Positions 1 to 64,000 of a stretch of 64,000 nt of DNA are shown piece by piece; position 1 is the stretch's first letter; each line of letters opens with the position of its first letter. The stretch is from Candidatus Thorarchaeota archaeon (GTDB lineage: Archaea > Asgardarchaeota > Thorarchaeia > Thorarchaeales > Thorarchaeaceae). The notes beneath the pieces were generated by a model, which ran no database searches, was not told where the DNA came from, and worked only from the letters and a program-made list of their open reading frames with translations. A program made the translations under genes and the position numbers. The stretch lies in NCBI GenBank assembly GCA_048884965.1, contig JBHLQH010000002.1, forward strand, positions 134,935 through 198,934, written 5' to 3'.

Positions 1-118
1 AATCAATAGAACGAATATGAAGAATAGGCTAATTATTGGATGTGCCTGTTGCATACTATCTCCCCAGCCTTATCTCCTCAATGTGAGATATAAGAATATG
101 CACGAAGTAGGGAATGTA

Positions 119-1033
119 CTACGGATTATTTTCTCTAGGAGTCAGGTCTGAGAGTCTAACAAGCGCAACGCCAATAATCGCTACAATTCCTGCTATCAAT
201 GCGAGTAGATAGGGCGGTTCACCTAAAACGAAATCGCCAATCAGGCTGACAAAAGGCACTAAGAAGAGAAATGATGATGCTTTTGGTGCACCTATGACCT
301 CAATGGCAGTGAAGTATAAGACATATGCGAGCCCTGAAGCAAGGACTCCTCCAAAGAACAGCCCAAGAATAGTCCAGATATCGAGGATAAATATCAATGT
401 CCCTCCCTCAATGACAAAGAGAAGAATGAAAGGCAATATCATGAATGAGGAAGACACATGCTTGATCGTCATCACGATATATCGATCCGCTCCCTCTAAG
501 TAATGCAATGTGATAGTATATGCTGCCCACGATAGCATGCCTATGATAGCCAATGTGACCCCAAATTCTACACCAGAAGATGAGTTTAATGTGTTCCAGA
601 GGAAGAGAAATCCAGCCACCAACCCCAAGATGAATCCAGCTACCTTCTTGACAGATAACGACTCTCCCAGGTATATCACGCCAAAGATAAGAACAACAAT
701 AGGACAGAGATTAACTATAATCGAGGTCGTACCAGATGAAATGAACTCAGCACTCATATGAGTTGAAATCACGAAGATTGCTGAGAAGAAAGCACTGATG
801 AGGAGAATTCTGGCATACGGTGCTATGTGATTTCGCATTTCGTGAAGTGACCTTCGTTGAGCCCCTAGGACAAAAATCATTGTCATGGCTCCAAGAACAT
901 ATCTAAAGAATCCATAGAGAATACCGGACACATGTATCGGATCGAACCCTGATAGCAAACGGGCTATGATGAAATTTATTCCCCACAGCGCAATGATGAT
1001 TGCAAGTAAGATATATGGTCTAGAGCTCCTCAC
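119..1033 (-). CDS. DMT/EamA family transporter
   Basis: 304 aa with ~10 hydrophobic helices; N-terminal 'ALWGINFI'; internal EamA duplication (GESLS..K..G; LGE). Confidence 0.9.
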   Translation of the reverse strand: MRSSRPYILLAIIIALWGINFIIARLLSGFDPIHVSGILYGFFRYVLGAMTMIFVLGAQRRSLHEMRNHIAPYARILLISAFFSAIFVISTHMSAEFISSGTTSIIVNLCPIVVLIFGVIYLGESLSVKKVAGFILGLVAGFLFLWNTLNSSSGVEFGVTLAIIGMLSWAAYTITLHYLEGADRYIVMTIKHVSSSFMILPFILLFVIEGGTLIFILDIWTILGLFFGGVLASGLAYVLYFTAIEVIGAPKASSFLFLVPFVSLIGDFVLGEPPYLLALIAGIVAIIGVALVRLSDLTPRENNP

Positions 1034-1070
1034 ATGCGCGGCGGAATCTCAGCGATACTTAGAGTTTGCG

Positions 1071-3443
1071 CTATAACCTGTGGAAGGTTATCGCAATCTG
1101 ATCAGAAAGCGGAATCAAACGTATTCGATTACTGGGAGACTCTATCCGAGAGATGACAGTACCTCCAAAGACCTTGACCATGTGCAGTGGAATATGCTCA
1201 GGGAGGGAAACCTCCATTTCTTCAGGCAGTTGCTCCATAATTATCTCAATCTGATGTTGATTAGCTGAAACACCTGTCGCTAGGGAAATATCTCCCAACC
1301 TACTAGGCAGGTTCGTTATTGAGAGTGCTCGCTCGGAAGTAAACCAATCCTCAGGAATTCCAGAGAAGATATGTAAATTAGTACCGAATTCGTAAATCAT
1401 CATATCCCTTAGTAACAGCTTGAGATCCGCAGCTGCATTGATACTACAACCACTTCCATGAGTGCCTCCTTTCGTCTTTGGGTCAATCCAATCAGGAAGA
1501 TAATAGAAATTCGAAAGGTAATCGGACATCCTTGCAAGGATGAGCTCCGATTCGTGTCGCATCCCAAGCAATACGAAAGCATGAGCGATTCGTAGGGCAT
1601 GGTGACTTGAGATTCTACCATCTTTCCCCGGATATCTTATTAGACCTCTGAAGAATCGTTTTTCGCGGATTCCATTTACAAGAGTCTCAAAGAGATCGTA
1701 GCCAATATCAAAGTTCTTTGAAAGAGTGCATGCGCTTATTAGATTCAGGATCGTTTCAATATCTTCGGTTGATTCATAGTCCCATGGCTTTGTTTTAAGA
1801 ATTGAATTGCAATCTTCCTGAAACATTTCGAGATAGCACTCAATGGATCTTGCAAATTCCTCGGATTTGTCACGAATTCTTGTTGTTGAGATGTAGACCC
1901 AATACCGCTCAAGCAATTCCCCAAGTGTTACCTTCCTTTTGGAAGGAACTTGAGAAACCACCACTTCCCTTTGTATGGATTCAATTGAAGGAATATCCTC
2001 AAAATCAGGGTTTACATCAACAGAGGGGGCTCTTGGCACTGAGAGTGATTTCGAAGCATCTTCTCTATTGTTGCACGCATCTATAATCTCCTTGATGATC
2101 CTATGCATAATATTCTTGAAGCTTGTAATCTCTTCAGACAGTTTGATGTCGGGCCAAAGAAGCTCCATTTCATTGATGACCCACAAAAGCGGTGTGAGTC
2201 TGAGTGAGTGTGCGACAATCTCATCCTCATTTCTAAACTTGGAAACGAATTCAGAAAGAGCAGTATGTGAGATTTCTTCATAGCCACTCTGAGCGATAGC
2301 AAGAAGTATCCTTGATACCTCTCCGGACTGTAGAACGATGTCTTCAAGTGTTAGAGTACTGATTACTCGACGAATCTGAATCACCATCGAAACTACAGCC
2401 TGCGCAGCAGCATTCCCAAGTTCCTCATCAGGGTATTCCCCAAAAGGATTCTCATCAGTGAAGTCGAACCATTTTGAGAGTGCGTTGTCCCGCTCACCGT
2501 AGAATGAAGTGGGCTCGAGTAAGGGATTGTCACTTGTGGTATGGAACAGAGGTGAAACGAAGATGAGCTTCTCGCGTCCAGCGGGTCTAAGCTTGATATC
2601 ATATCTGGCAATGGCGGTACCAGTTCCCCTTGCAGAGCTATAATCTCCATCAATCCGATTATTCTGATGAATCGTCTGTTCAAGGTTAGGATCGTCAAAT
2701 GTGCTCATTGCAAGTGTACTAGGAGAACGATCAAGCTTGATTGCAAGATATTCGTTGGAGTAGAGACATAAAGTGGAAGGGTCGTAGACGAGGCTGCTGA
2801 TCGGCAGTACACCATTCACCGATGTGGGACGCAGCGCGGCAAAAAAAGTGAAGTCAACAGGTTCGAGAGCAGCATTTTGAATATTAATCTCATTAATGAT
2901 GAATTCCTGGTCGCCCTTTGCTGCATGGTAGACTAAACGTTGGAATGTGACAGGTCCAATTGCTATTATCCATTCATACATCTGGTCTTCCAGTGATACG
3001 AGCTTGAATAGAGAATCTTTGCCTTCCAATAACGCAGGATAGATGATTTCAGAGCTCTCTGGCCAGAATTCGATGGATCCGCAGCTCTCTAGGATTGTCG
3101 TGAGTCCATGTGAATCTGAGATAGCGAAGTTCTGACCTCCAGGAGCGCCTATCAATGCCCAGTTTCGAAGAGTGTCATTTGGAAAGTAACTTGGAACCTT
3201 CTCCTTTCGTCCACCTTCCCAGATTCGTGAAATTACCCAATTTGGGAGCATAGGTTTCTCCACATTCGAAAACAAGACCCCATTTAGGCCGGCTCGAATT
3301 GCTGCGATCATTTCCCTAATGGGCATCTCCTTGCCTGAAGGTATCTCAATCCTATTTCGCAAAGCGACTTCCTTCATTCTATCTAGTACACTTCGGTCAT
3401 CAAGTATCAAGAGAAACACTCCTGGCAGGTGGTCAGGACACAT
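1071..3443 (-). CDS. Glycoside hydrolase-like protein (beta-sandwich + (alpha/alpha)6 barrel + C-terminal beta domain), possibly degenerate; true start may be 3410 or 3377
   Basis: 790-aa ORF; C-terminal 'LHIFSGIPEDWF...ITNLPSRLGDIS' is typical of six-hairpin glycosidase C-termini. Confidence 0.5.
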   Translation of the reverse strand: MCPDHLPGVFLLILDDRSVLDRMKEVALRNRIEIPSGKEMPIREMIAAIRAGLNGVLFSNVEKPMLPNWVISRIWEGGRKEKVPSYFPNDTLRNWALIGAPGGQNFAISDSHGLTTILESCGSIEFWPESSEIIYPALLEGKDSLFKLVSLEDQMYEWIIAIGPVTFQRLVYHAAKGDQEFIINEINIQNAALEPVDFTFFAALRPTSVNGVLPISSLVYDPSTLCLYSNEYLAIKLDRSPSTLAMSTFDDPNLEQTIHQNNRIDGDYSSARGTGTAIARYDIKLRPAGREKLIFVSPLFHTTSDNPLLEPTSFYGERDNALSKWFDFTDENPFGEYPDEELGNAAAQAVVSMVIQIRRVISTLTLEDIVLQSGEVSRILLAIAQSGYEEISHTALSEFVSKFRNEDEIVAHSLRLTPLLWVINEMELLWPDIKLSEEITSFKNIMHRIIKEIIDACNNREDASKSLSVPRAPSVDVNPDFEDIPSIESIQREVVVSQVPSKRKVTLGELLERYWVYISTTRIRDKSEEFARSIECYLEMFQEDCNSILKTKPWDYESTEDIETILNLISACTLSKNFDIGYDLFETLVNGIREKRFFRGLIRYPGKDGRISSHHALRIAHAFVLLGMRHESELILARMSDYLSNFYYLPDWIDPKTKGGTHGSGCSINAAADLKLLLRDMMIYEFGTNLHIFSGIPEDWFTSERALSITNLPSRLGDISLATGVSANQHQIEIIMEQLPEEMEVSLPEHIPLHMVKVFGGTVISRIESPSNRIRLIPLSDQIAITFHRL

Positions 3444-3600
3444 CCTAGGGTTTCTACGTGATTGTATTTATGTTTCATTTGGATGTCATAGGCATTGATG
3501 GATGGTGAGAGAACGTAGAAGATGACAATTCGTTAAACCTCAGATTCGTAGGCGAATAGACTAAAATAACTAGATGCGACTCATATCTTTGGGATGGGAT

Positions 3601-5343
3601 ATGAGTGAGAAGGAAGCAGCCATCGATGAATTACGAAAAGGCGATGTAGTAGGATTCAGAATCGCTGTGGAAGACTTACTAAGGAATCAAGGATGGGGAG
3701 GTGTGCATGAAACTCTCTCTCTGATACAGAGGGAATCGGGTCTTTTCCGCCAAGCAGTCGCTGAGCTTCTAGATCTCAAGCCACTGACAGGCATTGAGGT
3801 CTTCCCAATTAGATGTGTATTTGGTTTCAAAGGACAGACCCTAGAGGAGTTGAGAGAATACAGCTACCCTATTATTACGAAGTCAATAGAGGAGCAAATA
3901 GCAAGTGGGAATACTTTCTTCCTCGATGTAGATAGACTACTAACTTCACCCTATGCATATCTAATTCCTGACATCGTAATGAAGAGGAAAGAGGAAATCG
4001 AGAACCTACAAGATGGCTTTTCGATTGACGATGTGATAAGGACCTACTATGGGTTTAATCTGCTATTTCATGTACGTCTCATCAACAAAGAACCTGAGGT
4101 ACCTTCTGGAATCAGTGGCAGCTCGTTTGAGAATATGATTAGCAAAGTTCATGAGATTTGCATGAAACCACCACCTCGGGAACATGAGGGAGAAATATTC
4201 CCCAACTGCGCGGTAGACACAAATCTACTGCTACTGAAATTAATGAGCTTGTCATTCAGTTTCGAACCGTGGATCCAGCATCATGCTATTTCAGGCTTGA
4301 GAGAACAGGGAGACCCGAGGTCTATAGGATACTTGAATGAAGTCCTTCGTTCACCCGATAATCATATTGTCACAGCGGTTGTTAGTGCTATGGCATCCTG
4401 TGGAGAGCCAGTATCTCGATTGGTCACAATTCCTGAGATGAGAAACTCTTCAAACATTACCAAGATATTCTCCAGAATGGATAGCTATGAGAAGAAGATA
4501 GGAGAGAATGTAATAGAATCTGTTCTTAATAGAGGCAATTTCGGAAGCCTGATTGAGTTGCAGCTTGTAGAAAAAACATCGATTCTTGATGAATTTCAAC
4601 CATCGGATATTAAAGAAGTCATTGAGAGAAGAGCTAGTGAAATGGGATTTAATCCCGATATACTCTCATTAATCTCCTCTGAAGAGGGTAATCGAGACAG
4701 AGTGATAAGTAAGGTCAATGACCTGATATTTGAAAAGAATGTAGGTGTTACCTATGCAAGGGTAAATGCACAATTTGGCCGAGGAGTCCTTCCTGAAAGA
4801 AAATACTCGCCTCTGAATGCCGAACATATCGTGTGGTCCCCTACTCTGATGTCAATTCCAGAACTGCGGACAAATATCTTGGCAATCCTACAGGAAGCAC
4901 AACCTCCAGATCGGCTCTTGGCATTTGTGCTCGTACAGCCAAGATTTGAGGCAGCAAGAATCGAAACCGTGTTGGCGCACATCCTGTCTTCTGCAAGTCC
5001 TTTTGAGGAGGAAAGAAAGATTATAGCAAATTGCGGGTTAGGTACAGTGAGTACAAGCAGTTCTTTCCCATTTCTAGATCTTGCTCAATTCAGGTCGGTG
5101 TCAGGACACCCACTTGGCCTAATTGGAGTAATAACTCAATATGCCAAAACTGCAAATGTATCAGATAGCTGTGTCGATCAACTACAAAGACTCTTTGATA
5201 CAATCGTGTCATTCCTTCAACATCCTGACACTCTTGATATCCTTGAATGGCTAAAGTTCGAGATGAGCTGGTTCAGGTCGTCTATTGGATACAGGCATCG
5301 ACCATTCAGAAAATCGCCTGAACCTCCTGATTATTTCATTTGA
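3601..5343 (+). CDS. Hypothetical protein with HEAT-like repeat
   Basis: Long ORF (track start 3574; ATG 3601 preferred); 'IQHHAISGLREQGDPRSIGYLNEVLRSPDNHIVTAVVSAMASCG' is a HEAT-like repeat pair. Confidence 0.6.
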   Translation: MSEKEAAIDELRKGDVVGFRIAVEDLLRNQGWGGVHETLSLIQRESGLFRQAVAELLDLKPLTGIEVFPIRCVFGFKGQTLEELREYSYPIITKSIEEQIASGNTFFLDVDRLLTSPYAYLIPDIVMKRKEEIENLQDGFSIDDVIRTYYGFNLLFHVRLINKEPEVPSGISGSSFENMISKVHEICMKPPPREHEGEIFPNCAVDTNLLLLKLMSLSFSFEPWIQHHAISGLREQGDPRSIGYLNEVLRSPDNHIVTAVVSAMASCGEPVSRLVTIPEMRNSSNITKIFSRMDSYEKKIGENVIESVLNRGNFGSLIELQLVEKTSILDEFQPSDIKEVIERRASEMGFNPDILSLISSEEGNRDRVISKVNDLIFEKNVGVTYARVNAQFGRGVLPERKYSPLNAEHIVWSPTLMSIPELRTNILAILQEAQPPDRLLAFVLVQPRFEAARIETVLAHILSSASPFEEERKIIANCGLGTVSTSSSFPFLDLAQFRSVSGHPLGLIGVITQYAKTANVSDSCVDQLQRLFDTIVSFLQHPDTLDILEWLKFEMSWFRSSIGYRHRPFRKSPEPPDYFI

Positions 5344-5479
5344 CTTTCTGATATAGATACGGCGTTCACCGATGCGGTTGCCAAACCTTAATAGCATATC
5401 CTAGGCGATTTGGTACATAAGCGAAAGCTTGTAGTATCAGATAATCCTAGTTCGAATCCGCGTCACATGAGGGATTTCT

Positions 5480-6706
5480 ATGGCAGAAGTCTTCACAAAG
5501 CCTTCCCGGCGTATCACAAATATGGTAGCAAAGGAACTACGACTCATAGTTAAAGATAAGGTAGCTCTGATGTTGATATTCTTGTTACCTGCAGTACTCA
5601 TAGGGATGCTCTACTGGGTCACAAATGAAAGTGATATGGGGGGCATTGACATGGGAGGCGGAGGATTTGGTGGTGGTGGTGGTGGGGGCACCGGAGACAC
5701 AACAAATGTTACAGATATTACTGATGTAGCCACCAACACGACAGAGGAGGAAGACGGTCTAAAAATTGGACTAGTAGACCTAGACACGACACGTACGTAT
5801 GATGGACCAGATCTGTCTGAGAACTTTACGTCTTCGTTAGAGAGTTTCGTTGATGAATTGATCATCTACGAAACTGAGGACGAAGCATATCGCGATCTGT
5901 ATGAGAAGAAGATAGCAGGCTATGTCGTGATTCCAGACGGATTCGAGCAAAACCTCACATTGAACGTGCCAACCTATATCGAAGTGCATGTTGACGCATC
6001 GGACTTCATCGGGGAATCAACAGTCCAAGGAATTGTATCTGGAGCCACGATTCTCTTCAGAGTAAGCAAGCTCTGGATTCGATCGGAGGTGTTCCCCAAT
6101 ATGGTGATAGAGTTCTCTCCAGAGGGCGGCTACTTAGAGAGCGTCTTTGGTAGCTTTATTATTGTGTTCTCAGCATACCTGGGAATTGCCATGACTGCAG
6201 CGCAGTCGATTGTTGGAGATATTCCGTTGCGACGAATGTTATTGACCCCAACAAACAGACTGGAGGTTATTGTCGCAAAGGTGCTAGGATATGTCATCAT
6301 TGGCTTCTTTCAATCATTACTACTGATCACATTGTGGATCATTGTCTTTGGACTGAACCTCAATACAAGCTTCATGACTTTGGTAATCATTATGAGCCTA
6401 ATCGCGCTCACAGGATCGACAACAGGACTCCTCATATCATCAATATCAGGAACTAGACTGCAGGCGAACCAAATCTTCCTTTTTGTGCTATTTGGGTCGA
6501 TCATCCTTGCTGGCTTCTTTATCGATGTTGGGGTCCTTGACGAGATACTGCCGCTGAATCAGGGAATGAAATTACTCGTGGATACGGCATTCAAAGGATT
6601 GTCACTGTTCGATGTGTGGCTCCCAACTGCGAAACTTCTCGGTTTCTCAGTTATCGCGGTACTGGCATCTTCATTCATCTTTGGAAAGAAACCGACTCTG
6701 GGGTAG
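5480..6706 (+). CDS. ABC-2 type transporter permease
   Basis: 'KELRLIVKDK' N-terminus; TM1, extracellular domain ('GYVVIPDGF'), then 5 TMs; 'RRMLLTP...VIVAKVLG' motif. Confidence 0.92.
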   Translation: MAEVFTKPSRRITNMVAKELRLIVKDKVALMLIFLLPAVLIGMLYWVTNESDMGGIDMGGGGFGGGGGGGTGDTTNVTDITDVATNTTEEEDGLKIGLVDLDTTRTYDGPDLSENFTSSLESFVDELIIYETEDEAYRDLYEKKIAGYVVIPDGFEQNLTLNVPTYIEVHVDASDFIGESTVQGIVSGATILFRVSKLWIRSEVFPNMVIEFSPEGGYLESVFGSFIIVFSAYLGIAMTAAQSIVGDIPLRRMLLTPTNRLEVIVAKVLGYVIIGFFQSLLLITLWIIVFGLNLNTSFMTLVIIMSLIALTGSTTGLLISSISGTRLQANQIFLFVLFGSIILAGFFIDVGVLDEILPLNQGMKLLVDTAFKGLSLFDVWLPTAKLLGFSVIAVLASSFIFGKKPTLG

Positions 6707-6715
6707 GTAGTTATC

Positions 6716-8410
6716 ATGACACAACGCATTGAAGAATCAATAGAAAAGGGCGAAGAAACGCCAGCCTTTGTCGAGGAAGCATACTATTCAGGTGCAAGAA
6801 TCGGTGAAGCTATTGACTGGTGCCTATTGCGGAAGGATAGAGAGCTGCACTGCGAAATAGAAGGAAAGCTTACAGATTCAGATGAACAGGTCAAGTTTAG
6901 AGGGCGCATCATCAGCGTCAAGAAGGGAGTTCTACTCAGAAGGCTCTCTGTTGTCGTCGAGGAGGACCTGCGAAAGCGGAGGAAAGCAGACCTCGATAAA
7001 GTACTTACAGTTGGAGGAAGAGGGTCCACAACCGAAGATGTAGCTGCCACGCAGATCACGGTGCAAAACTACCTCAAACGGAATATGTCAGACGATATGT
7101 TCTTCGATGGAAAGGAGTTACAGCAAGCCCATAAAGATATCATGAAAATGAGAGAGAACAGGCTGATTAAGTGCACAGTCTGGGGAAGGCGTGCATCGGA
7201 TCGGCTGCCTATCGTGATTTCGGGAATCATCATATCAACCAACATTAGTCCACTTGAGCCATTCTTGCCAGAAGGATACCTCGAGGTGAGGGTAGAACCT
7301 GAGGAAGGTGTTGGAGATCCGAGAATATTCACAATAGCTCAACCTCAACTCCTAGTGGGACCAATTCGCTTTCGATCAGATCCGAATCTGATGATTTTTG
7401 CAAATAAGGTATATGTCCAACCATCTTCTTGGATGGAAGCACCAGTCTATAGAGATGTATTAGAATGCAGAAATCTCACAGTGACTCTCAAGAATGGAAA
7501 GAAACTGATAGAGAACGTTTCATTCTCAATCAAAGAGGGAGAAATGCTTGCGGTCATAGGTGAGTCAGGTGCTGGCAAGTCCACGACTGTCAAAGCGCTC
7601 ATCGGTGACATCCCAAGCACTGGGGTTGCACGGATAGCTGGCATCGATTCTAGGAACGCTCAGAAAGTACGCTACTTCTTTGGATACTGCCCGCAAGACC
7701 TGAACTATATGTATGAAACTTTTACTCCATTAGAGAATATCATCGCTTTCGGCAAACAGTATGATATCCCAGAATGGCAACTCACCCAAGAAGGAAAGAC
7801 CCTCCTCCGTGACTTCAACATGCTCGAGAAGGGTAATAATCTAACCAAGGAGCTGAGTGGGGGTCAGCAGCGAAGGGTTTCTATCGCGATGGCACTGGTG
7901 CATAGACCCAAGGTCCTGCTCATGGATGAGCCCACTTCAGGACTGGATCCTGATAACAGAAACGAACTTTGGCAGTTCCTGAACCACATCAACCAAGAAT
8001 ATGGAACCTCCATGGTGGTCATCACTCATTACCCAATAGAAGCTGAGTTTTGTGACAAGGTTGCAGTATTTATGCGCGGGAAGAGCTTGGTAGCTTTCGG
8101 GTCTCCTGCAAAGCTCAAGGAATCAATGCCATCTCGAGGTTTCTCAGTTGGTATCGTCCTAGAGGAAGTAGACCCTCGAGCCCGAAAAGCTCTGGAGTCA
8201 GTCCCTGGTGTAATGTTCGTACTTCAACGAGGTGAGCTCTTGAAGGTCTTCACTGAGGAACCGCTACAAACCATCGCAGAACGGTGCGTCACGGAATTGA
8301 ATGAGCGAGAGATAGCAGTCAAGATTGTGAAGACAAAAGCAGTCGCAGATCTGGTGGACTACTACATCGCTATTACTAGAGGACTCATCACTGGTATCAT
8401 TGAGAAATAA
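6716..8410 (+). CDS. ABC transporter ATP-binding protein with ~240-aa N-terminal extension (TrmB C-terminal-like repeats)
   Basis: Walker A GESGAGKST, signature LSGGQ, Walker B LLMDEP, H-loop ITH; NBD begins ~7457. Confidence 0.93.
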   Translation: MTQRIEESIEKGEETPAFVEEAYYSGARIGEAIDWCLLRKDRELHCEIEGKLTDSDEQVKFRGRIISVKKGVLLRRLSVVVEEDLRKRRKADLDKVLTVGGRGSTTEDVAATQITVQNYLKRNMSDDMFFDGKELQQAHKDIMKMRENRLIKCTVWGRRASDRLPIVISGIIISTNISPLEPFLPEGYLEVRVEPEEGVGDPRIFTIAQPQLLVGPIRFRSDPNLMIFANKVYVQPSSWMEAPVYRDVLECRNLTVTLKNGKKLIENVSFSIKEGEMLAVIGESGAGKSTTVKALIGDIPSTGVARIAGIDSRNAQKVRYFFGYCPQDLNYMYETFTPLENIIAFGKQYDIPEWQLTQEGKTLLRDFNMLEKGNNLTKELSGGQQRRVSIAMALVHRPKVLLMDEPTSGLDPDNRNELWQFLNHINQEYGTSMVVITHYPIEAEFCDKVAVFMRGKSLVAFGSPAKLKESMPSRGFSVGIVLEEVDPRARKALESVPGVMFVLQRGELLKVFTEEPLQTIAERCVTELNEREIAVKIVKTKAVADLVDYYIAITRGLITGIIEK

Positions 8411-8434
8411 TCCAACTAGCGCGGAGGAAAGGGA

Positions 8435-11400
8435 ATGTCACTACCACGAACGACAGCAATGTTCCTAATTATCATCATGTTATGCAGTTCCTTCACAACA
8501 TTTACTCCAATCCTTTCAGATTCCGATGATATCGTACGACCTGAAGAGAAACTAGAGCAATCCCTTGTCGGCAAGACAACCAGTTCTGAGGAAATTGATG
8601 CTGTTGTGAGCTATAATGAAGAAATGACTGAATATAAGATGGGTCAAGCTCGTTCGTTTACAGAGAATATCGCTAAGGTCGTGGAAGTATATGATGATCT
8701 CAATATGATCAGGATAAAGATAATTGGAACAGAACTTCTTCGTCTTGCCAAGGCTAGTTTTGTGTCACATATCTCTCCGAATGAGGTCCTACAAGTCAAG
8801 CAAACAGATGCCTACTCCAGTAAAGCCCTAGCAGAAGATGAATACACATCCTTTGCAGAGCTTATCGGAGCCACTGATCTTTGGGAACGAGGCTATAATG
8901 GAAGCGGAGTCATCATCGCGGTCCTCGATACGGGCATTGATAGCTCTCATCCAGACCTTGACAATTTTGATGATAATTCCAGTACATCCAAGGTCGCAGC
9001 CTATGCCTCTTTTGTAGAAGCGGACTCTCTGCCAACAGATATCCTTGGACCAGGGTCATATGCTGCATCTATTGCTGCGGGTACTGGTAATGCGTCTGAA
9101 GGTCGATACTCGGGCATCGCTCCCGGTGCGATCCTCCTTGCAGGAAAGGTGACACTGGGAGGTATTCTAGCACTACCGAGCTGGATCGTATCAGGAATAG
9201 AATGGGCATCCACCAATGGGGCAGATATCATACTGCTTCCGTTCAACACCTTTGGAGCACCTAATGATGCCGTGGCACAAGCGATCGCTAAAGTTGTGAA
9301 CAAGGGGATCTTCGTTGTTGCAGCAGCGGGAGATGATGGTCCTGACTATCTTACTATAATGTCCCCAGGAGGAGGACTCGAGTGCTTTACAGTAGGAGCA
9401 TATGATCATGTGAACGGGGAGGTTCCTTCGTTCTCAGGAAGAGGCCCTTCATTATCATTGAACACCAAACCAGACCTGGTCGCACCGGGAGTAGGGATTG
9501 TTGGTGCGAGGATTGGTGGTGCCCTATCAGGACTCGGTCTTGGAGATTTCGATCTAGGTGGACTTGGTGGCCTTGGAGGACTCTTAGGTGGTTCTACTGG
9601 GGAGAATATCGATGATTATTACAAGGTCGCTGATACGACCGCAGCATCAGCGGCCATTGTAGCTGGTGCAGCTGCAATTCTTATGGGAGCCTTTGATAGA
9701 GCTACGCCAATCGTTATTGGTAACGTCCTTAGAGATACTGCGACAAAGCTAGCGTATGGTGCGAATGACGCGGGAGCAGGTCTTCTGAACCTACGGGCGG
9801 CCTTCAACTATCTAAGTCAACGACAATCACCAATCGACCCACTTGCCAGAACAACAGGATCGGCATTGCTGTCCTTTGGATTCCTATCGGCAGCGGGAAA
9901 TAACGCCTCATCAATTCTGATGATGAGCAGCTTTGGCACATCTACCTTGGTCATGGATTCTAGGAATGGCAATATGGACATCCACATGCTGATGGGAACT
10001 CTCTCCCTCAAATGGAACGATATGGACCCGACAAGTCTAATGAACTTCAAGGTAAAGCGCGAACTACACAGTGTCACGCTTGAAGGTCTAACTGGACTTC
10101 TCAGCGGCCTTCTAGGAGGTGCTGGAGCTGGTGATCTCGGAGACCTAGGAGGACTCGGTGGGCTCGGGGGACTTGGAGGATTGGGAGGAGGTGATTCCAA
10201 GGGCTATGGTCGGTACGTTGGAGTTCTTTCGTATGAAGACGAGCTATTCGTCACACTCGTTGTCGAGTCATATAACTTCACAACGAATAGCACGCTTCCA
10301 CTAACGGCATTCAAGATAACTCCCTTCATCCTCAATGTGGGGAACATCCCAATAGATAACGTGAGCCTCTATCTAGGATACTCTCTGGATCTCTTTGGTG
10401 ATGGAGAAGATGATCATGGAAAATATTCCCTTTCTAATCATCAGTTATTTGCCTATGGAATATCAGAGGATTATCGTGACTTCTATATTGGCATCAACTC
10501 AAGCAGGAAGATGGACGCCTTCGAAGTAGGGAATGCATCGGAGGTATCGTCACACATAACGAATGATAACTTGACAGGCTCCACGAATTTTGATGGAGAA
10601 GTAGGTCTTGGGATGAAGTGGGACTTTGGAAGAATCTATCCTAGGACTCCTGTTAACATTAGTATAGCAATGGGATTCGGTGAGAACAGAACTGTTCTAG
10701 ATGCGTCTATTGATGCCATGTGGACAGCCGAACCACCCTCCAGCTACACCGATCAAGGAGACTTCCTGATTATCGAGGCAGATATCCCGCGAACTGCAAA
10801 AGCTGGAGAAACATATGAGTCACGTGCAATTATAATGAATATTGGAACTCAGCCCTCAGATGCTCTTGCTGCCCTTGCTATCATCAAGGACAACAATGGC
10901 TCAGGAACGGCATTTGTGCAGTACTTCACCTTTGATGAGATCAAGCCGTTCCATATCCAAGTACTAGAGGCTGAATGGCGACCTGAAACGAATACTATGC
11001 ATAATGTTGTATGGATATCAACTATTGGGCTTGAATCCTTGAACAGTATTATCTCAGACATCACGACTCTGGCAGGAGGAATCACATCGCTGGCAATCAG
11101 CATTCTCGATGACTTCATCCAACGTGATGTATTCGTAGTGAATCCTATCTCATCGGCATCTATCTTTCCAAAGGTCCTACCTTTTGGTCCGTTCGATGTA
11201 CGATTCCCTATCGATTTTGGTATGTATACAATTTCACTAGCAACGACTTTGGAGCTTGGGAACATGACTGTCAAGAACGTTGGCAATGCCGCAGATTGGG
11301 GCAATGCAACGTTGAATTCAGTAGATAGTGTTACTGGGTTCTATAATTTCTCTATCTTCGTCCTCGTGCCGCCTGTAACAGTAGATGGGTATCATCGATG

Positions 11401-12907
11401 TGATTATGTCCTCGATACGGACTTCGGCTGGTCTGCAAATGTGACCCTTGAGAGGGTAGTCGAGTATCCACGAGCGATGATTTTGATGGACACATCTCAT
11501 GGTGGTGGATTTGGATCCCTGATGGGGGACAGCTTCGACCTCGGTGATACTGGAGGGTTCGATACAGGAGGATTTGGCGGAGGCGGTGGACTTCCATTCC
11601 CAGGCTTTTCCTTGGCACAGGACGACCTTGGAGATATGGGTTTTGGGGACATCAGCGATCTTGGTTCTATAGACGAGCTATTTGACTCGATTCGATTGAC
11701 TACGTTCTCCGGACTCTCGATCATGGAGAGTACAATGGCTGAGAATGGTATCGAGATTTTGGAGATACCCGGGACGGGGTTGAGTGAGGCTTTCTCTGCC
11801 TTGGCCGCTGCAGTCATGTTGATAGGACCTACAGAGGAGTTCAACAGCACTCACATTGAAACATATAGGGACTTTTCGGCAAGTGGAGGGAAAGTCATTA
11901 TCTTCGGTGATAATGAGGATAGGGCGAATTTGACAGGTTTGAACCCACTACTTGAAGCCTATGGCTATTACATGATGGGTGAGCACGATGCTGAGAATAC
12001 TACCGAGATTATTGCAGATTCCATCCTAGGTTCAGGTATGGACTCCATGTATCTAGGCGGTGGTACCTATATCTACAACAACCAATCAAGGGCCTCAGTC
12101 ACACTGAATGGAAAATCCGTGGTCTTAGTAGATGATTCCGCTCCAGAGATTATCCTCTTTGGTTCTTCGCGTATATTCATGAATGACAACATCGTGAAGT
12201 GCAACAACTCAATCTTGTTAGACAATCTTATCGAGTACCTGCTGGATGATACTCTCACATGTACTACAAGCCTCGCTGAGAATACTTCGAGATATCTTGT
12301 GGGGAAGAGCATCTACCTTAATCTCTATGTCACTGACTATGATGGATATCCAGTCAACGACCTGTTCGTTGCTATCGCATTCGAATTGCCAAATGGATCC
12401 CAAGCGTTCTTCATCGCGGGATTTGTTGAGAATGGTCTATACTCCTCTCAGTTCCTACCGAGCTACTGGAGAGATGAGGGAGTCGTTCACGGAATCTTCA
12501 TCCTGCTGAGAGAAGAGTACGCAGGGACCTATGCGAGCATATCCTTTGAACTTTACACATTGCCGCCAGCTAACACAACTATTACGCCAGAAGCATTCCT
12601 TACTATGGTCCAAGTTGCCTTTCTGACCTCTATAGGTATCTTTGGGGCAGTATTCACCATGTTAGGATTAAATCGATATCGAAGAAGGAAACGAATGCAC
12701 ATCCCAGAACTTGATCTAGAGCTCACCCAAGATATCGACAGCACACTCAATATGCTTCGAGCTACTATCGCTCAGTTGAACGATCTTATCGGACGTGAGG
12801 ACATCGATCGTATCCAGAAGATAGAGACCATGCGGAGCCTTATGGAAACCCTTGAACTGGCAAAGAAGAAGTTCAGGGAGATAAGCGATCAGATTGGAGG
12901 TATCTAG
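8435..12907 (+). CDS. Membrane-anchored S8 subtilisin-like pseudoprotease with GIFT (GldG/IFT52-like) domain
   Basis: Signal peptide and I9-like prodomain; S8 motifs VLDTG, FSGRGP, KPDLVAPGV; catalytic His and Ser replaced; 'ILMDTSH...GGKVIIFGD...LNPLLEAYG' GIFT-like; TM near 12613-12670 followed by RYRRRKR. Confidence 0.85.
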   Translation: MSLPRTTAMFLIIIMLCSSFTTFTPILSDSDDIVRPEEKLEQSLVGKTTSSEEIDAVVSYNEEMTEYKMGQARSFTENIAKVVEVYDDLNMIRIKIIGTELLRLAKASFVSHISPNEVLQVKQTDAYSSKALAEDEYTSFAELIGATDLWERGYNGSGVIIAVLDTGIDSSHPDLDNFDDNSSTSKVAAYASFVEADSLPTDILGPGSYAASIAAGTGNASEGRYSGIAPGAILLAGKVTLGGILALPSWIVSGIEWASTNGADIILLPFNTFGAPNDAVAQAIAKVVNKGIFVVAAAGDDGPDYLTIMSPGGGLECFTVGAYDHVNGEVPSFSGRGPSLSLNTKPDLVAPGVGIVGARIGGALSGLGLGDFDLGGLGGLGGLLGGSTGENIDDYYKVADTTAASAAIVAGAAAILMGAFDRATPIVIGNVLRDTATKLAYGANDAGAGLLNLRAAFNYLSQRQSPIDPLARTTGSALLSFGFLSAAGNNASSILMMSSFGTSTLVMDSRNGNMDIHMLMGTLSLKWNDMDPTSLMNFKVKRELHSVTLEGLTGLLSGLLGGAGAGDLGDLGGLGGLGGLGGLGGGDSKGYGRYVGVLSYEDELFVTLVVESYNFTTNSTLPLTAFKITPFILNVGNIPIDNVSLYLGYSLDLFGDGEDDHGKYSLSNHQLFAYGISEDYRDFYIGINSSRKMDAFEVGNASEVSSHITNDNLTGSTNFDGEVGLGMKWDFGRIYPRTPVNISIAMGFGENRTVLDASIDAMWTAEPPSSYTDQGDFLIIEADIPRTAKAGETYESRAIIMNIGTQPSDALAALAIIKDNNGSGTAFVQYFTFDEIKPFHIQVLEAEWRPETNTMHNVVWISTIGLESLNSIISDITTLAGGITSLAISILDDFIQRDVFVVNPISSASIFPKVLPFGPFDVRFPIDFGMYTISLATTLELGNMTVKNVGNAADWGNATLNSVDSVTGFYNFSIFVLVPPVTVDGYHRCDYVLDTDFGWSANVTLERVVEYPRAMILMDTSHGGGFGSLMGDSFDLGDTGGFDTGGFGGGGGLPFPGFSLAQDDLGDMGFGDISDLGSIDELFDSIRLTTFSGLSIMESTMAENGIEILEIPGTGLSEAFSALAAAVMLIGPTEEFNSTHIETYRDFSASGGKVIIFGDNEDRANLTGLNPLLEAYGYYMMGEHDAENTTEIIADSILGSGMDSMYLGGGTYIYNNQSRASVTLNGKSVVLVDDSAPEIILFGSSRIFMNDNIVKCNNSILLDNLIEYLLDDTLTCTTSLAENTSRYLVGKSIYLNLYVTDYDGYPVNDLFVAIAFELPNGSQAFFIAGFVENGLYSSQFLPSYWRDEGVVHGIFILLREEYAGTYASISFELYTLPPANTTITPEAFLTMVQVAFLTSIGIFGAVFTMLGLNRYRRRKRMHIPELDLELTQDIDSTLNMLRATIAQLNDLIGREDIDRIQKIETMRSLMETLELAKKKFREISDQIGGI

Positions 12908-12908
12908 A

Positions 12909-13889
12909 TTGAGTGAGCATCCTGAAAGAGAGATCGACATCATCGACCTGCAGGTTGCGTTTGGTGACTTCTATGCACTCAAGGGTGTATCATTCTATGC
13001 CAATAAGCGTGAGTTCTTGGGCATCATCGGGGCGAGCGGTGCTGGAAAGACCACTGTGCTTCGGGTACTGACTGGTCAGATAGGTCCCACTGGAGGACAA
13101 GCCTTCGTGGGAGGACACGATGTCACACGGAAGCGAAACCTGATCTCACTCTTAGTGGGATATGTGCCACAACTTGAACACCTTAGCTTGTACTTTGACT
13201 TCAGTGCGCTGGAGAATGCCAAGTTCTTCGGGAGATGTTTCGGACTCAGAGAGCCCGAAATCGAGAAGCGAGCACGGGAAGTATTGGAGATCCTCGGTTT
13301 CGATGAGGACCTCATGACCAAGACGGTATCGAGGCTCTCAGGAGGTGAACGCAAACGAGTGTCCATCTGCCTCGGTATGATTCATAATCCGCCGGTCTTG
13401 CTTTTGGACGAGCCGACCACAGGCTTGGATGCACATCTCCGGCACGAGACCCTGAACTACCTGAAGGAGCTCAACTTTGAGCTTGGAACCACCATGGTGA
13501 TCATCAGTCACGATCTTGAGATCGTTGACTACTGTACACGTGTGACACTCTTAGAGGATGGTCTAGTGAGTCAATTCGGGACTCCGCTAGAGCTTATCTC
13601 AACATTACCAGGAAAGGGAGAAGGTCTAGGACTACACCTTCCGAACCTTTCCTCATGGATGCTTAGCAAAGTAGAGCAGCTTCCCGGCGTGCGCTATTAT
13701 GCACGTTCTGGGAGGAACACCTTGAAGCTCTTTATCGATAACCCTGCAGACAATATGCTTCCAGTCATCACAGAGCTCAACAAGCAGGGGATACCATTCG
13801 AGGAGCTCTCGCTGGTCGAGGCAGATTTCTTCGATTATTTCCAAGTAAAGCCTTGGAAGAAAAAACCAACTACAGGAGAGAGTGAATGA
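12909..13889 (+). CDS. ABC transporter ATP-binding protein
   Basis: GASGAGKTT, LSGGE, LLLDEP, ISH motifs; TTG start at 12909 follows GGAGGT (track start 12894). Confidence 0.95.
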   Translation: MSEHPEREIDIIDLQVAFGDFYALKGVSFYANKREFLGIIGASGAGKTTVLRVLTGQIGPTGGQAFVGGHDVTRKRNLISLLVGYVPQLEHLSLYFDFSALENAKFFGRCFGLREPEIEKRAREVLEILGFDEDLMTKTVSRLSGGERKRVSICLGMIHNPPVLLLDEPTTGLDAHLRHETLNYLKELNFELGTTMVIISHDLEIVDYCTRVTLLEDGLVSQFGTPLELISTLPGKGEGLGLHLPNLSSWMLSKVEQLPGVRYYARSGRNTLKLFIDNPADNMLPVITELNKQGIPFEELSLVEADFFDYFQVKPWKKKPTTGESE

Positions 13890-16800
13890 TGAAACCGTAC
13901 CAAATCATTCTAGCAGTCATATTCGTCTGTGTGGTCTTTGGACTACAGGGAAGTACTACTTCCACTCTAGATAGCCCACAAATGATACAACCAGAGCGAG
14001 AGATGGTGCTTGCTGATATTGTTCCATTCTCGACCGCACTGGTATGGCAAAATAACACCGGAGGACAGGTCGTCTCTGTGGTCACAGCGGACTTTGATGC
14101 CGACTCGAATGATGAGGTAGCTGTGGTCATCCAGAATGGTACCCTGTTCTTCTTCGACGAGAGCGGGAACAAGGTCGCTCAGGTGGACCTTGGCACGACA
14201 CCCTATGCGATGGTGGCAGTAGAAGCTGATGGTACTGCAGGGAGCGAGGTGCTCCTAGGTACTATTGACGGCATGCTAGTAGTCGACCCAGCTACGACCA
14301 TCCTGATCGATGTAGTCCTACCTAGTGAGGTACGCACGGTGGTAGGCGCTGATTTGGACGGCGATAATGTGGATGAGTTCATCGCAGGGGCTGAGAACAA
14401 CAAGGTGTATGCCTATAACGCCTTGGGAGCGAACGTCTGGAACTACACCAGCAACGCAGCAGTCAGGTTCCTCGATGCCTTTGACAGCGATACGGACACC
14501 TTCGATGAGCTTCTCATCGGGACGACCCTGCGCAACATGACCTATCTGGACGATGACGGGTCTAAGATCCTCTCTAGAACGACGAGTGCGAATATCAATC
14601 TTGTACGGTTCGGTCACCTTGGTGGCACAGGTGCTGCTGACCTTCTGTATGGGGATGCAGCAGGCAACTTCAAGGCCATCGACATCAATGGGACAACCAG
14701 ATTCTCCTTCAAGCTGGATGAGGGCATCACCGCTATCGAAGTAGCTGACCTCATGGCGGGTGGCGGCAACGAGCTCATCCTAGGTACTGCTGGCGCAAAG
14801 GTACGGGTCTATAACGAGACCATGACCGAGAAATGGAACAAGACCAGGACCAACAGCATCACTGCCCTGCGTGTGGCCAATGTCGCTGGGACCGCGACTC
14901 CACAGCTCCTCGTCGGAGAGAGCGGCGGGCCCATCACCCTCTATAACTCGACTGGCTACCGGGTCTCTCAGACCACTATCACTGGCTATAATGGCATCCT
15001 CAAAATCGGGGACCTTGACAACACCGGGACCGCTGAGTTCCTCGGTGCCAGTACCTTTGGCGTAGTCGCTGTCTACGGACGTGACTATGACCGTGATGGA
15101 CTTGCGGACGCTCGCGAGAACAACATCGTAGGCACCCTCTGGAATGACGCGGACACTGATAATGAAGGTCTTGACGATGGCGAAGAGGTCCTCACCTATG
15201 GAACGGACCCGCTGCTTCCAGACACTGACGGAGACAAGCTCTCGGACTTTGCAGAGGTCGTGACCTATGGGACCGACCCTAATGATGTCGACAGCGATGG
15301 AGACAAGCTCACAGACTGGCAGGAGGTCTTCCTTGGTACTGACCCCAATGCCCAGTCCTCTGACAGTGACGCACTGACTGACTATGAGGAGAACAACCTC
15401 ACCCTGACGGACCCTCTCGATGCTGACACCAATGACAATGGCGTGAACGATGCTCAGGATGATAATGACGGTGATGGTTTGACTAATCTACAAGAGGTAC
15501 GCATCACCGAGACCGATCCCAACGATGTCGATACTGATAATGATACCATCTCGGACTACTATGACGATGAGGACGCTGACAACCTCGCGAACTGGAAAGA
15601 GATAGAGGTCGGCTCCGATGTCCATGACCCTGACAGTGATGATGACTTGCTACTTGACGGTGCAGAGGTGAAGATCTGGAAGACCTCGCCTATCAATGAG
15701 GATACGGACAACGACCAGCTCACGGATTGGGAAGAGGTCACCATCGTCCATTCTAACCCTCGTGTCGCAGACACAGATGAGGACGGTCTTAGTGACTTTG
15801 AGGAGTACAATGACTATGGTACGAATGCGTCTGACGCCGACACTGATCATGATAATCTAGATGACTATGATGAGATCATCACCTATCAGACGAATGCGAC
15901 GAACCCAGATACAGATGCTGATACTTTGCTTGATGGTGACGAGGTACATATCTATGAAACAGACCCCAATTCGAATGATACAGACTTGGATGGCGTCACT
16001 GATGACTATGAGATTGCCAATGGTTTGAATGCGACCAAATCGGATACCGATGGTGATACTCTGTCAGACGGATTGGAAGTATATGTCTATCTTACTAACG
16101 CTACGAACAAGGATACTGATGGAGATCTTATATTCGACCAACATGAGATCAAGTACTGGAATGACTCGGTAGCCAAGAACGCGCACTTCTTTGATGCTGT
16201 CTTGACAGACTATGAGTTCGATACTGATGGTGATAATCTCTCCAACGGTGATGAGATCTACTGGACCAAGACCTCGCCAATCCTTGCAGATACAGATGGG
16301 GACTTCATCGATGATGACCTTGAGGACAGCGACCTTGACGGATTGAACAACTATCAGGAGCTCTATGTGACAAATACGCTACCTCGAAACCCGGATAGCG
16401 ACGATGATAAGGTGAAGGATGGGGACGAGGTGAACATCCTCGGCACGGACCCCAACGATGAAGATACCAATGATAACTCGATTTCTGACTATGATGAGGA
16501 TATGGATAATGATGACCTCTCGAATGGTATCGAGCTGTACATCACCTATACAGACCCTACCCTCTGGGACTCGGGAGGAACTGCAGGGGTCTCTGACTAT
16601 TATGATGATGAGGATGGCGACCTGCTTCCCAACTGGTTCGAGGTCTTCATGAGCGAGACCGACCCGACCTATAACGATACGAACGATGATGGTGATTTGG
16701 ACTGGGAAGAGGACCCCGATAACGACGACCTCAACAACCTTGCTGAACTCAATGCAGAGACTGACCCACTGGACTTTGACAGTGACAATGATCAACTATC

Positions 16801-19800
16801 AGACGGCGAAGAGGTCAATATTGTCCTCACTGACCCCAATGATAGTGATAGTGACGACGACGGCATTCTCGATGGGGCTGACGATAAGGACAATGACGGT
16901 CTGACGAACCTGGAAGAGATCAGGACCTACGATACTGACCCTACTAAGCGAGACACTGACGGCGATATGCTTCGTGACGGCCTCGAGATAGACGTGGGTC
17001 TTAACGCCACCAATTTTGACACAGATGGTGATGGTTTGTTTGATGGATTCAACGATACGAACCACAACGGTCACTGGGACTTTGGAGAGTACGGTGAGGA
17101 TCTTGATAGAGATGGCATTGTTGATAAGTACGAGACCGATCCCTCAGTTGCAGATTCAGATGGAGATGGCATAGAAGACGGTCTAGAGGTCATGACTATT
17201 GGTTCGGACCCACTTGATGAGGATACAGATGATGACTTGCTTCTAGATGGACAGGAGTACAACGATCTAGGCACTTCGCCACTCCTTAATGACACGGATT
17301 CGGACAATCTTGATGACTATATCGAGAACAACATCACCCTCACCAATCCTACCGAGTGGAGTACCTACCTGAACGGTACCTCGGACTATGACCTCGACTC
17401 TGACCATGATGGCGTTTCGAACGGTGAAGAGATCGACCTATACGATACATCGCCTGGAGACGCAGATACCGACGATGACGAGATCTACGATGGTCCTGAA
17501 ATCTTCACCTATGGTACAGATCCACTGAAGGAGGACTCGGACAATGACAGGTTGACGGATTATGAGGAGATCTTCATCTACAACAGCAACCCGCTCATAA
17601 AGGACTCAGACGGGGATCAACTTTACGACGGCTTTGAGGTGCTGGATATCAACACCTTGCCCAATGATACTGATTCAGATAATGACTCCATCAGCGACTA
17701 TGATGAGGACTTCGACCTTGATGGCCTCTCGAACGGTCTGGAGGTCTTTGGCTACTACACCAACGCCACGAACCCAGATACTGATGGAGACCTGTTAGAA
17801 GACGGCTATGAGGTTTACACAGCAGGTACCTCACCAATCGATATGGATACAGACGATGATGGCGTTTCAGACTTTGATGAGGACCAGATCTGGCATACTG
17901 ACCCGACAGGGACGGATTCTGACGCCGATGGCATAGGAGACTATGATGAAATCTACGTCTATGAGACCTCTCCGACCCTCTGGGATAGCGATGGGGACCA
18001 ATTGTCCGACGGCGCAGAGATCAACACCTATGGTAGCGACCCGAACCTTGCAGACTCCGACTTTGACAACATCAATGACAAGAAGGAGCTCGAGCTCGGG
18101 ACGGACCTGAACAACAATGATACAGATTCTGACGGACTTTCGGACTGGGAGGAGTGGCAGATCTATGATACAGACCCGACCCAGGCTGATCAGGATAACG
18201 ACGGTCTTAATGATAAGGAGGAGCTGGAGAACGGTACAGACCCCGAGAATGCGGATAGCGACTTTGACTCGTTATCAGACGGGGATGAGGTTAACATCTA
18301 TGAGACAGACCCCCTGGATGAGGACAGCGATGACGATAACATCGCGGACAACGATGAGGTGTGGAACAGCCACACAGACCCGAACGTCGTCGATAGCGAC
18401 GGCGATACTATCCCTGATGATCTCGATGATGAGGACGGTGATGGTATCAGCAACTTCGATGAGATCTACGTCTACGAGACGAACTGTACCCTCATCGATA
18501 GTGACGGCGATCGCCTCTCAGACTACTTTGAGCTCTTCACTCTGAGTGACCCGACTGACCCTAACAATGCAGATAGCGATGGTGACACCATTGACGACTG
18601 GGACGAGCTCTACTACTACTCCAGTGACCCTAATGACCGGGACAGTGATGGAGACGGACTGGAAGACTCGGAGGAAGCACGAACCTACTTCACCCTCCTG
18701 AACGACACGGATACTGATGACGACGGCCTATCGGACTACGATGAGATCTCAGTGTTCGAAACGGACCCGCTCCAGTGGGACACGGATGGAGATACTCTAA
18801 GCGATGGAGCAGAGCTGAACATCTACAACACTGACCCCCTGAAGGACGATAGTGATGATGACAAGCTCTTAGATAATCAGGAGCTTATCCTAGGCACTGA
18901 CCCTCGAGAGGAGGACACAGATGGGGACGACCTTACCGACTTCCAAGAGGTGAACCAGACCCTCACGAACCCCTTGGCGTACAGCACGCAAGGCAACGGC
19001 GTGCCCGATTCCGAATGGGACATCGATGAGGATGGCTTGAGCAACCTGGACGAGATCACCAAGACCAAGACGGACCCGAGGAACGCGGACTCGGACGGGG
19101 ACACCGTGAATGATGGTGATGATGATGAGGACAGGGACCTCCTGACGAACTACGAGGAGTGCGTCCTGACCGAGACAGACCCGCGGGACAAGGACTCCGA
19201 TGACAATGGGATATCAGATTACAATGATGATGAGGATGATGATGGACTTACCAACCATGAGGAGGTCCACATCTACCACACCGATCCGCTAGATGAAGAC
19301 ACCGACAACGATGATCTGACTGACTTTGAGGAAGTGGACGAGTATGGCACAGACCCGCTCGATTCCGACTCTGACGACGACAAATTGAGTGACGGAGTTG
19401 AGGTCAACGATTGGAACAGCGACCCACTCATGAATGACACGGACTCTGACCTTCTATCTGACTGGGAAGAGGTCGTCCTGACCTTCACGGACCCGACGAC
19501 AAACATGACCTATGCAGGGATATTAGACTCTCTCTATGATAGCGATAATGACGGTCTCGGTAATCTTGAGGAGCTACGGGTGTACCACACTCGACCGGAT
19601 GACGAGGACTCTGACAATGACGATCTAATAGATGGCATGGAGATAGCCATAGGAACAAATCCCCTGCTTGATGATACAGACGGGGATTCCATTAAGGACG
19701 GTCTCGAGTACTGGGAGTACGGGACGGACCCCTTGCTAGAGGATACCGACGGAGACCAACTGAGCGACTCACAGGAGATTGGCATCTTCCATACTAATGC

Positions 19801-20641
19801 GACCAACGCTGATAGCGATGGCGATGGCATCAATGATTTCATCGAGGCTGTGATCCTAGAGTCGAACCCATGGTATATCGATAGCGACTATGACCGTCTC
19901 AGCGATACAGAGGAGTACTTCACCTATGGCACATCCCTCACGGACCAAGACAGCGACAACGATGAGATCAGCGACTACGATGAGGTGAAGGTACTAGGCA
20001 GCAACCCACTGAGTATTGACACGGACAATGACCTGCTCAATGACACGATGGAATACTTCGTCTACGATACGAACTTGACGCTCTGGGACTCGGACTTTGA
20101 TGGGTGGTCGGATTTCGAGGAGGTCGTCTTTGGGACCAATCCGAACAATCAGGACACGGATGGAGACTGGATTCCCGATCCTCAGGACGCCTTTGCGACC
20201 ACACACTGGGGCTTCCAGCTAGGTGGCATCCTAGCCCTGGCCTTTGTAGCAGCAGTGCTCGTGAAGCGTGTCAGAGACCGCAGAAAGGCGAGGGAGTATG
20301 TGACGAGGGCGGAGCCTGCCAGTGAAGGGCTTGAGCCAGGTATGGATATCGCCGTGGAATACAAGATTCGAGAAGGCAAGGTGGTCTTTGGCGTGGTCAT
20401 CAGGAATGGTTCTCGCTTTACCATGTCTAATGTCATGGTCATCTTGGGCATCCCAGACCTGACTGATGCCATCAAGAGCAAGACCATCGGTACAGTAGAC
20501 CCTGATGCCGTATCCATCGTCCAAATCGAATTCGAGCTGCAGCCAGGCGCACAGGGCGAGCTGGTCGGTATGCTCGAGTACGATACAGAGGATGGAGAGC
20601 ATCGAGTCGTCAACCTTCGACCCGTGAAGATCGTGGCATAG
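13886..20641 (+). CDS. Giant type I membrane surface protein: FG-GAP-like beta-propeller, long TSP3-like Ca2+-binding repeat stalk, TM, cytoplasmic Ig-like domain
   Basis: Signal peptide; 'ADFDADSNDEV', 'ADLDGDNVDEFIAG', 'GDLDNTGTAEF' repeats; dozens of D(T/S)DxDGLxDxxE...TDP units; TM 'LGGILALAFVAAVLV' then KRVRDRRK; ATGA overlap with the upstream gene. Confidence 0.9.
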   Translation: MMKPYQIILAVIFVCVVFGLQGSTTSTLDSPQMIQPEREMVLADIVPFSTALVWQNNTGGQVVSVVTADFDADSNDEVAVVIQNGTLFFFDESGNKVAQVDLGTTPYAMVAVEADGTAGSEVLLGTIDGMLVVDPATTILIDVVLPSEVRTVVGADLDGDNVDEFIAGAENNKVYAYNALGANVWNYTSNAAVRFLDAFDSDTDTFDELLIGTTLRNMTYLDDDGSKILSRTTSANINLVRFGHLGGTGAADLLYGDAAGNFKAIDINGTTRFSFKLDEGITAIEVADLMAGGGNELILGTAGAKVRVYNETMTEKWNKTRTNSITALRVANVAGTATPQLLVGESGGPITLYNSTGYRVSQTTITGYNGILKIGDLDNTGTAEFLGASTFGVVAVYGRDYDRDGLADARENNIVGTLWNDADTDNEGLDDGEEVLTYGTDPLLPDTDGDKLSDFAEVVTYGTDPNDVDSDGDKLTDWQEVFLGTDPNAQSSDSDALTDYEENNLTLTDPLDADTNDNGVNDAQDDNDGDGLTNLQEVRITETDPNDVDTDNDTISDYYDDEDADNLANWKEIEVGSDVHDPDSDDDLLLDGAEVKIWKTSPINEDTDNDQLTDWEEVTIVHSNPRVADTDEDGLSDFEEYNDYGTNASDADTDHDNLDDYDEIITYQTNATNPDTDADTLLDGDEVHIYETDPNSNDTDLDGVTDDYEIANGLNATKSDTDGDTLSDGLEVYVYLTNATNKDTDGDLIFDQHEIKYWNDSVAKNAHFFDAVLTDYEFDTDGDNLSNGDEIYWTKTSPILADTDGDFIDDDLEDSDLDGLNNYQELYVTNTLPRNPDSDDDKVKDGDEVNILGTDPNDEDTNDNSISDYDEDMDNDDLSNGIELYITYTDPTLWDSGGTAGVSDYYDDEDGDLLPNWFEVFMSETDPTYNDTNDDGDLDWEEDPDNDDLNNLAELNAETDPLDFDSDNDQLSDGEEVNIVLTDPNDSDSDDDGILDGADDKDNDGLTNLEEIRTYDTDPTKRDTDGDMLRDGLEIDVGLNATNFDTDGDGLFDGFNDTNHNGHWDFGEYGEDLDRDGIVDKYETDPSVADSDGDGIEDGLEVMTIGSDPLDEDTDDDLLLDGQEYNDLGTSPLLNDTDSDNLDDYIENNITLTNPTEWSTYLNGTSDYDLDSDHDGVSNGEEIDLYDTSPGDADTDDDEIYDGPEIFTYGTDPLKEDSDNDRLTDYEEIFIYNSNPLIKDSDGDQLYDGFEVLDINTLPNDTDSDNDSISDYDEDFDLDGLSNGLEVFGYYTNATNPDTDGDLLEDGYEVYTAGTSPIDMDTDDDGVSDFDEDQIWHTDPTGTDSDADGIGDYDEIYVYETSPTLWDSDGDQLSDGAEINTYGSDPNLADSDFDNINDKKELELGTDLNNNDTDSDGLSDWEEWQIYDTDPTQADQDNDGLNDKEELENGTDPENADSDFDSLSDGDEVNIYETDPLDEDSDDDNIADNDEVWNSHTDPNVVDSDGDTIPDDLDDEDGDGISNFDEIYVYETNCTLIDSDGDRLSDYFELFTLSDPTDPNNADSDGDTIDDWDELYYYSSDPNDRDSDGDGLEDSEEARTYFTLLNDTDTDDDGLSDYDEISVFETDPLQWDTDGDTLSDGAELNIYNTDPLKDDSDDDKLLDNQELILGTDPREEDTDGDDLTDFQEVNQTLTNPLAYSTQGNGVPDSEWDIDEDGLSNLDEITKTKTDPRNADSDGDTVNDGDDDEDRDLLTNYEECVLTETDPRDKDSDDNGISDYNDDEDDDGLTNHEEVHIYHTDPLDEDTDNDDLTDFEEVDEYGTDPLDSDSDDDKLSDGVEVNDWNSDPLMNDTDSDLLSDWEEVVLTFTDPTTNMTYAGILDSLYDSDNDGLGNLEELRVYHTRPDDEDSDNDDLIDGMEIAIGTNPLLDDTDGDSIKDGLEYWEYGTDPLLEDTDGDQLSDSQEIGIFHTNATNADSDGDGINDFIEAVILESNPWYIDSDYDRLSDTEEYFTYGTSLTDQDSDNDEISDYDEVKVLGSNPLSIDTDNDLLNDTMEYFVYDTNLTLWDSDFDGWSDFEEVVFGTNPNNQDTDGDWIPDPQDAFATTHWGFQLGGILALAFVAAVLVKRVRDRRKAREYVTRAEPASEGLEPGMDIAVEYKIREGKVVFGVVIRNGSRFTMSNVMVILGIPDLTDAIKSKTIGTVDPDAVSIVQIEFELQPGAQGELVGMLEYDTEDGEHRVVNLRPVKIVA
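15085..20190 (+). repeat. Intragenic degenerate tandem repeat array (~23-24-aa DTDxDGLxDxEE units, with ~38-aa doublet variants)
   Basis: Visible in translation; roughly 60-70 units (estimated, not counted), diverged at DNA level. Confidence 0.9.
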
Positions 20642-20751
20642 TCGGTTCATACCGGCATGCCACCGTCATTTCCCCTAAAGGAAAGTTTTATTGGGATATC
20701 TAGTAAAACTATTCGCAGGTTCGCATAGAGGGGGAAAGGAACGCGCCTCAA

Positions 20752-29650: not shown

Positions 29651-30352
29651 TTACATATCTACGTTATAGAGCGTCTTTATCTCATCTTTATTCAGGAAGT
29701 TCCAGAATGGTATGGCGAGAATGAGCCCAATGAGGGTCACCCCAAGGAAGACACAGAACAGGATGGACAACCAGTAAGCCCAAGACTCATATGTATACAT
29801 TCCAATTGCCTCGAAGAAGAGGAGGAGCCCGAGGATTACAGTAAGGGGATGGGGAATAAGGACAAGTATTAGTCCGATGAGAAGATAGATTACTGTAACT
29901 AGTAGGACACCTTCTTTTCGGGCCTCATTAATGGAAGGTTTTCGGGGTTTGACCGTTCGAGGAGTAGTAGCAGTACGACGAGTCGAGTGAGTGCCGTAGG
30001 AGGAGAAGATAGAATCCTCAGGTGTTGAAATGTCCTCAACAAATACAGAATCGGGAGAGGAATCTCTTGTTGGAACACGTTTGCCTATCTGTATTGATTC
30101 AGGCGGCTGAGCCTTCTCGTAGGTCGCTCGATATTCACCAGGTTTTGGCCTCTCGATCTTCTGAACGAGGAGCGTGTCACCATCAGAGATATAGTGAACG
30201 GCGCAGATTACGCTCATCCTTGGCTCTAACCCTGTAGCTGACTGATCATAGTACAGATGGACAATATCTCCTGCAGCGGTTTCCACGGTGATTGTGGAAT
30301 AGCCATCCTCGTCGACGATGTTAATGATCTGCCCAACTACCTTTCGAATCAC
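29651..30352 (-). CDS. Hypothetical membrane protein (N-terminal OB-like domain, linker, C-terminal TMs)
   Basis: 233-aa ORF with a hydrophobic C-terminal third. Confidence 0.65.
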   Translation of the reverse strand: MIRKVVGQIINIVDEDGYSTITVETAAGDIVHLYYDQSATGLEPRMSVICAVHYISDGDTLLVQKIERPKPGEYRATYEKAQPPESIQIGKRVPTRDSSPDSVFVEDISTPEDSIFSSYGTHSTRRTATTPRTVKPRKPSINEARKEGVLLVTVIYLLIGLILVLIPHPLTVILGLLLFFEAIGMYTYESWAYWLSILFCVFLGVTLIGLILAIPFWNFLNKDEIKTLYNVDM

Positions 30353-30688
30353 ATGAAGCTACTCCATAGCCAATTTCGTACAGCTCTATACCTGAGAGCA
30401 TATAAAATCGCACCTGAAAAGGTAGGATAACGATAGCTTGATGCAGATATTAGTTTGTGCCCACCAAGAGGAGGGCCAAATCGATCGAACTGGCGAGGCA
30501 GACTTTGGGGAGGTCTTAGTACCAATACCACTTGAATCGCTTTGACCCATCAGTTGATTCTTGACAGCATTGATAAACTCCTAGAGAATCATGAGTTGAT
30601 GGTAACAGATGCGTTGTTCGTGTTTGTGACAATAGATTCATAATCTCTCGTTGTGACCGGATATCATCGCTTGCGCAGAGGGAGACAC

Positions 30689-32287
30689 ATGGACCACTCC
30701 GAGGAAACCACTTTCGATAAGGAAATGTATCTTGAGATTCTACGAGACAATCCACCCATGAAACGCTATGTTTCTCGAGGGGATATTCCGGATGAGATTG
30801 ATATAGAGGGACCACATGAGGATGCCGATAATGCCATCTTCAGGATGCTCAGATTCGTGATGAGCGATTCGACCCCGAGATTCCAGCCGGTTCTAGGTTC
30901 TGCAGGAATGGGAAAGACCCATCTCTTTTGGGCATTGAAGGACAAAGAGAACTCCCTTCGGAAGGGGAGATACACAGCTGTATACGTTCCATCACCACCA
31001 GCCCCAGTTAGAGTTCCCCTTCATTTTCATGCCTGTATAGTTGACGAGATGGGGGAGGGTCTCTTTGAGAATGCTGTGGATATGCTCATCACAAAGTTTG
31101 GTGGTGTGAAGGGAGTGACCCATGAACTGTACGATTATACATATGCTCTTGAAAGACTTCTAGTAGAGTACCCGGGCATATCAGCTGATGTAGTGAAGGT
31201 CCTCCTGAGATACAGACTAGATCCTGCGCACAAGGACCTCGCACGACGATGGCTTCTAGGTGATGCATTAAGCGATACAGAGATCGAAAAGCTTGATGTC
31301 AGGACCATTCTTGAAGAGGATGATGTGACCTTTGCCACCTTGAAGCTACTCCTAGAAGGATCTGAAGAACCCATCATCATGTTCATTGATGAATTCGAGG
31401 GACCCTATAATACCCATGGAGAAGAAGGAGAAAGGCATTTCTTGGAGGTCATAAAGCGTCTCTATAACGAAGGGAAGAATGTTGTTATCGTCGCATCATG
31501 CCTGACCGAGATCTGGGAACGAATCTATAGTGCTGCAGATGGTCCCATGCGTTCCAGAATGGAACAGCCAGTGAGCCTTCGAGGATTTACCAAGGAAGAC
31601 ATCACCGAATTCATCTCCTCTGCAATGAAGATCTACTGGGACAACCAGAATATCGACCCGCCTGAGGATCTTCTCTTTCCTCTATCATCAAGCGATATTG
31701 AGGATGCATTCTCTCACTCCAAAGGAGTTCCAAGGGAAGCTCTGCGATACATCATTCCCAGAATCGATGAGATTCTCTTCGAAAAGGAACCCGAGCCTCT
31801 TGAGGAGCAGGCTGATTTTGTCATTAAGTTGACTGCACCGGTTATCATCAATGCAGTAGCGAAATCTCTTGAAGAAGCAGGAAAGGCAAAGGGTGTGACT
31901 ACGCAACTGATAGTCGCAAAAGGCGTAGCGGATCGAGAGGCGACAGCGATCCTAAGTCTGACACTTGACGACGTCACGAAAAAAGTATGCATCGATATCG
32001 CAAATGTGAAGGATTGGGATAGAAGTGGAGGAGTCGCAGCCTATTATTCAGTCAAGAGATTGCATGACATCGTTGACAACAAGGAAGCAGATCATGCCAT
32101 CATAGCAGTTCCAAAGGCTACCAGTGGAGCGAAATTCCAAGCTATGAGTGATGATATGGGAAAGAGTCTGACTACTTTGAAATTCGATGAGGAAACCGCA
32201 AGAGGATTAGTTGAGGCAGTGACTAAAGGAAGCATTTCATCTGATCAATTGGATAGATTCCAAAACATCATTGACAACCTCTTCTAA
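30689..32287 (+). CDS. AAA+/P-loop ATPase with C-terminal alpha/beta domain
   Basis: Walker A GSAGMGKT, Walker B IMFIDEFE, 'SRM' arginine-finger-like, 'GVPRE' sensor-2-like; track start 30653. Confidence 0.82.
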   Translation: MDHSEETTFDKEMYLEILRDNPPMKRYVSRGDIPDEIDIEGPHEDADNAIFRMLRFVMSDSTPRFQPVLGSAGMGKTHLFWALKDKENSLRKGRYTAVYVPSPPAPVRVPLHFHACIVDEMGEGLFENAVDMLITKFGGVKGVTHELYDYTYALERLLVEYPGISADVVKVLLRYRLDPAHKDLARRWLLGDALSDTEIEKLDVRTILEEDDVTFATLKLLLEGSEEPIIMFIDEFEGPYNTHGEEGERHFLEVIKRLYNEGKNVVIVASCLTEIWERIYSAADGPMRSRMEQPVSLRGFTKEDITEFISSAMKIYWDNQNIDPPEDLLFPLSSSDIEDAFSHSKGVPREALRYIIPRIDEILFEKEPEPLEEQADFVIKLTAPVIINAVAKSLEEAGKAKGVTTQLIVAKGVADREATAILSLTLDDVTKKVCIDIANVKDWDRSGGVAAYYSVKRLHDIVDNKEADHAIIAVPKATSGAKFQAMSDDMGKSLTTLKFDEETARGLVEAVTKGSISSDQLDRFQNIIDNLF

Positions 32288-32345
32288 GCATGAATAGTGC
32301 TATGTATGAATCCTACATTTGCTTTAATACTAAAACGATGAGTGT

Positions 32346-33767
32346 ATGGGTGGGAGATTTACCATGCACGCGATAAAGAGAGTAGCGATGACTATATGGG
32401 TCATCTCAATGCTTCTAATGCCCTTCGCTTCAATCCCCTTGGTGAGTTCATACACACCCGGAGATGAAGCAGAGATGTTTGGACACACCTTTACTGAGGA
32501 ATATTGGACGAATGATTCAATCACGATAGAGGATGACAACAACAACGAAGCCACCTTTACAGCATCGTATGTCGGAAAAGATAACTTTTCTGCCTTCTTG
32601 ATTGCCTTCAACAAACTTGTGGCAAATGATAGCAGGGAATACATTCTGCCCTATCAGCTGTTTGGCATGCACTTCTTGACTCCAGAGAATCAAGAAGTAT
32701 TCATCGGAGCCATCTTTGCATTCCTAATGGTGCATAATGAGAGCTATGGAGATAACAACCTTCCAGATGTAGGGAACGAGAAGGCTTGGTACATCCTACC
32801 AATCTCATCATTGAATCCTTGGAATGATGTCACACCTTTAGTCGAACCGATTCCTGCAGAGAAATTGGGAGAGAACCACTATAGATTCGGTATGCGTTAT
32901 GTCAACATGAGCGCTCGAGTCGTAGATGCAACTTCCCCAGGAGGGTTCTTCGCCTCATTGCTAATACCATTGGTCACAGTGTTATTCAGCGAAATCGTGA
33001 TAGAATATGACATAACAATTGATCCAAGTACAGGTCAAGTCCATGCTGAAACATTATACACAATTGGGCAGGTAACCAGAGCGCGGTTGTTTCTGGATAT
33101 CTTTGAAGTGGATCCCAGAGAGATCATCAATGAAACAATGGCAATCAGTGCTGTTCATTATCTCTCGATATTCACTAGCAATTACAAGGTGACTAATTCA
33201 GGAACGGGAAATGTGATTCAAGCACCTACTGCAACTACTCCAATAAATGAGAACATATCCATCAAAATCGGTGATGATGATGAACGAGCCTTTGATATTG
33301 GACTAGGAAGAAACTATGCTTTAATCAACGAATCAACAACTCCTTGGACTACGGTATCAGATGATGAAACCGCCCTGAATGCATTATTGGGAGCGAGAGC
33401 AGGAGACTTCCTCTTAATCGCTTGGCAAGCTCCACTCTCAGCATTCCTCTTTGCACATGCTGCCTATGCTCTATCAGAGCAGATCAGATCGACCTATGCC
33501 AATGTTGGAGAACTCGTTCACAATGCTGGTACAGCATTTCATAGCAGCCAATGGTGGTATGGTGTATCATTCTCGGAATGGAATGGTCTACGCGTACAAC
33601 AAGATCCAGTATATGTGGCGTATACGAACATTCAGGAGCCAACATCACCTACCACTGATACAGGAACCACTCCACCACCTGAAGATGGTGGCGCGGGAGG
33701 TCTAGTACTTCTTGCAATTATAGCAGTGGGAGTTCTATGCTTGGTTGCTGTGATGAAACGTAGATAG
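32346..33767 (+). CDS. Secreted, C-terminally membrane-anchored hypothetical protein
   Basis: Signal peptide; T/P-rich linker; TM + KRR. Confidence 0.8.
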   Translation: MGGRFTMHAIKRVAMTIWVISMLLMPFASIPLVSSYTPGDEAEMFGHTFTEEYWTNDSITIEDDNNNEATFTASYVGKDNFSAFLIAFNKLVANDSREYILPYQLFGMHFLTPENQEVFIGAIFAFLMVHNESYGDNNLPDVGNEKAWYILPISSLNPWNDVTPLVEPIPAEKLGENHYRFGMRYVNMSARVVDATSPGGFFASLLIPLVTVLFSEIVIEYDITIDPSTGQVHAETLYTIGQVTRARLFLDIFEVDPREIINETMAISAVHYLSIFTSNYKVTNSGTGNVIQAPTATTPINENISIKIGDDDERAFDIGLGRNYALINESTTPWTTVSDDETALNALLGARAGDFLLIAWQAPLSAFLFAHAAYALSEQIRSTYANVGELVHNAGTAFHSSQWWYGVSFSEWNGLRVQQDPVYVAYTNIQEPTSPTTDTGTTPPPEDGGAGGLVLLAIIAVGVLCLVAVMKRR

Positions 33768-33776
33768 TAAATTCAG

Positions 33777-33822
33777 TTCAGAGGGATGCTTTCTTGCTTC
33801 CTTCTGGACGCTTCTTTCTTTT
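33777..33822 (+). terminator. Hairpin + U tract
   Basis: TTCAGAGGGA/TCCTTCTGGA stem (with G-U pairs) then CTTCTTTCTTTT, 10 nt after the stop codon. Confidence 0.55.
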
Positions 33823-33871
33823 ACCTCTCTACACATAACTTTCAAGAGGGAATATTACCACTTCAATAAGG

Positions 33872-35242
33872 ATGAAGTCTGATTTGAAGGACCCACTAAA
33901 ACCAGCAAAGGACGCCATGAAAGCAGGATCCTATGATGAGGCAGTGGGATTACTATCAGACATCATAGCCCAATACTCTGATGATTCAGAAACATATATG
34001 GAAGCTTTAGTGGCGATAGGCGAGATTCATTGGCAACGAGGTAACTATGATGCGTCAACTGCTTCGCTTGAGAGAGCGAGGGACTTGGGAATTCGACATG
34101 GACGGATGGACCTTAGTGGTTGGGCGTTACGACTGATTGGGAACGTTCTTTTCGATCAAGGGTTTCCTGACCAAGCGGAGGATTACTATCTGCGTTCTCT
34201 TGGTTTGTTCAAGGAAATAGGTGAGAAGAAGGGCATTGCAAGATGCTACAACAATCTTGGAGTTGCAAATGCGGAACGAGGCGAATATGACAAAGCGTTA
34301 GATTACTATAACCGTGCGTTGAATATGTACAAGGATCTCAAAGATCAAGTAGGAGAGGGAGCTGTAATCAATAATCTTGGTGAGATTTATCGCTTTAGAG
34401 GAGAATATACTGATGCTGAATATCTCTATCAACGGTCGCTCAAATCAGACCAAGAGATTGGTGACCTATATGGTCAGGCATTGTGTTGGGGCAATCTAGG
34501 AGCAGTATCTCTGGGTATCAAGGATTTCAAGGAAGCAGAGAAGAGAGTGACAACGTCCCTGAACATCTTTGATGACTTGGGAACAAGAGATCTCGTCTAT
34601 GTGGATATTTGTGGTCTCATGGTGAGTATCCTATCACAAACGAAGAGGTATGAAGAAGGACAGGAATACCTTGACAAGATGTGGGCTGCTGAAGCCAACC
34701 TGAGATCTGAGTTTGCAACAAGCATCTGCGAATACTATGGAGGCGTTCTGGCACAGAGGAGCGGAAATCTACACACCGCAAGAAAACACTACATCCGGTG
34801 TCTGGAGCTGACAGAAGGGAGGGTCTTTGAGTACCAATTGCTATCATTAATTCAGTTAGTCGAGCTCGAGCTTCAGACTTACAGAATCACTCAAGAAGAA
34901 GAGTATCTTGAGAGGATGGAAGAGAGATTAGCACAGACCCTCAATCTCGCTGAGAACACGAATTCCTATGGTGCACAAGTACAACTGATGATGCTACACG
35001 GATTGCTACGAATGGAGAACCAGCAGTTCTTGAAGGCACTAGAAGAACTGGCGAAGGCCAGAGAGCTGGGATTTCTCAAGGGATTCAACACACGTGTCGA
35101 TCTTATTGACAAGCATATTGAGAGAGTCAATAGACGAATAGATGCTTCAATCAATCCGGCCACTGAAAGTGTTGATCAGAAAGTGAAGCGGCTTCAGGAC
35201 TATATCGAGGAGTGCCAACGAGTGGTCCTTGCTAGCAAGTGA
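33872..35242 (+). CDS. Tetratricopeptide repeat protein
   Basis: ~40-aa TPR-like repeats ('ARCYNNLGVANAERGEYDKALDYYNRAL'). Confidence 0.9.
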   Translation: MKSDLKDPLKPAKDAMKAGSYDEAVGLLSDIIAQYSDDSETYMEALVAIGEIHWQRGNYDASTASLERARDLGIRHGRMDLSGWALRLIGNVLFDQGFPDQAEDYYLRSLGLFKEIGEKKGIARCYNNLGVANAERGEYDKALDYYNRALNMYKDLKDQVGEGAVINNLGEIYRFRGEYTDAEYLYQRSLKSDQEIGDLYGQALCWGNLGAVSLGIKDFKEAEKRVTTSLNIFDDLGTRDLVYVDICGLMVSILSQTKRYEEGQEYLDKMWAAEANLRSEFATSICEYYGGVLAQRSGNLHTARKHYIRCLELTEGRVFEYQLLSLIQLVELELQTYRITQEEEYLERMEERLAQTLNLAENTNSYGAQVQLMMLHGLLRMENQQFLKALEELAKARELGFLKGFNTRVDLIDKHIERVNRRIDASINPATESVDQKVKRLQDYIEECQRVVLASK

Positions 35243-35493
35243 TGATGTACACTTTCGAGCAGGAACTTTTAAGTCAAGTTGAATTTGCGAAATGAATGAG
35301 ATGATTATAGTGAGGAATTGCGTTCATCCGAGGCGATTGTGTTCATCTATAGCCTCTACCAACTAACTCTATGGCAACTCCCCTTAGTCGACTCTATTTT
35401 TGATTGTCTTTCTATATGCTTTCTAGCTATGCTAGAACTCGCACTAGTCCAAGGCAATCTACTTACTCAGATAATTCAACAAGGTGAGATAGT

Positions 35494-36471
35494 GTGAATA
35501 AGGTCAAACTGGCTTTACCAAAGGGACACTTGAGTGATGAAACACTCCGCATCTTCACGGAAGCGGGCTACAGTATCAGTGGGTCTGGACGAACCTATTG
35601 TCCTCGAATAAATGATGAGCATATCACACTTCGAATCCTACGCCCCCAAGAGATTCCTCTGTATGTACAAGAAGGTCTTATCGACATCGGAATCACTGGC
35701 AAGGATTGGATCAGGGAAACCAATGCAGAAGTGGACATTCTAATCGACCTAGAGTACTCAAAGGTAAGATTGGTCTTAGCAGTACCCAAAGAGTGGTCGG
35801 ATGTGAATTCACTCTCTGATCTACTCGAGAAAAGAATAGGGGAAGGACGAAATGTCAAAATATCAACAGAGTACCTCAATATAGCTGAGGCATTCATCAA
35901 AGAGATGCCAGCTTATGTTGAAGCCTTTGCGACCATGCGTCCATCCATGATTACTCCTTGGTGGTCTAGAAGAGAGAATGAGCGCGTTAGAATAATCTTG
36001 TCCTTCGGTGCGACAGAAGCAAAACCTCTGGTTGATGCCGATGCGATTCTGGAGGTAGTGGATACAGGGACCTCTCTTGACCAGAACGGACTGAAAGTGA
36101 TCGAGGTCGTTATGGATTCTTCAGCAGTGCTTATTGCGAACAAATCGGTATCTTCAACCCTTTGCAAAGCTGAGAAGACTGCGGACATCGTTACCTTACT
36201 TCGAGGAGTAGTAGAGGCTAGAAAGAAGCTACACATCTTTGTCAATGTGAGAGAGGATGATCTAGAGGACTTACTAGGTACCCTACCAGCTCTGAAGACT
36301 CCAACTATCTCTAAGCTTGCAGGAGAGGGTTGGTGCGCAATAAATACAGTGATTGATCGAGAAGAATTCCTGAGTATCATGCCAACAATGAGAAGACTAG
36401 CACAAGGACTCGTAGTATATGAACCCAGGCAAATTCTACCACTAGAATCAGTTCAATCAGGAGGCGAGTAA
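35494..36471 (+). CDS. hisG: ATP phosphoribosyltransferase (long form)
   Basis: 'LALPKG', 'RPQEIP', 'DIGITGKDW', 'GATEA', 'DTGTSL..NGL'; C-terminal regulatory domain. Confidence 0.95.
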   Translation: MNKVKLALPKGHLSDETLRIFTEAGYSISGSGRTYCPRINDEHITLRILRPQEIPLYVQEGLIDIGITGKDWIRETNAEVDILIDLEYSKVRLVLAVPKEWSDVNSLSDLLEKRIGEGRNVKISTEYLNIAEAFIKEMPAYVEAFATMRPSMITPWWSRRENERVRIILSFGATEAKPLVDADAILEVVDTGTSLDQNGLKVIEVVMDSSAVLIANKSVSSTLCKAEKTADIVTLLRGVVEARKKLHIFVNVREDDLEDLLGTLPALKTPTISKLAGEGWCAINTVIDREEFLSIMPTMRRLAQGLVVYEPRQILPLESVQSGGE

Positions 36472-36472
36472 A

Positions 36473-37768
36473 GTGGTTAATAGCACAATTCGAATGACAA
36501 CAATCTATCCTGCGGATGTCATTGAATCACGATGGCCAAACAAAAGGGATGAAGATAGTCTGGAATCCAGAGTAAGAGATATCCTTCAAGATATAGTGCT
36601 GAACGGAGATGCCGCGTTGCTTCAATATACGTCAAGATTCGATGGGATTGAGATTCAATTAAGGGACCTACAGGTTGATCAGTCAGAGATTGATGATGCA
36701 TACGCGAAAGTAACACGAACACAGGTCGACGCACTCAAGGAATCCATTGAGCGACTCAGAGTTATCTCTGAGTCCATTCTTGAACGGCTGAACTTTGGTG
36801 TTGCATTTAAAGCATTGAGGGTAGATGTTCGCACATCATCCATACCATCTGTAGGCTGCTATATTCCCGGAGGGACGGCAGATTATCCAAGCTCAGTACT
36901 GATGTGTGCGGTCCCAGCACTAGTGGCTGGTGTGAAGCGTATAGTAATCTGCACTCCTCCTAATGAGGATGGAAGTATCAATCCATTAACCCTTGTGGCA
37001 AGCGATCTCTGTGGAGTAGAAGAAATCTATCGAGTTGGCGGTGCTCAGGCTATAGCAGCATTAGCCTATGGGACTAAAACTATCTTGCCTGTAACGAAGA
37101 TTGTTGGACCAGGTAACAAGTATGTCACTATGGCCAAACGTCTTGTGTCGAAGGATATTCCTATCGATATGCCTGCTGGACCAAGCGAGCTAGTAATCCT
37201 AGCTGATAGCTCTGCTAATCCTATGTTGCTCGCGCTTGATCTCTTATCGCAGGCAGAGCATGATGTAGATGCCAAAGTTGTTCTCGTCACAAATAGCAAG
37301 CGCCTCGCTAAACAGGTAGTTGCAATCCTAGAGGAACTGTACGGACAAATCAATCGAAGGAATTTCATCGAGCAGGCGCTCGCTAAGAATGGACTGATCT
37401 ATGTCTACGAATCTCTTGAGGATGGTATCAGATTCATCAATCAATTCGCTCCAGAACATCTTATGATAATCTCAGAAGCAGCATCACAGATTAAACGGAG
37501 GATAACCTCATGTGGCTTGGTACTCATAGGATCGAACTCACCAGTTGCTGCCAGTGACTATATGCTGGGAGTCAATCATGTTCTCCCCACTAATGGATAT
37601 GCCAAGGTGTTTTCAGGTCTTTCAGTGTTGGACTTTGTAACAGTGATCAATGAAGTCAAGTGCACCAAGACAGGACTTGCCCTAGCGGAACCCTATGCAA
37701 CACTTCTCGCAGAGATTGAAGGATTGACGAACCACGCAAGTGCAATTCGAGGGAGGTGGGGAGAATGA
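36473..37768 (+). CDS. hisD: Histidinol dehydrogenase
   Basis: 'GCYIPGG', 'GGAQAIAALAYG', 'IDMPAGPSE', 'SQAEHD', 'APEHL', 'NHVLPT'. Confidence 0.97.
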   Translation: MVNSTIRMTTIYPADVIESRWPNKRDEDSLESRVRDILQDIVLNGDAALLQYTSRFDGIEIQLRDLQVDQSEIDDAYAKVTRTQVDALKESIERLRVISESILERLNFGVAFKALRVDVRTSSIPSVGCYIPGGTADYPSSVLMCAVPALVAGVKRIVICTPPNEDGSINPLTLVASDLCGVEEIYRVGGAQAIAALAYGTKTILPVTKIVGPGNKYVTMAKRLVSKDIPIDMPAGPSELVILADSSANPMLLALDLLSQAEHDVDAKVVLVTNSKRLAKQVVAILEELYGQINRRNFIEQALAKNGLIYVYESLEDGIRFINQFAPEHLMIISEAASQIKRRITSCGLVLIGSNSPVAASDYMLGVNHVLPTNGYAKVFSGLSVLDFVTVINEVKCTKTGLALAEPYATLLAEIEGLTNHASAIRGRWGE

Positions 37769-38847
37769 AACAAGGAACTGAATACTCACCTCAAGGATAT
37801 GATCCGGGAAAAGGGATGAACGAGATCGCTACTAAGTTGTCTCTAAATCCTTATGAAATTGTAAAGCTTGATGCTAATGAGAACATGTTCATCCCTCGCT
37901 CGTTCCTTCAACAGCTAATGATCAAGACTGCAAAGGAGCTTGATCCTAGATTCTATGGAATCGATGAAAAGAATGGGCTACAAAAGAGGATAGCAGCATA
38001 TGAGGAAGTCTCGTTCAATGACATTCTGATTGGGGCAGGAGCGGATCAACTGATAGATCTCGTAATCAAAGCATTTGCTACGAACGGGGATAGGGTCTTC
38101 TCACTTGAACCAACCTTCTCTATGTACCAAGCATGTGCCTATAGTAATGGCATACCCTACAAAGCGATTCCGCTCACAAAGGCATTCGCTTTGGATATCG
38201 ATGCGCTTCTATCTGAAATTGATGCAATGACGGGTATCTGCTTCATCTGCTCGCCAAATAATCCGACATCGAATCAGTTTGCACTACGGGATATCGAGAA
38301 AGTCTGTCAATCCTTCAAGGGTATTGTTGTCGTTGACGAAACCTATGTTGCATTCGCGGATTATTCCACGAAGGAACTGCTGAAATCATATTCGAACCTA
38401 TTGATTCTGAGAAGCTTCTCAAAATCATGGGGCATCGCTGGTCTGAGATTAGGCTATCTTCTAGCAAGTGAAGGTCTCTGCGGTATTCTCAACTTGAGGT
38501 TCCAACTACCATATCCGGCATCTTCCTTTGCAATGGCTCTAGGAGAGAAACTTATCGACCTGTCCAAGTATATCAGCCTAATCACTGACAAGGTCAAGGC
38601 AGAAAGAGAATTGGTGATCAAGAAATTGAATGGTCTATCAGGCGTACGTGCGTTCCAATCGAAGACAAACTTCATTCTCTTCTCTGTACCGCGCGTTTCA
38701 TCGGAGATCTCAAGATCACTCATGAAGGAGGGGATACTTGTACGAGATTTAGGGAAAGTTGGACATGTAGAGGACTGCCTAAGAATCACAGTACCTCCAA
38801 GAGAAGTGGGGGAAAGGTTCATCGAGAGGCTGGAGGCAGTGCTATGA
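37765..38847 (+). CDS. hisC: Histidinol-phosphate aminotransferase
   Basis: 'KLDANEN', 'SPNNPT', 'VDETY', 'RSFSKSWGIAGLRLGY'; ATGA overlap with hisD. Confidence 0.95.
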   Translation: MKQGTEYSPQGYDPGKGMNEIATKLSLNPYEIVKLDANENMFIPRSFLQQLMIKTAKELDPRFYGIDEKNGLQKRIAAYEEVSFNDILIGAGADQLIDLVIKAFATNGDRVFSLEPTFSMYQACAYSNGIPYKAIPLTKAFALDIDALLSEIDAMTGICFICSPNNPTSNQFALRDIEKVCQSFKGIVVVDETYVAFADYSTKELLKSYSNLLILRSFSKSWGIAGLRLGYLLASEGLCGILNLRFQLPYPASSFAMALGEKLIDLSKYISLITDKVKAERELVIKKLNGLSGVRAFQSKTNFILFSVPRVSSEISRSLMKEGILVRDLGKVGHVEDCLRITVPPREVGERFIERLEAVL

Positions 38848-39422
38848 TTCGCCTTAGTGAATCTTCTAGGACGACGAAAGAAACCCAGATTGCTGTCAAA
38901 GTCGATCTTGATGGAACTGGAATCTCGTCAATCGATCTGGAACCAGTCTTCTTCAGGCACATGCTGGAAGCAATATCAACCCATAGCCTGATTGACATTG
39001 ATATCACTGCAAGAGGAGACCTATCTCATCACATTGTTGAAGATACAGCCATTGTGTTGGGGAGGTGCATAAGAAAGGCAATAGATAATGGCTCATACAT
39101 CCGACGATTCGGATACGCAATTGTGCCAATGGACTGTGCTCGGACGCTTGCATGTCTCGATCTTGCAAAGAGACCATACTCGATAATAGATCTCCAACTG
39201 AAGGGGGAACACATAGAGGATATGATGTCTGAGGATGTTCAACACTTCTTTGCGAGTCTAGCCCAATCACTCGAAGCTTCTATCCACTTGGTTAGTGAAT
39301 GTGGAGCTAACGACCATCACAAGGTGGAGTCTGCATGCAAAGCAATGGCTCTAGCCTTGAGAGAGGGCATAGTACAGGACCTTCGAAGACAAGGAGTGCC
39401 TAGCTCGAAAGGAGTGCTTTAG
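38844..39422 (+). CDS. hisB: Imidazoleglycerol-phosphate dehydratase (monofunctional)
   Basis: 'RTTKETQI', 'HHIVED', 'NDHHKVE', 'PSSKGVL'. Confidence 0.96.
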   Translation: MIRLSESSRTTKETQIAVKVDLDGTGISSIDLEPVFFRHMLEAISTHSLIDIDITARGDLSHHIVEDTAIVLGRCIRKAIDNGSYIRRFGYAIVPMDCARTLACLDLAKRPYSIIDLQLKGEHIEDMMSEDVQHFFASLAQSLEASIHLVSECGANDHHKVESACKAMALALREGIVQDLRRQGVPSSKGVL

Positions 39423-39423
39423 A

Positions 39424-40026
39424 ATGAAGGCGACAATTATCAGTCTAGGAGCAGGCAATCTCCTGAGTATTCAGCGAGGGTTTGAGAGAGCAGGACTGTC
39501 TATCGAGATGATATCAAGTCCAACAAACATGAAGGATACTTCCTGCATCATACTGCCAGGAGTTGGAAATTTCGGATATATTTGCGAGCAACTGGAACCG
39601 TTCAGGGATCTCATCATTGCTCATGCAAATGATGGTCTTCCACTCTTTGGCATATGTCTCGGGATGCAGTTACTGTTTGAGAGAAGCGAAGAGGGAGATG
39701 GAAAGGGATTAGGTCTCTTCGAAGGTGAATCACGGAGATTTGGTGACTCATTGATAGTCCCACACATGGGCTGGAATGGTGTTCAAATCGAGGGATCCAG
39801 TGAATTGCTTGAAAATACAGACTCTGGAACAGATTTCTATTTCATTCACTCCTACTATATACCTATCACAAATAGCCGCGAAGAGATTGGGATCACGGAA
39901 TATGGAACCGATTTCGTTTCAATTATCCAGAGGGAGAACATCATTGGGACTCAATTCCATCCTGAGCGATCAGGGATTGCAGGTCGAATACTCATTGAGG
40001 ACTTTGTAGAATTCCTGAGGAGGTGA
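39424..40026 (+). CDS. hisH: Imidazole glycerol phosphate synthase, glutaminase subunit
   Basis: 'LPGVG', 'GICLGMQ', 'PHMGWN', 'QFHPERS'. Confidence 0.97.
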   Translation: MKATIISLGAGNLLSIQRGFERAGLSIEMISSPTNMKDTSCIILPGVGNFGYICEQLEPFRDLIIAHANDGLPLFGICLGMQLLFERSEEGDGKGLGLFEGESRRFGDSLIVPHMGWNGVQIEGSSELLENTDSGTDFYFIHSYYIPITNSREEIGITEYGTDFVSIIQRENIIGTQFHPERSGIAGRILIEDFVEFLRR

Positions 40027-40772
40027 TTGCTCTGGAGATAATTCCTGCAATAGATTTGATGGATTCAAAGGTAGTGCGTCTGAAACAGGGGAAAACCACA
40101 GAGCGCTTCGACTATGAAATCGGAAAGAGCGCTATAGAAATTGCCAGTGAGTGGATTAGAGAAGGAGCAAAGACCCTTCATATCATTGACCTCGATAGAG
40201 CACTCGGAGTGGGTAGCAATCTTACACTTATACACAATCTGATGGAAAACCTCGACATTTCTTTTCAAATTGGAGGGGGACTAAGGAAGCCTGACGATGT
40301 CAAGGATATTCTGGATATTCCACAGACGACTGTAATGATTGGAACACTTGCACTACAAGACCCAGATGCCGTCAGTAATCTTGTCATTGACTATGGCGCA
40401 GATCGAATCATGGTAGCACTTGACTACAGAGCGGGAGTAGTGCTGACTAAAGGCTGGACGCAATCTGGAGATGTACGACTTGATAGTGCTCTAGATAGAT
40501 TTCTCAGATTGGGAATAGAGAGCTTCCTTCTTACGTCTGTAGATAGGGATGGAATGCTTTGTGGTCCTGACCTAGATACGTTAGCACGTGAGGCTGGAAG
40601 AGAGGGCATTAGGATAACAGCTGCTGGAGGGATCAGTTCCCTGCCTGACATAGAACTTCTGGGAGCGACTGGAGTCGTGGCATCTGTTCTAGGCAGAGCA
40701 TTGTATGAGAAGGTGTTTTCGCTTCAAGAGGCGATAGAGTTAGCACGGGAGATGGATTGTAATGGGACTTAA
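40023..40772 (+). CDS. hisA: ProFAR isomerase
   Basis: 'IIPAIDL', 'LHIIDLD', 'QIGGGLR', 'DRDG...GPD', 'AAGGI'. Confidence 0.95.
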   Translation: MIALEIIPAIDLMDSKVVRLKQGKTTERFDYEIGKSAIEIASEWIREGAKTLHIIDLDRALGVGSNLTLIHNLMENLDISFQIGGGLRKPDDVKDILDIPQTTVMIGTLALQDPDAVSNLVIDYGADRIMVALDYRAGVVLTKGWTQSGDVRLDSALDRFLRLGIESFLLTSVDRDGMLCGPDLDTLAREAGREGIRITAAGGISSLPDIELLGATGVVASVLGRALYEKVFSLQEAIELAREMDCNGT

Positions 40773-41523
40773 GAAAAGAATTATTCCATGTCTTGACATT
40801 GATGCAGGTAGGGTCGTCAAAGGGGTTAACTTCACGAGTATCAGGGATGCTGGAGACCCAATAGATCTTGCGTTGAGCTATAGAGATGAGGGTGCGGATG
40901 AGATTGTGTTTCTTGATATAACGGCATCATCTAGTAAAAGGAAGATACTCAAGGGACTAGCGAGAACGATAGCACAGGATCTGGATATTCCATTCACCGT
41001 AGGAGGCGGATTGTGGACATTTGAGGATGCTCAAGAGATACTTCACAGCGGGGCGGATAAGGTATCTCTCAATTCAGCAGCAGTATCAAATCCAAGCCTT
41101 ATCACAGAGCTAGCAGACAGTTTTGGCTCTCAGTGTGTTGTCATCGCAATCGATGCCAAAAAGAATGATGGTAAGGGGTATGATGTCTATACGCATGGAG
41201 GGAGAATCAGAACTAACCGCAAAGTCCTATCATGGGTAAAAGAGGCCGCAGATTTGGGAGCAGGTGAAGTTCTCCTAACTTCTATGGATACTGATGGGAC
41301 AAAAGATGGATTTGATCTACAACTGAATTGCATGATCACCAGTTCAGTGACGATACCAGTGATTGCCAGCGGAGGAGCCGGGAATCATCAACATTTCTTG
41401 GATGTCTTCGAGAAGGGAAATGTTTCAGCAGCTCTAGCTGCTTCCATCTTCCACCTGAGGGAATGCTCAATTAGGGAGCTTAAGGAGTATCTCCACGAAG
41501 CAGGAGTTGCAATACGAATATGA
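40762..41523 (+). CDS. hisF: Imidazole glycerol phosphate synthase, cyclase subunit
   Basis: 'RIIPCLD', 'VVKGVNF', 'GADEIVFLDITAS', 'LLTSMDTDGT', 'ALAASIFH'. Confidence 0.98.
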   Translation: MGLKKRIIPCLDIDAGRVVKGVNFTSIRDAGDPIDLALSYRDEGADEIVFLDITASSSKRKILKGLARTIAQDLDIPFTVGGGLWTFEDAQEILHSGADKVSLNSAAVSNPSLITELADSFGSQCVVIAIDAKKNDGKGYDVYTHGGRIRTNRKVLSWVKEAADLGAGEVLLTSMDTDGTKDGFDLQLNCMITSSVTIPVIASGGAGNHQHFLDVFEKGNVSAALAASIFHLRECSIRELKEYLHEAGVAIRI

Positions 41524-41876
41524 AAAGTGTACAGATTGAAGAACTGGATTTCCAAAAAGGGGATGGTTTGATTCCTGTCATTGTGCAAGAAGCTAGCTCG
41601 GGAGAGGTACTGACCTTGGCATATGTCAACATTGAAGCACTGAAACAGACAATAAACACGGGGTTGGCTCACTACTATCGAAGGTCCCATCGAAAGGTCA
41701 TGTTGAAGGGGATCACCTCCGGAAACACACAAGCACTTGTTGAGATCCGGACTGACTGTGACAATGACGCACTAATCTTTCGTATCAACCAGAAAGGTCC
41801 TGCATGCCATCTAGGCTCAGACTCCTGTTTCCATGCGCTGCTTGAAACGAGAAGGACTCTACCCACTGAATTATAA
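41520..41876 (+). CDS. hisI: Phosphoribosyl-AMP cyclohydrolase (no HisE fusion)
   Basis: 'KGITSGN', 'DCDNDAL', 'ACHLGSDSCF'. Confidence 0.95.
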   Translation: MKSVQIEELDFQKGDGLIPVIVQEASSGEVLTLAYVNIEALKQTINTGLAHYYRRSHRKVMLKGITSGNTQALVEIRTDCDNDALIFRINQKGPACHLGSDSCFHALLETRRTLPTEL

Positions 41877-41900
41877 GATGGCAAATTTCGGACAGGCTTC

Positions 41901-42554
41901 ATGGACCCAGCCAATTATGACTTGCATATTCACTCAGACTACTCAGATGGTCTAGCCTCTGTGAGGGATATTGCCAAGAGAGCTAGTTCGGAGGGGCTCA
42001 ATACGATAGCGATTTGCGATCATTTCTGGCCTTGCTTAGGTAGCAGGAAGGCTGGAGGAAAATGGATTGAGGAACGCAGAGACAAGATATGGAACCTTCG
42101 AACTGTGTTCAAGCCTTTGAGAATCCTAGATGGGGCCGAGGTTGACATCTCCTCGGATGGGTCACATGCAGAGATATCTGCTCCTTTGGATAGCTTTGAT
42201 ATCGTAATTGGATCTATTCACTTCAGTGCCAGTTCGACTCAATGGCGTTCGACAATTCAGAAAGCATTGAATAAATGGCACTTTGATATCCTTGCACATT
42301 GGGATGGATATCTCACTTCGTTTCGAGAGGAAGATGGTCTGGCTGTTGCTCGCGCACTTGCAGATAACGGAGTTGCAGTCGAGCTTAGTGCGCATTATGT
42401 ATCACAGTACACCGAATTCTTCGAGATGGCAAGAGACGCAGGATGTGAGTTTACGCTGGGCAGTGATTCACATAGGCTGGAGTACATTGGCAAATTGGAT
42501 GACCAGATACAACAAGTTCGGTCATTGAACCTTCCTTTGAAGAAAATAGATTGA
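41901..42554 (+). CDS. PHP-domain phosphoesterase, candidate histidinol-phosphatase
   Basis: 'DLHIHSDYSDG', 'CDH', 'GAE', 'GSIH', 'LAH', 'GSDSH'; 24 nt after hisI. Confidence 0.8.
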   Translation: MDPANYDLHIHSDYSDGLASVRDIAKRASSEGLNTIAICDHFWPCLGSRKAGGKWIEERRDKIWNLRTVFKPLRILDGAEVDISSDGSHAEISAPLDSFDIVIGSIHFSASSTQWRSTIQKALNKWHFDILAHWDGYLTSFREEDGLAVARALADNGVAVELSAHYVSQYTEFFEMARDAGCEFTLGSDSHRLEYIGKLDDQIQQVRSLNLPLKKID

Positions 42555-42571
42555 GTCAAATGACCGGATTC

Positions 42572-43117
42572 TTACGAAGAGAAAAGAATTGATTTGATTG
42601 AACGATAATAGCTATCGTGACGGTCGTTGCTTGTCCAATAGATTCTCTCGATCGCCTTATTCCTAACCTCATCAGGTAATCTCTTGTAGACCTTCTCCCT
42701 ATCCTTTAGTGACATTACTTTGACGATTCCATCGACGACATCTTGAAGGCGTCTACTCGAAGTTCCAACAGATGATACCTCAGACCCCCAATCTGTAGCA
42801 TAGGCGTACATTCGGGCTCTATATGCATCCACAGCCGGAGATGCCATGACCAAGCTCCAGAGGATGACCCGAACAACCTCAGGGAGAGAGGTCAATAGAT
42901 TTGTAAAGGAGGAAGTGTATTCCTCTATTTCCTCGACAGCTGTCCTGAAAGACTTCTCATAATCTGTCTCTTTGTACCCCTTCATCTCATCTCCATCATT
43001 TAGAACTAGATAGTCACTACCTTTGGCTCCGTTCGTGATAGCGAAGGCGGCCTCAACAAGCGTATGAAAGCAGCTAGGAAGTGCTGAGTCAATATCAAGA
43101 GGTTTCATCAAATTCAT
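42572..43117 (-). CDS. Hypothetical protein
   Basis: 181-aa ORF filling the gap; predicted helical; no motif recognised. Confidence 0.6.
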   Translation of the reverse strand: MNLMKPLDIDSALPSCFHTLVEAAFAITNGAKGSDYLVLNDGDEMKGYKETDYEKSFRTAVEEIEEYTSSFTNLLTSLPEVVRVILWSLVMASPAVDAYRARMYAYATDWGSEVSSVGTSSRRLQDVVDGIVKVMSLKDREKVYKRLPDEVRNKAIERIYWTSNDRHDSYYRSIKSILFSS

Positions 43118-43154
43118 CTCAAGTAGTTCTTTGAAAGTCAGGGTTCTCCATGTG

Positions 43155-43189
43155 AAAAGAAAGATAAAACCTCATCCACTGGGATGAGG
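43155..43189 (-). terminator. Hairpin + U tract
   Basis: CCTCATCC/GGATGAGG stem (43170-43189) followed on the minus strand by TTTTATCTTTCTTTT. Confidence 0.65.
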
Positions 43190-43201
43190 CGTTATCATCC
43201 T

Positions 43202-45742
43202 TCAACTCTTCTTTGTGCGTAGCAGTAGGACAATGACAACAACGGTCACGCCAATTGCGATTCCGACAATGACTACTACGAGCGCCAGATCTGGTGGAGG
43301 AGGTATGCCCGATGTTGTATCTGTCGTTGGTGTTGGTGTGGTTGAACCATTGTTCGCTACTGTCACTATATGTAGACATGAATTGATGTTGTCAGCATTA
43401 TCCACCGCTTCAACATAGATTTCATGAAGTCCATCCGTATCCTCTGTAGTATCCCAGGAATGTGTGAAGGAACCTTCAGTAAGATTAGCTACGAGCGTAG
43501 AATCGATATATATCAGAACTCGTTGAATATCACTACCTGTATCTGAAGCCTCTATGGTAATTACGATCGTATCACTCACCGTCGATCCGTTCTCAGGATT
43601 GGTGATAGATACTGAGGGAAGGATTGTATCTTGTACCATATACGTGAAGTATGTGGATTCATCCATCAGATTCGTGGTTTTACCATATGTGTCATTTGCT
43701 GAAATGAAATACTCTACTACATCTCCATAGTCAAGCACAGGAATGACAGCTTGATATGTGCCAGGAGTTTGCTCGTTCATTTCTTCAATGATGAACGAAC
43801 CCTCGTTTATTCGAAAATGAAGAAGTACGTCATCCAGATGAGGATCAACGACATCCACAGATATTGTGGCGTTGTCGTCGTATTCAGGATTTGTAGGATT
43901 CTGAATCAGGTTTGTGATTGTAGGAGCGGGGTCCTCATATAGATAGAAGTCGTCCAAGAGAATTTCAATTCGTCCTTCTCCTTGAGCCTCTATGTATATT
44001 CCAACGAGCCTATCAGTAGGTGCCATTCCAAATGCAGATGTATAGTCTACAACCAGCTCACGTTCTTCAACATGCCACTGTCCTTGAGTGGAATCGAGGA
44101 GAATAAAGTAGTCACTCTCACTATATCGAGAAGAACCATTGGCTAACACATACCTAAGCGAGTCCTCGGCATCTTCAAAGTAAAGTGTGATCTCCATATA
44201 GTCATTGGTCAAATTAGTAAAATCATCAATATAGTAGGCAAAGGTAAGGTAGAGCTCGGAGCTGCTATTTAGATCAATATATGCAAGTTCTTGCTGAGCA
44301 TAGAGATAACTACTGCTACCCACTGTCACGTTTGCGGCTTTTGATCCAGTATAGGATGTGCTGGTGACATTCATATTTTTCCTGATATTGTGTTCAATCT
44401 CCCATGCATATGCATTTCCTCCAACTGCTCCTTCATCTTCATAGCTCATGTCATTCAGTGCAGCTGAATAAAGGCTCATATCGTCTAGTAGGAGTGTGAT
44501 ATTTGCTTGATACTCATCAACCCCCACACAGAATTCAATGGAACTGATAATCACTTCATTTGTCGAATTTCGTGATGTGATATCATCCCAGATGCTTCTG
44601 TTGAAATGATTCCAACTTCCAGTAGTATTGAACGCATCAGGGATGATGATGTGATAACCGGGATAGGTATACTTGAATGTGTCACCGTATCCTAGTGGAT
44701 AGTATACGTAAAACTCATGTGTAGCATTCATACACTCTACGTAGACATAGGCAAACGTTTCTTCAGAGTATACAGTCCAGTCATCAATTCTCCACCAGAA
44801 CTCAAATGTGTCTTGGTTCATCTCGGTGAAACGTTTGTAGAAATTGTATTCTATATCTGCATAGCTCCGATTTCCGAGAGAATAGGTAGACATGTTCATG
44901 CTATAGTCACCCTCAATTCTGGTATCACTTTGAGACAGAACTCCAGGATCATTGTTACTATATATCCCACCTCGGAAATCACCGGATGCATCGTAGGTGT
45001 CGCTCTTGTATAGCGTGGTGTTATAGAGATAGATTGTGTCTAAGAACACCTGAGCATAGTCTCGTGAGTAGCTTCTGAGATAGAAATCAAAACCCTGATA
45101 CTGAACAGGAGTGACTGAGAATCCATCGATGTAATCTGCTGTGATATTTCTATCAAAGAGATGCCATTGCCCAGGTGATGCACCTATATTGAAATAGCGA
45201 TTATACGAGCTGTTAGTAGAGGTGGTGCTGGAACCAAAATAGTATTGTAAATATCGCGTACCGGCACTACCTAATCTGAATTCCAACATGAAATAATCAC
45301 TGCTGATGGGATTTGGGATATTCTCAATGTAGTAATAGAAGGACATAGTGAGGTTGACAGGATTGGCCCACCAAGTATAGCTTCCCTCATCCATGTTGTG
45401 TTGGGAAAAATCGCCCGTGAGTGATCTCACTTGCATAGTCAGTGAACTTGAGCCATTGGCTACTGGCCAAGGTGAACTTACTATGCTAGCGTATGAATCA
45501 CTACTTACCGAGCTAGAAAGTAAAGCAGGATGATAGCTATCTGTCCACTCTTCGAATCCGGGATTCTCAAAATTGTTTGCTTTGTAATTTACTCGGTCGA
45601 TGTCATACGAAGATACCTGATATCCAGTCTTTGACAGGGAAATCTGACTATCCTCGATTACTGGCGCTGCTACACTCATTAAGGTTGGTGTTAAGAATAG
45701 TATAATCAATACGATGGGTATGGTGGCTTTCGATATGGTCAT
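43202..45742 (-). CDS. Secreted surface protein: three CBM-like repeats, Ig-like domains, C-terminal TM anchor
   Basis: Signal peptide from ATG 45742 (GGAGG upstream); repeats GQWHLFDRNI / GSWNHFNRSI / GQWHVEEREL; 'PSVSITNPENGSTVS...WDTT..DG.H...A.D' Big-type Ig; TM + RTKK. Confidence 0.85.
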   Translation of the reverse strand: MTISKATIPIVLIILFLTPTLMSVAAPVIEDSQISLSKTGYQVSSYDIDRVNYKANNFENPGFEEWTDSYHPALLSSSVSSDSYASIVSSPWPVANGSSSLTMQVRSLTGDFSQHNMDEGSYTWWANPVNLTMSFYYYIENIPNPISSDYFMLEFRLGSAGTRYLQYYFGSSTTSTNSSYNRYFNIGASPGQWHLFDRNITADYIDGFSVTPVQYQGFDFYLRSYSRDYAQVFLDTIYLYNTTLYKSDTYDASGDFRGGIYSNNDPGVLSQSDTRIEGDYSMNMSTYSLGNRSYADIEYNFYKRFTEMNQDTFEFWWRIDDWTVYSEETFAYVYVECMNATHEFYVYYPLGYGDTFKYTYPGYHIIIPDAFNTTGSWNHFNRSIWDDITSRNSTNEVIISSIEFCVGVDEYQANITLLLDDMSLYSAALNDMSYEDEGAVGGNAYAWEIEHNIRKNMNVTSTSYTGSKAANVTVGSSSYLYAQQELAYIDLNSSSELYLTFAYYIDDFTNLTNDYMEITLYFEDAEDSLRYVLANGSSRYSESDYFILLDSTQGQWHVEERELVVDYTSAFGMAPTDRLVGIYIEAQGEGRIEILLDDFYLYEDPAPTITNLIQNPTNPEYDDNATISVDVVDPHLDDVLLHFRINEGSFIIEEMNEQTPGTYQAVIPVLDYGDVVEYFISANDTYGKTTNLMDESTYFTYMVQDTILPSVSITNPENGSTVSDTIVITIEASDTGSDIQRVLIYIDSTLVANLTEGSFTHSWDTTEDTDGLHEIYVEAVDNADNINSCLHIVTVANNGSTTPTPTTDTTSGIPPPPDLALVVVIVGIAIGVTVVVIVLLLRTKKS

Positions 45743-45908
45743 CCTAGACCCTCCAATGAACAACAGAGTTGTCTGGGAATAAAAGCCTATAATGCCTTCG
45801 TTTTTTTGGGAACATGTGGAAAAGTGCACACCAGAAACCTGCAGCCAGAAGGCTTTTGTTGTACTTTGCCCTCAAATGCTCATTACATTCATGATTAGGT
45901 GGCACTAA

Positions 45909-46328
45909 ATGACAGAGAAATTCGTATTTCCCTCCGAGGAATGGGTAGCAAAGTACTGGGAGCTCCTAAGAGCAAATGATGCCTACAAAGAGGCTGCGAA
46001 GACATGGGAAGGCGACTTCATCTTTGAGATTCAGCCAGATGGTGAGGTCATCACAGAGAAGATGGGAATGTACCTTGACCTCTGGCATGGTGAGTGCCGC
46101 GAGGCGCACATGGCTGGCCCTGATGATGATGCAGAGTATGTCTATACAGGGACTTATGCGAATTGGAAGAAATTGATCGCAGGTGAGATAGATCCCATCA
46201 AGGGTCTCATGTCACGTAAATTTGGACTTCCAAAGGGTGATATGGGCAAAGTCATGCGGGCAACAAAAGCGGCCGCAGAACTAGTTTCAACAGCGCAGCG
46301 AGTCCCGACCAAGTATTTCGATGAGTAA
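45909..46328 (+). CDS. SCP2 sterol/lipid-binding domain protein
   Basis: 'FPSEEW', 'W..LIAGEIDPIKGLMSRKF...GD'. Confidence 0.9.
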   Translation: MTEKFVFPSEEWVAKYWELLRANDAYKEAAKTWEGDFIFEIQPDGEVITEKMGMYLDLWHGECREAHMAGPDDDAEYVYTGTYANWKKLIAGEIDPIKGLMSRKFGLPKGDMGKVMRATKAAAELVSTAQRVPTKYFDE

Positions 46329-46482
46329 CAATGAAGATAGATCTTTGAATCAATCTTCATGCTAGTGATTATAGGCGTTATTGATGGGATAAAGGTTGTA
46401 GTTATTGTCATCTTCCTCCAGCGTTGAGGCTGAGAGCCATGAAATGACGCATTTAAATCCTCCAAGATACTAGAGAAGTAGC

Positions 46483-47568
46483 ATGACATCCCTACATACA
46501 GAGGTGTGCGATCTCCTCGGGATCAAGCATCCAATACTACAAGGTGGCATGGGTCCGTATAAGACAGAGTCCCTGGCGATTGCGGTCGCTAATGCTGGAG
46601 CGTTGGGCATCATCAGCAGTATTGGGATGGCTGCTACCCTTCTACCAGATGCAGCACCAGTAGATGCGATAAGGTTGTTCGGGACAGACCCTCCGAGAGT
46701 CATCCTGAGGAAATCGATTGAGAATGTGGCAAAGTCAGTCCAGCAGAAGAATGGAGTATTTGGAGTCAATGTTCCGGTTGCTGCGGAGTTCATACTGGCG
46801 TCGCAGATGTTTGTGGAAGAGACCTTGGAAGCTAGAAAGGCGGATTCAGATGTTGAACGTTCACTGAGAGTAATTGTTACTTCAGCAGGCAATCCCAAAC
46901 CATGGGCGGAAGTCAAGAAGCATGGACTCACTTGGATCCATGTGGTTCCTTCAGTATACCACGCCAAGAAAGCAGAGGCGGCAGGAGCAGATATCATAGT
47001 GGCTTCAGGACATGAAGGAGGCGCTCATGTATCATGGGACCCGGTCCACTCAATGGTCCTTGTACCAGCAGTTGCGAAGGCAGTCAAGGTTCCAGTCGTA
47101 GCAGCTGGAGGTTTCTGTGACGGAGCAACCCTTGCTGCAGCACTGACCCTCGGTGCAAAAGGCATCCAGATGGGAACACGTCTCATAGCGACCCAAGAGA
47201 GCGACTTTGAACCAATCTGGAAACAGGCAATTATCGATAGGGATGAGAGGCAGACGTTGACGGGGAGGGGTCTCTTTGGTCCAATGAGATTCGTGCGGAA
47301 TCAGAGAGCCGAGAGTATCGTAGAGAAGACTCTAGAAGATGTACCACGCTTCTATCTTGGAGAGCCTGTTGAATCGAATGAGGATATTCTAACACTTGAG
47401 CGTGATGGATTTGAGGACCTTATTGATGCGAAATCTGAAACGGCATTGATGTTCGGTGGTGAATGTGTAGGTCGAATCAATGATCTACCGACGGTCGGAG
47501 AGATAATTGAGAGAATCATCTCAGAAGCAGTAGAGTCAATCCATAGAGCATCAGGTCTTCTTGGATGA
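46483..47568 (+). CDS. Nitronate monooxygenase / FabK-like flavin oxidoreductase
   Basis: 'HPILQGGMG', 'GHEGGAH', 'PVVAAGGF.DG', 'GIQMGTR'. Confidence 0.9.
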   Translation: MTSLHTEVCDLLGIKHPILQGGMGPYKTESLAIAVANAGALGIISSIGMAATLLPDAAPVDAIRLFGTDPPRVILRKSIENVAKSVQQKNGVFGVNVPVAAEFILASQMFVEETLEARKADSDVERSLRVIVTSAGNPKPWAEVKKHGLTWIHVVPSVYHAKKAEAAGADIIVASGHEGGAHVSWDPVHSMVLVPAVAKAVKVPVVAAGGFCDGATLAAALTLGAKGIQMGTRLIATQESDFEPIWKQAIIDRDERQTLTGRGLFGPMRFVRNQRAESIVEKTLEDVPRFYLGEPVESNEDILTLERDGFEDLIDAKSETALMFGGECVGRINDLPTVGEIIERIISEAVESIHRASGLLG

Positions 47569-47587
47569 GATATGATAAGAATAATAT

Positions 47588-47639
47588 GAAGAAAAAGAGA
47601 GAAGGAGTGCTGCATCAAAGATTCCTGATGCAATACTCC
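47588..47639 (-). terminator. Hairpin + U tract (between convergent genes)
   Basis: GGAGT-GC-TGCATCA / TGATGCA-AT-ACTCC stem (47604-47639) followed on the minus strand by TTCTCTCTTTTTCTTC. Confidence 0.65.
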
Positions 47640-47648
47640 CTCGAATTA

Positions 47649-50096
47649 TTACTTCTTGCGTCTACGGCAAGCAACTACAATGACAATTAACGCTAGGACT
47701 CCAAGGAGAATGAGGAGCAGAGTCATATTGTCAATAGGCAATCCAGGGATGAGCGGAGCTGCACCGACCTCGAAAATTCCACTCGTAGTGGTCCAAGTGC
47801 CAATCGTGCTCTCCATATAGATTGTATAGGTGTAGTTGCCACTCTCACTTGGAGTCCAAGTATAAGAGTAGATATCACCTGAAGCTGACATCGAATGGTT
47901 TGTACCATCTATCTCTAGGAGAACTTGGTTGATACCAAGAAGATGGGTGACATTCAAGGAGATATCAACTTCCTGTGTGGCTACACCAGGATTCGGATCG
48001 AAGACCAAACCATTCCATTCAGGAATAGAAGACAAAGCTTCGTACTTGAAGGCCTGATTTGTCCATTCGCCCCATACTCCTGTACCATCACACAATCGTA
48101 CTCGCCAGAAGTACTCGGTGGCATTAACCAACGCAGTTCCATCATAGACAACTTCAGTCTGAAGGTTAACGAATCCCAGATGGAGATCTAATCCACGGGT
48201 ATCATTATCAGCAGTATTGGAAGAGCTAAGAGTCAGGTTAAATGCCCGATAACCTCCTTCACCTAGGCTACGATACACCGTGAATCCGCCAGAGGTCATG
48301 TTACCCCACTGGATATCGATAAGCAGATTGTGTTCACCAGCGTAAACAAAGGGAGTTGCTAGCTTCAGTACTGCAATCCGTCCAGTGTTTCTGATAGTAT
48401 ACAGTGCACTTTCAATTACAGTGGTTGGGATCATTCCGCCAAAGTTTGAATCCATATTCGTGTGGCTCATGGCGCCTTCATGAGGCGTTTCCACCATGCG
48501 GACAAGGAAGTCTTCAAACACCGCATCATTTGCGGTTGACATCGGGAAGTATAGTGTGTCAATAATACCAGTCTGGGTAACGAGAGATTTATTGTAGAGT
48601 TGCTGATACCTTCCACTTTCACCATTATCGGTGGCAAATGGGTAGAGATTCGAAACTATATCATTGAATTCCATTACTGGAACACTCGCAAATTCGATCC
48701 TAAAGCCTTGAGTTCGGTTATACACCCAATCTGCGGTTTGAGAATAGTATGCCCCAGCTCCAACGGTATATGCTACCGATGCGGTATCAGCAATTGATGA
48801 AGTAACTGGAGAATAGAACTCGTCACCTGTGCTGTTCGTGAATCTTATTTCAATGATAAGGCTACGCAAACCATTCAAGACGAAGGAATTCTCAACATCG
48901 AATTCCATCCAGGAGTCTCTTACAATTGCATGATAGACATCTCTGTCCAAGACACTTGTGACCCTTTCGTCTTCGTAGTTTGCATCAAAATCAGAGTTGA
49001 GATCAGCACTAGATTCATGATTCACCAGATTGATTTTGAGGTTCTCGAAGGTTGCAGTTCCACTAATACCTGCTACTCTGAAGTAGAGCTTGTCAATAAG
49101 TCCACCCTGTGAGAACATCGTAGCTTCGTACTTTATCTGATACCTAATTTCACCATTAGTGGCCCATGGTCGTATATTGGTACCTGTACTGCTGGTGTAT
49201 ACGGTGTAGACCTCGCCTCTTGAATCCTCAAAGAGAAGGGTGTCATTAAAGAACTCATTGTTCCAAACCTGTACTTCGTAGTCCCTCTGAGCTGCTCCGG
49301 CTCCAGATCCAAGGAATTCCCATCCTAATGTGGGAGTATCATTCTGAATATAATCGATGTGTGGTGCCTCCGAATATCCTTCTACTGTCAAACCATCAGC
49401 TTCTGGGGTGGCATAGGTAATTAGCAAGTAAGTAGAGTTGGTTTGTGCATTGTCTTTCTCGACAAAGTACTTCCATGTTTCTTCAAGACCGGTTTCCTCA
49501 ACTTGCTTCAATACCAGCGATAACACTCGATCACCACTGTAGGTAGCAGTCACTTCTTCAGTGACATCGAATTGGTACCAATTGTTAACTTGGATTAGGT
49601 CTTCACCCAGAGGTGCGTCGATGACATCCACGGGCGCAGCATCAAACTCAGGTTGTGTCAACCATGTAATGGTTTCTTCGCTCCATGTGTCGTTGGCTGA
49701 ATAGTATAGTCCTATTGGTTCTCCAGTTGTCTCATTCCATTCAGCTTGACAATAAAGATTCAGAGTTGCGCTAACAATTCCAATGTCATTTTGAAGGTGA
49801 GACAAATCGTACTTCACCCAAGACCTAGCCCATCCATCTGTTTCTTCCAAACCTACCCAAAGACCACCATTGTAGATGTTTGGATCGTAATTAGTAGCAT
49901 TGTGATTTGAAAGAACTGATTCATCTTCAAACACATTGACTCTCATTTCTACAGGGGGACCCTGCATTGCAGTACTATGCCCATTCGTTGGCATTGCAGT
50001 CATTGTTTCGAACTGCGATGCGATTGGAAGTATGGGTGCAGCAAGCAAGAAAATCAGCAATGAGCAGAAGATTCCTGAAATTATCTTATTTCTCAT
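47649..50096 (-). CDS. Secreted DNRLRE/CBM96-like domain surface protein with C-terminal TM anchor
   Basis: Signal peptide from ATG 50096 (track start 50126); 'RSWVKYDLS...IVSATLNLY...WSEETITW..QP...FDVT'; TM + RRRKK. Confidence 0.82.
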   Translation of the reverse strand: MRNKIISGIFCSLLIFLLAAPILPIASQFETMTAMPTNGHSTAMQGPPVEMRVNVFEDESVLSNHNATNYDPNIYNGGLWVGLEETDGWARSWVKYDLSHLQNDIGIVSATLNLYCQAEWNETTGEPIGLYYSANDTWSEETITWLTQPEFDAAPVDVIDAPLGEDLIQVNNWYQFDVTEEVTATYSGDRVLSLVLKQVEETGLEETWKYFVEKDNAQTNSTYLLITYATPEADGLTVEGYSEAPHIDYIQNDTPTLGWEFLGSGAGAAQRDYEVQVWNNEFFNDTLLFEDSRGEVYTVYTSSTGTNIRPWATNGEIRYQIKYEATMFSQGGLIDKLYFRVAGISGTATFENLKINLVNHESSADLNSDFDANYEDERVTSVLDRDVYHAIVRDSWMEFDVENSFVLNGLRSLIIEIRFTNSTGDEFYSPVTSSIADTASVAYTVGAGAYYSQTADWVYNRTQGFRIEFASVPVMEFNDIVSNLYPFATDNGESGRYQQLYNKSLVTQTGIIDTLYFPMSTANDAVFEDFLVRMVETPHEGAMSHTNMDSNFGGMIPTTVIESALYTIRNTGRIAVLKLATPFVYAGEHNLLIDIQWGNMTSGGFTVYRSLGEGGYRAFNLTLSSSNTADNDTRGLDLHLGFVNLQTEVVYDGTALVNATEYFWRVRLCDGTGVWGEWTNQAFKYEALSSIPEWNGLVFDPNPGVATQEVDISLNVTHLLGINQVLLEIDGTNHSMSASGDIYSYTWTPSESGNYTYTIYMESTIGTWTTTSGIFEVGAAPLIPGLPIDNMTLLLILLGVLALIVIVVACRRRKK

Positions 50097-50343
50097 GTTT
50101 GTAGTCTCCTCTCCGAATCTACTCAAGACTAAAGCTATAAAATAGACTCAGCGTGCGGCTTTCTGTACATTGCATTTTTTGCTAATAATGTTTTGCCAGA
50201 CGCACATTTTTCCTAGCTACCTTTTTTGGATAGGATGCCAACCTCTGGCAACATTTCACTCGTCAGCACAAATAAGAGGGAGAACTACTAACATCTATTG
50301 AGTAGGTCAGATGTTTCTGGCGGACAGGAAGGTAGTGCTTGCA

Positions 50344-51519
50344 ATGGTATGGTGGTTCTTTGTACCGAAGATGGTCTTCGGAGAGGATGCTCTAAGTGAA
50401 CTGGAATTGGTGAAAGGAGAGAAAGGTATCATCATCACTGACGAAGTGATTGACGGATTTGGATTCCCAGAGAAGGTACGGAAGATCCTTGAGGGAAATG
50501 GATGGCAAGTTAAGGTATGGAAGGATGCTGAGCCAGATCCAAGAGTAGCAGTGGTAAAGAGTGCGGCTAAAGCGATGCAGGAGTTCGAGGCTGACACGAT
50601 TATCGCGATAGGAGGAGGAAGTGTTATGGATACTGCGAAGGCCGCATGGGTTTTGTATGCAAAGCCTGAGATGAGTCTTGAGGCACTCTCGCCCTTCGAC
50701 ACTCTAGGACTTAAGGAGAAAGCCTCCTTGATTTGTATACCAACCACCGCCGGTACTGGGTCAGAAGCTACTCGGGCTATCGTCGTGAGAGAGGATGAGT
50801 CTGGAAGGAAGTTCGCAACTACCAATCCAGAGCTAATGGCTGATATGGCAATCCTAGAGCCAACCTTTGTGAAGGATTTACCAATGATATTGACTGCGAA
50901 TACCGGGCTCGATGCGCTAACGCATGCGGTTGAAGGGTATACATCTGTATGGAAGAATGATTTCTCTGATGCTGTCACGATGAAGGCTGTACAGATAGTG
51001 TTCGAATGGTTGCCAAAATCAATGGAGAACCTGAATGATTTAGAGGCTAGGGAGAAGATGCTAGTGGCAGCAGCCCTCGCAGGAATGTCGTTTAGCAACT
51101 CGCAGGTCTGTCTTGCTCATTCATTGGGGCACAGCTTGGGCTCAGTCCTTCGTGTACAACACGGTATGGCGGTTGGGATGGCTCTACCATACACAATTGA
51201 GTTCATTGCACATGATAACCCTGATAGTGCAAAGCACTACTGGGAACTGGGCAGATTGATAGGAATAGATGAGAGGGATCATGCCAAGGCGGCAAGATTA
51301 TTCGCAAAGAAGATTCGCGAGTTGCAAGACCAAGTTGGATTCCCAAGAAGCTTGAAGGCAGCTGGAATCAAGAAGGAGGCATTTGATAATGGTCTCGAAA
51401 CCCTTGTGGACTTCGCCATGATGGACTCTAGTATCACGATGACTCCCAGATCAATTGAGGCTGCTGAGATCAAGAAGATCTATGAATACATGTATGAAGG
51501 AAAGGAAATCGACTTTTAG
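50344..51519 (+). CDS. Iron-containing alcohol dehydrogenase
   Basis: 'AIGGGSVMDTAK', 'IPTTAGTGSE', 'DALTHAVE', 'AHSLGH', 'HG'; track start 50311. Confidence 0.95.
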   Translation: MVWWFFVPKMVFGEDALSELELVKGEKGIIITDEVIDGFGFPEKVRKILEGNGWQVKVWKDAEPDPRVAVVKSAAKAMQEFEADTIIAIGGGSVMDTAKAAWVLYAKPEMSLEALSPFDTLGLKEKASLICIPTTAGTGSEATRAIVVREDESGRKFATTNPELMADMAILEPTFVKDLPMILTANTGLDALTHAVEGYTSVWKNDFSDAVTMKAVQIVFEWLPKSMENLNDLEAREKMLVAAALAGMSFSNSQVCLAHSLGHSLGSVLRVQHGMAVGMALPYTIEFIAHDNPDSAKHYWELGRLIGIDERDHAKAARLFAKKIRELQDQVGFPRSLKAAGIKKEAFDNGLETLVDFAMMDSSITMTPRSIEAAEIKKIYEYMYEGKEIDF

Positions 51520-53355
51520 GTGGGAGCACTGATGGTTGTAGGATACAGAGGGAAGCTCTTGAAGGTGAACCTTACTTCAGGAGAGATAGGTGAGGAATCA
51601 ATAGAGGAGAGCTACCTGCGGCTGTTTCTCGGAGGAGCAGGACTGGCTACACGATTGCTGTACGACATGGTGGACGGGAAAACAGAGCCCTTGGGTCCGG
51701 ACAATCCGTTACTCATCATGACAGGTCCATTCACAGGCACCATGGTCCCGACAGGTAGCAAGACCACCTTCTGCGCAAGATCGCCATATACAGGGATACT
51801 AGGCTATAGTACTGTGGGAGGCCACTTTGGCGCAGATCTCAGATTCGCAGGATATGATGGTATCCACTTTCAGGGACAGTCTCCAGCACCTAAGTATCTC
51901 CTTATCGAAGATGAGAAGGTTCAACTTGTCGATGCGAATCATCTCTGGGGAAAAGATACGGAAGAAACTTGGGATATTCTGAAGGAAGAAACAGGCCACA
52001 AGCTTGCAGGGATTGCACGAATCGGGATTGCTGGAGAGAATCTTGTAAAATATGCCAGTGTCATTGTAGACTACCATCGTGCTGCAGGTCGTACTGGTGT
52101 GGGTGCAGTGATGGGTTCAAAGAAGCTAAAGGCAATCGTTGTGAAAGGAACTGATAGAAAGATTCCAGCTCATGATTCCGAAACATTGACAACCTACTCC
52201 AATGAGCTCAAAGAGGACTATATCGAAGACCCATCTGTTCGAATGTACTCGGATCTCGGCACGGCAGGATTTGTCGATATGGCAAGTCTCATGTACGGAT
52301 CGCTTCCCGCAGGCTATTACACGGTCTCTGATTTCGACTCATACAACCTTAGTGGGACGACAGTCAGAGAAACAATCTTGGTAGGAAAGAAAGCTTGCTT
52401 CCGTTGTCCCATCGGATGCGGGAGAGTGGTCGAGGTAAAAGAGGGAAAATATGCTTCTGAACCTTTCAAGGGACCTGAGCTTGAAGTGACTGGCACAATG
52501 GGTACACTGATTCTAAACAATGACTTAGAGGCTTTACAGCATCTTACAAAGAAGCTCGATCTCGTAGGCTTCGATACGATCTCAGGTGGCAATACGATAG
52601 CATTCGTCTACTATCTCTACAGCGAAGGAATCATCTCATCATCAGAACTAGATGGTATCGCTCCAAAATGGGGAGATGTAGAGGCAGCGAGTACGTTGAT
52701 TGACAAGATTGCCACACGAGAGGGTATCGGCGACCTTCTAGCAGAAGGGACCGTAGCTGTTGGAAAGCAGTTCAATGTTGAGCATCTTGCAGTTCAAACA
52801 CACGGCATGGAATTCCCACAGCATGATCCACGGGGCTTCTCGGGACTTGCCGTTGGATATGCGACATCTCCTCGCGGAGCATGTCATATGGCAGCGGACA
52901 TGTATAATGTCCAGATGGGACAGACAAACGAGGACATGGAGATTGAGAGCGTCGACCGATTCGCGGATGAGGCTGTGATTGTCGCGAAGCACCAGAATTT
53001 CAGGTGCATAACGAATTCGGTCGGCATATGCAATTTCGTCCCAATTAAGGGAGGAGAGATGGCTCGGCTCCTCAAGCTAGTTACTGGGTGGGACTATTCA
53101 GTTGAGGAACTAAAGACGACAGGTGAGAGGATATTCACACTCATGAGAATGCTGAACCTGAAATTGGGGTATGATGTCAGGAACGAGAGGCTACCTGAAT
53201 TGATACAACGCCCACTCGAAGGTGCCACAGAGGAACATGTGCCGAATCTAGAGGAGCAGCTTGATACATGGTACAAGTTCAGAGGTTGGGATAGACAAAC
53301 TGGAAGACCACCAAAGGAGATCCTTGAGAGGTTAGGACTAGGCGATCTTCAATAG
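51520..53355 (+). CDS. Aldehyde:ferredoxin oxidoreductase (tungsten-pterin AOR family)
   Basis: 'AAGRTGVGAVMGSKKLKA', 'CFRCPIGC', 'DTIS', 'HDPRG', 'RGACH'; ATG 51532 is a possible start. Confidence 0.95.
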   Translation: MGALMVVGYRGKLLKVNLTSGEIGEESIEESYLRLFLGGAGLATRLLYDMVDGKTEPLGPDNPLLIMTGPFTGTMVPTGSKTTFCARSPYTGILGYSTVGGHFGADLRFAGYDGIHFQGQSPAPKYLLIEDEKVQLVDANHLWGKDTEETWDILKEETGHKLAGIARIGIAGENLVKYASVIVDYHRAAGRTGVGAVMGSKKLKAIVVKGTDRKIPAHDSETLTTYSNELKEDYIEDPSVRMYSDLGTAGFVDMASLMYGSLPAGYYTVSDFDSYNLSGTTVRETILVGKKACFRCPIGCGRVVEVKEGKYASEPFKGPELEVTGTMGTLILNNDLEALQHLTKKLDLVGFDTISGGNTIAFVYYLYSEGIISSSELDGIAPKWGDVEAASTLIDKIATREGIGDLLAEGTVAVGKQFNVEHLAVQTHGMEFPQHDPRGFSGLAVGYATSPRGACHMAADMYNVQMGQTNEDMEIESVDRFADEAVIVAKHQNFRCITNSVGICNFVPIKGGEMARLLKLVTGWDYSVEELKTTGERIFTLMRMLNLKLGYDVRNERLPELIQRPLEGATEEHVPNLEEQLDTWYKFRGWDRQTGRPPKEILERLGLGDLQ

Positions 53356-53358
53356 ACC

Positions 53359-54855
53359 TTAGAAAGTAGGAAGATCACGAATGATTTCCTTGAGAAGATT
53401 ATAGAGGATTCCAACATCAGCTATCTTCAACTTCTCGTCGGGCGAATGAGGATTCTTCAGAGAGGGACCGATAGAGACCATCTTCAGACCAGGAATCCCT
53501 GCTCCAAGAATACCACACTCAAGACCAGCATGGATCGCTTCGACCTTTACTGTTGACCCTAGCATCTGCTCGTATTTCTCCTTGATGAACTTCAGGAACT
53601 TACTAGTTGGATCCGGAGCCCAGCCAGGATATGCAGGACTTTGCTCAACTTCCCATCCATAAGACTCTCCAATGTATCGAATTTCCCTTCGCTTAACCTC
53701 AAGTTCAGAATCTAGATTGCTACGTGTTGACATCTGTAGTCGGATACCCTCTTCAGTTGTGGTTATCACAGCAACGTTGTTTGATGTTTCAACAAGCCCT
53801 GCTACCGCAGGAGAGAACTTCAATGCGCCATGGGGTAGAATATGGAATGTTCGAATGATCTTGCTTGATTCTTCTGAGTTGAACGAATGATTTGCTGTGC
53901 TCTTGCTCCAATTGATGGTCAAATCTGGTTCGATTGGCATTTCTCCACCGAGATAATATGACTCAATGTCATTCTTCTTGGCACTTAGTATCTCATGAGC
54001 TTTGTTCAGGTTGTCAGAATGAATTCCAAATGTTACTGATGAGGATCTTGGGATAGCATTTCTCTTCCCACCACCATTCCACTCTGCTATGAGAATGGGC
54101 ATCTCATCCAGAAGCGATGATAGCAATCTCGCTGCGACTTTATTCGCATTCCCACGAGGAAGGTGGATGTCAACCCCTGAGTGCCCTCCAAGGAATCCAT
54201 CCACCGAGAGAGTGAAGAACTTGAAATCAGAGGGAGAAGGCACCTTAGTAAGGGACTTTGAGAAAACAGTATCGCCGCCGCCAGCAGAGCCTATCGTTAT
54301 TACTCCTAGATCTTCGGAATCGATATTGATGAGCATCTTGCTTTCAATACCCATTTGTGCTGGATCTAGTGCAAAGGCCCCCGTCAATCCAGTTTCCTCA
54401 TCCACAGTAGCTAGAACCTCGATAGGACCGTGAGCAACCTCAGGGTCAAGCAGTAATGCAAACGCCAATGACATGCCAATCCCATTGTCTGCACCGAGGG
54501 TCGTTTCATCAGCATCGACCCACTCGCCGTTATCTTGAATTTGAACAGGTATTGGATCTGTATCGAAGTTAAAGCCATCTTTCCTATCAGTTTCACAGAC
54601 CATGTCAAGATGTCCTTGAAGGAGAATACTTGGTTTAGAGTCCATACCAGCTGTAGCCGATTTCTTCACAAGGATGTTCCCTGCGCTATCCTCTTTTATT
54701 GACAGTTCGATATTCCTGATCCCAGCTTCATGGCTAAGAAAGTCCTTCAATACTCGACGAATCCTCTCTTCCTTCTTCGAACAACGAGGCGTCTTCGTGA
54801 ATACATTCTCAAATATAGCCCAAACGAGTTTTGGCTCAAGATGCTCTAGCACCAT
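53359..54855 (-). CDS. pepD: Aminoacyl-histidine (Xaa-His) dipeptidase, M20C
   Basis: 'LQGHLDMV', 'TTLGADNGIG', 'DEETG', 'NIDSED', 'GGHSG', 'IHAGLECG', 'HSPDE'. Confidence 0.93.
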   Translation of the reverse strand: MVLEHLEPKLVWAIFENVFTKTPRCSKKEERIRRVLKDFLSHEAGIRNIELSIKEDSAGNILVKKSATAGMDSKPSILLQGHLDMVCETDRKDGFNFDTDPIPVQIQDNGEWVDADETTLGADNGIGMSLAFALLLDPEVAHGPIEVLATVDEETGLTGAFALDPAQMGIESKMLINIDSEDLGVITIGSAGGGDTVFSKSLTKVPSPSDFKFFTLSVDGFLGGHSGVDIHLPRGNANKVAARLLSSLLDEMPILIAEWNGGGKRNAIPRSSSVTFGIHSDNLNKAHEILSAKKNDIESYYLGGEMPIEPDLTINWSKSTANHSFNSEESSKIIRTFHILPHGALKFSPAVAGLVETSNNVAVITTTEEGIRLQMSTRSNLDSELEVKRREIRYIGESYGWEVEQSPAYPGWAPDPTSKFLKFIKEKYEQMLGSTVKVEAIHAGLECGILGAGIPGLKMVSIGPSLKNPHSPDEKLKIADVGILYNLLKEIIRDLPTF

Positions 54856-54959
54856 AGTGGGAACCTCAGAAGGTCAAGAATAGAGTCCGTCTATAAGCGT
54901 TTGTTATTAGACACTATGAACTGGGAATACATTTTTCATTAGGCGATGCATTCTGTTTA

Positions 54960-55865
54960 ATGCATTCGCGTGTTTTAGAGGTGTTCATGATGTTCTTTGA
55001 CCCAAACATCACCTTAGTATTTCGAGATTTGCTCCCTTGGGCAGGAGAATTGTTTCGAGTCATCACTGAACTAGGTTCAGAATATTTCTACATAGGACTG
55101 ATACTAGTAGGATTCTGGACATTCAAGAAACGAGAATCAATCATCCTTGCCATAGTATTGTTGATTGGATTTGTGTCCAATTACATACTAAAGACGATGA
55201 TAGCCAATCCTAGACCAGATCCATCATATTGGTACCCTGGTGTAGAGGAAGTGAACTATTCAACTCCGAGTAATCATGCTCAACTTGCTGCTACATTGTA
55301 CTCCTGGTTCTCACTTAAGATACGAACTTGGTGGATGCTCTTGATTTCAATTATCCTTCCATTCCTGATTGGAATCTCCAGAATATACCTTGGAGTGCAC
55401 TATTTAGAAGATGTGATTCTAGGCTGGGCGGTGGGGATTGGAGTGGCTATCCTTCTATTCTATCTTCAGGAACCATTGGCAAATCAATTCACGAAATACA
55501 AAGAGGAGTATCTTTACACAAGTATGTTCTTTCTTGGATTGATTCTTACAATTCTCCTGACATATGTATTCTTGCCACCTTCTGATGATAACTTTGGTTC
55601 CACTGGCGGCTTGATAATGGGAGCGGCAGTAGGCCTCTATCTTGAAAAGCGGTATGTTAACTTTGATGTCGAACCCAATAGTGGACAAAAGTGGAGATTG
55701 GTTCTTCGAGCGCTATTAGGGCTAATTTTTGTGGTGTTGCTGCTTTTTGGATTGGGACCATTGCTGCCTTCTGAAGAAATCTGGCTTAGAACGCTGCGAT
55801 ATACAATAGTGGTCATTTTTGGTGTATTCCTCTGGCCTCTTATATTCAAGAAAATAGGTCTCTAA
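54960..55865 (+). CDS. PAP2 family membrane phosphatase
   Basis: C1 'K.....PRP', C2 'PSNH', C3 'SRIYLGVHY..D'; true start may be ~54988. Confidence 0.92.
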   Translation: MHSRVLEVFMMFFDPNITLVFRDLLPWAGELFRVITELGSEYFYIGLILVGFWTFKKRESIILAIVLLIGFVSNYILKTMIANPRPDPSYWYPGVEEVNYSTPSNHAQLAATLYSWFSLKIRTWWMLLISIILPFLIGISRIYLGVHYLEDVILGWAVGIGVAILLFYLQEPLANQFTKYKEEYLYTSMFFLGLILTILLTYVFLPPSDDNFGSTGGLIMGAAVGLYLEKRYVNFDVEPNSGQKWRLVLRALLGLIFVVLLLFGLGPLLPSEEIWLRTLRYTIVVIFGVFLWPLIFKKIGL

Positions 55866-55895
55866 GGAACGTGGGGGACTTATCCCTCACATTCC
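55866..55895. terminator. Possible bidirectional hairpin at a convergent junction
   Basis: GGAACGTGGGGGA / TCCCTCACATTCC imperfect stem, with T tracts on both strands. Confidence 0.45.
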
Positions 55896-56888
55896 AATCT
55901 TTTTGAATTCCTTTGTTACTAAATCCCATATTAGTTCAGGATTCTCGCACGCAATGGTTGTTCCTTGATTTGCCAAATAGCTCCATGCAAAGATTGAGTC
56001 AACATCCAATGCAACAAATGCAGGCACCAAGGATGCAATCTCTTCCTCTTCACCCTTGGATACCTTAAACATTTGAATCCATAGCTGGCTCTTCTTGTTG
56101 AACTCCTTCGCGACCTTGACTGTTCTTGTAGCTGCCTCTAACGCCCATTTGCGATCCCTTCCAAAGACATGATAATAGGGGTCAGTTGAGAAGACATCGA
56201 CCTGAGGAATAGAAGCAATACGTTCCCAATCGGGGGTTCCAAAGCCAACAAGATCCAAAGGGATGATACAGACTGTAATCTCAGTTTGAGGTCTTGCATC
56301 TTTGATTGTTCTGCAACAATCTAGAAGGAAATCATGCATAGAATCCTTGCGAAATTCCTTAACCGGAGTAGAATACTCCTTTGGCATCGAAGTTCCATAT
56401 ATCTCTGAATATTTCGATTGACATACCTCGCAGGTACAAGTGTATTCACTCTCGTCAAAAAGGGGAAAATAATGGGGCTCATCTAAGAAGACACCATCTG
56501 GTGAGGCATCGTGTACTAGATTTCTTATATTCTCGAAAAGGTACTCTCTGAACTCCACTCGGTTGATACATGCGCCAGGTACTGATTCCATTGATTCAGC
56601 GGTGATTTGACGATATCTGTGATTCTGGTGAAGGAACATGGAGGGAGGCTCGCCACCAAAAACGCCACCAAATGCCCAGAAGTTCACAATCGCCTTAAGA
56701 CCAACATCTTTCGCAGTTTCGATAATCTCGATAAGATTGGGATACCAATAGTTCAAGTCATCTTCTGATGCCGCTATCACTACTGCATTACAGTTGTTCT
56801 TCAGCATATCCTCAAAATCAGATCGAGCGTGTTTCGGTTGTTTTGAATGATGCCATGCAAATCCTAGTTCCACTTTTGCTCCACTCAT
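55887..56888 (-). CDS. TIM-barrel glycoside hydrolase-like protein (clan GH-A/GH42-like)
   Basis: 'DGVFLDEPHY', 'CTCEVC' Zn-cluster-like motif, 'STDPYY', 'LWIQ'. Confidence 0.6.
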   Translation of the reverse strand: MSGAKVELGFAWHHSKQPKHARSDFEDMLKNNCNAVVIAASEDDLNYWYPNLIEIIETAKDVGLKAIVNFWAFGGVFGGEPPSMFLHQNHRYRQITAESMESVPGACINRVEFREYLFENIRNLVHDASPDGVFLDEPHYFPLFDESEYTCTCEVCQSKYSEIYGTSMPKEYSTPVKEFRKDSMHDFLLDCCRTIKDARPQTEITVCIIPLDLVGFGTPDWERIASIPQVDVFSTDPYYHVFGRDRKWALEAATRTVKVAKEFNKKSQLWIQMFKVSKGEEEEIASLVPAFVALDVDSIFAWSYLANQGTTIACENPELIWDLVTKEFKKIGM

Positions 56889-56982
56889 ATTTCAGGGTGC
56901 AAAACTAGCACAAGTATCGTTCGTTTTTGGTTTCACGACAGATTCAATAGTCACGCAGCAGAGGGAAGAATGGTGATTTCGC

Positions 56983-57702
56983 TTGGTTGAGAAGTATAGT
57001 ACTCCGCTAACTAGTCCGATGTATCCAAAGCCACCCTACCATTACAAAGACGCAGAGCTCTTTCTATCATTATTCTACCCTCCAGAGGAAACAATTGAGG
57101 CACTCCTACCGGTACCGCTCAGACCATCACAGATGCCTCTTGCGGCTCTTATGATCGGTAAGATGCCCTGTGTTGAGGCGGGAACATTCACAGAGGCAGG
57201 ATTGCTGGTTCAATGCATGTTTGACAACCCAGAATCAGGAGAAGAAGAAGTAGGAGTATATTTCTCACATAATTATGTAGATACAGATGTCGCACTCGTA
57301 TCAGGACGAGAAATCTGGGGATACCCTAGGAAGCTTGCCTCAATCACTATGGATTGGAAAGGGGATATACTCACTGCAAAAGTGGTACGAGATAATATCA
57401 CCATACTAAAGGCCATATGCGAGTTCAATGATGAAGGTGCTTGGATTGATAGCGGACCAAACATAAACTTGAAACTAATACCCAACATCACGGGGGAGAA
57501 TTTCGATATTGCTGTCCTCACTGCCGCATATCTGGAGTACGATGTGAAGAATGGAAGATCAGGCGATGTCGAAATCGAGATTCAAAGTGGACCAAGAGAT
57601 AATTTTGATGTGGTCAAGATAGAAAGCACCATGATTGGATTATACTTTGACTGCGATATCAGACTTCCAGAAGGAAAAGCTATCACACAGTTTGAGGTCT
57701 AA
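56983..57702 (+). CDS. Acetoacetate decarboxylase family protein
   Basis: 'SPMYPKPPYHY', 'LLPVPL', 'GREIWGYPRK', 'NLKLIP'; TTG start after GGTGA. Confidence 0.88.
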   Translation: MVEKYSTPLTSPMYPKPPYHYKDAELFLSLFYPPEETIEALLPVPLRPSQMPLAALMIGKMPCVEAGTFTEAGLLVQCMFDNPESGEEEVGVYFSHNYVDTDVALVSGREIWGYPRKLASITMDWKGDILTAKVVRDNITILKAICEFNDEGAWIDSGPNINLKLIPNITGENFDIAVLTAAYLEYDVKNGRSGDVEIEIQSGPRDNFDVVKIESTMIGLYFDCDIRLPEGKAITQFEV

Positions 57703-59414
57703 AGGTACTTTGTAGCCTCAATCTGTGCGAGCTTGATTCCCGCACTACGAGAATAGTTCCGATAGATGATGTAGCAGACTGCCATGAATGCAGGTGCAGC
57801 AAGGTATGAGAGGAGGGGATTGAGGAAGATACCTACCAAGAGCACAGCAAATACACCAGCAAATCCAAGAATCATCGGTAGAAATTGTGCCCGTAGTATC
57901 GACCAGCCAGTGATGGGCATTCGTACTGCAGATCCTCGTTGTCTAGTGATATTTCGTTCTGCCTTAAAGTCACCTCCCATGGCAGCAGCGTTCGCAGCTA
58001 CAGCTCCTGATGCTAGGGTCAGAAAGATTATCGATGCCACCATTGCAGGTAGATAGATGACCAAATCAGGAGAGATGATAGCGATAATGACTGACATTAC
58101 GATACTGGCAGCTAGACTGAATGGAACAGCACTAAGAGCCTTGCCTTTGACATAGTCCTGCATGTTGGTCGCCGCTAGTTGTAGCGTCATCAGGTTCTTT
58201 CCTTCATATACAGTTTCATAGCCAGCAAAGAATAGTCCATAGGATGTTGCAAAAGGGATGAGGGCGGCAACGATGAAGTAGCTTGTAAATCCAAAAGCTT
58301 CCTCTCCAGCAATGAACACCGGTAGGATAAGCCAGATGATGTATCGAATCGGACCAATGAGATACTGAGTGAATACACGCGCTTCTCGTCTAATGGATGC
58401 GATGTTATACCATAGGGATACACTGACAGTATTGTTGAACGTGAGCCATTTGAAGGGTTGAGGATCCCATCTTCGTTCACCTATCTTCACCTCGACCTTA
58501 GAGGACCGCTTTGATCCGCTTGCCATCCATCCACTATAGTGTGCTTCCTCACTAACCAACGCAGTGGCATAGACAAGAGAAAAGGCAATTGCTGCATAAA
58601 TGAGTGGAACGATCACATCGAAGAAAGTGAATGGAGCACCAATCAGGGTGCCGAGGGTCAGCACACTTACTGCGTATCCAGGGGTGAGATTTGATGAGAG
58701 ACCAAGCATGTTAGCAATCTCGAAGAAGAATCCAAAGATTTCTCCAGATTGGTCGGTATAAATCGAGATGTACCAGAAAGTGCCTGCAAGGATGCCAAGG
58801 CTTGACATGATAGCATATCCAACCTGCTTCAGCATTCTACGTCCAGCAAGAATTCTAGAGAATATGAGCCCCAGTAGCCCACCAAGTGAAACGCCTAGAG
58901 CGACTAAAATCAACATGAGAATGAGAAAGAGCGGAGCAGATAGAAACGCGAATGGATAAGGCGAAACAATGCTGAATCCGATGAATATCGGTGTACCTAT
59001 GACGAGCCAAATAATCGAGTTATAGAGGATGATGATAATTGTCTTCTCCAAGAAGAGGGTTCTCAAGGCGATTGGCATTGTCATCAGGTATTCCATACGT
59101 TCGCTATTTCCAACGGTCGTAGCAGAAACCATTATTGATCCAAGAAAACCAAACAGCATGAGTGCATTGAAGATGGTAGCACCCAATCCTAGCCCACCTT
59201 CTGCTTGAAGTACCTCTTCTACGAATGGCCAAATAATAGGTCCAAGAATGACAATAGCCCAAATGATTGCTACAGCTACAATTACTCCTGCAATGGGACC
59301 GATGAGTCTCCGAATGATGTGTTTTTGCTCGGTTCTTTTTCCCTTTCCGCCCCGTAATCGAAATGTCTGAGATAAGTCCTGCCGAAGAAGGACAAGAAGA
59401 TCATTCATACTCAA
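57699..59414 (-). CDS. ABC exporter permease (duplicated ABC-2-like, ~12-14 TM)
   Basis: 'EYLMTMPI...LFLEK' and 'EGKNLMTLQ...VKGK' repeats; overlaps its ATPase gene. Confidence 0.85.
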   Translation of the reverse strand: MSMNDLLVLLRQDLSQTFRLRGGKGKRTEQKHIIRRLIGPIAGVIVAVAIIWAIVILGPIIWPFVEEVLQAEGGLGLGATIFNALMLFGFLGSIMVSATTVGNSERMEYLMTMPIALRTLFLEKTIIIILYNSIIWLVIGTPIFIGFSIVSPYPFAFLSAPLFLILMLILVALGVSLGGLLGLIFSRILAGRRMLKQVGYAIMSSLGILAGTFWYISIYTDQSGEIFGFFFEIANMLGLSSNLTPGYAVSVLTLGTLIGAPFTFFDVIVPLIYAAIAFSLVYATALVSEEAHYSGWMASGSKRSSKVEVKIGERRWDPQPFKWLTFNNTVSVSLWYNIASIRREARVFTQYLIGPIRYIIWLILPVFIAGEEAFGFTSYFIVAALIPFATSYGLFFAGYETVYEGKNLMTLQLAATNMQDYVKGKALSAVPFSLAASIVMSVIIAIISPDLVIYLPAMVASIIFLTLASGAVAANAAAMGGDFKAERNITRQRGSAVRMPITGWSILRAQFLPMILGFAGVFAVLLVGIFLNPLLSYLAAPAFMAVCYIIYRNYSRSAGIKLAQIEATKYL

Positions 59415-60184
59415 TTTGAAGCACCTGTGTCCTCCAGAAACTTAGCGATAAGTTGCATGTCAGGCCCGCCGGTCAAATCAAGGAATATATCCTCGAGACT
59501 TGCGTGTCCCTTTGCCTTTTGTCTCAGTTCTACCATCGTTCCTTCAGCAATCAGATTGCCATCATTGATGATACCAATTCTGTCGCACATCTGCTCAGCA
59601 ATCTCTAATACATGGGTAGACATGAGAATCGTAGCTCCGCGGCTACGAAGACCATTGAGAATCTCTTTGATTGTAGCGGCTCCACGGGGATCAATCCCAG
59701 CTTGCACCTCATCGAGGATTAAGACCTTTGGATTGTGAATTAGCGCTGCAACCAGACCGATCTTCCTAGACATACCCTTTGAATAGGTTTCGATCAAGTC
59801 GTCACTAGCATCCCTGATGTCAAGAAGTGTCAGCAGCTCTTCTATGTCCTCCTCGCGTGCACTACCTCGTGGAATCTTCCAAATATCAGCAACATAGTTT
59901 ACATATTCCCAACCTGTTAGACGCTCAGGAAGGACAGGCTCTTCTGGCACGTATCCCATCACTCTCTTTGCATCAACGATGTTTGTACGAATATCATTGC
60001 CCATTATACGAGCAGAACCCTCCGTGGGTCGAAGCAGACCTAGAAGCATCCTCATGGTTGTTGACTTGCCAGAGCCATTGGGACCAAGGAGACCATAGAT
60101 CTCTCCAGATTTCACTGTGAAGGAGAGTTCATTTACTGCAGTAAAGTCACTGAATTTCTTAACCAGTCCAAGAGCCTCAATCAT
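59411..60184 (-). CDS. ABC transporter ATP-binding protein
   Basis: GPNGSGKST, YSKGM, LILDE, STH. Confidence 0.96.
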   Translation of the reverse strand: MIEALGLVKKFSDFTAVNELSFTVKSGEIYGLLGPNGSGKSTTMRMLLGLLRPTEGSARIMGNDIRTNIVDAKRVMGYVPEEPVLPERLTGWEYVNYVADIWKIPRGSAREEDIEELLTLLDIRDASDDLIETYSKGMSRKIGLVAALIHNPKVLILDEVQAGIDPRGAATIKEILNGLRSRGATILMSTHVLEIAEQMCDRIGIINDGNLIAEGTMVELRQKAKGHASLEDIFLDLTGGPDMQLIAKFLEDTGASN

Positions 60185-60294
60185 CGATGTTCATCTTCGG
60201 GTAAAAGTGAGAGGATTTAATCGTTAGCTTTAGTGCGTGAATGTAATAATAGCAAAGCGAAAGTAATTAAAACAGACCAAAAGCCCAAGAAACC

Positions 60295-61392
60295 ATGCCA
60301 CTCGAAACATGGAGGCTCCTTGATATCGGGCCTATCGAACCACTATATACGCAAATCATCTATGATGTAATCGCGCAGGGAATTACTGAAGGAATTTCAG
60401 AGAATACACTCATTATATGTTGGCCATCATCGCCTCTGGTGAGTCTTGGGTATTTCCAAGAAACAGACAAGGATATCGACTTGGAATTCTGTCGAGAGAA
60501 CAATATCGTTGTTACACGTCGCGTTGTGGGGGGTGGCGGAGTCTATCTTGACGGAGAGCAAATGTTCTACCAGATCGTCCATAGGAAGGATAGTCCGGCT
60601 TCTGTCATTGATATCAGCAAATACTATAGGAAATTCCTAGAGGCTCCGGTACGGGCCTATCAAAACCTAGGAATCGATTGCGAGTTCAAACCAGTAAATG
60701 ATATTCAGACTGCGAATGGACAGAAGATCTCAGGCAATGGAGCAGCTGATGTAGGGGATGCGCGTATCCTCGTTGGTAACTTGATCTTCGACTTCAACTA
60801 TGACATGATGGTGAAGGTTCTAAGAGTACCAGATGAGAAGTTCAGGGATAAGTTGGCACAGGGATTGCGAATGCGGATGTCAACGATAAAGCGGGAGATT
60901 GGAACGATGCCTGATAGAGAGGAAGTGAAGCAAGACCTTCTTCGACTCTACAAGGAAACCCTCGATATCGACTTGAAGGAGGGAAGTCTGACTGAGTGGG
61001 AAAAGAGCCGGATGGCAGAGTTGAAGGGTAAATATCTCTCTGACGAATGGCTGCATTGGCGCAGTGGTGGACGAATCGACGCTCGGACTGTCAGACTCAC
61101 AGCTACATCTATCATGGGTACAGCCAATCATAAGGCGCCCGGTGGGCTTATTCGAGTCACCCAGACTGTCGACCATGGGAAGATCACTGAGATCGTTATC
61201 TCTGGAGATTTCTTCATGTATCCATCCGACACCATTAGGAAGCTTGAGGAGAATCTCATTGGTGCCTCCGTTGAAGGGAGCGATATCATTGAGAGGGTGA
61301 AGAAGACCTATCAGGAATATGGTATCGATTCTCCTGGTGTGACCCCCGAGGACTTCGAAACTGTCATCAAGCTCTCGTTGGAACAGAAATAG
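60295..61392 (+). CDS. lplA: Lipoate-protein ligase A (catalytic + C-terminal domain)
   Basis: 'VSLGYFQ', 'RRVVGGGGVYLD', 'NDI...GQKISGNG', 'KAPGGLI', 'ISGDFF'. Confidence 0.88.
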   Translation: MPLETWRLLDIGPIEPLYTQIIYDVIAQGITEGISENTLIICWPSSPLVSLGYFQETDKDIDLEFCRENNIVVTRRVVGGGGVYLDGEQMFYQIVHRKDSPASVIDISKYYRKFLEAPVRAYQNLGIDCEFKPVNDIQTANGQKISGNGAADVGDARILVGNLIFDFNYDMMVKVLRVPDEKFRDKLAQGLRMRMSTIKREIGTMPDREEVKQDLLRLYKETLDIDLKEGSLTEWEKSRMAELKGKYLSDEWLHWRSGGRIDARTVRLTATSIMGTANHKAPGGLIRVTQTVDHGKITEIVISGDFFMYPSDTIRKLEENLIGASVEGSDIIERVKKTYQEYGIDSPGVTPEDFETVIKLSLEQK

Positions 61393-61449
61393 TAGCAGGT
61401 ATAAACGGATAAATCATGGACAGTATCAAGTTCTTGAGAGGAATCCTCA

Positions 61450-62538
61450 TTGACAGTTGATAGACCGTTCAGAGTATTCGCACCCGGAAGAGTGTGTCTA
61501 TTTGGAGAACACAGTGATTATCTGGGTCTCGACGTCATACCAGCCGCAATAGACCTGGGTATAGAGATAGTCGCACATCCGAGGGATGATGATTTAATCA
61601 TCGTCGATTACACGGATCTGGGAGCAATGGATGAATTCCCTATCGATACACTCCTAGAGCACCGACATGATCGGGATTATCTACGAAGTGCGTTCAATGT
61701 AGCAAAAGATCTAGATATGGTACCATCGAGGGGGTGGGATGTACGAGTTTCAGGGAATATCCCTATTGCGGGGGGTCTCTCTTCATCATCCGCCCTCTCT
61801 GTGGCTTCAGTAATCCTTGCAACGCACATGGGAGGTGCCGAGCTCAGACCGATAGATATCGTTCGATTGGCATATGAAACAGAGGTCGAGAGATTCGGAG
61901 AGAGTGGAGGAATGATGGATCATTACGCATCCTCCTTCGGAGGTGTGGTCCATGTTTCAATGGGATTAGACCAGAAAGTTACAAGATTGCCCGCGGAGCT
62001 GAAAGGTATCGTTATTGGCGACTCTCAACAGAAGAAGCAAGATACGGTTGGAGACCTTAGAGAGATCAGAAAGACCGTCGAAGCTGGTTATGGGGAGATT
62101 AGAAGGAAGCTCCCAGAGTTCGACCCCAGAACGACGCAAATACAGCGAGTCTATGGATTACAGCAGTCAAGACCAAACAATACAGTCATGATGGCAGAGG
62201 CATCACTCAGGAATCGAGATCTAACAGCAGAAGCATTCCAGCTACTGAAGAAGAAGCATCCAAATGAGCAGAAGATAGGAGAATTGCTGAATGAACACCA
62301 TTCACTTCTACGATACAACTTTGCTCGTTCGACTCCAAAGATAGACATGATGATTGATGCTGCAATGAAAGCAGGTGCCTTGGGTTGCAAAGTTAATGGA
62401 AGTGGAGGTGGCGGGACGATGCTTGCCTACTCGCCGGGGGCTGAAGAAGAGGTTTCAGAAGCTATAAGGTCAGCGGGAGGAGTCCCCCATAAGATAGAGA
62501 TAGGTCAGGGAGCATCCCTGACCATACTGCGTGAATGA
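61450..62538 (+). CDS. Galactokinase-like GHMP kinase
   Basis: 'APGRVCLFGEHSDY', 'PIAGGLSSSSA', 'GMMD', 'GSGGGG'. Confidence 0.9.
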   Translation: MTVDRPFRVFAPGRVCLFGEHSDYLGLDVIPAAIDLGIEIVAHPRDDDLIIVDYTDLGAMDEFPIDTLLEHRHDRDYLRSAFNVAKDLDMVPSRGWDVRVSGNIPIAGGLSSSSALSVASVILATHMGGAELRPIDIVRLAYETEVERFGESGGMMDHYASSFGGVVHVSMGLDQKVTRLPAELKGIVIGDSQQKKQDTVGDLREIRKTVEAGYGEIRRKLPEFDPRTTQIQRVYGLQQSRPNNTVMMAEASLRNRDLTAEAFQLLKKKHPNEQKIGELLNEHHSLLRYNFARSTPKIDMMIDAAMKAGALGCKVNGSGGGGTMLAYSPGAEEEVSEAIRSAGGVPHKIEIGQGASLTILRE

Positions 62539-62539
62539 C

Positions 62540-64000
62540 CTATGCGCCTTCAGCGAGCTCTTTCATCTTCGCTTCGACGATATCAAGAATCTCTCCCTTG
62601 AGCTTTCTTCCATCCGAGATGAGCTTCTCAACTTCAACAGCAGTCTTCTCAACGAAGTCCTTGCTCTTGATATTGCCAAGATTGATACGCACGTTCAGTG
62701 CGGCACCTTCAATTGCAGCCATTAACGCATGAGCTGCAACACCGGCATCAGTGATTGCATTTGGATTCCCTTTCTCAGCGGCGACCTTTGCATGGGTCAT
62801 CGCACTATAGGAATGACGCATAGTCTCAAGGGGTATTGATGCAGCTTTGATAGTGGCGTCCTCGATTGCTTCAGCTTTCTTCTTCTTATCAGCATCCGTT
62901 TCCTCTGGTAGCTTGAACAGTGCCATAACCTCATCGAACGCGGCTGAATCGGTTTCTACCAGTCCCATTAGAACTCCACGATCATTCTCAGCTGCATGAC
63001 GATGCTCAATCATTTCGTCCTTGATTGCAGCGAATCGCCTTCCAGAGAGCGAGAGACCTGTGACCATACAGACAAGTGCAGCACCGTATGAGCCTATGGC
63101 AGCTGCTACGCTCCCACCGCCTGGAGTTGCACGGGCTCTTCGTATCTCATCACCAAACTCTATAACAGACATCTCTGTGAAGGTCTTCTTCGTGGGGTCT
63201 TCGGAACCACCCAAGTAGTACAAGTCAAGAATCATGCTTTCATCAAGTTTCTCTGGTTGAAGATAGTACTTTAGAGCGTCAATCAATGCGAAGAGTGGTA
63301 CCATACCAACGATCTCAGTTTCAATGACTGTTGCCCCGAATCGTCGTGCTTCGTTACGCACAACTTCAAGGACTTGATGTATCTTTGTTCGCTTCGGATG
63401 TGTGAGGTTAAGTGAAACTTGAGCACAATTCTTGTCAGGCAACTCAAGCCCAATCCCTTGGACATTAACAAACCCACCAGTTGTACCTCGAACAGCATCA
63501 GCACAGACCTGAGCGACCTTCACATCGGTTGTGCTTAGGTTGAAATTAATGGCGATAAGGAAATTGCGAGCGCCTGTAGCTGTTGCGCCAGCAGTAGGAT
63601 GAATCTTCTTTGGACCATAATCAGGATCCTTCGCGGGGTCCTTGCCGATTAGCTCTTTGAGTCCTTCGAACTCACCTTCTCGGATGTTTGGAAGGTCGAC
63701 TCTCTCCGGACGCGTTGCAGCCTTCGAGTAGAGATACACAGGAACGTTGCATTTGTTGGAGAACTCCTCAGCGAATTCCTTGGATATCTCGATACATTCT
63801 CCGATAGTTGTTCCATGGAGTGGGATGAACGGAACGACATCCACTGCACCCATTCGAGGATGCTGTCCACTATGCTTTGTCAGGTCAATCTTCTCTACTG
63901 CAAGCTCTGCTGCCTTCAAAGCAGCTTCCTTCACTTTCTGAGGTTCACCAATGAACGTGAAGACAGACCGATTGTGATCAGGATCAAACTCGACATCAAG
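62540..64000 (-). CDS. ftcd: Bifunctional glutamate formimidoyltransferase/formiminotetrahydrofolate cyclodeaminase; 5' end lies beyond the window
   Basis: 'DPDHNRSV', 'HPRMGAVDVVPF', 'GAR..LIA.N', 'QVSLN'; cyclodeaminase 'TPGGGSVAA', 'GNPNAITDAGV', 'LNVRINL'; frame open to 64000. Confidence 0.93.
   Translation of the reverse strand, partial: LDVEFDPDHNRSVFTFIGEPQKVKEAALKAAELAVEKIDLTKHSGQHPRMGAVDVVPFIPLHGTTIGECIEISKEFAEEFSNKCNVPVYLYSKAATRPERVDLPNIREGEFEGLKELIGKDPAKDPDYGPKKIHPTAGATATGARNFLIAINFNLSTTDVKVAQVCADAVRGTTGGFVNVQGIGLELPDKNCAQVSLNLTHPKRTKIHQVLEVVRNEARRFGATVIETEIVGMVPLFALIDALKYYLQPEKLDESMILDLYYLGGSEDPTKKTFTEMSVIEFGDEIRRARATPGGGSVAAAIGSYGAALVCMVTGLSLSGRRFAAIKDEMIEHRHAAENDRGVLMGLVETDSAAFDEVMALFKLPEETDADKKKKAEAIEDATIKAASIPLETMRHSYSAMTHAKVAAEKGNPNAITDAGVAAHALMAAIEGAALNVRINLGNIKSKDFVEKTAVEVEKLISDGRKLKGEILDIVEAKMKELAEGA

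What the first reader, a model, noticed from the sequence alone, without database searches (positions are those of the whole stretch)
6779..7430. ABC ATPase fused to tandem TrmB sugar-sensor C-terminal subdomains
The N-terminal extension 'CEIEGKLTDSDEQVKFRGRIISV...LTVGGRGSTTEDVAATQITV' resembles the C-terminal SH3-like effector-binding subdomain of archaeal TrmB (recalled as 'EVEGKN..TG...FTGRVV...VKVGGMFAVIEDYESTEI'). The Gly and Glu of the GGxxxxxED sugar-contact loop are retained (7010-7039). A second, degenerate copy follows ('KCTVWGRRASDRLPIVISGIIIS...FTIAQ...IFANKVYV'). This suggests a cytoplasmic ligand-gated regulatory module borrowed from a transcription factor and fused to an exporter-type NBD.
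Basis: partly seen in the sequence, partly recalled or inferred. Interest (0 to 1): 0.7.

Follow-up and report, generated by a model that had tools for sequence, protein, structure and literature searches.

The report
Tandem TrmB-type barrels on ABC ATPase
An Asgard (Thor-type) archaeal ABC-transporter ATPase carries two copies of the small barrel that the archaeal sugar-sensing regulator TrmB uses to hold its sugar; I found no paper describing this fusion, and it probably lets a cytoplasmic ligand act on a conserved membrane machine, though no binding has been shown.

Summary
ORF 6716-8410 (+, 564 aa) is a complete ABC ATPase with a ~235-aa N-terminal extension.

- **Copy 1 (aa 18-122):** matches only the last third of Pfam Regulator_TrmB (48 bits, cut-off 22.2). 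Its predicted structure fits TrmB residues 247-340 at Z 15.6 and 1.5 Å over 91 residues. The next fold scores Z 8.1.
- **Copy 2 (aa 128-236):** a true but decayed duplicate (hhalign 98.4%, E 5e-15).
- **Sugar loop:** the window's protein keeps the TrmB Gly320 and Glu326 equivalents (G101, E107). Across 126 homologues only the flanking T98, G100 and D108 are invariant.
- **Missing TrmB parts:** the DNA-binding domain and the first sensor subdomain are absent, so this is not a TrmB regulator.
- **Distribution:** the module occurs once per genome in 51 of 121 sampled Asgard genomes (8 of 26 families). It is ABC-fused in every family but one.
- **Neighbours:** an ABC-2 permease and, in four of the five relatives' neighbourhoods read, a shorter paralogous ATPase; often also a giant S8/GIFT surface protein.

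Ligand sensing or substrate recognition is plausible but untested, and "borrowed from a transcription factor" is unproven. I class it as a new variant of a known kind (accessory-domain ABC ATPases) of moderate interest.

The parts
5480..6706 (+). ABC-2 family permease (408 aa) with a large loop after TM1; partner of the ATPase
   Evidence: PF12698 ABC2_membrane_3 E 3e-26 and PF01061 E 2e-12. A permease lies next to the long ATPase in all five relatives' neighbourhoods read.
6716..8410 (+). Long ABC ATPase, 564 aa: two TrmB-type barrels + NBD + C-terminal R-domain
   Evidence: ORF. More than 120 clusters of 70-85% identical homologues of 546-566 aa; those that carry an organism name are Asgard MAGs, mostly Thorarchaeota. 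Full-length model pLDDT 85, pTM 0.75.
6767..7081 (+). Barrel copy 1 (aa 18-122): strand, helix, five-stranded bent barrel; equals TrmB residues 247-340
   Evidence: PF11495 48 bits. VIA-align Z 15.6, 1.5 A over 91 aa to 3qph_A; Z 15.1, 1.3 A over 89 aa to 2f5t_X. The layout matches the published description of strand Ebeta9, helix Ealpha4 and a barrel (PMC4158304).
7007..7039 (+). Loop T98-D108 (TVGGRGSTTED), equivalent to the TrmB sugar-contact loop Gly320-Glu326
   Evidence: Aligned to PVGGIRAQYED of the Asgard TrmB in L010 by the copy-1 HMM. T98, G100 and D108 are invariant; G101 and E107 are partly conserved. TrmB contact residues are from PMC4158304.
7097..7423 (+). Barrel copy 2 (aa 128-236): same strand-helix-barrel unit; loop motif lost (TIAQPQLL)
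   Evidence: hhalign copy 1 against copy 2: 98.4%, E 5e-15. Same order of secondary-structure elements. In distant homologues copy 2 still reads TVGG / KIGG, and their best PF11495 match falls in copy 2 (P0131; L034).
7463..8125 (+). Nucleotide-binding domain (aa ~250-470) with canonical Walker A, Q-loop, LSGGQ signature, Walker B with the catalytic Glu, and H-loop
   Evidence: PF00005 E 9e-28. Motifs read from the sequence and invariant in alignment A3.
8126..8380 (+). C-terminal R-domain (aa ~471-555), typical of ABC-2 / ABCA-class ATPases
   Evidence: The best structural matches to the C-terminal half are TM_1403 (4yer), ABCA7/A4/A1/A3 and NosF, aligned over about 315-330 columns.
8435..12907 (+). 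1490-aa S8 subtilase-like / GIFT (GldG-type ABC auxiliary) protein, co-directional neighbour
   Evidence: PF00082 E 1e-36. PF23355 IFT52_GIFT, PF14258 and PF09822 score below their cut-offs. An S8-bearing giant lies next to the long ATPase in two relatives (PF00082 in L007, and L036); L005 has an unannotated giant gene in the same position.
12894..13889 (+). Short paralogous ABC ATPase (331 aa, NBD + R-domain, no barrels); probable heterodimer partner
   Evidence: 34% identical to aa 251-564 of the long ATPase, E 6e-49. PF00005 E 3e-27. A short ATPase accompanies the long one in four of the five relatives' neighbourhoods read.

Best explanation
The gene encodes one of two paralogous ATPase subunits of an Asgard ABC-2 (type V, ABCA/NosF-like) membrane machine. 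Its cytoplasmic N-terminus carries two tandem copies of the Sm/SH3-like barrel that forms the second subdomain of the TrmB sugar sensor.

Shown: the domain identity, the internal duplication, a catalytically complete NBD, the conserved partnership with an ABC-2 permease and a shorter paralogous ATPase, and conservation across several Asgard families.

Inferred: copy 1, which keeps the T-x-G...E-D loop that holds the glucosyl moiety in TrmB, binds a small polar ligand. The ligand would be a sugar or the sugar part of a larger molecule. Copy 2, or the NBD, would supply the second wall of the pocket that the first subdomain supplies in TrmB. Occupancy would then be passed to the NBD heterodimer and change ATP turnover. 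That could serve as a metabolic gate or as recognition of the thing being exported, as the carbohydrate-binding domain does in O-antigen WzmWzt. The stated confidence refers to this functional inference; my confidence in the domain assignment is at least 0.9.
For: - Domain identity: Pfam PF11495 at 48 bits against a cut-off of 22.2, on profile positions 160-231 only. TrmB is the top structural hit at Z 15.6 and 1.5 A over 91 aa, far above the next fold at Z 8.1.
- Duplication: hhalign 98.4%, E 5e-15.
- Loop: G101 and E107 align to TrmB Gly320 and Glu326 through an Asgard TrmB. These are the only two sugar contacts kept in the sugar-responsive paralogues TrmBL1, Tgr and MalR (PMC4158304).
- The T-x-G...E-D pattern persists in homologues sharing only 23-44% identity over this N-terminal region.
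- T98, G100 and D108 are invariant in 126 sequences.
- Purifying selection: median identity to the window's protein is 0.68 for copy 1 and 0.58 for copy 2, against 0.85 for the NBD.
- The module was found only on ABC ATPases, apart from truncated records and one small stand-alone form.
- Precedent for an NBD-fused sugar-binding domain that modulates ATP hydrolysis: WzmWzt (PMC9445017).
- A partial TrmB sensor domain has been linked to archaeal glycan pathways before (PMC5898192).
Against: - No binding or activity data exist.
- Four of the six barrel contacts of TrmB are not kept: M321 becomes R, V324 becomes T and I325 becomes T; Asn305 falls in a basic, low-confidence loop.
- The first TrmB subdomain, with Ser229 and the recognition helix, is absent.
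- Within the family the Gly320 and Glu326 equivalents vary (G/S and E/Q/D). The invariant residues may be purely structural.
- Copy 2 has lost the loop motif in the Thor clade.
- I could not inspect model coordinates, so I do not know whether the loop is exposed.
- No direct sequence search linked the domain to TrmB chains in the PDB.
- Sm-like barrels often bind proteins or nucleic acids rather than sugars.
Confidence: 0.4

Rival explanations
1. The tandem barrels are a protein-protein interaction or assembly module with no small-molecule ligand. They would dock the long ATPase to its short paralogue, to another copy of the machine, or to the cytoplasmic tails of the giant membrane-anchored neighbours. 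The conserved loop would be structural.
For: Beyond TrmB, the nearest folds are Sm/LSm, Pelota-N, RimP and WYL barrels (Z 5-8), which mostly bind macromolecules. The strictly invariant residues (T98, G100, D108) flank the TrmB contact positions rather than coincide with them. The system has two different ATPases, so an asymmetric docking element would make sense. The full-length model has pTM 0.75, which is compatible with the barrels packing on the rest of the protein.
Against: The closest relative by far is a sugar-binding domain. The Glu326 equivalent is Glu in the most divergent family members, where much else has changed. No partner was identified.
Confidence: 0.3
2. The module is a substrate-selection device only. 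It recognises the sugar head or cap of a lipid-linked or protein-linked glycan that the ABC-2 machine moves, and has no metabolic-gating role. This is the Wzt carbohydrate-binding-domain model in the strict sense.
For: Wzt, an ATPase of an ABC-2-type (Wzm) O-antigen exporter, carries a carbohydrate-binding domain that recognises the O-antigen cap (PMC9445017). The neighbours are giant surface proteins, and one carries a GldG/GIFT-type ABC auxiliary domain. A partial TrmB sensor domain was previously tied to archaeal glycan pathways (PMC5898192).
Against: The permease is of the ABC2_membrane_3 type with a large outer loop, unlike, as I recall, the compact Wzm. I did not look for glycosyltransferase genes near the locus. 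The Wzt domain is C-terminal and has a different fold.
Confidence: 0.2
3. The extension is an evolutionary relic: a folded but functionless spacer kept only because it is needed for stability of the ATPase.
For: Copy 2 has decayed and evolves fastest (median identity 0.58). Loop residues drift within the family.
Against: Both copies are retained, at similar length, in six of the seven ABC-fused Asgard families; in the f9 genome the match covers copy 1 and only part of copy 2. There is one copy per genome. Many positions are invariant or nearly so.
Confidence: 0.1

Closest known systems
TrmB effector-binding domain, second (C-terminal) subdomain (Pyrococcus furiosus / Thermococcus litoralis TrmB; PDB 3QPH, 2F5T; Pfam PF11495 positions ~150-233)
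   Same: The unit is the same: one strand, one helix and a bent barrel. It superimposes at 1.3-1.5 A over about 90 residues at 20% identity. The V/T-x-G-G-x5-E-D loop is shared, including the Gly320 and Glu326 equivalents.
   Different: There is no winged-helix DNA-binding domain, no coiled coil and no first sensor subdomain (sugar-recognition helix, Ser229). The barrel is duplicated in tandem and sits at the N-terminus of an ABC ATPase. Contacts Met321, Val324 and Ile325 are replaced, and Asn305 has no evident equivalent.
Wzt of the O-antigen exporter WzmWzt: NBD fused to a carbohydrate-binding domain (PMC9445017)
   Same: An exporter ATPase that works with an ABC-2 family (Wzm) permease and carries a cytoplasmic sugar-binding accessory domain, which recognises the cargo and modulates ATP hydrolysis. 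This is the best functional analogy.
   Different: The Wzt domain is C-terminal, is a single unrelated domain (a beta-sandwich jelly roll, as I recall), and acts in a homodimeric NBD pair. Here the module is N-terminal, is a tandem Sm-like barrel, and sits on only one of two paralogous ATPases.
Importer ATPases with C-terminal regulatory domains (MalK and ModC TOBE/OB barrels; MetN C2 domain). This comparison rests on my own knowledge of the field.
   Same: Small beta-rich ligand-binding domains fused to an NBD give ligand-dependent control of ATPase activity (trans-inhibition, inducer exclusion).
   Different: Those domains have a different fold, sit at the C-terminus and belong to importers. 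No TOBE-type chain appeared in the fold-search lists.
ABC-2 / ABCA-class ATPases with an R-domain (Thermotoga TM_1403 4YER, NosF of NosDFY, human ABCA1/4/7)
   Same: The C-terminal 315 residues (NBD + R-domain) match these best. The gene is adjacent to an ABC-2 permease.
   Different: No aligned stretch in the Foldseek list is longer than about 350 of the 564 residues, so none of these chains covers the N-terminal barrel module.

Membership tests
TrmB family transcription regulator (wHTH + effector-binding domain) | N-terminal winged-helix DNA-binding domain (Pfam PF01978) | tested here: not met
   hmmscan of the whole protein at E up to 1 lists no PF01978. The barrel starts at aa 18, which leaves no room for such a domain.
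TrmB family transcription regulator (wHTH + effector-binding domain) | First sensor subdomain (eight-stranded sheet with the sugar-recognition helix and Ser229; PF11495 positions ~1-140) | tested here: not met
   The PF11495 match covers only profile positions 160-231. The model shows two barrels and nothing else before the NBD.
TrmB effector-domain C-terminal barrel subdomain (domain-level homology) | Profile match above the curated threshold to the barrel part of PF11495 | tested here: met
   48 bits against a cut-off of 22.2, E 1.3e-12, aa 37-117. Copy 1 alone scores 39.4 bits. Homologues also match.
TrmB effector-domain C-terminal barrel subdomain (domain-level homology) | Strand-helix-barrel fold superimposable on TrmB 247-340 | tested here: met
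   Predicted model against 3qph_A: Z 15.6, 1.5 A over 91 aa. Against 2f5t_X: Z 15.1, 1.3 A over 89 aa. Next fold Z 8.1. This rests on a predicted structure, not a solved one.
TrmB effector-domain C-terminal barrel subdomain (domain-level homology) | Gly320 and Glu326 of the sugar loop | tested here: met
   G101 and E107 in the window's protein, aligned through the Asgard TrmB L010 and consistent with the offsets of the structural alignment. In the family they are only partly conserved: G 66% / S 31%; E 48% / Q 29% / D 18%.
TrmB effector-domain C-terminal barrel subdomain (domain-level homology) | The other barrel sugar contacts (Asn305, Met321, Val324, Ile325) | tested here: not met
   The loop reads G-R-G-S-T-T-E where TrmB has G-M-x-x-V-I-E. 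By offset the Asn305 position falls in the basic loop 85-95, which has low pLDDT. Side-chain identity is lost. I did not check whether any of these contacts are made through the main chain.
TrmB effector-domain C-terminal barrel subdomain (domain-level homology) | Binds maltose, sucrose or another sugar | not testable with these tools
   Needs DSF, ITC or a crystal soak of the purified module.
ABC-2 / type V exporter ATPase with R-domain | Complete ABC motifs (Walker A, Q-loop, LSGGQ, Walker B with Glu, H-loop) | tested here: met
   GESGAGKST, Q327, LSGGQQRR, LLMDEPTSGLD and H438 are read from the sequence and invariant in A3. PF00005 E 9e-28. The A-loop aromatic residue is not evident.
ABC-2 / type V exporter ATPase with R-domain | Adjacent ABC-2 family permease, and NBD + R-domain structure like TM_1403 / ABCA / NosF | tested here: met
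   The permease (PF12698/PF01061) ends 9 nt upstream. Foldseek E 1e-21 to 4yer_A; ABCA7/4/1/3 and NosF follow.
NBD with carbohydrate-binding domain of the Wzt type | C-terminal Wzt-type carbohydrate-binding domain on the NBD | tested here: not met
   The accessory module is N-terminal and its fold is the TrmB barrel. The resemblance is functional analogy only.

The most novel reading that the evidence does not exclude
The two subdomains of the TrmB sensor are independent evolutionary modules. In Asgard archaea the barrel half has been duplicated and used as a cytoplasmic sugar or metabolite receptor on one ATPase of a heterodimeric ABC-2 machine. That machine works with giant surface proteins, one carrying an IFT52/GldG-type GIFT domain. 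Cytoplasmic carbon status, or a glycan cargo, would thereby directly control assembly or movement of the cell-surface apparatus. This would be a previously undescribed signalling route in the closest archaeal relatives of eukaryotes.
Probability: 0.15. Interest if true: 0.75.

Novelty: new variant of a known kind. Interest (0 to 1): 0.45.

Why it matters
ABC ATPases with ligand-binding accessory domains are a known way to couple transport to cell state (MalK, ModC, MetN, Wzt). In those examples the domain is C-terminal and has a different fold.

Here a barrel otherwise known as half of an archaeal sugar-sensing transcription factor is duplicated and placed at the N-terminus of an exporter-class ATPase. 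The fusion is kept in several Asgard families, within a conserved gene set of unknown function that sits next to giant surface proteins.

If the barrels bind a sugar, they would give a direct experimental handle (a ligand) on an uncharacterised Asgard membrane machine. They would also show that the TrmB sensor is built from separable modules.

If they do not, the result is still a clean domain annotation for several hundred proteins now labelled only "ABC transporter ATP-binding protein".

Tried and rejected
- **Direct sequence searches against PDB chains.** The extension did not find TrmB as a single sequence. The family profile A2 found only designed toroid repeats, hit through the short helix motif YYDGxxLQQA, plus ribosomal uL3 at E about 1; all are spurious.
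- **Residue-level alignment to 3QPH.** I tried to obtain one through a full-length Asgard TrmB (L010). Only its N-terminal half aligned, so I used an HMM alignment of L010 to the copy-1 profile instead.
- **Foldseek double-barrel hits.** HtrA/DegP/DegS proteases have rmsd 13-16 A and a PilZ protein (2gjg) has rmsd 21 A; I rejected them as shared local 3Di patterns.
- **Known tandem-barrel arrangements.** None matched both copies at once in the wide structural search. TOBE/MalK-type chains did not appear in any list.
- **ESM Atlas.** It returned no usable neighbour.
- **Literature.** Searches for PF11495, Regulator_TrmB or IPR021586, and for TrmB plus ABC fusion, found no description of this architecture.
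- **Model coordinates.** I could not read them, so pocket geometry and the packing of the barrels against the NBD remain unexamined.
Full report
**What is there.** The finding lies in ORF 6716-8410 (+ strand, 564 aa). The ORF starts 9 nt after the stop of an ABC-2 family permease gene (5480-6706; PF12698 E 3e-26). Residues ~250-470 are a complete ABC nucleotide-binding domain (PF00005 E 9e-28). Walker A, Q-loop, LSGGQ signature, Walker B with the catalytic Glu, and H-loop are all intact. Residues ~471-555 form the extra C-terminal domain seen in ABC-2/ABCA-class ATPases. The best structural matches to this half are Thermotoga TM_1403 (E 1e-21), ABCA7/4/1/3 and NosF.

**Check of the observation: copy 1.**
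- Pfam Regulator_TrmB (PF11495) matches aa 37-117 at 48 bits (cut-off 22.2, E 1.3e-12). The match covers only profile positions 160-231 of 233.
- An AlphaFold model of aa 1-255, built on a 35-row family alignment, has mean pLDDT 77.5. It shows two repeats of one strand, one helix and five strands, at 18-122 and 128-236. The full-length model shows the same elements (pLDDT 85, pTM 0.75).
- Foldseek against the PDB puts the two TrmB structures first (3qph_A E 2e-6, 2f5t_X E 2e-5).
- VIA-align gives Z 15.6 at 1.5 Å over 91 residues, model 18-121 onto TrmB 247-340, and Z 15.1 at 1.3 Å over 89 residues. An independent scan of 48,161 chains gives the same result. The next fold, the Pelota N domain, has Z 8.1, followed by Sm/LSm, RimP and WYL barrels at Z 5-6.
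[quoted passage not shown] That is the unit predicted here.

**Check of the observation: copy 2.** Alone it reaches only E 0.2 against PF11495, and structurally it matches only generic SH3-type barrels (Z ~5.9). I cut the family alignment into the two halves and compared the profiles. This gave 98.4% probability, E 5e-15, over 93 aligned columns, including the leading helix (AYYSGARIGEAIDW against MFFDGKELQQAHKD). In distant homologues copy 2 still shows TVGG or KIGG where the window reads TIAQ. In two of them the best Pfam match falls in copy 2 (P0131; L034). The tandem duplication is therefore real, and it is old.

**The sugar loop.** In TrmB the non-reducing glucosyl unit is held by Asn305, Gly320, Met321, Val324, Ile325 and Glu326 of the barrel, plus Ser229 of the first subdomain. 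The sugar-responsive paralogues TrmBL1, Tgr and MalR keep only Gly320 and Glu326 (PMC4158304).
- The window reads T98-V-G-G-R-G-S-T-T-E-D108.
- A copy-1 HMM aligns this to P-V-G-G-I-R-A-Q-Y-E-D at the end of a full-length Asgard TrmB (L010, PF11495 2-230, E 6e-39).
- The offsets of the structural alignment agree: residue 121 pairs with 340, so G101 pairs with Gly320 and E107 with Glu326.
Met321, Val324 and Ile325 are replaced by Arg, Thr and Thr.
- Across 126 full-length homologues T98, G100 and D108 are invariant. G101 is Gly in 66% and Ser in 31%. E107 is Glu 48%, Gln 29% and Asp 18%.
- In the most divergent members, which share 23-44% identity over this region, the pattern T-x-G...E-D persists.
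- This fits a retained polar pocket. It is equally compatible with a structural hairpin.

**What it is not.** The protein has no winged-helix domain and no first sensor subdomain. It is therefore not a TrmB-family regulator. It carries two copies of one TrmB module.

**Distribution.**
- An exhaustive phmmer scan of 1.84 billion representatives with aa 1-255 found only 15 clusters. All are ABC-fused proteins of 482-591 aa or shorter, apparently truncated records.
- A profile search found 169 clusters at 90% identity. The 120 listed were again ABC-fused or partial. Those that carry an organism name are Asgard MAGs: mostly Thorarchaeota, one Jordarchaeaceae, and a few labelled Loki-, Hod-, Odin- or Promethearchaeota.
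- In 121 genomes sampled across the phylum the module was found in 51, almost always once per genome. It occurred in 8 of 26 families: f1 17/17, f2 1/1, f7 5/5, f9 1/15, f12 15/17, f19 6/6, f21 3/3 and f24 2/2.
- Only f21 differs. There a 158-166-aa frame holds a single stand-alone barrel (L032:4281-4769).
- In the same genomes most TrmB-like regulators match only the first subdomain (positions 1-137, frames of 250-290 aa). One full sensor was seen. So the claim that the ABC protein borrowed the barrel from a regulator is not established. The two halves of the TrmB sensor look like separable modules.

**Context.**
- In the window the order is permease, long ATPase, a 1490-aa S8 subtilase-like protein with sub-threshold GIFT / GldG-type auxiliary matches, a short ATPase, and a 2251-aa propeller / TSP3-repeat protein.
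- The short ATPase is a paralogue of the NBD + R-domain part of the long one (34% identity, E 6e-49) and also has intact motifs.
- A permease lies next to the long ATPase in all five relatives' neighbourhoods read. A short ATPase is there in four of them: three copies of one metagenomic neighbourhood, plus families f19 and f7. An S8-bearing giant is adjacent in two, and a third has an unannotated giant gene in the same position.
- The likely unit is therefore a heterodimer of NBDs, only one of which carries the barrels, on an ABC-2 permease.

**How it most likely works.** The steps shown are listed above. The rest is inference.
- My preferred reading (about 0.4) is that copy 1 binds a small polar ligand, probably a sugar or the sugar end of a larger molecule, through the retained loop. 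Copy 2 or the NBD would replace the missing first subdomain as the other wall of the pocket. Occupancy would then change ATP turnover of the asymmetric NBD pair.
- This could be metabolic gating, as in the regulatory domains of MalK, ModC and MetN (my own knowledge). It could also be cargo recognition, as for the carbohydrate-binding domain of Wzt, which both recognises the O-antigen cap and modulates hydrolysis (PMC9445017).
- A partial TrmB sensor domain has been linked to archaeal glycan pathways before (PMC5898192).
- The main rival (about 0.3) is a docking or assembly role with no small ligand. It is favoured by the Sm-like fold class and by the invariant residues lying beside, not at, the TrmB contact positions.
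- A strict cargo-selection role (0.2) and a functionless relic (0.1) complete the list.

**Novelty and verdict.** I found no paper describing this architecture. Automatic Pfam annotation already tags most of these proteins with PF11495. Accessory ligand-binding domains on ABC ATPases are a known kind. An N-terminal tandem of the TrmB barrel on one subunit of an exporter-class heterodimer is a new variant.

The structural interpretation is supported. The functional interpretation is plausible but untested. Interest is moderate (0.45).

Noticed in passing
L032:4281-4769 (- strand; genome G053, Asgard family f21); also G044 and G061: A stand-alone 162-aa protein holds a single copy of the same barrel (YFSGDELEKAIDW ... 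IHIGKPGS...ADVAAEDIFL). It ends in a run of Arg residues and lies divergently next to a 628-aa predicted membrane protein. It is the only non-ABC context found for the module.
   Followed up: partly
window 7463-7510 (aa 250-265 of the long ATPase): The usual A-loop aromatic residue before Walker A is not evident. The family consensus reads NLTV-T/K-I/V-K-S-G-K-K, whereas the short paralogue has AFGDFY there. A conserved Tyr245-Arg246 (98% and 97%) sits just upstream in the linker from the barrels. This may point to asymmetric nucleotide sites.
   Followed up: partly
window 12894-13889: The short paralogous ATPase starts at a TTG that overlaps the end of the 1490-aa gene by 14 nt. Its stop overlaps the start of the 2251-aa gene by 4 nt, which suggests translational coupling of the set.
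   Followed up: no
121 Asgard genomes; example loci L011-L021: Most PF11495 matches in Asgard genomes cover only the first sensor subdomain (profile 1-137) in 250-290-aa frames, that is TrmBL2-like regulators without the barrel. Only one full two-subdomain TrmB was seen (L010:1087-2220). Some first-subdomain matches lie in frames of 680-1300 aa of unknown architecture.
   Followed up: no
window 5630-5700 (permease aa ~51-72): The ABC-2 permease has a Gly-rich low-complexity insert (GGIDMGGGGFGGGGGGGTGD) at the start of its large loop after TM1. Similar Gly-rich runs occur in the 1490-aa neighbour.
   Followed up: no
window 7085-7140 (aa 124-142): The helix motif YYDGxxLQQA before copy 2 produced spurious, apparently significant profile hits to designed toroid repeat proteins (5byo, 4yxz) in the PDB sequence search. 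This is a trap for automated annotation.
   Followed up: yes
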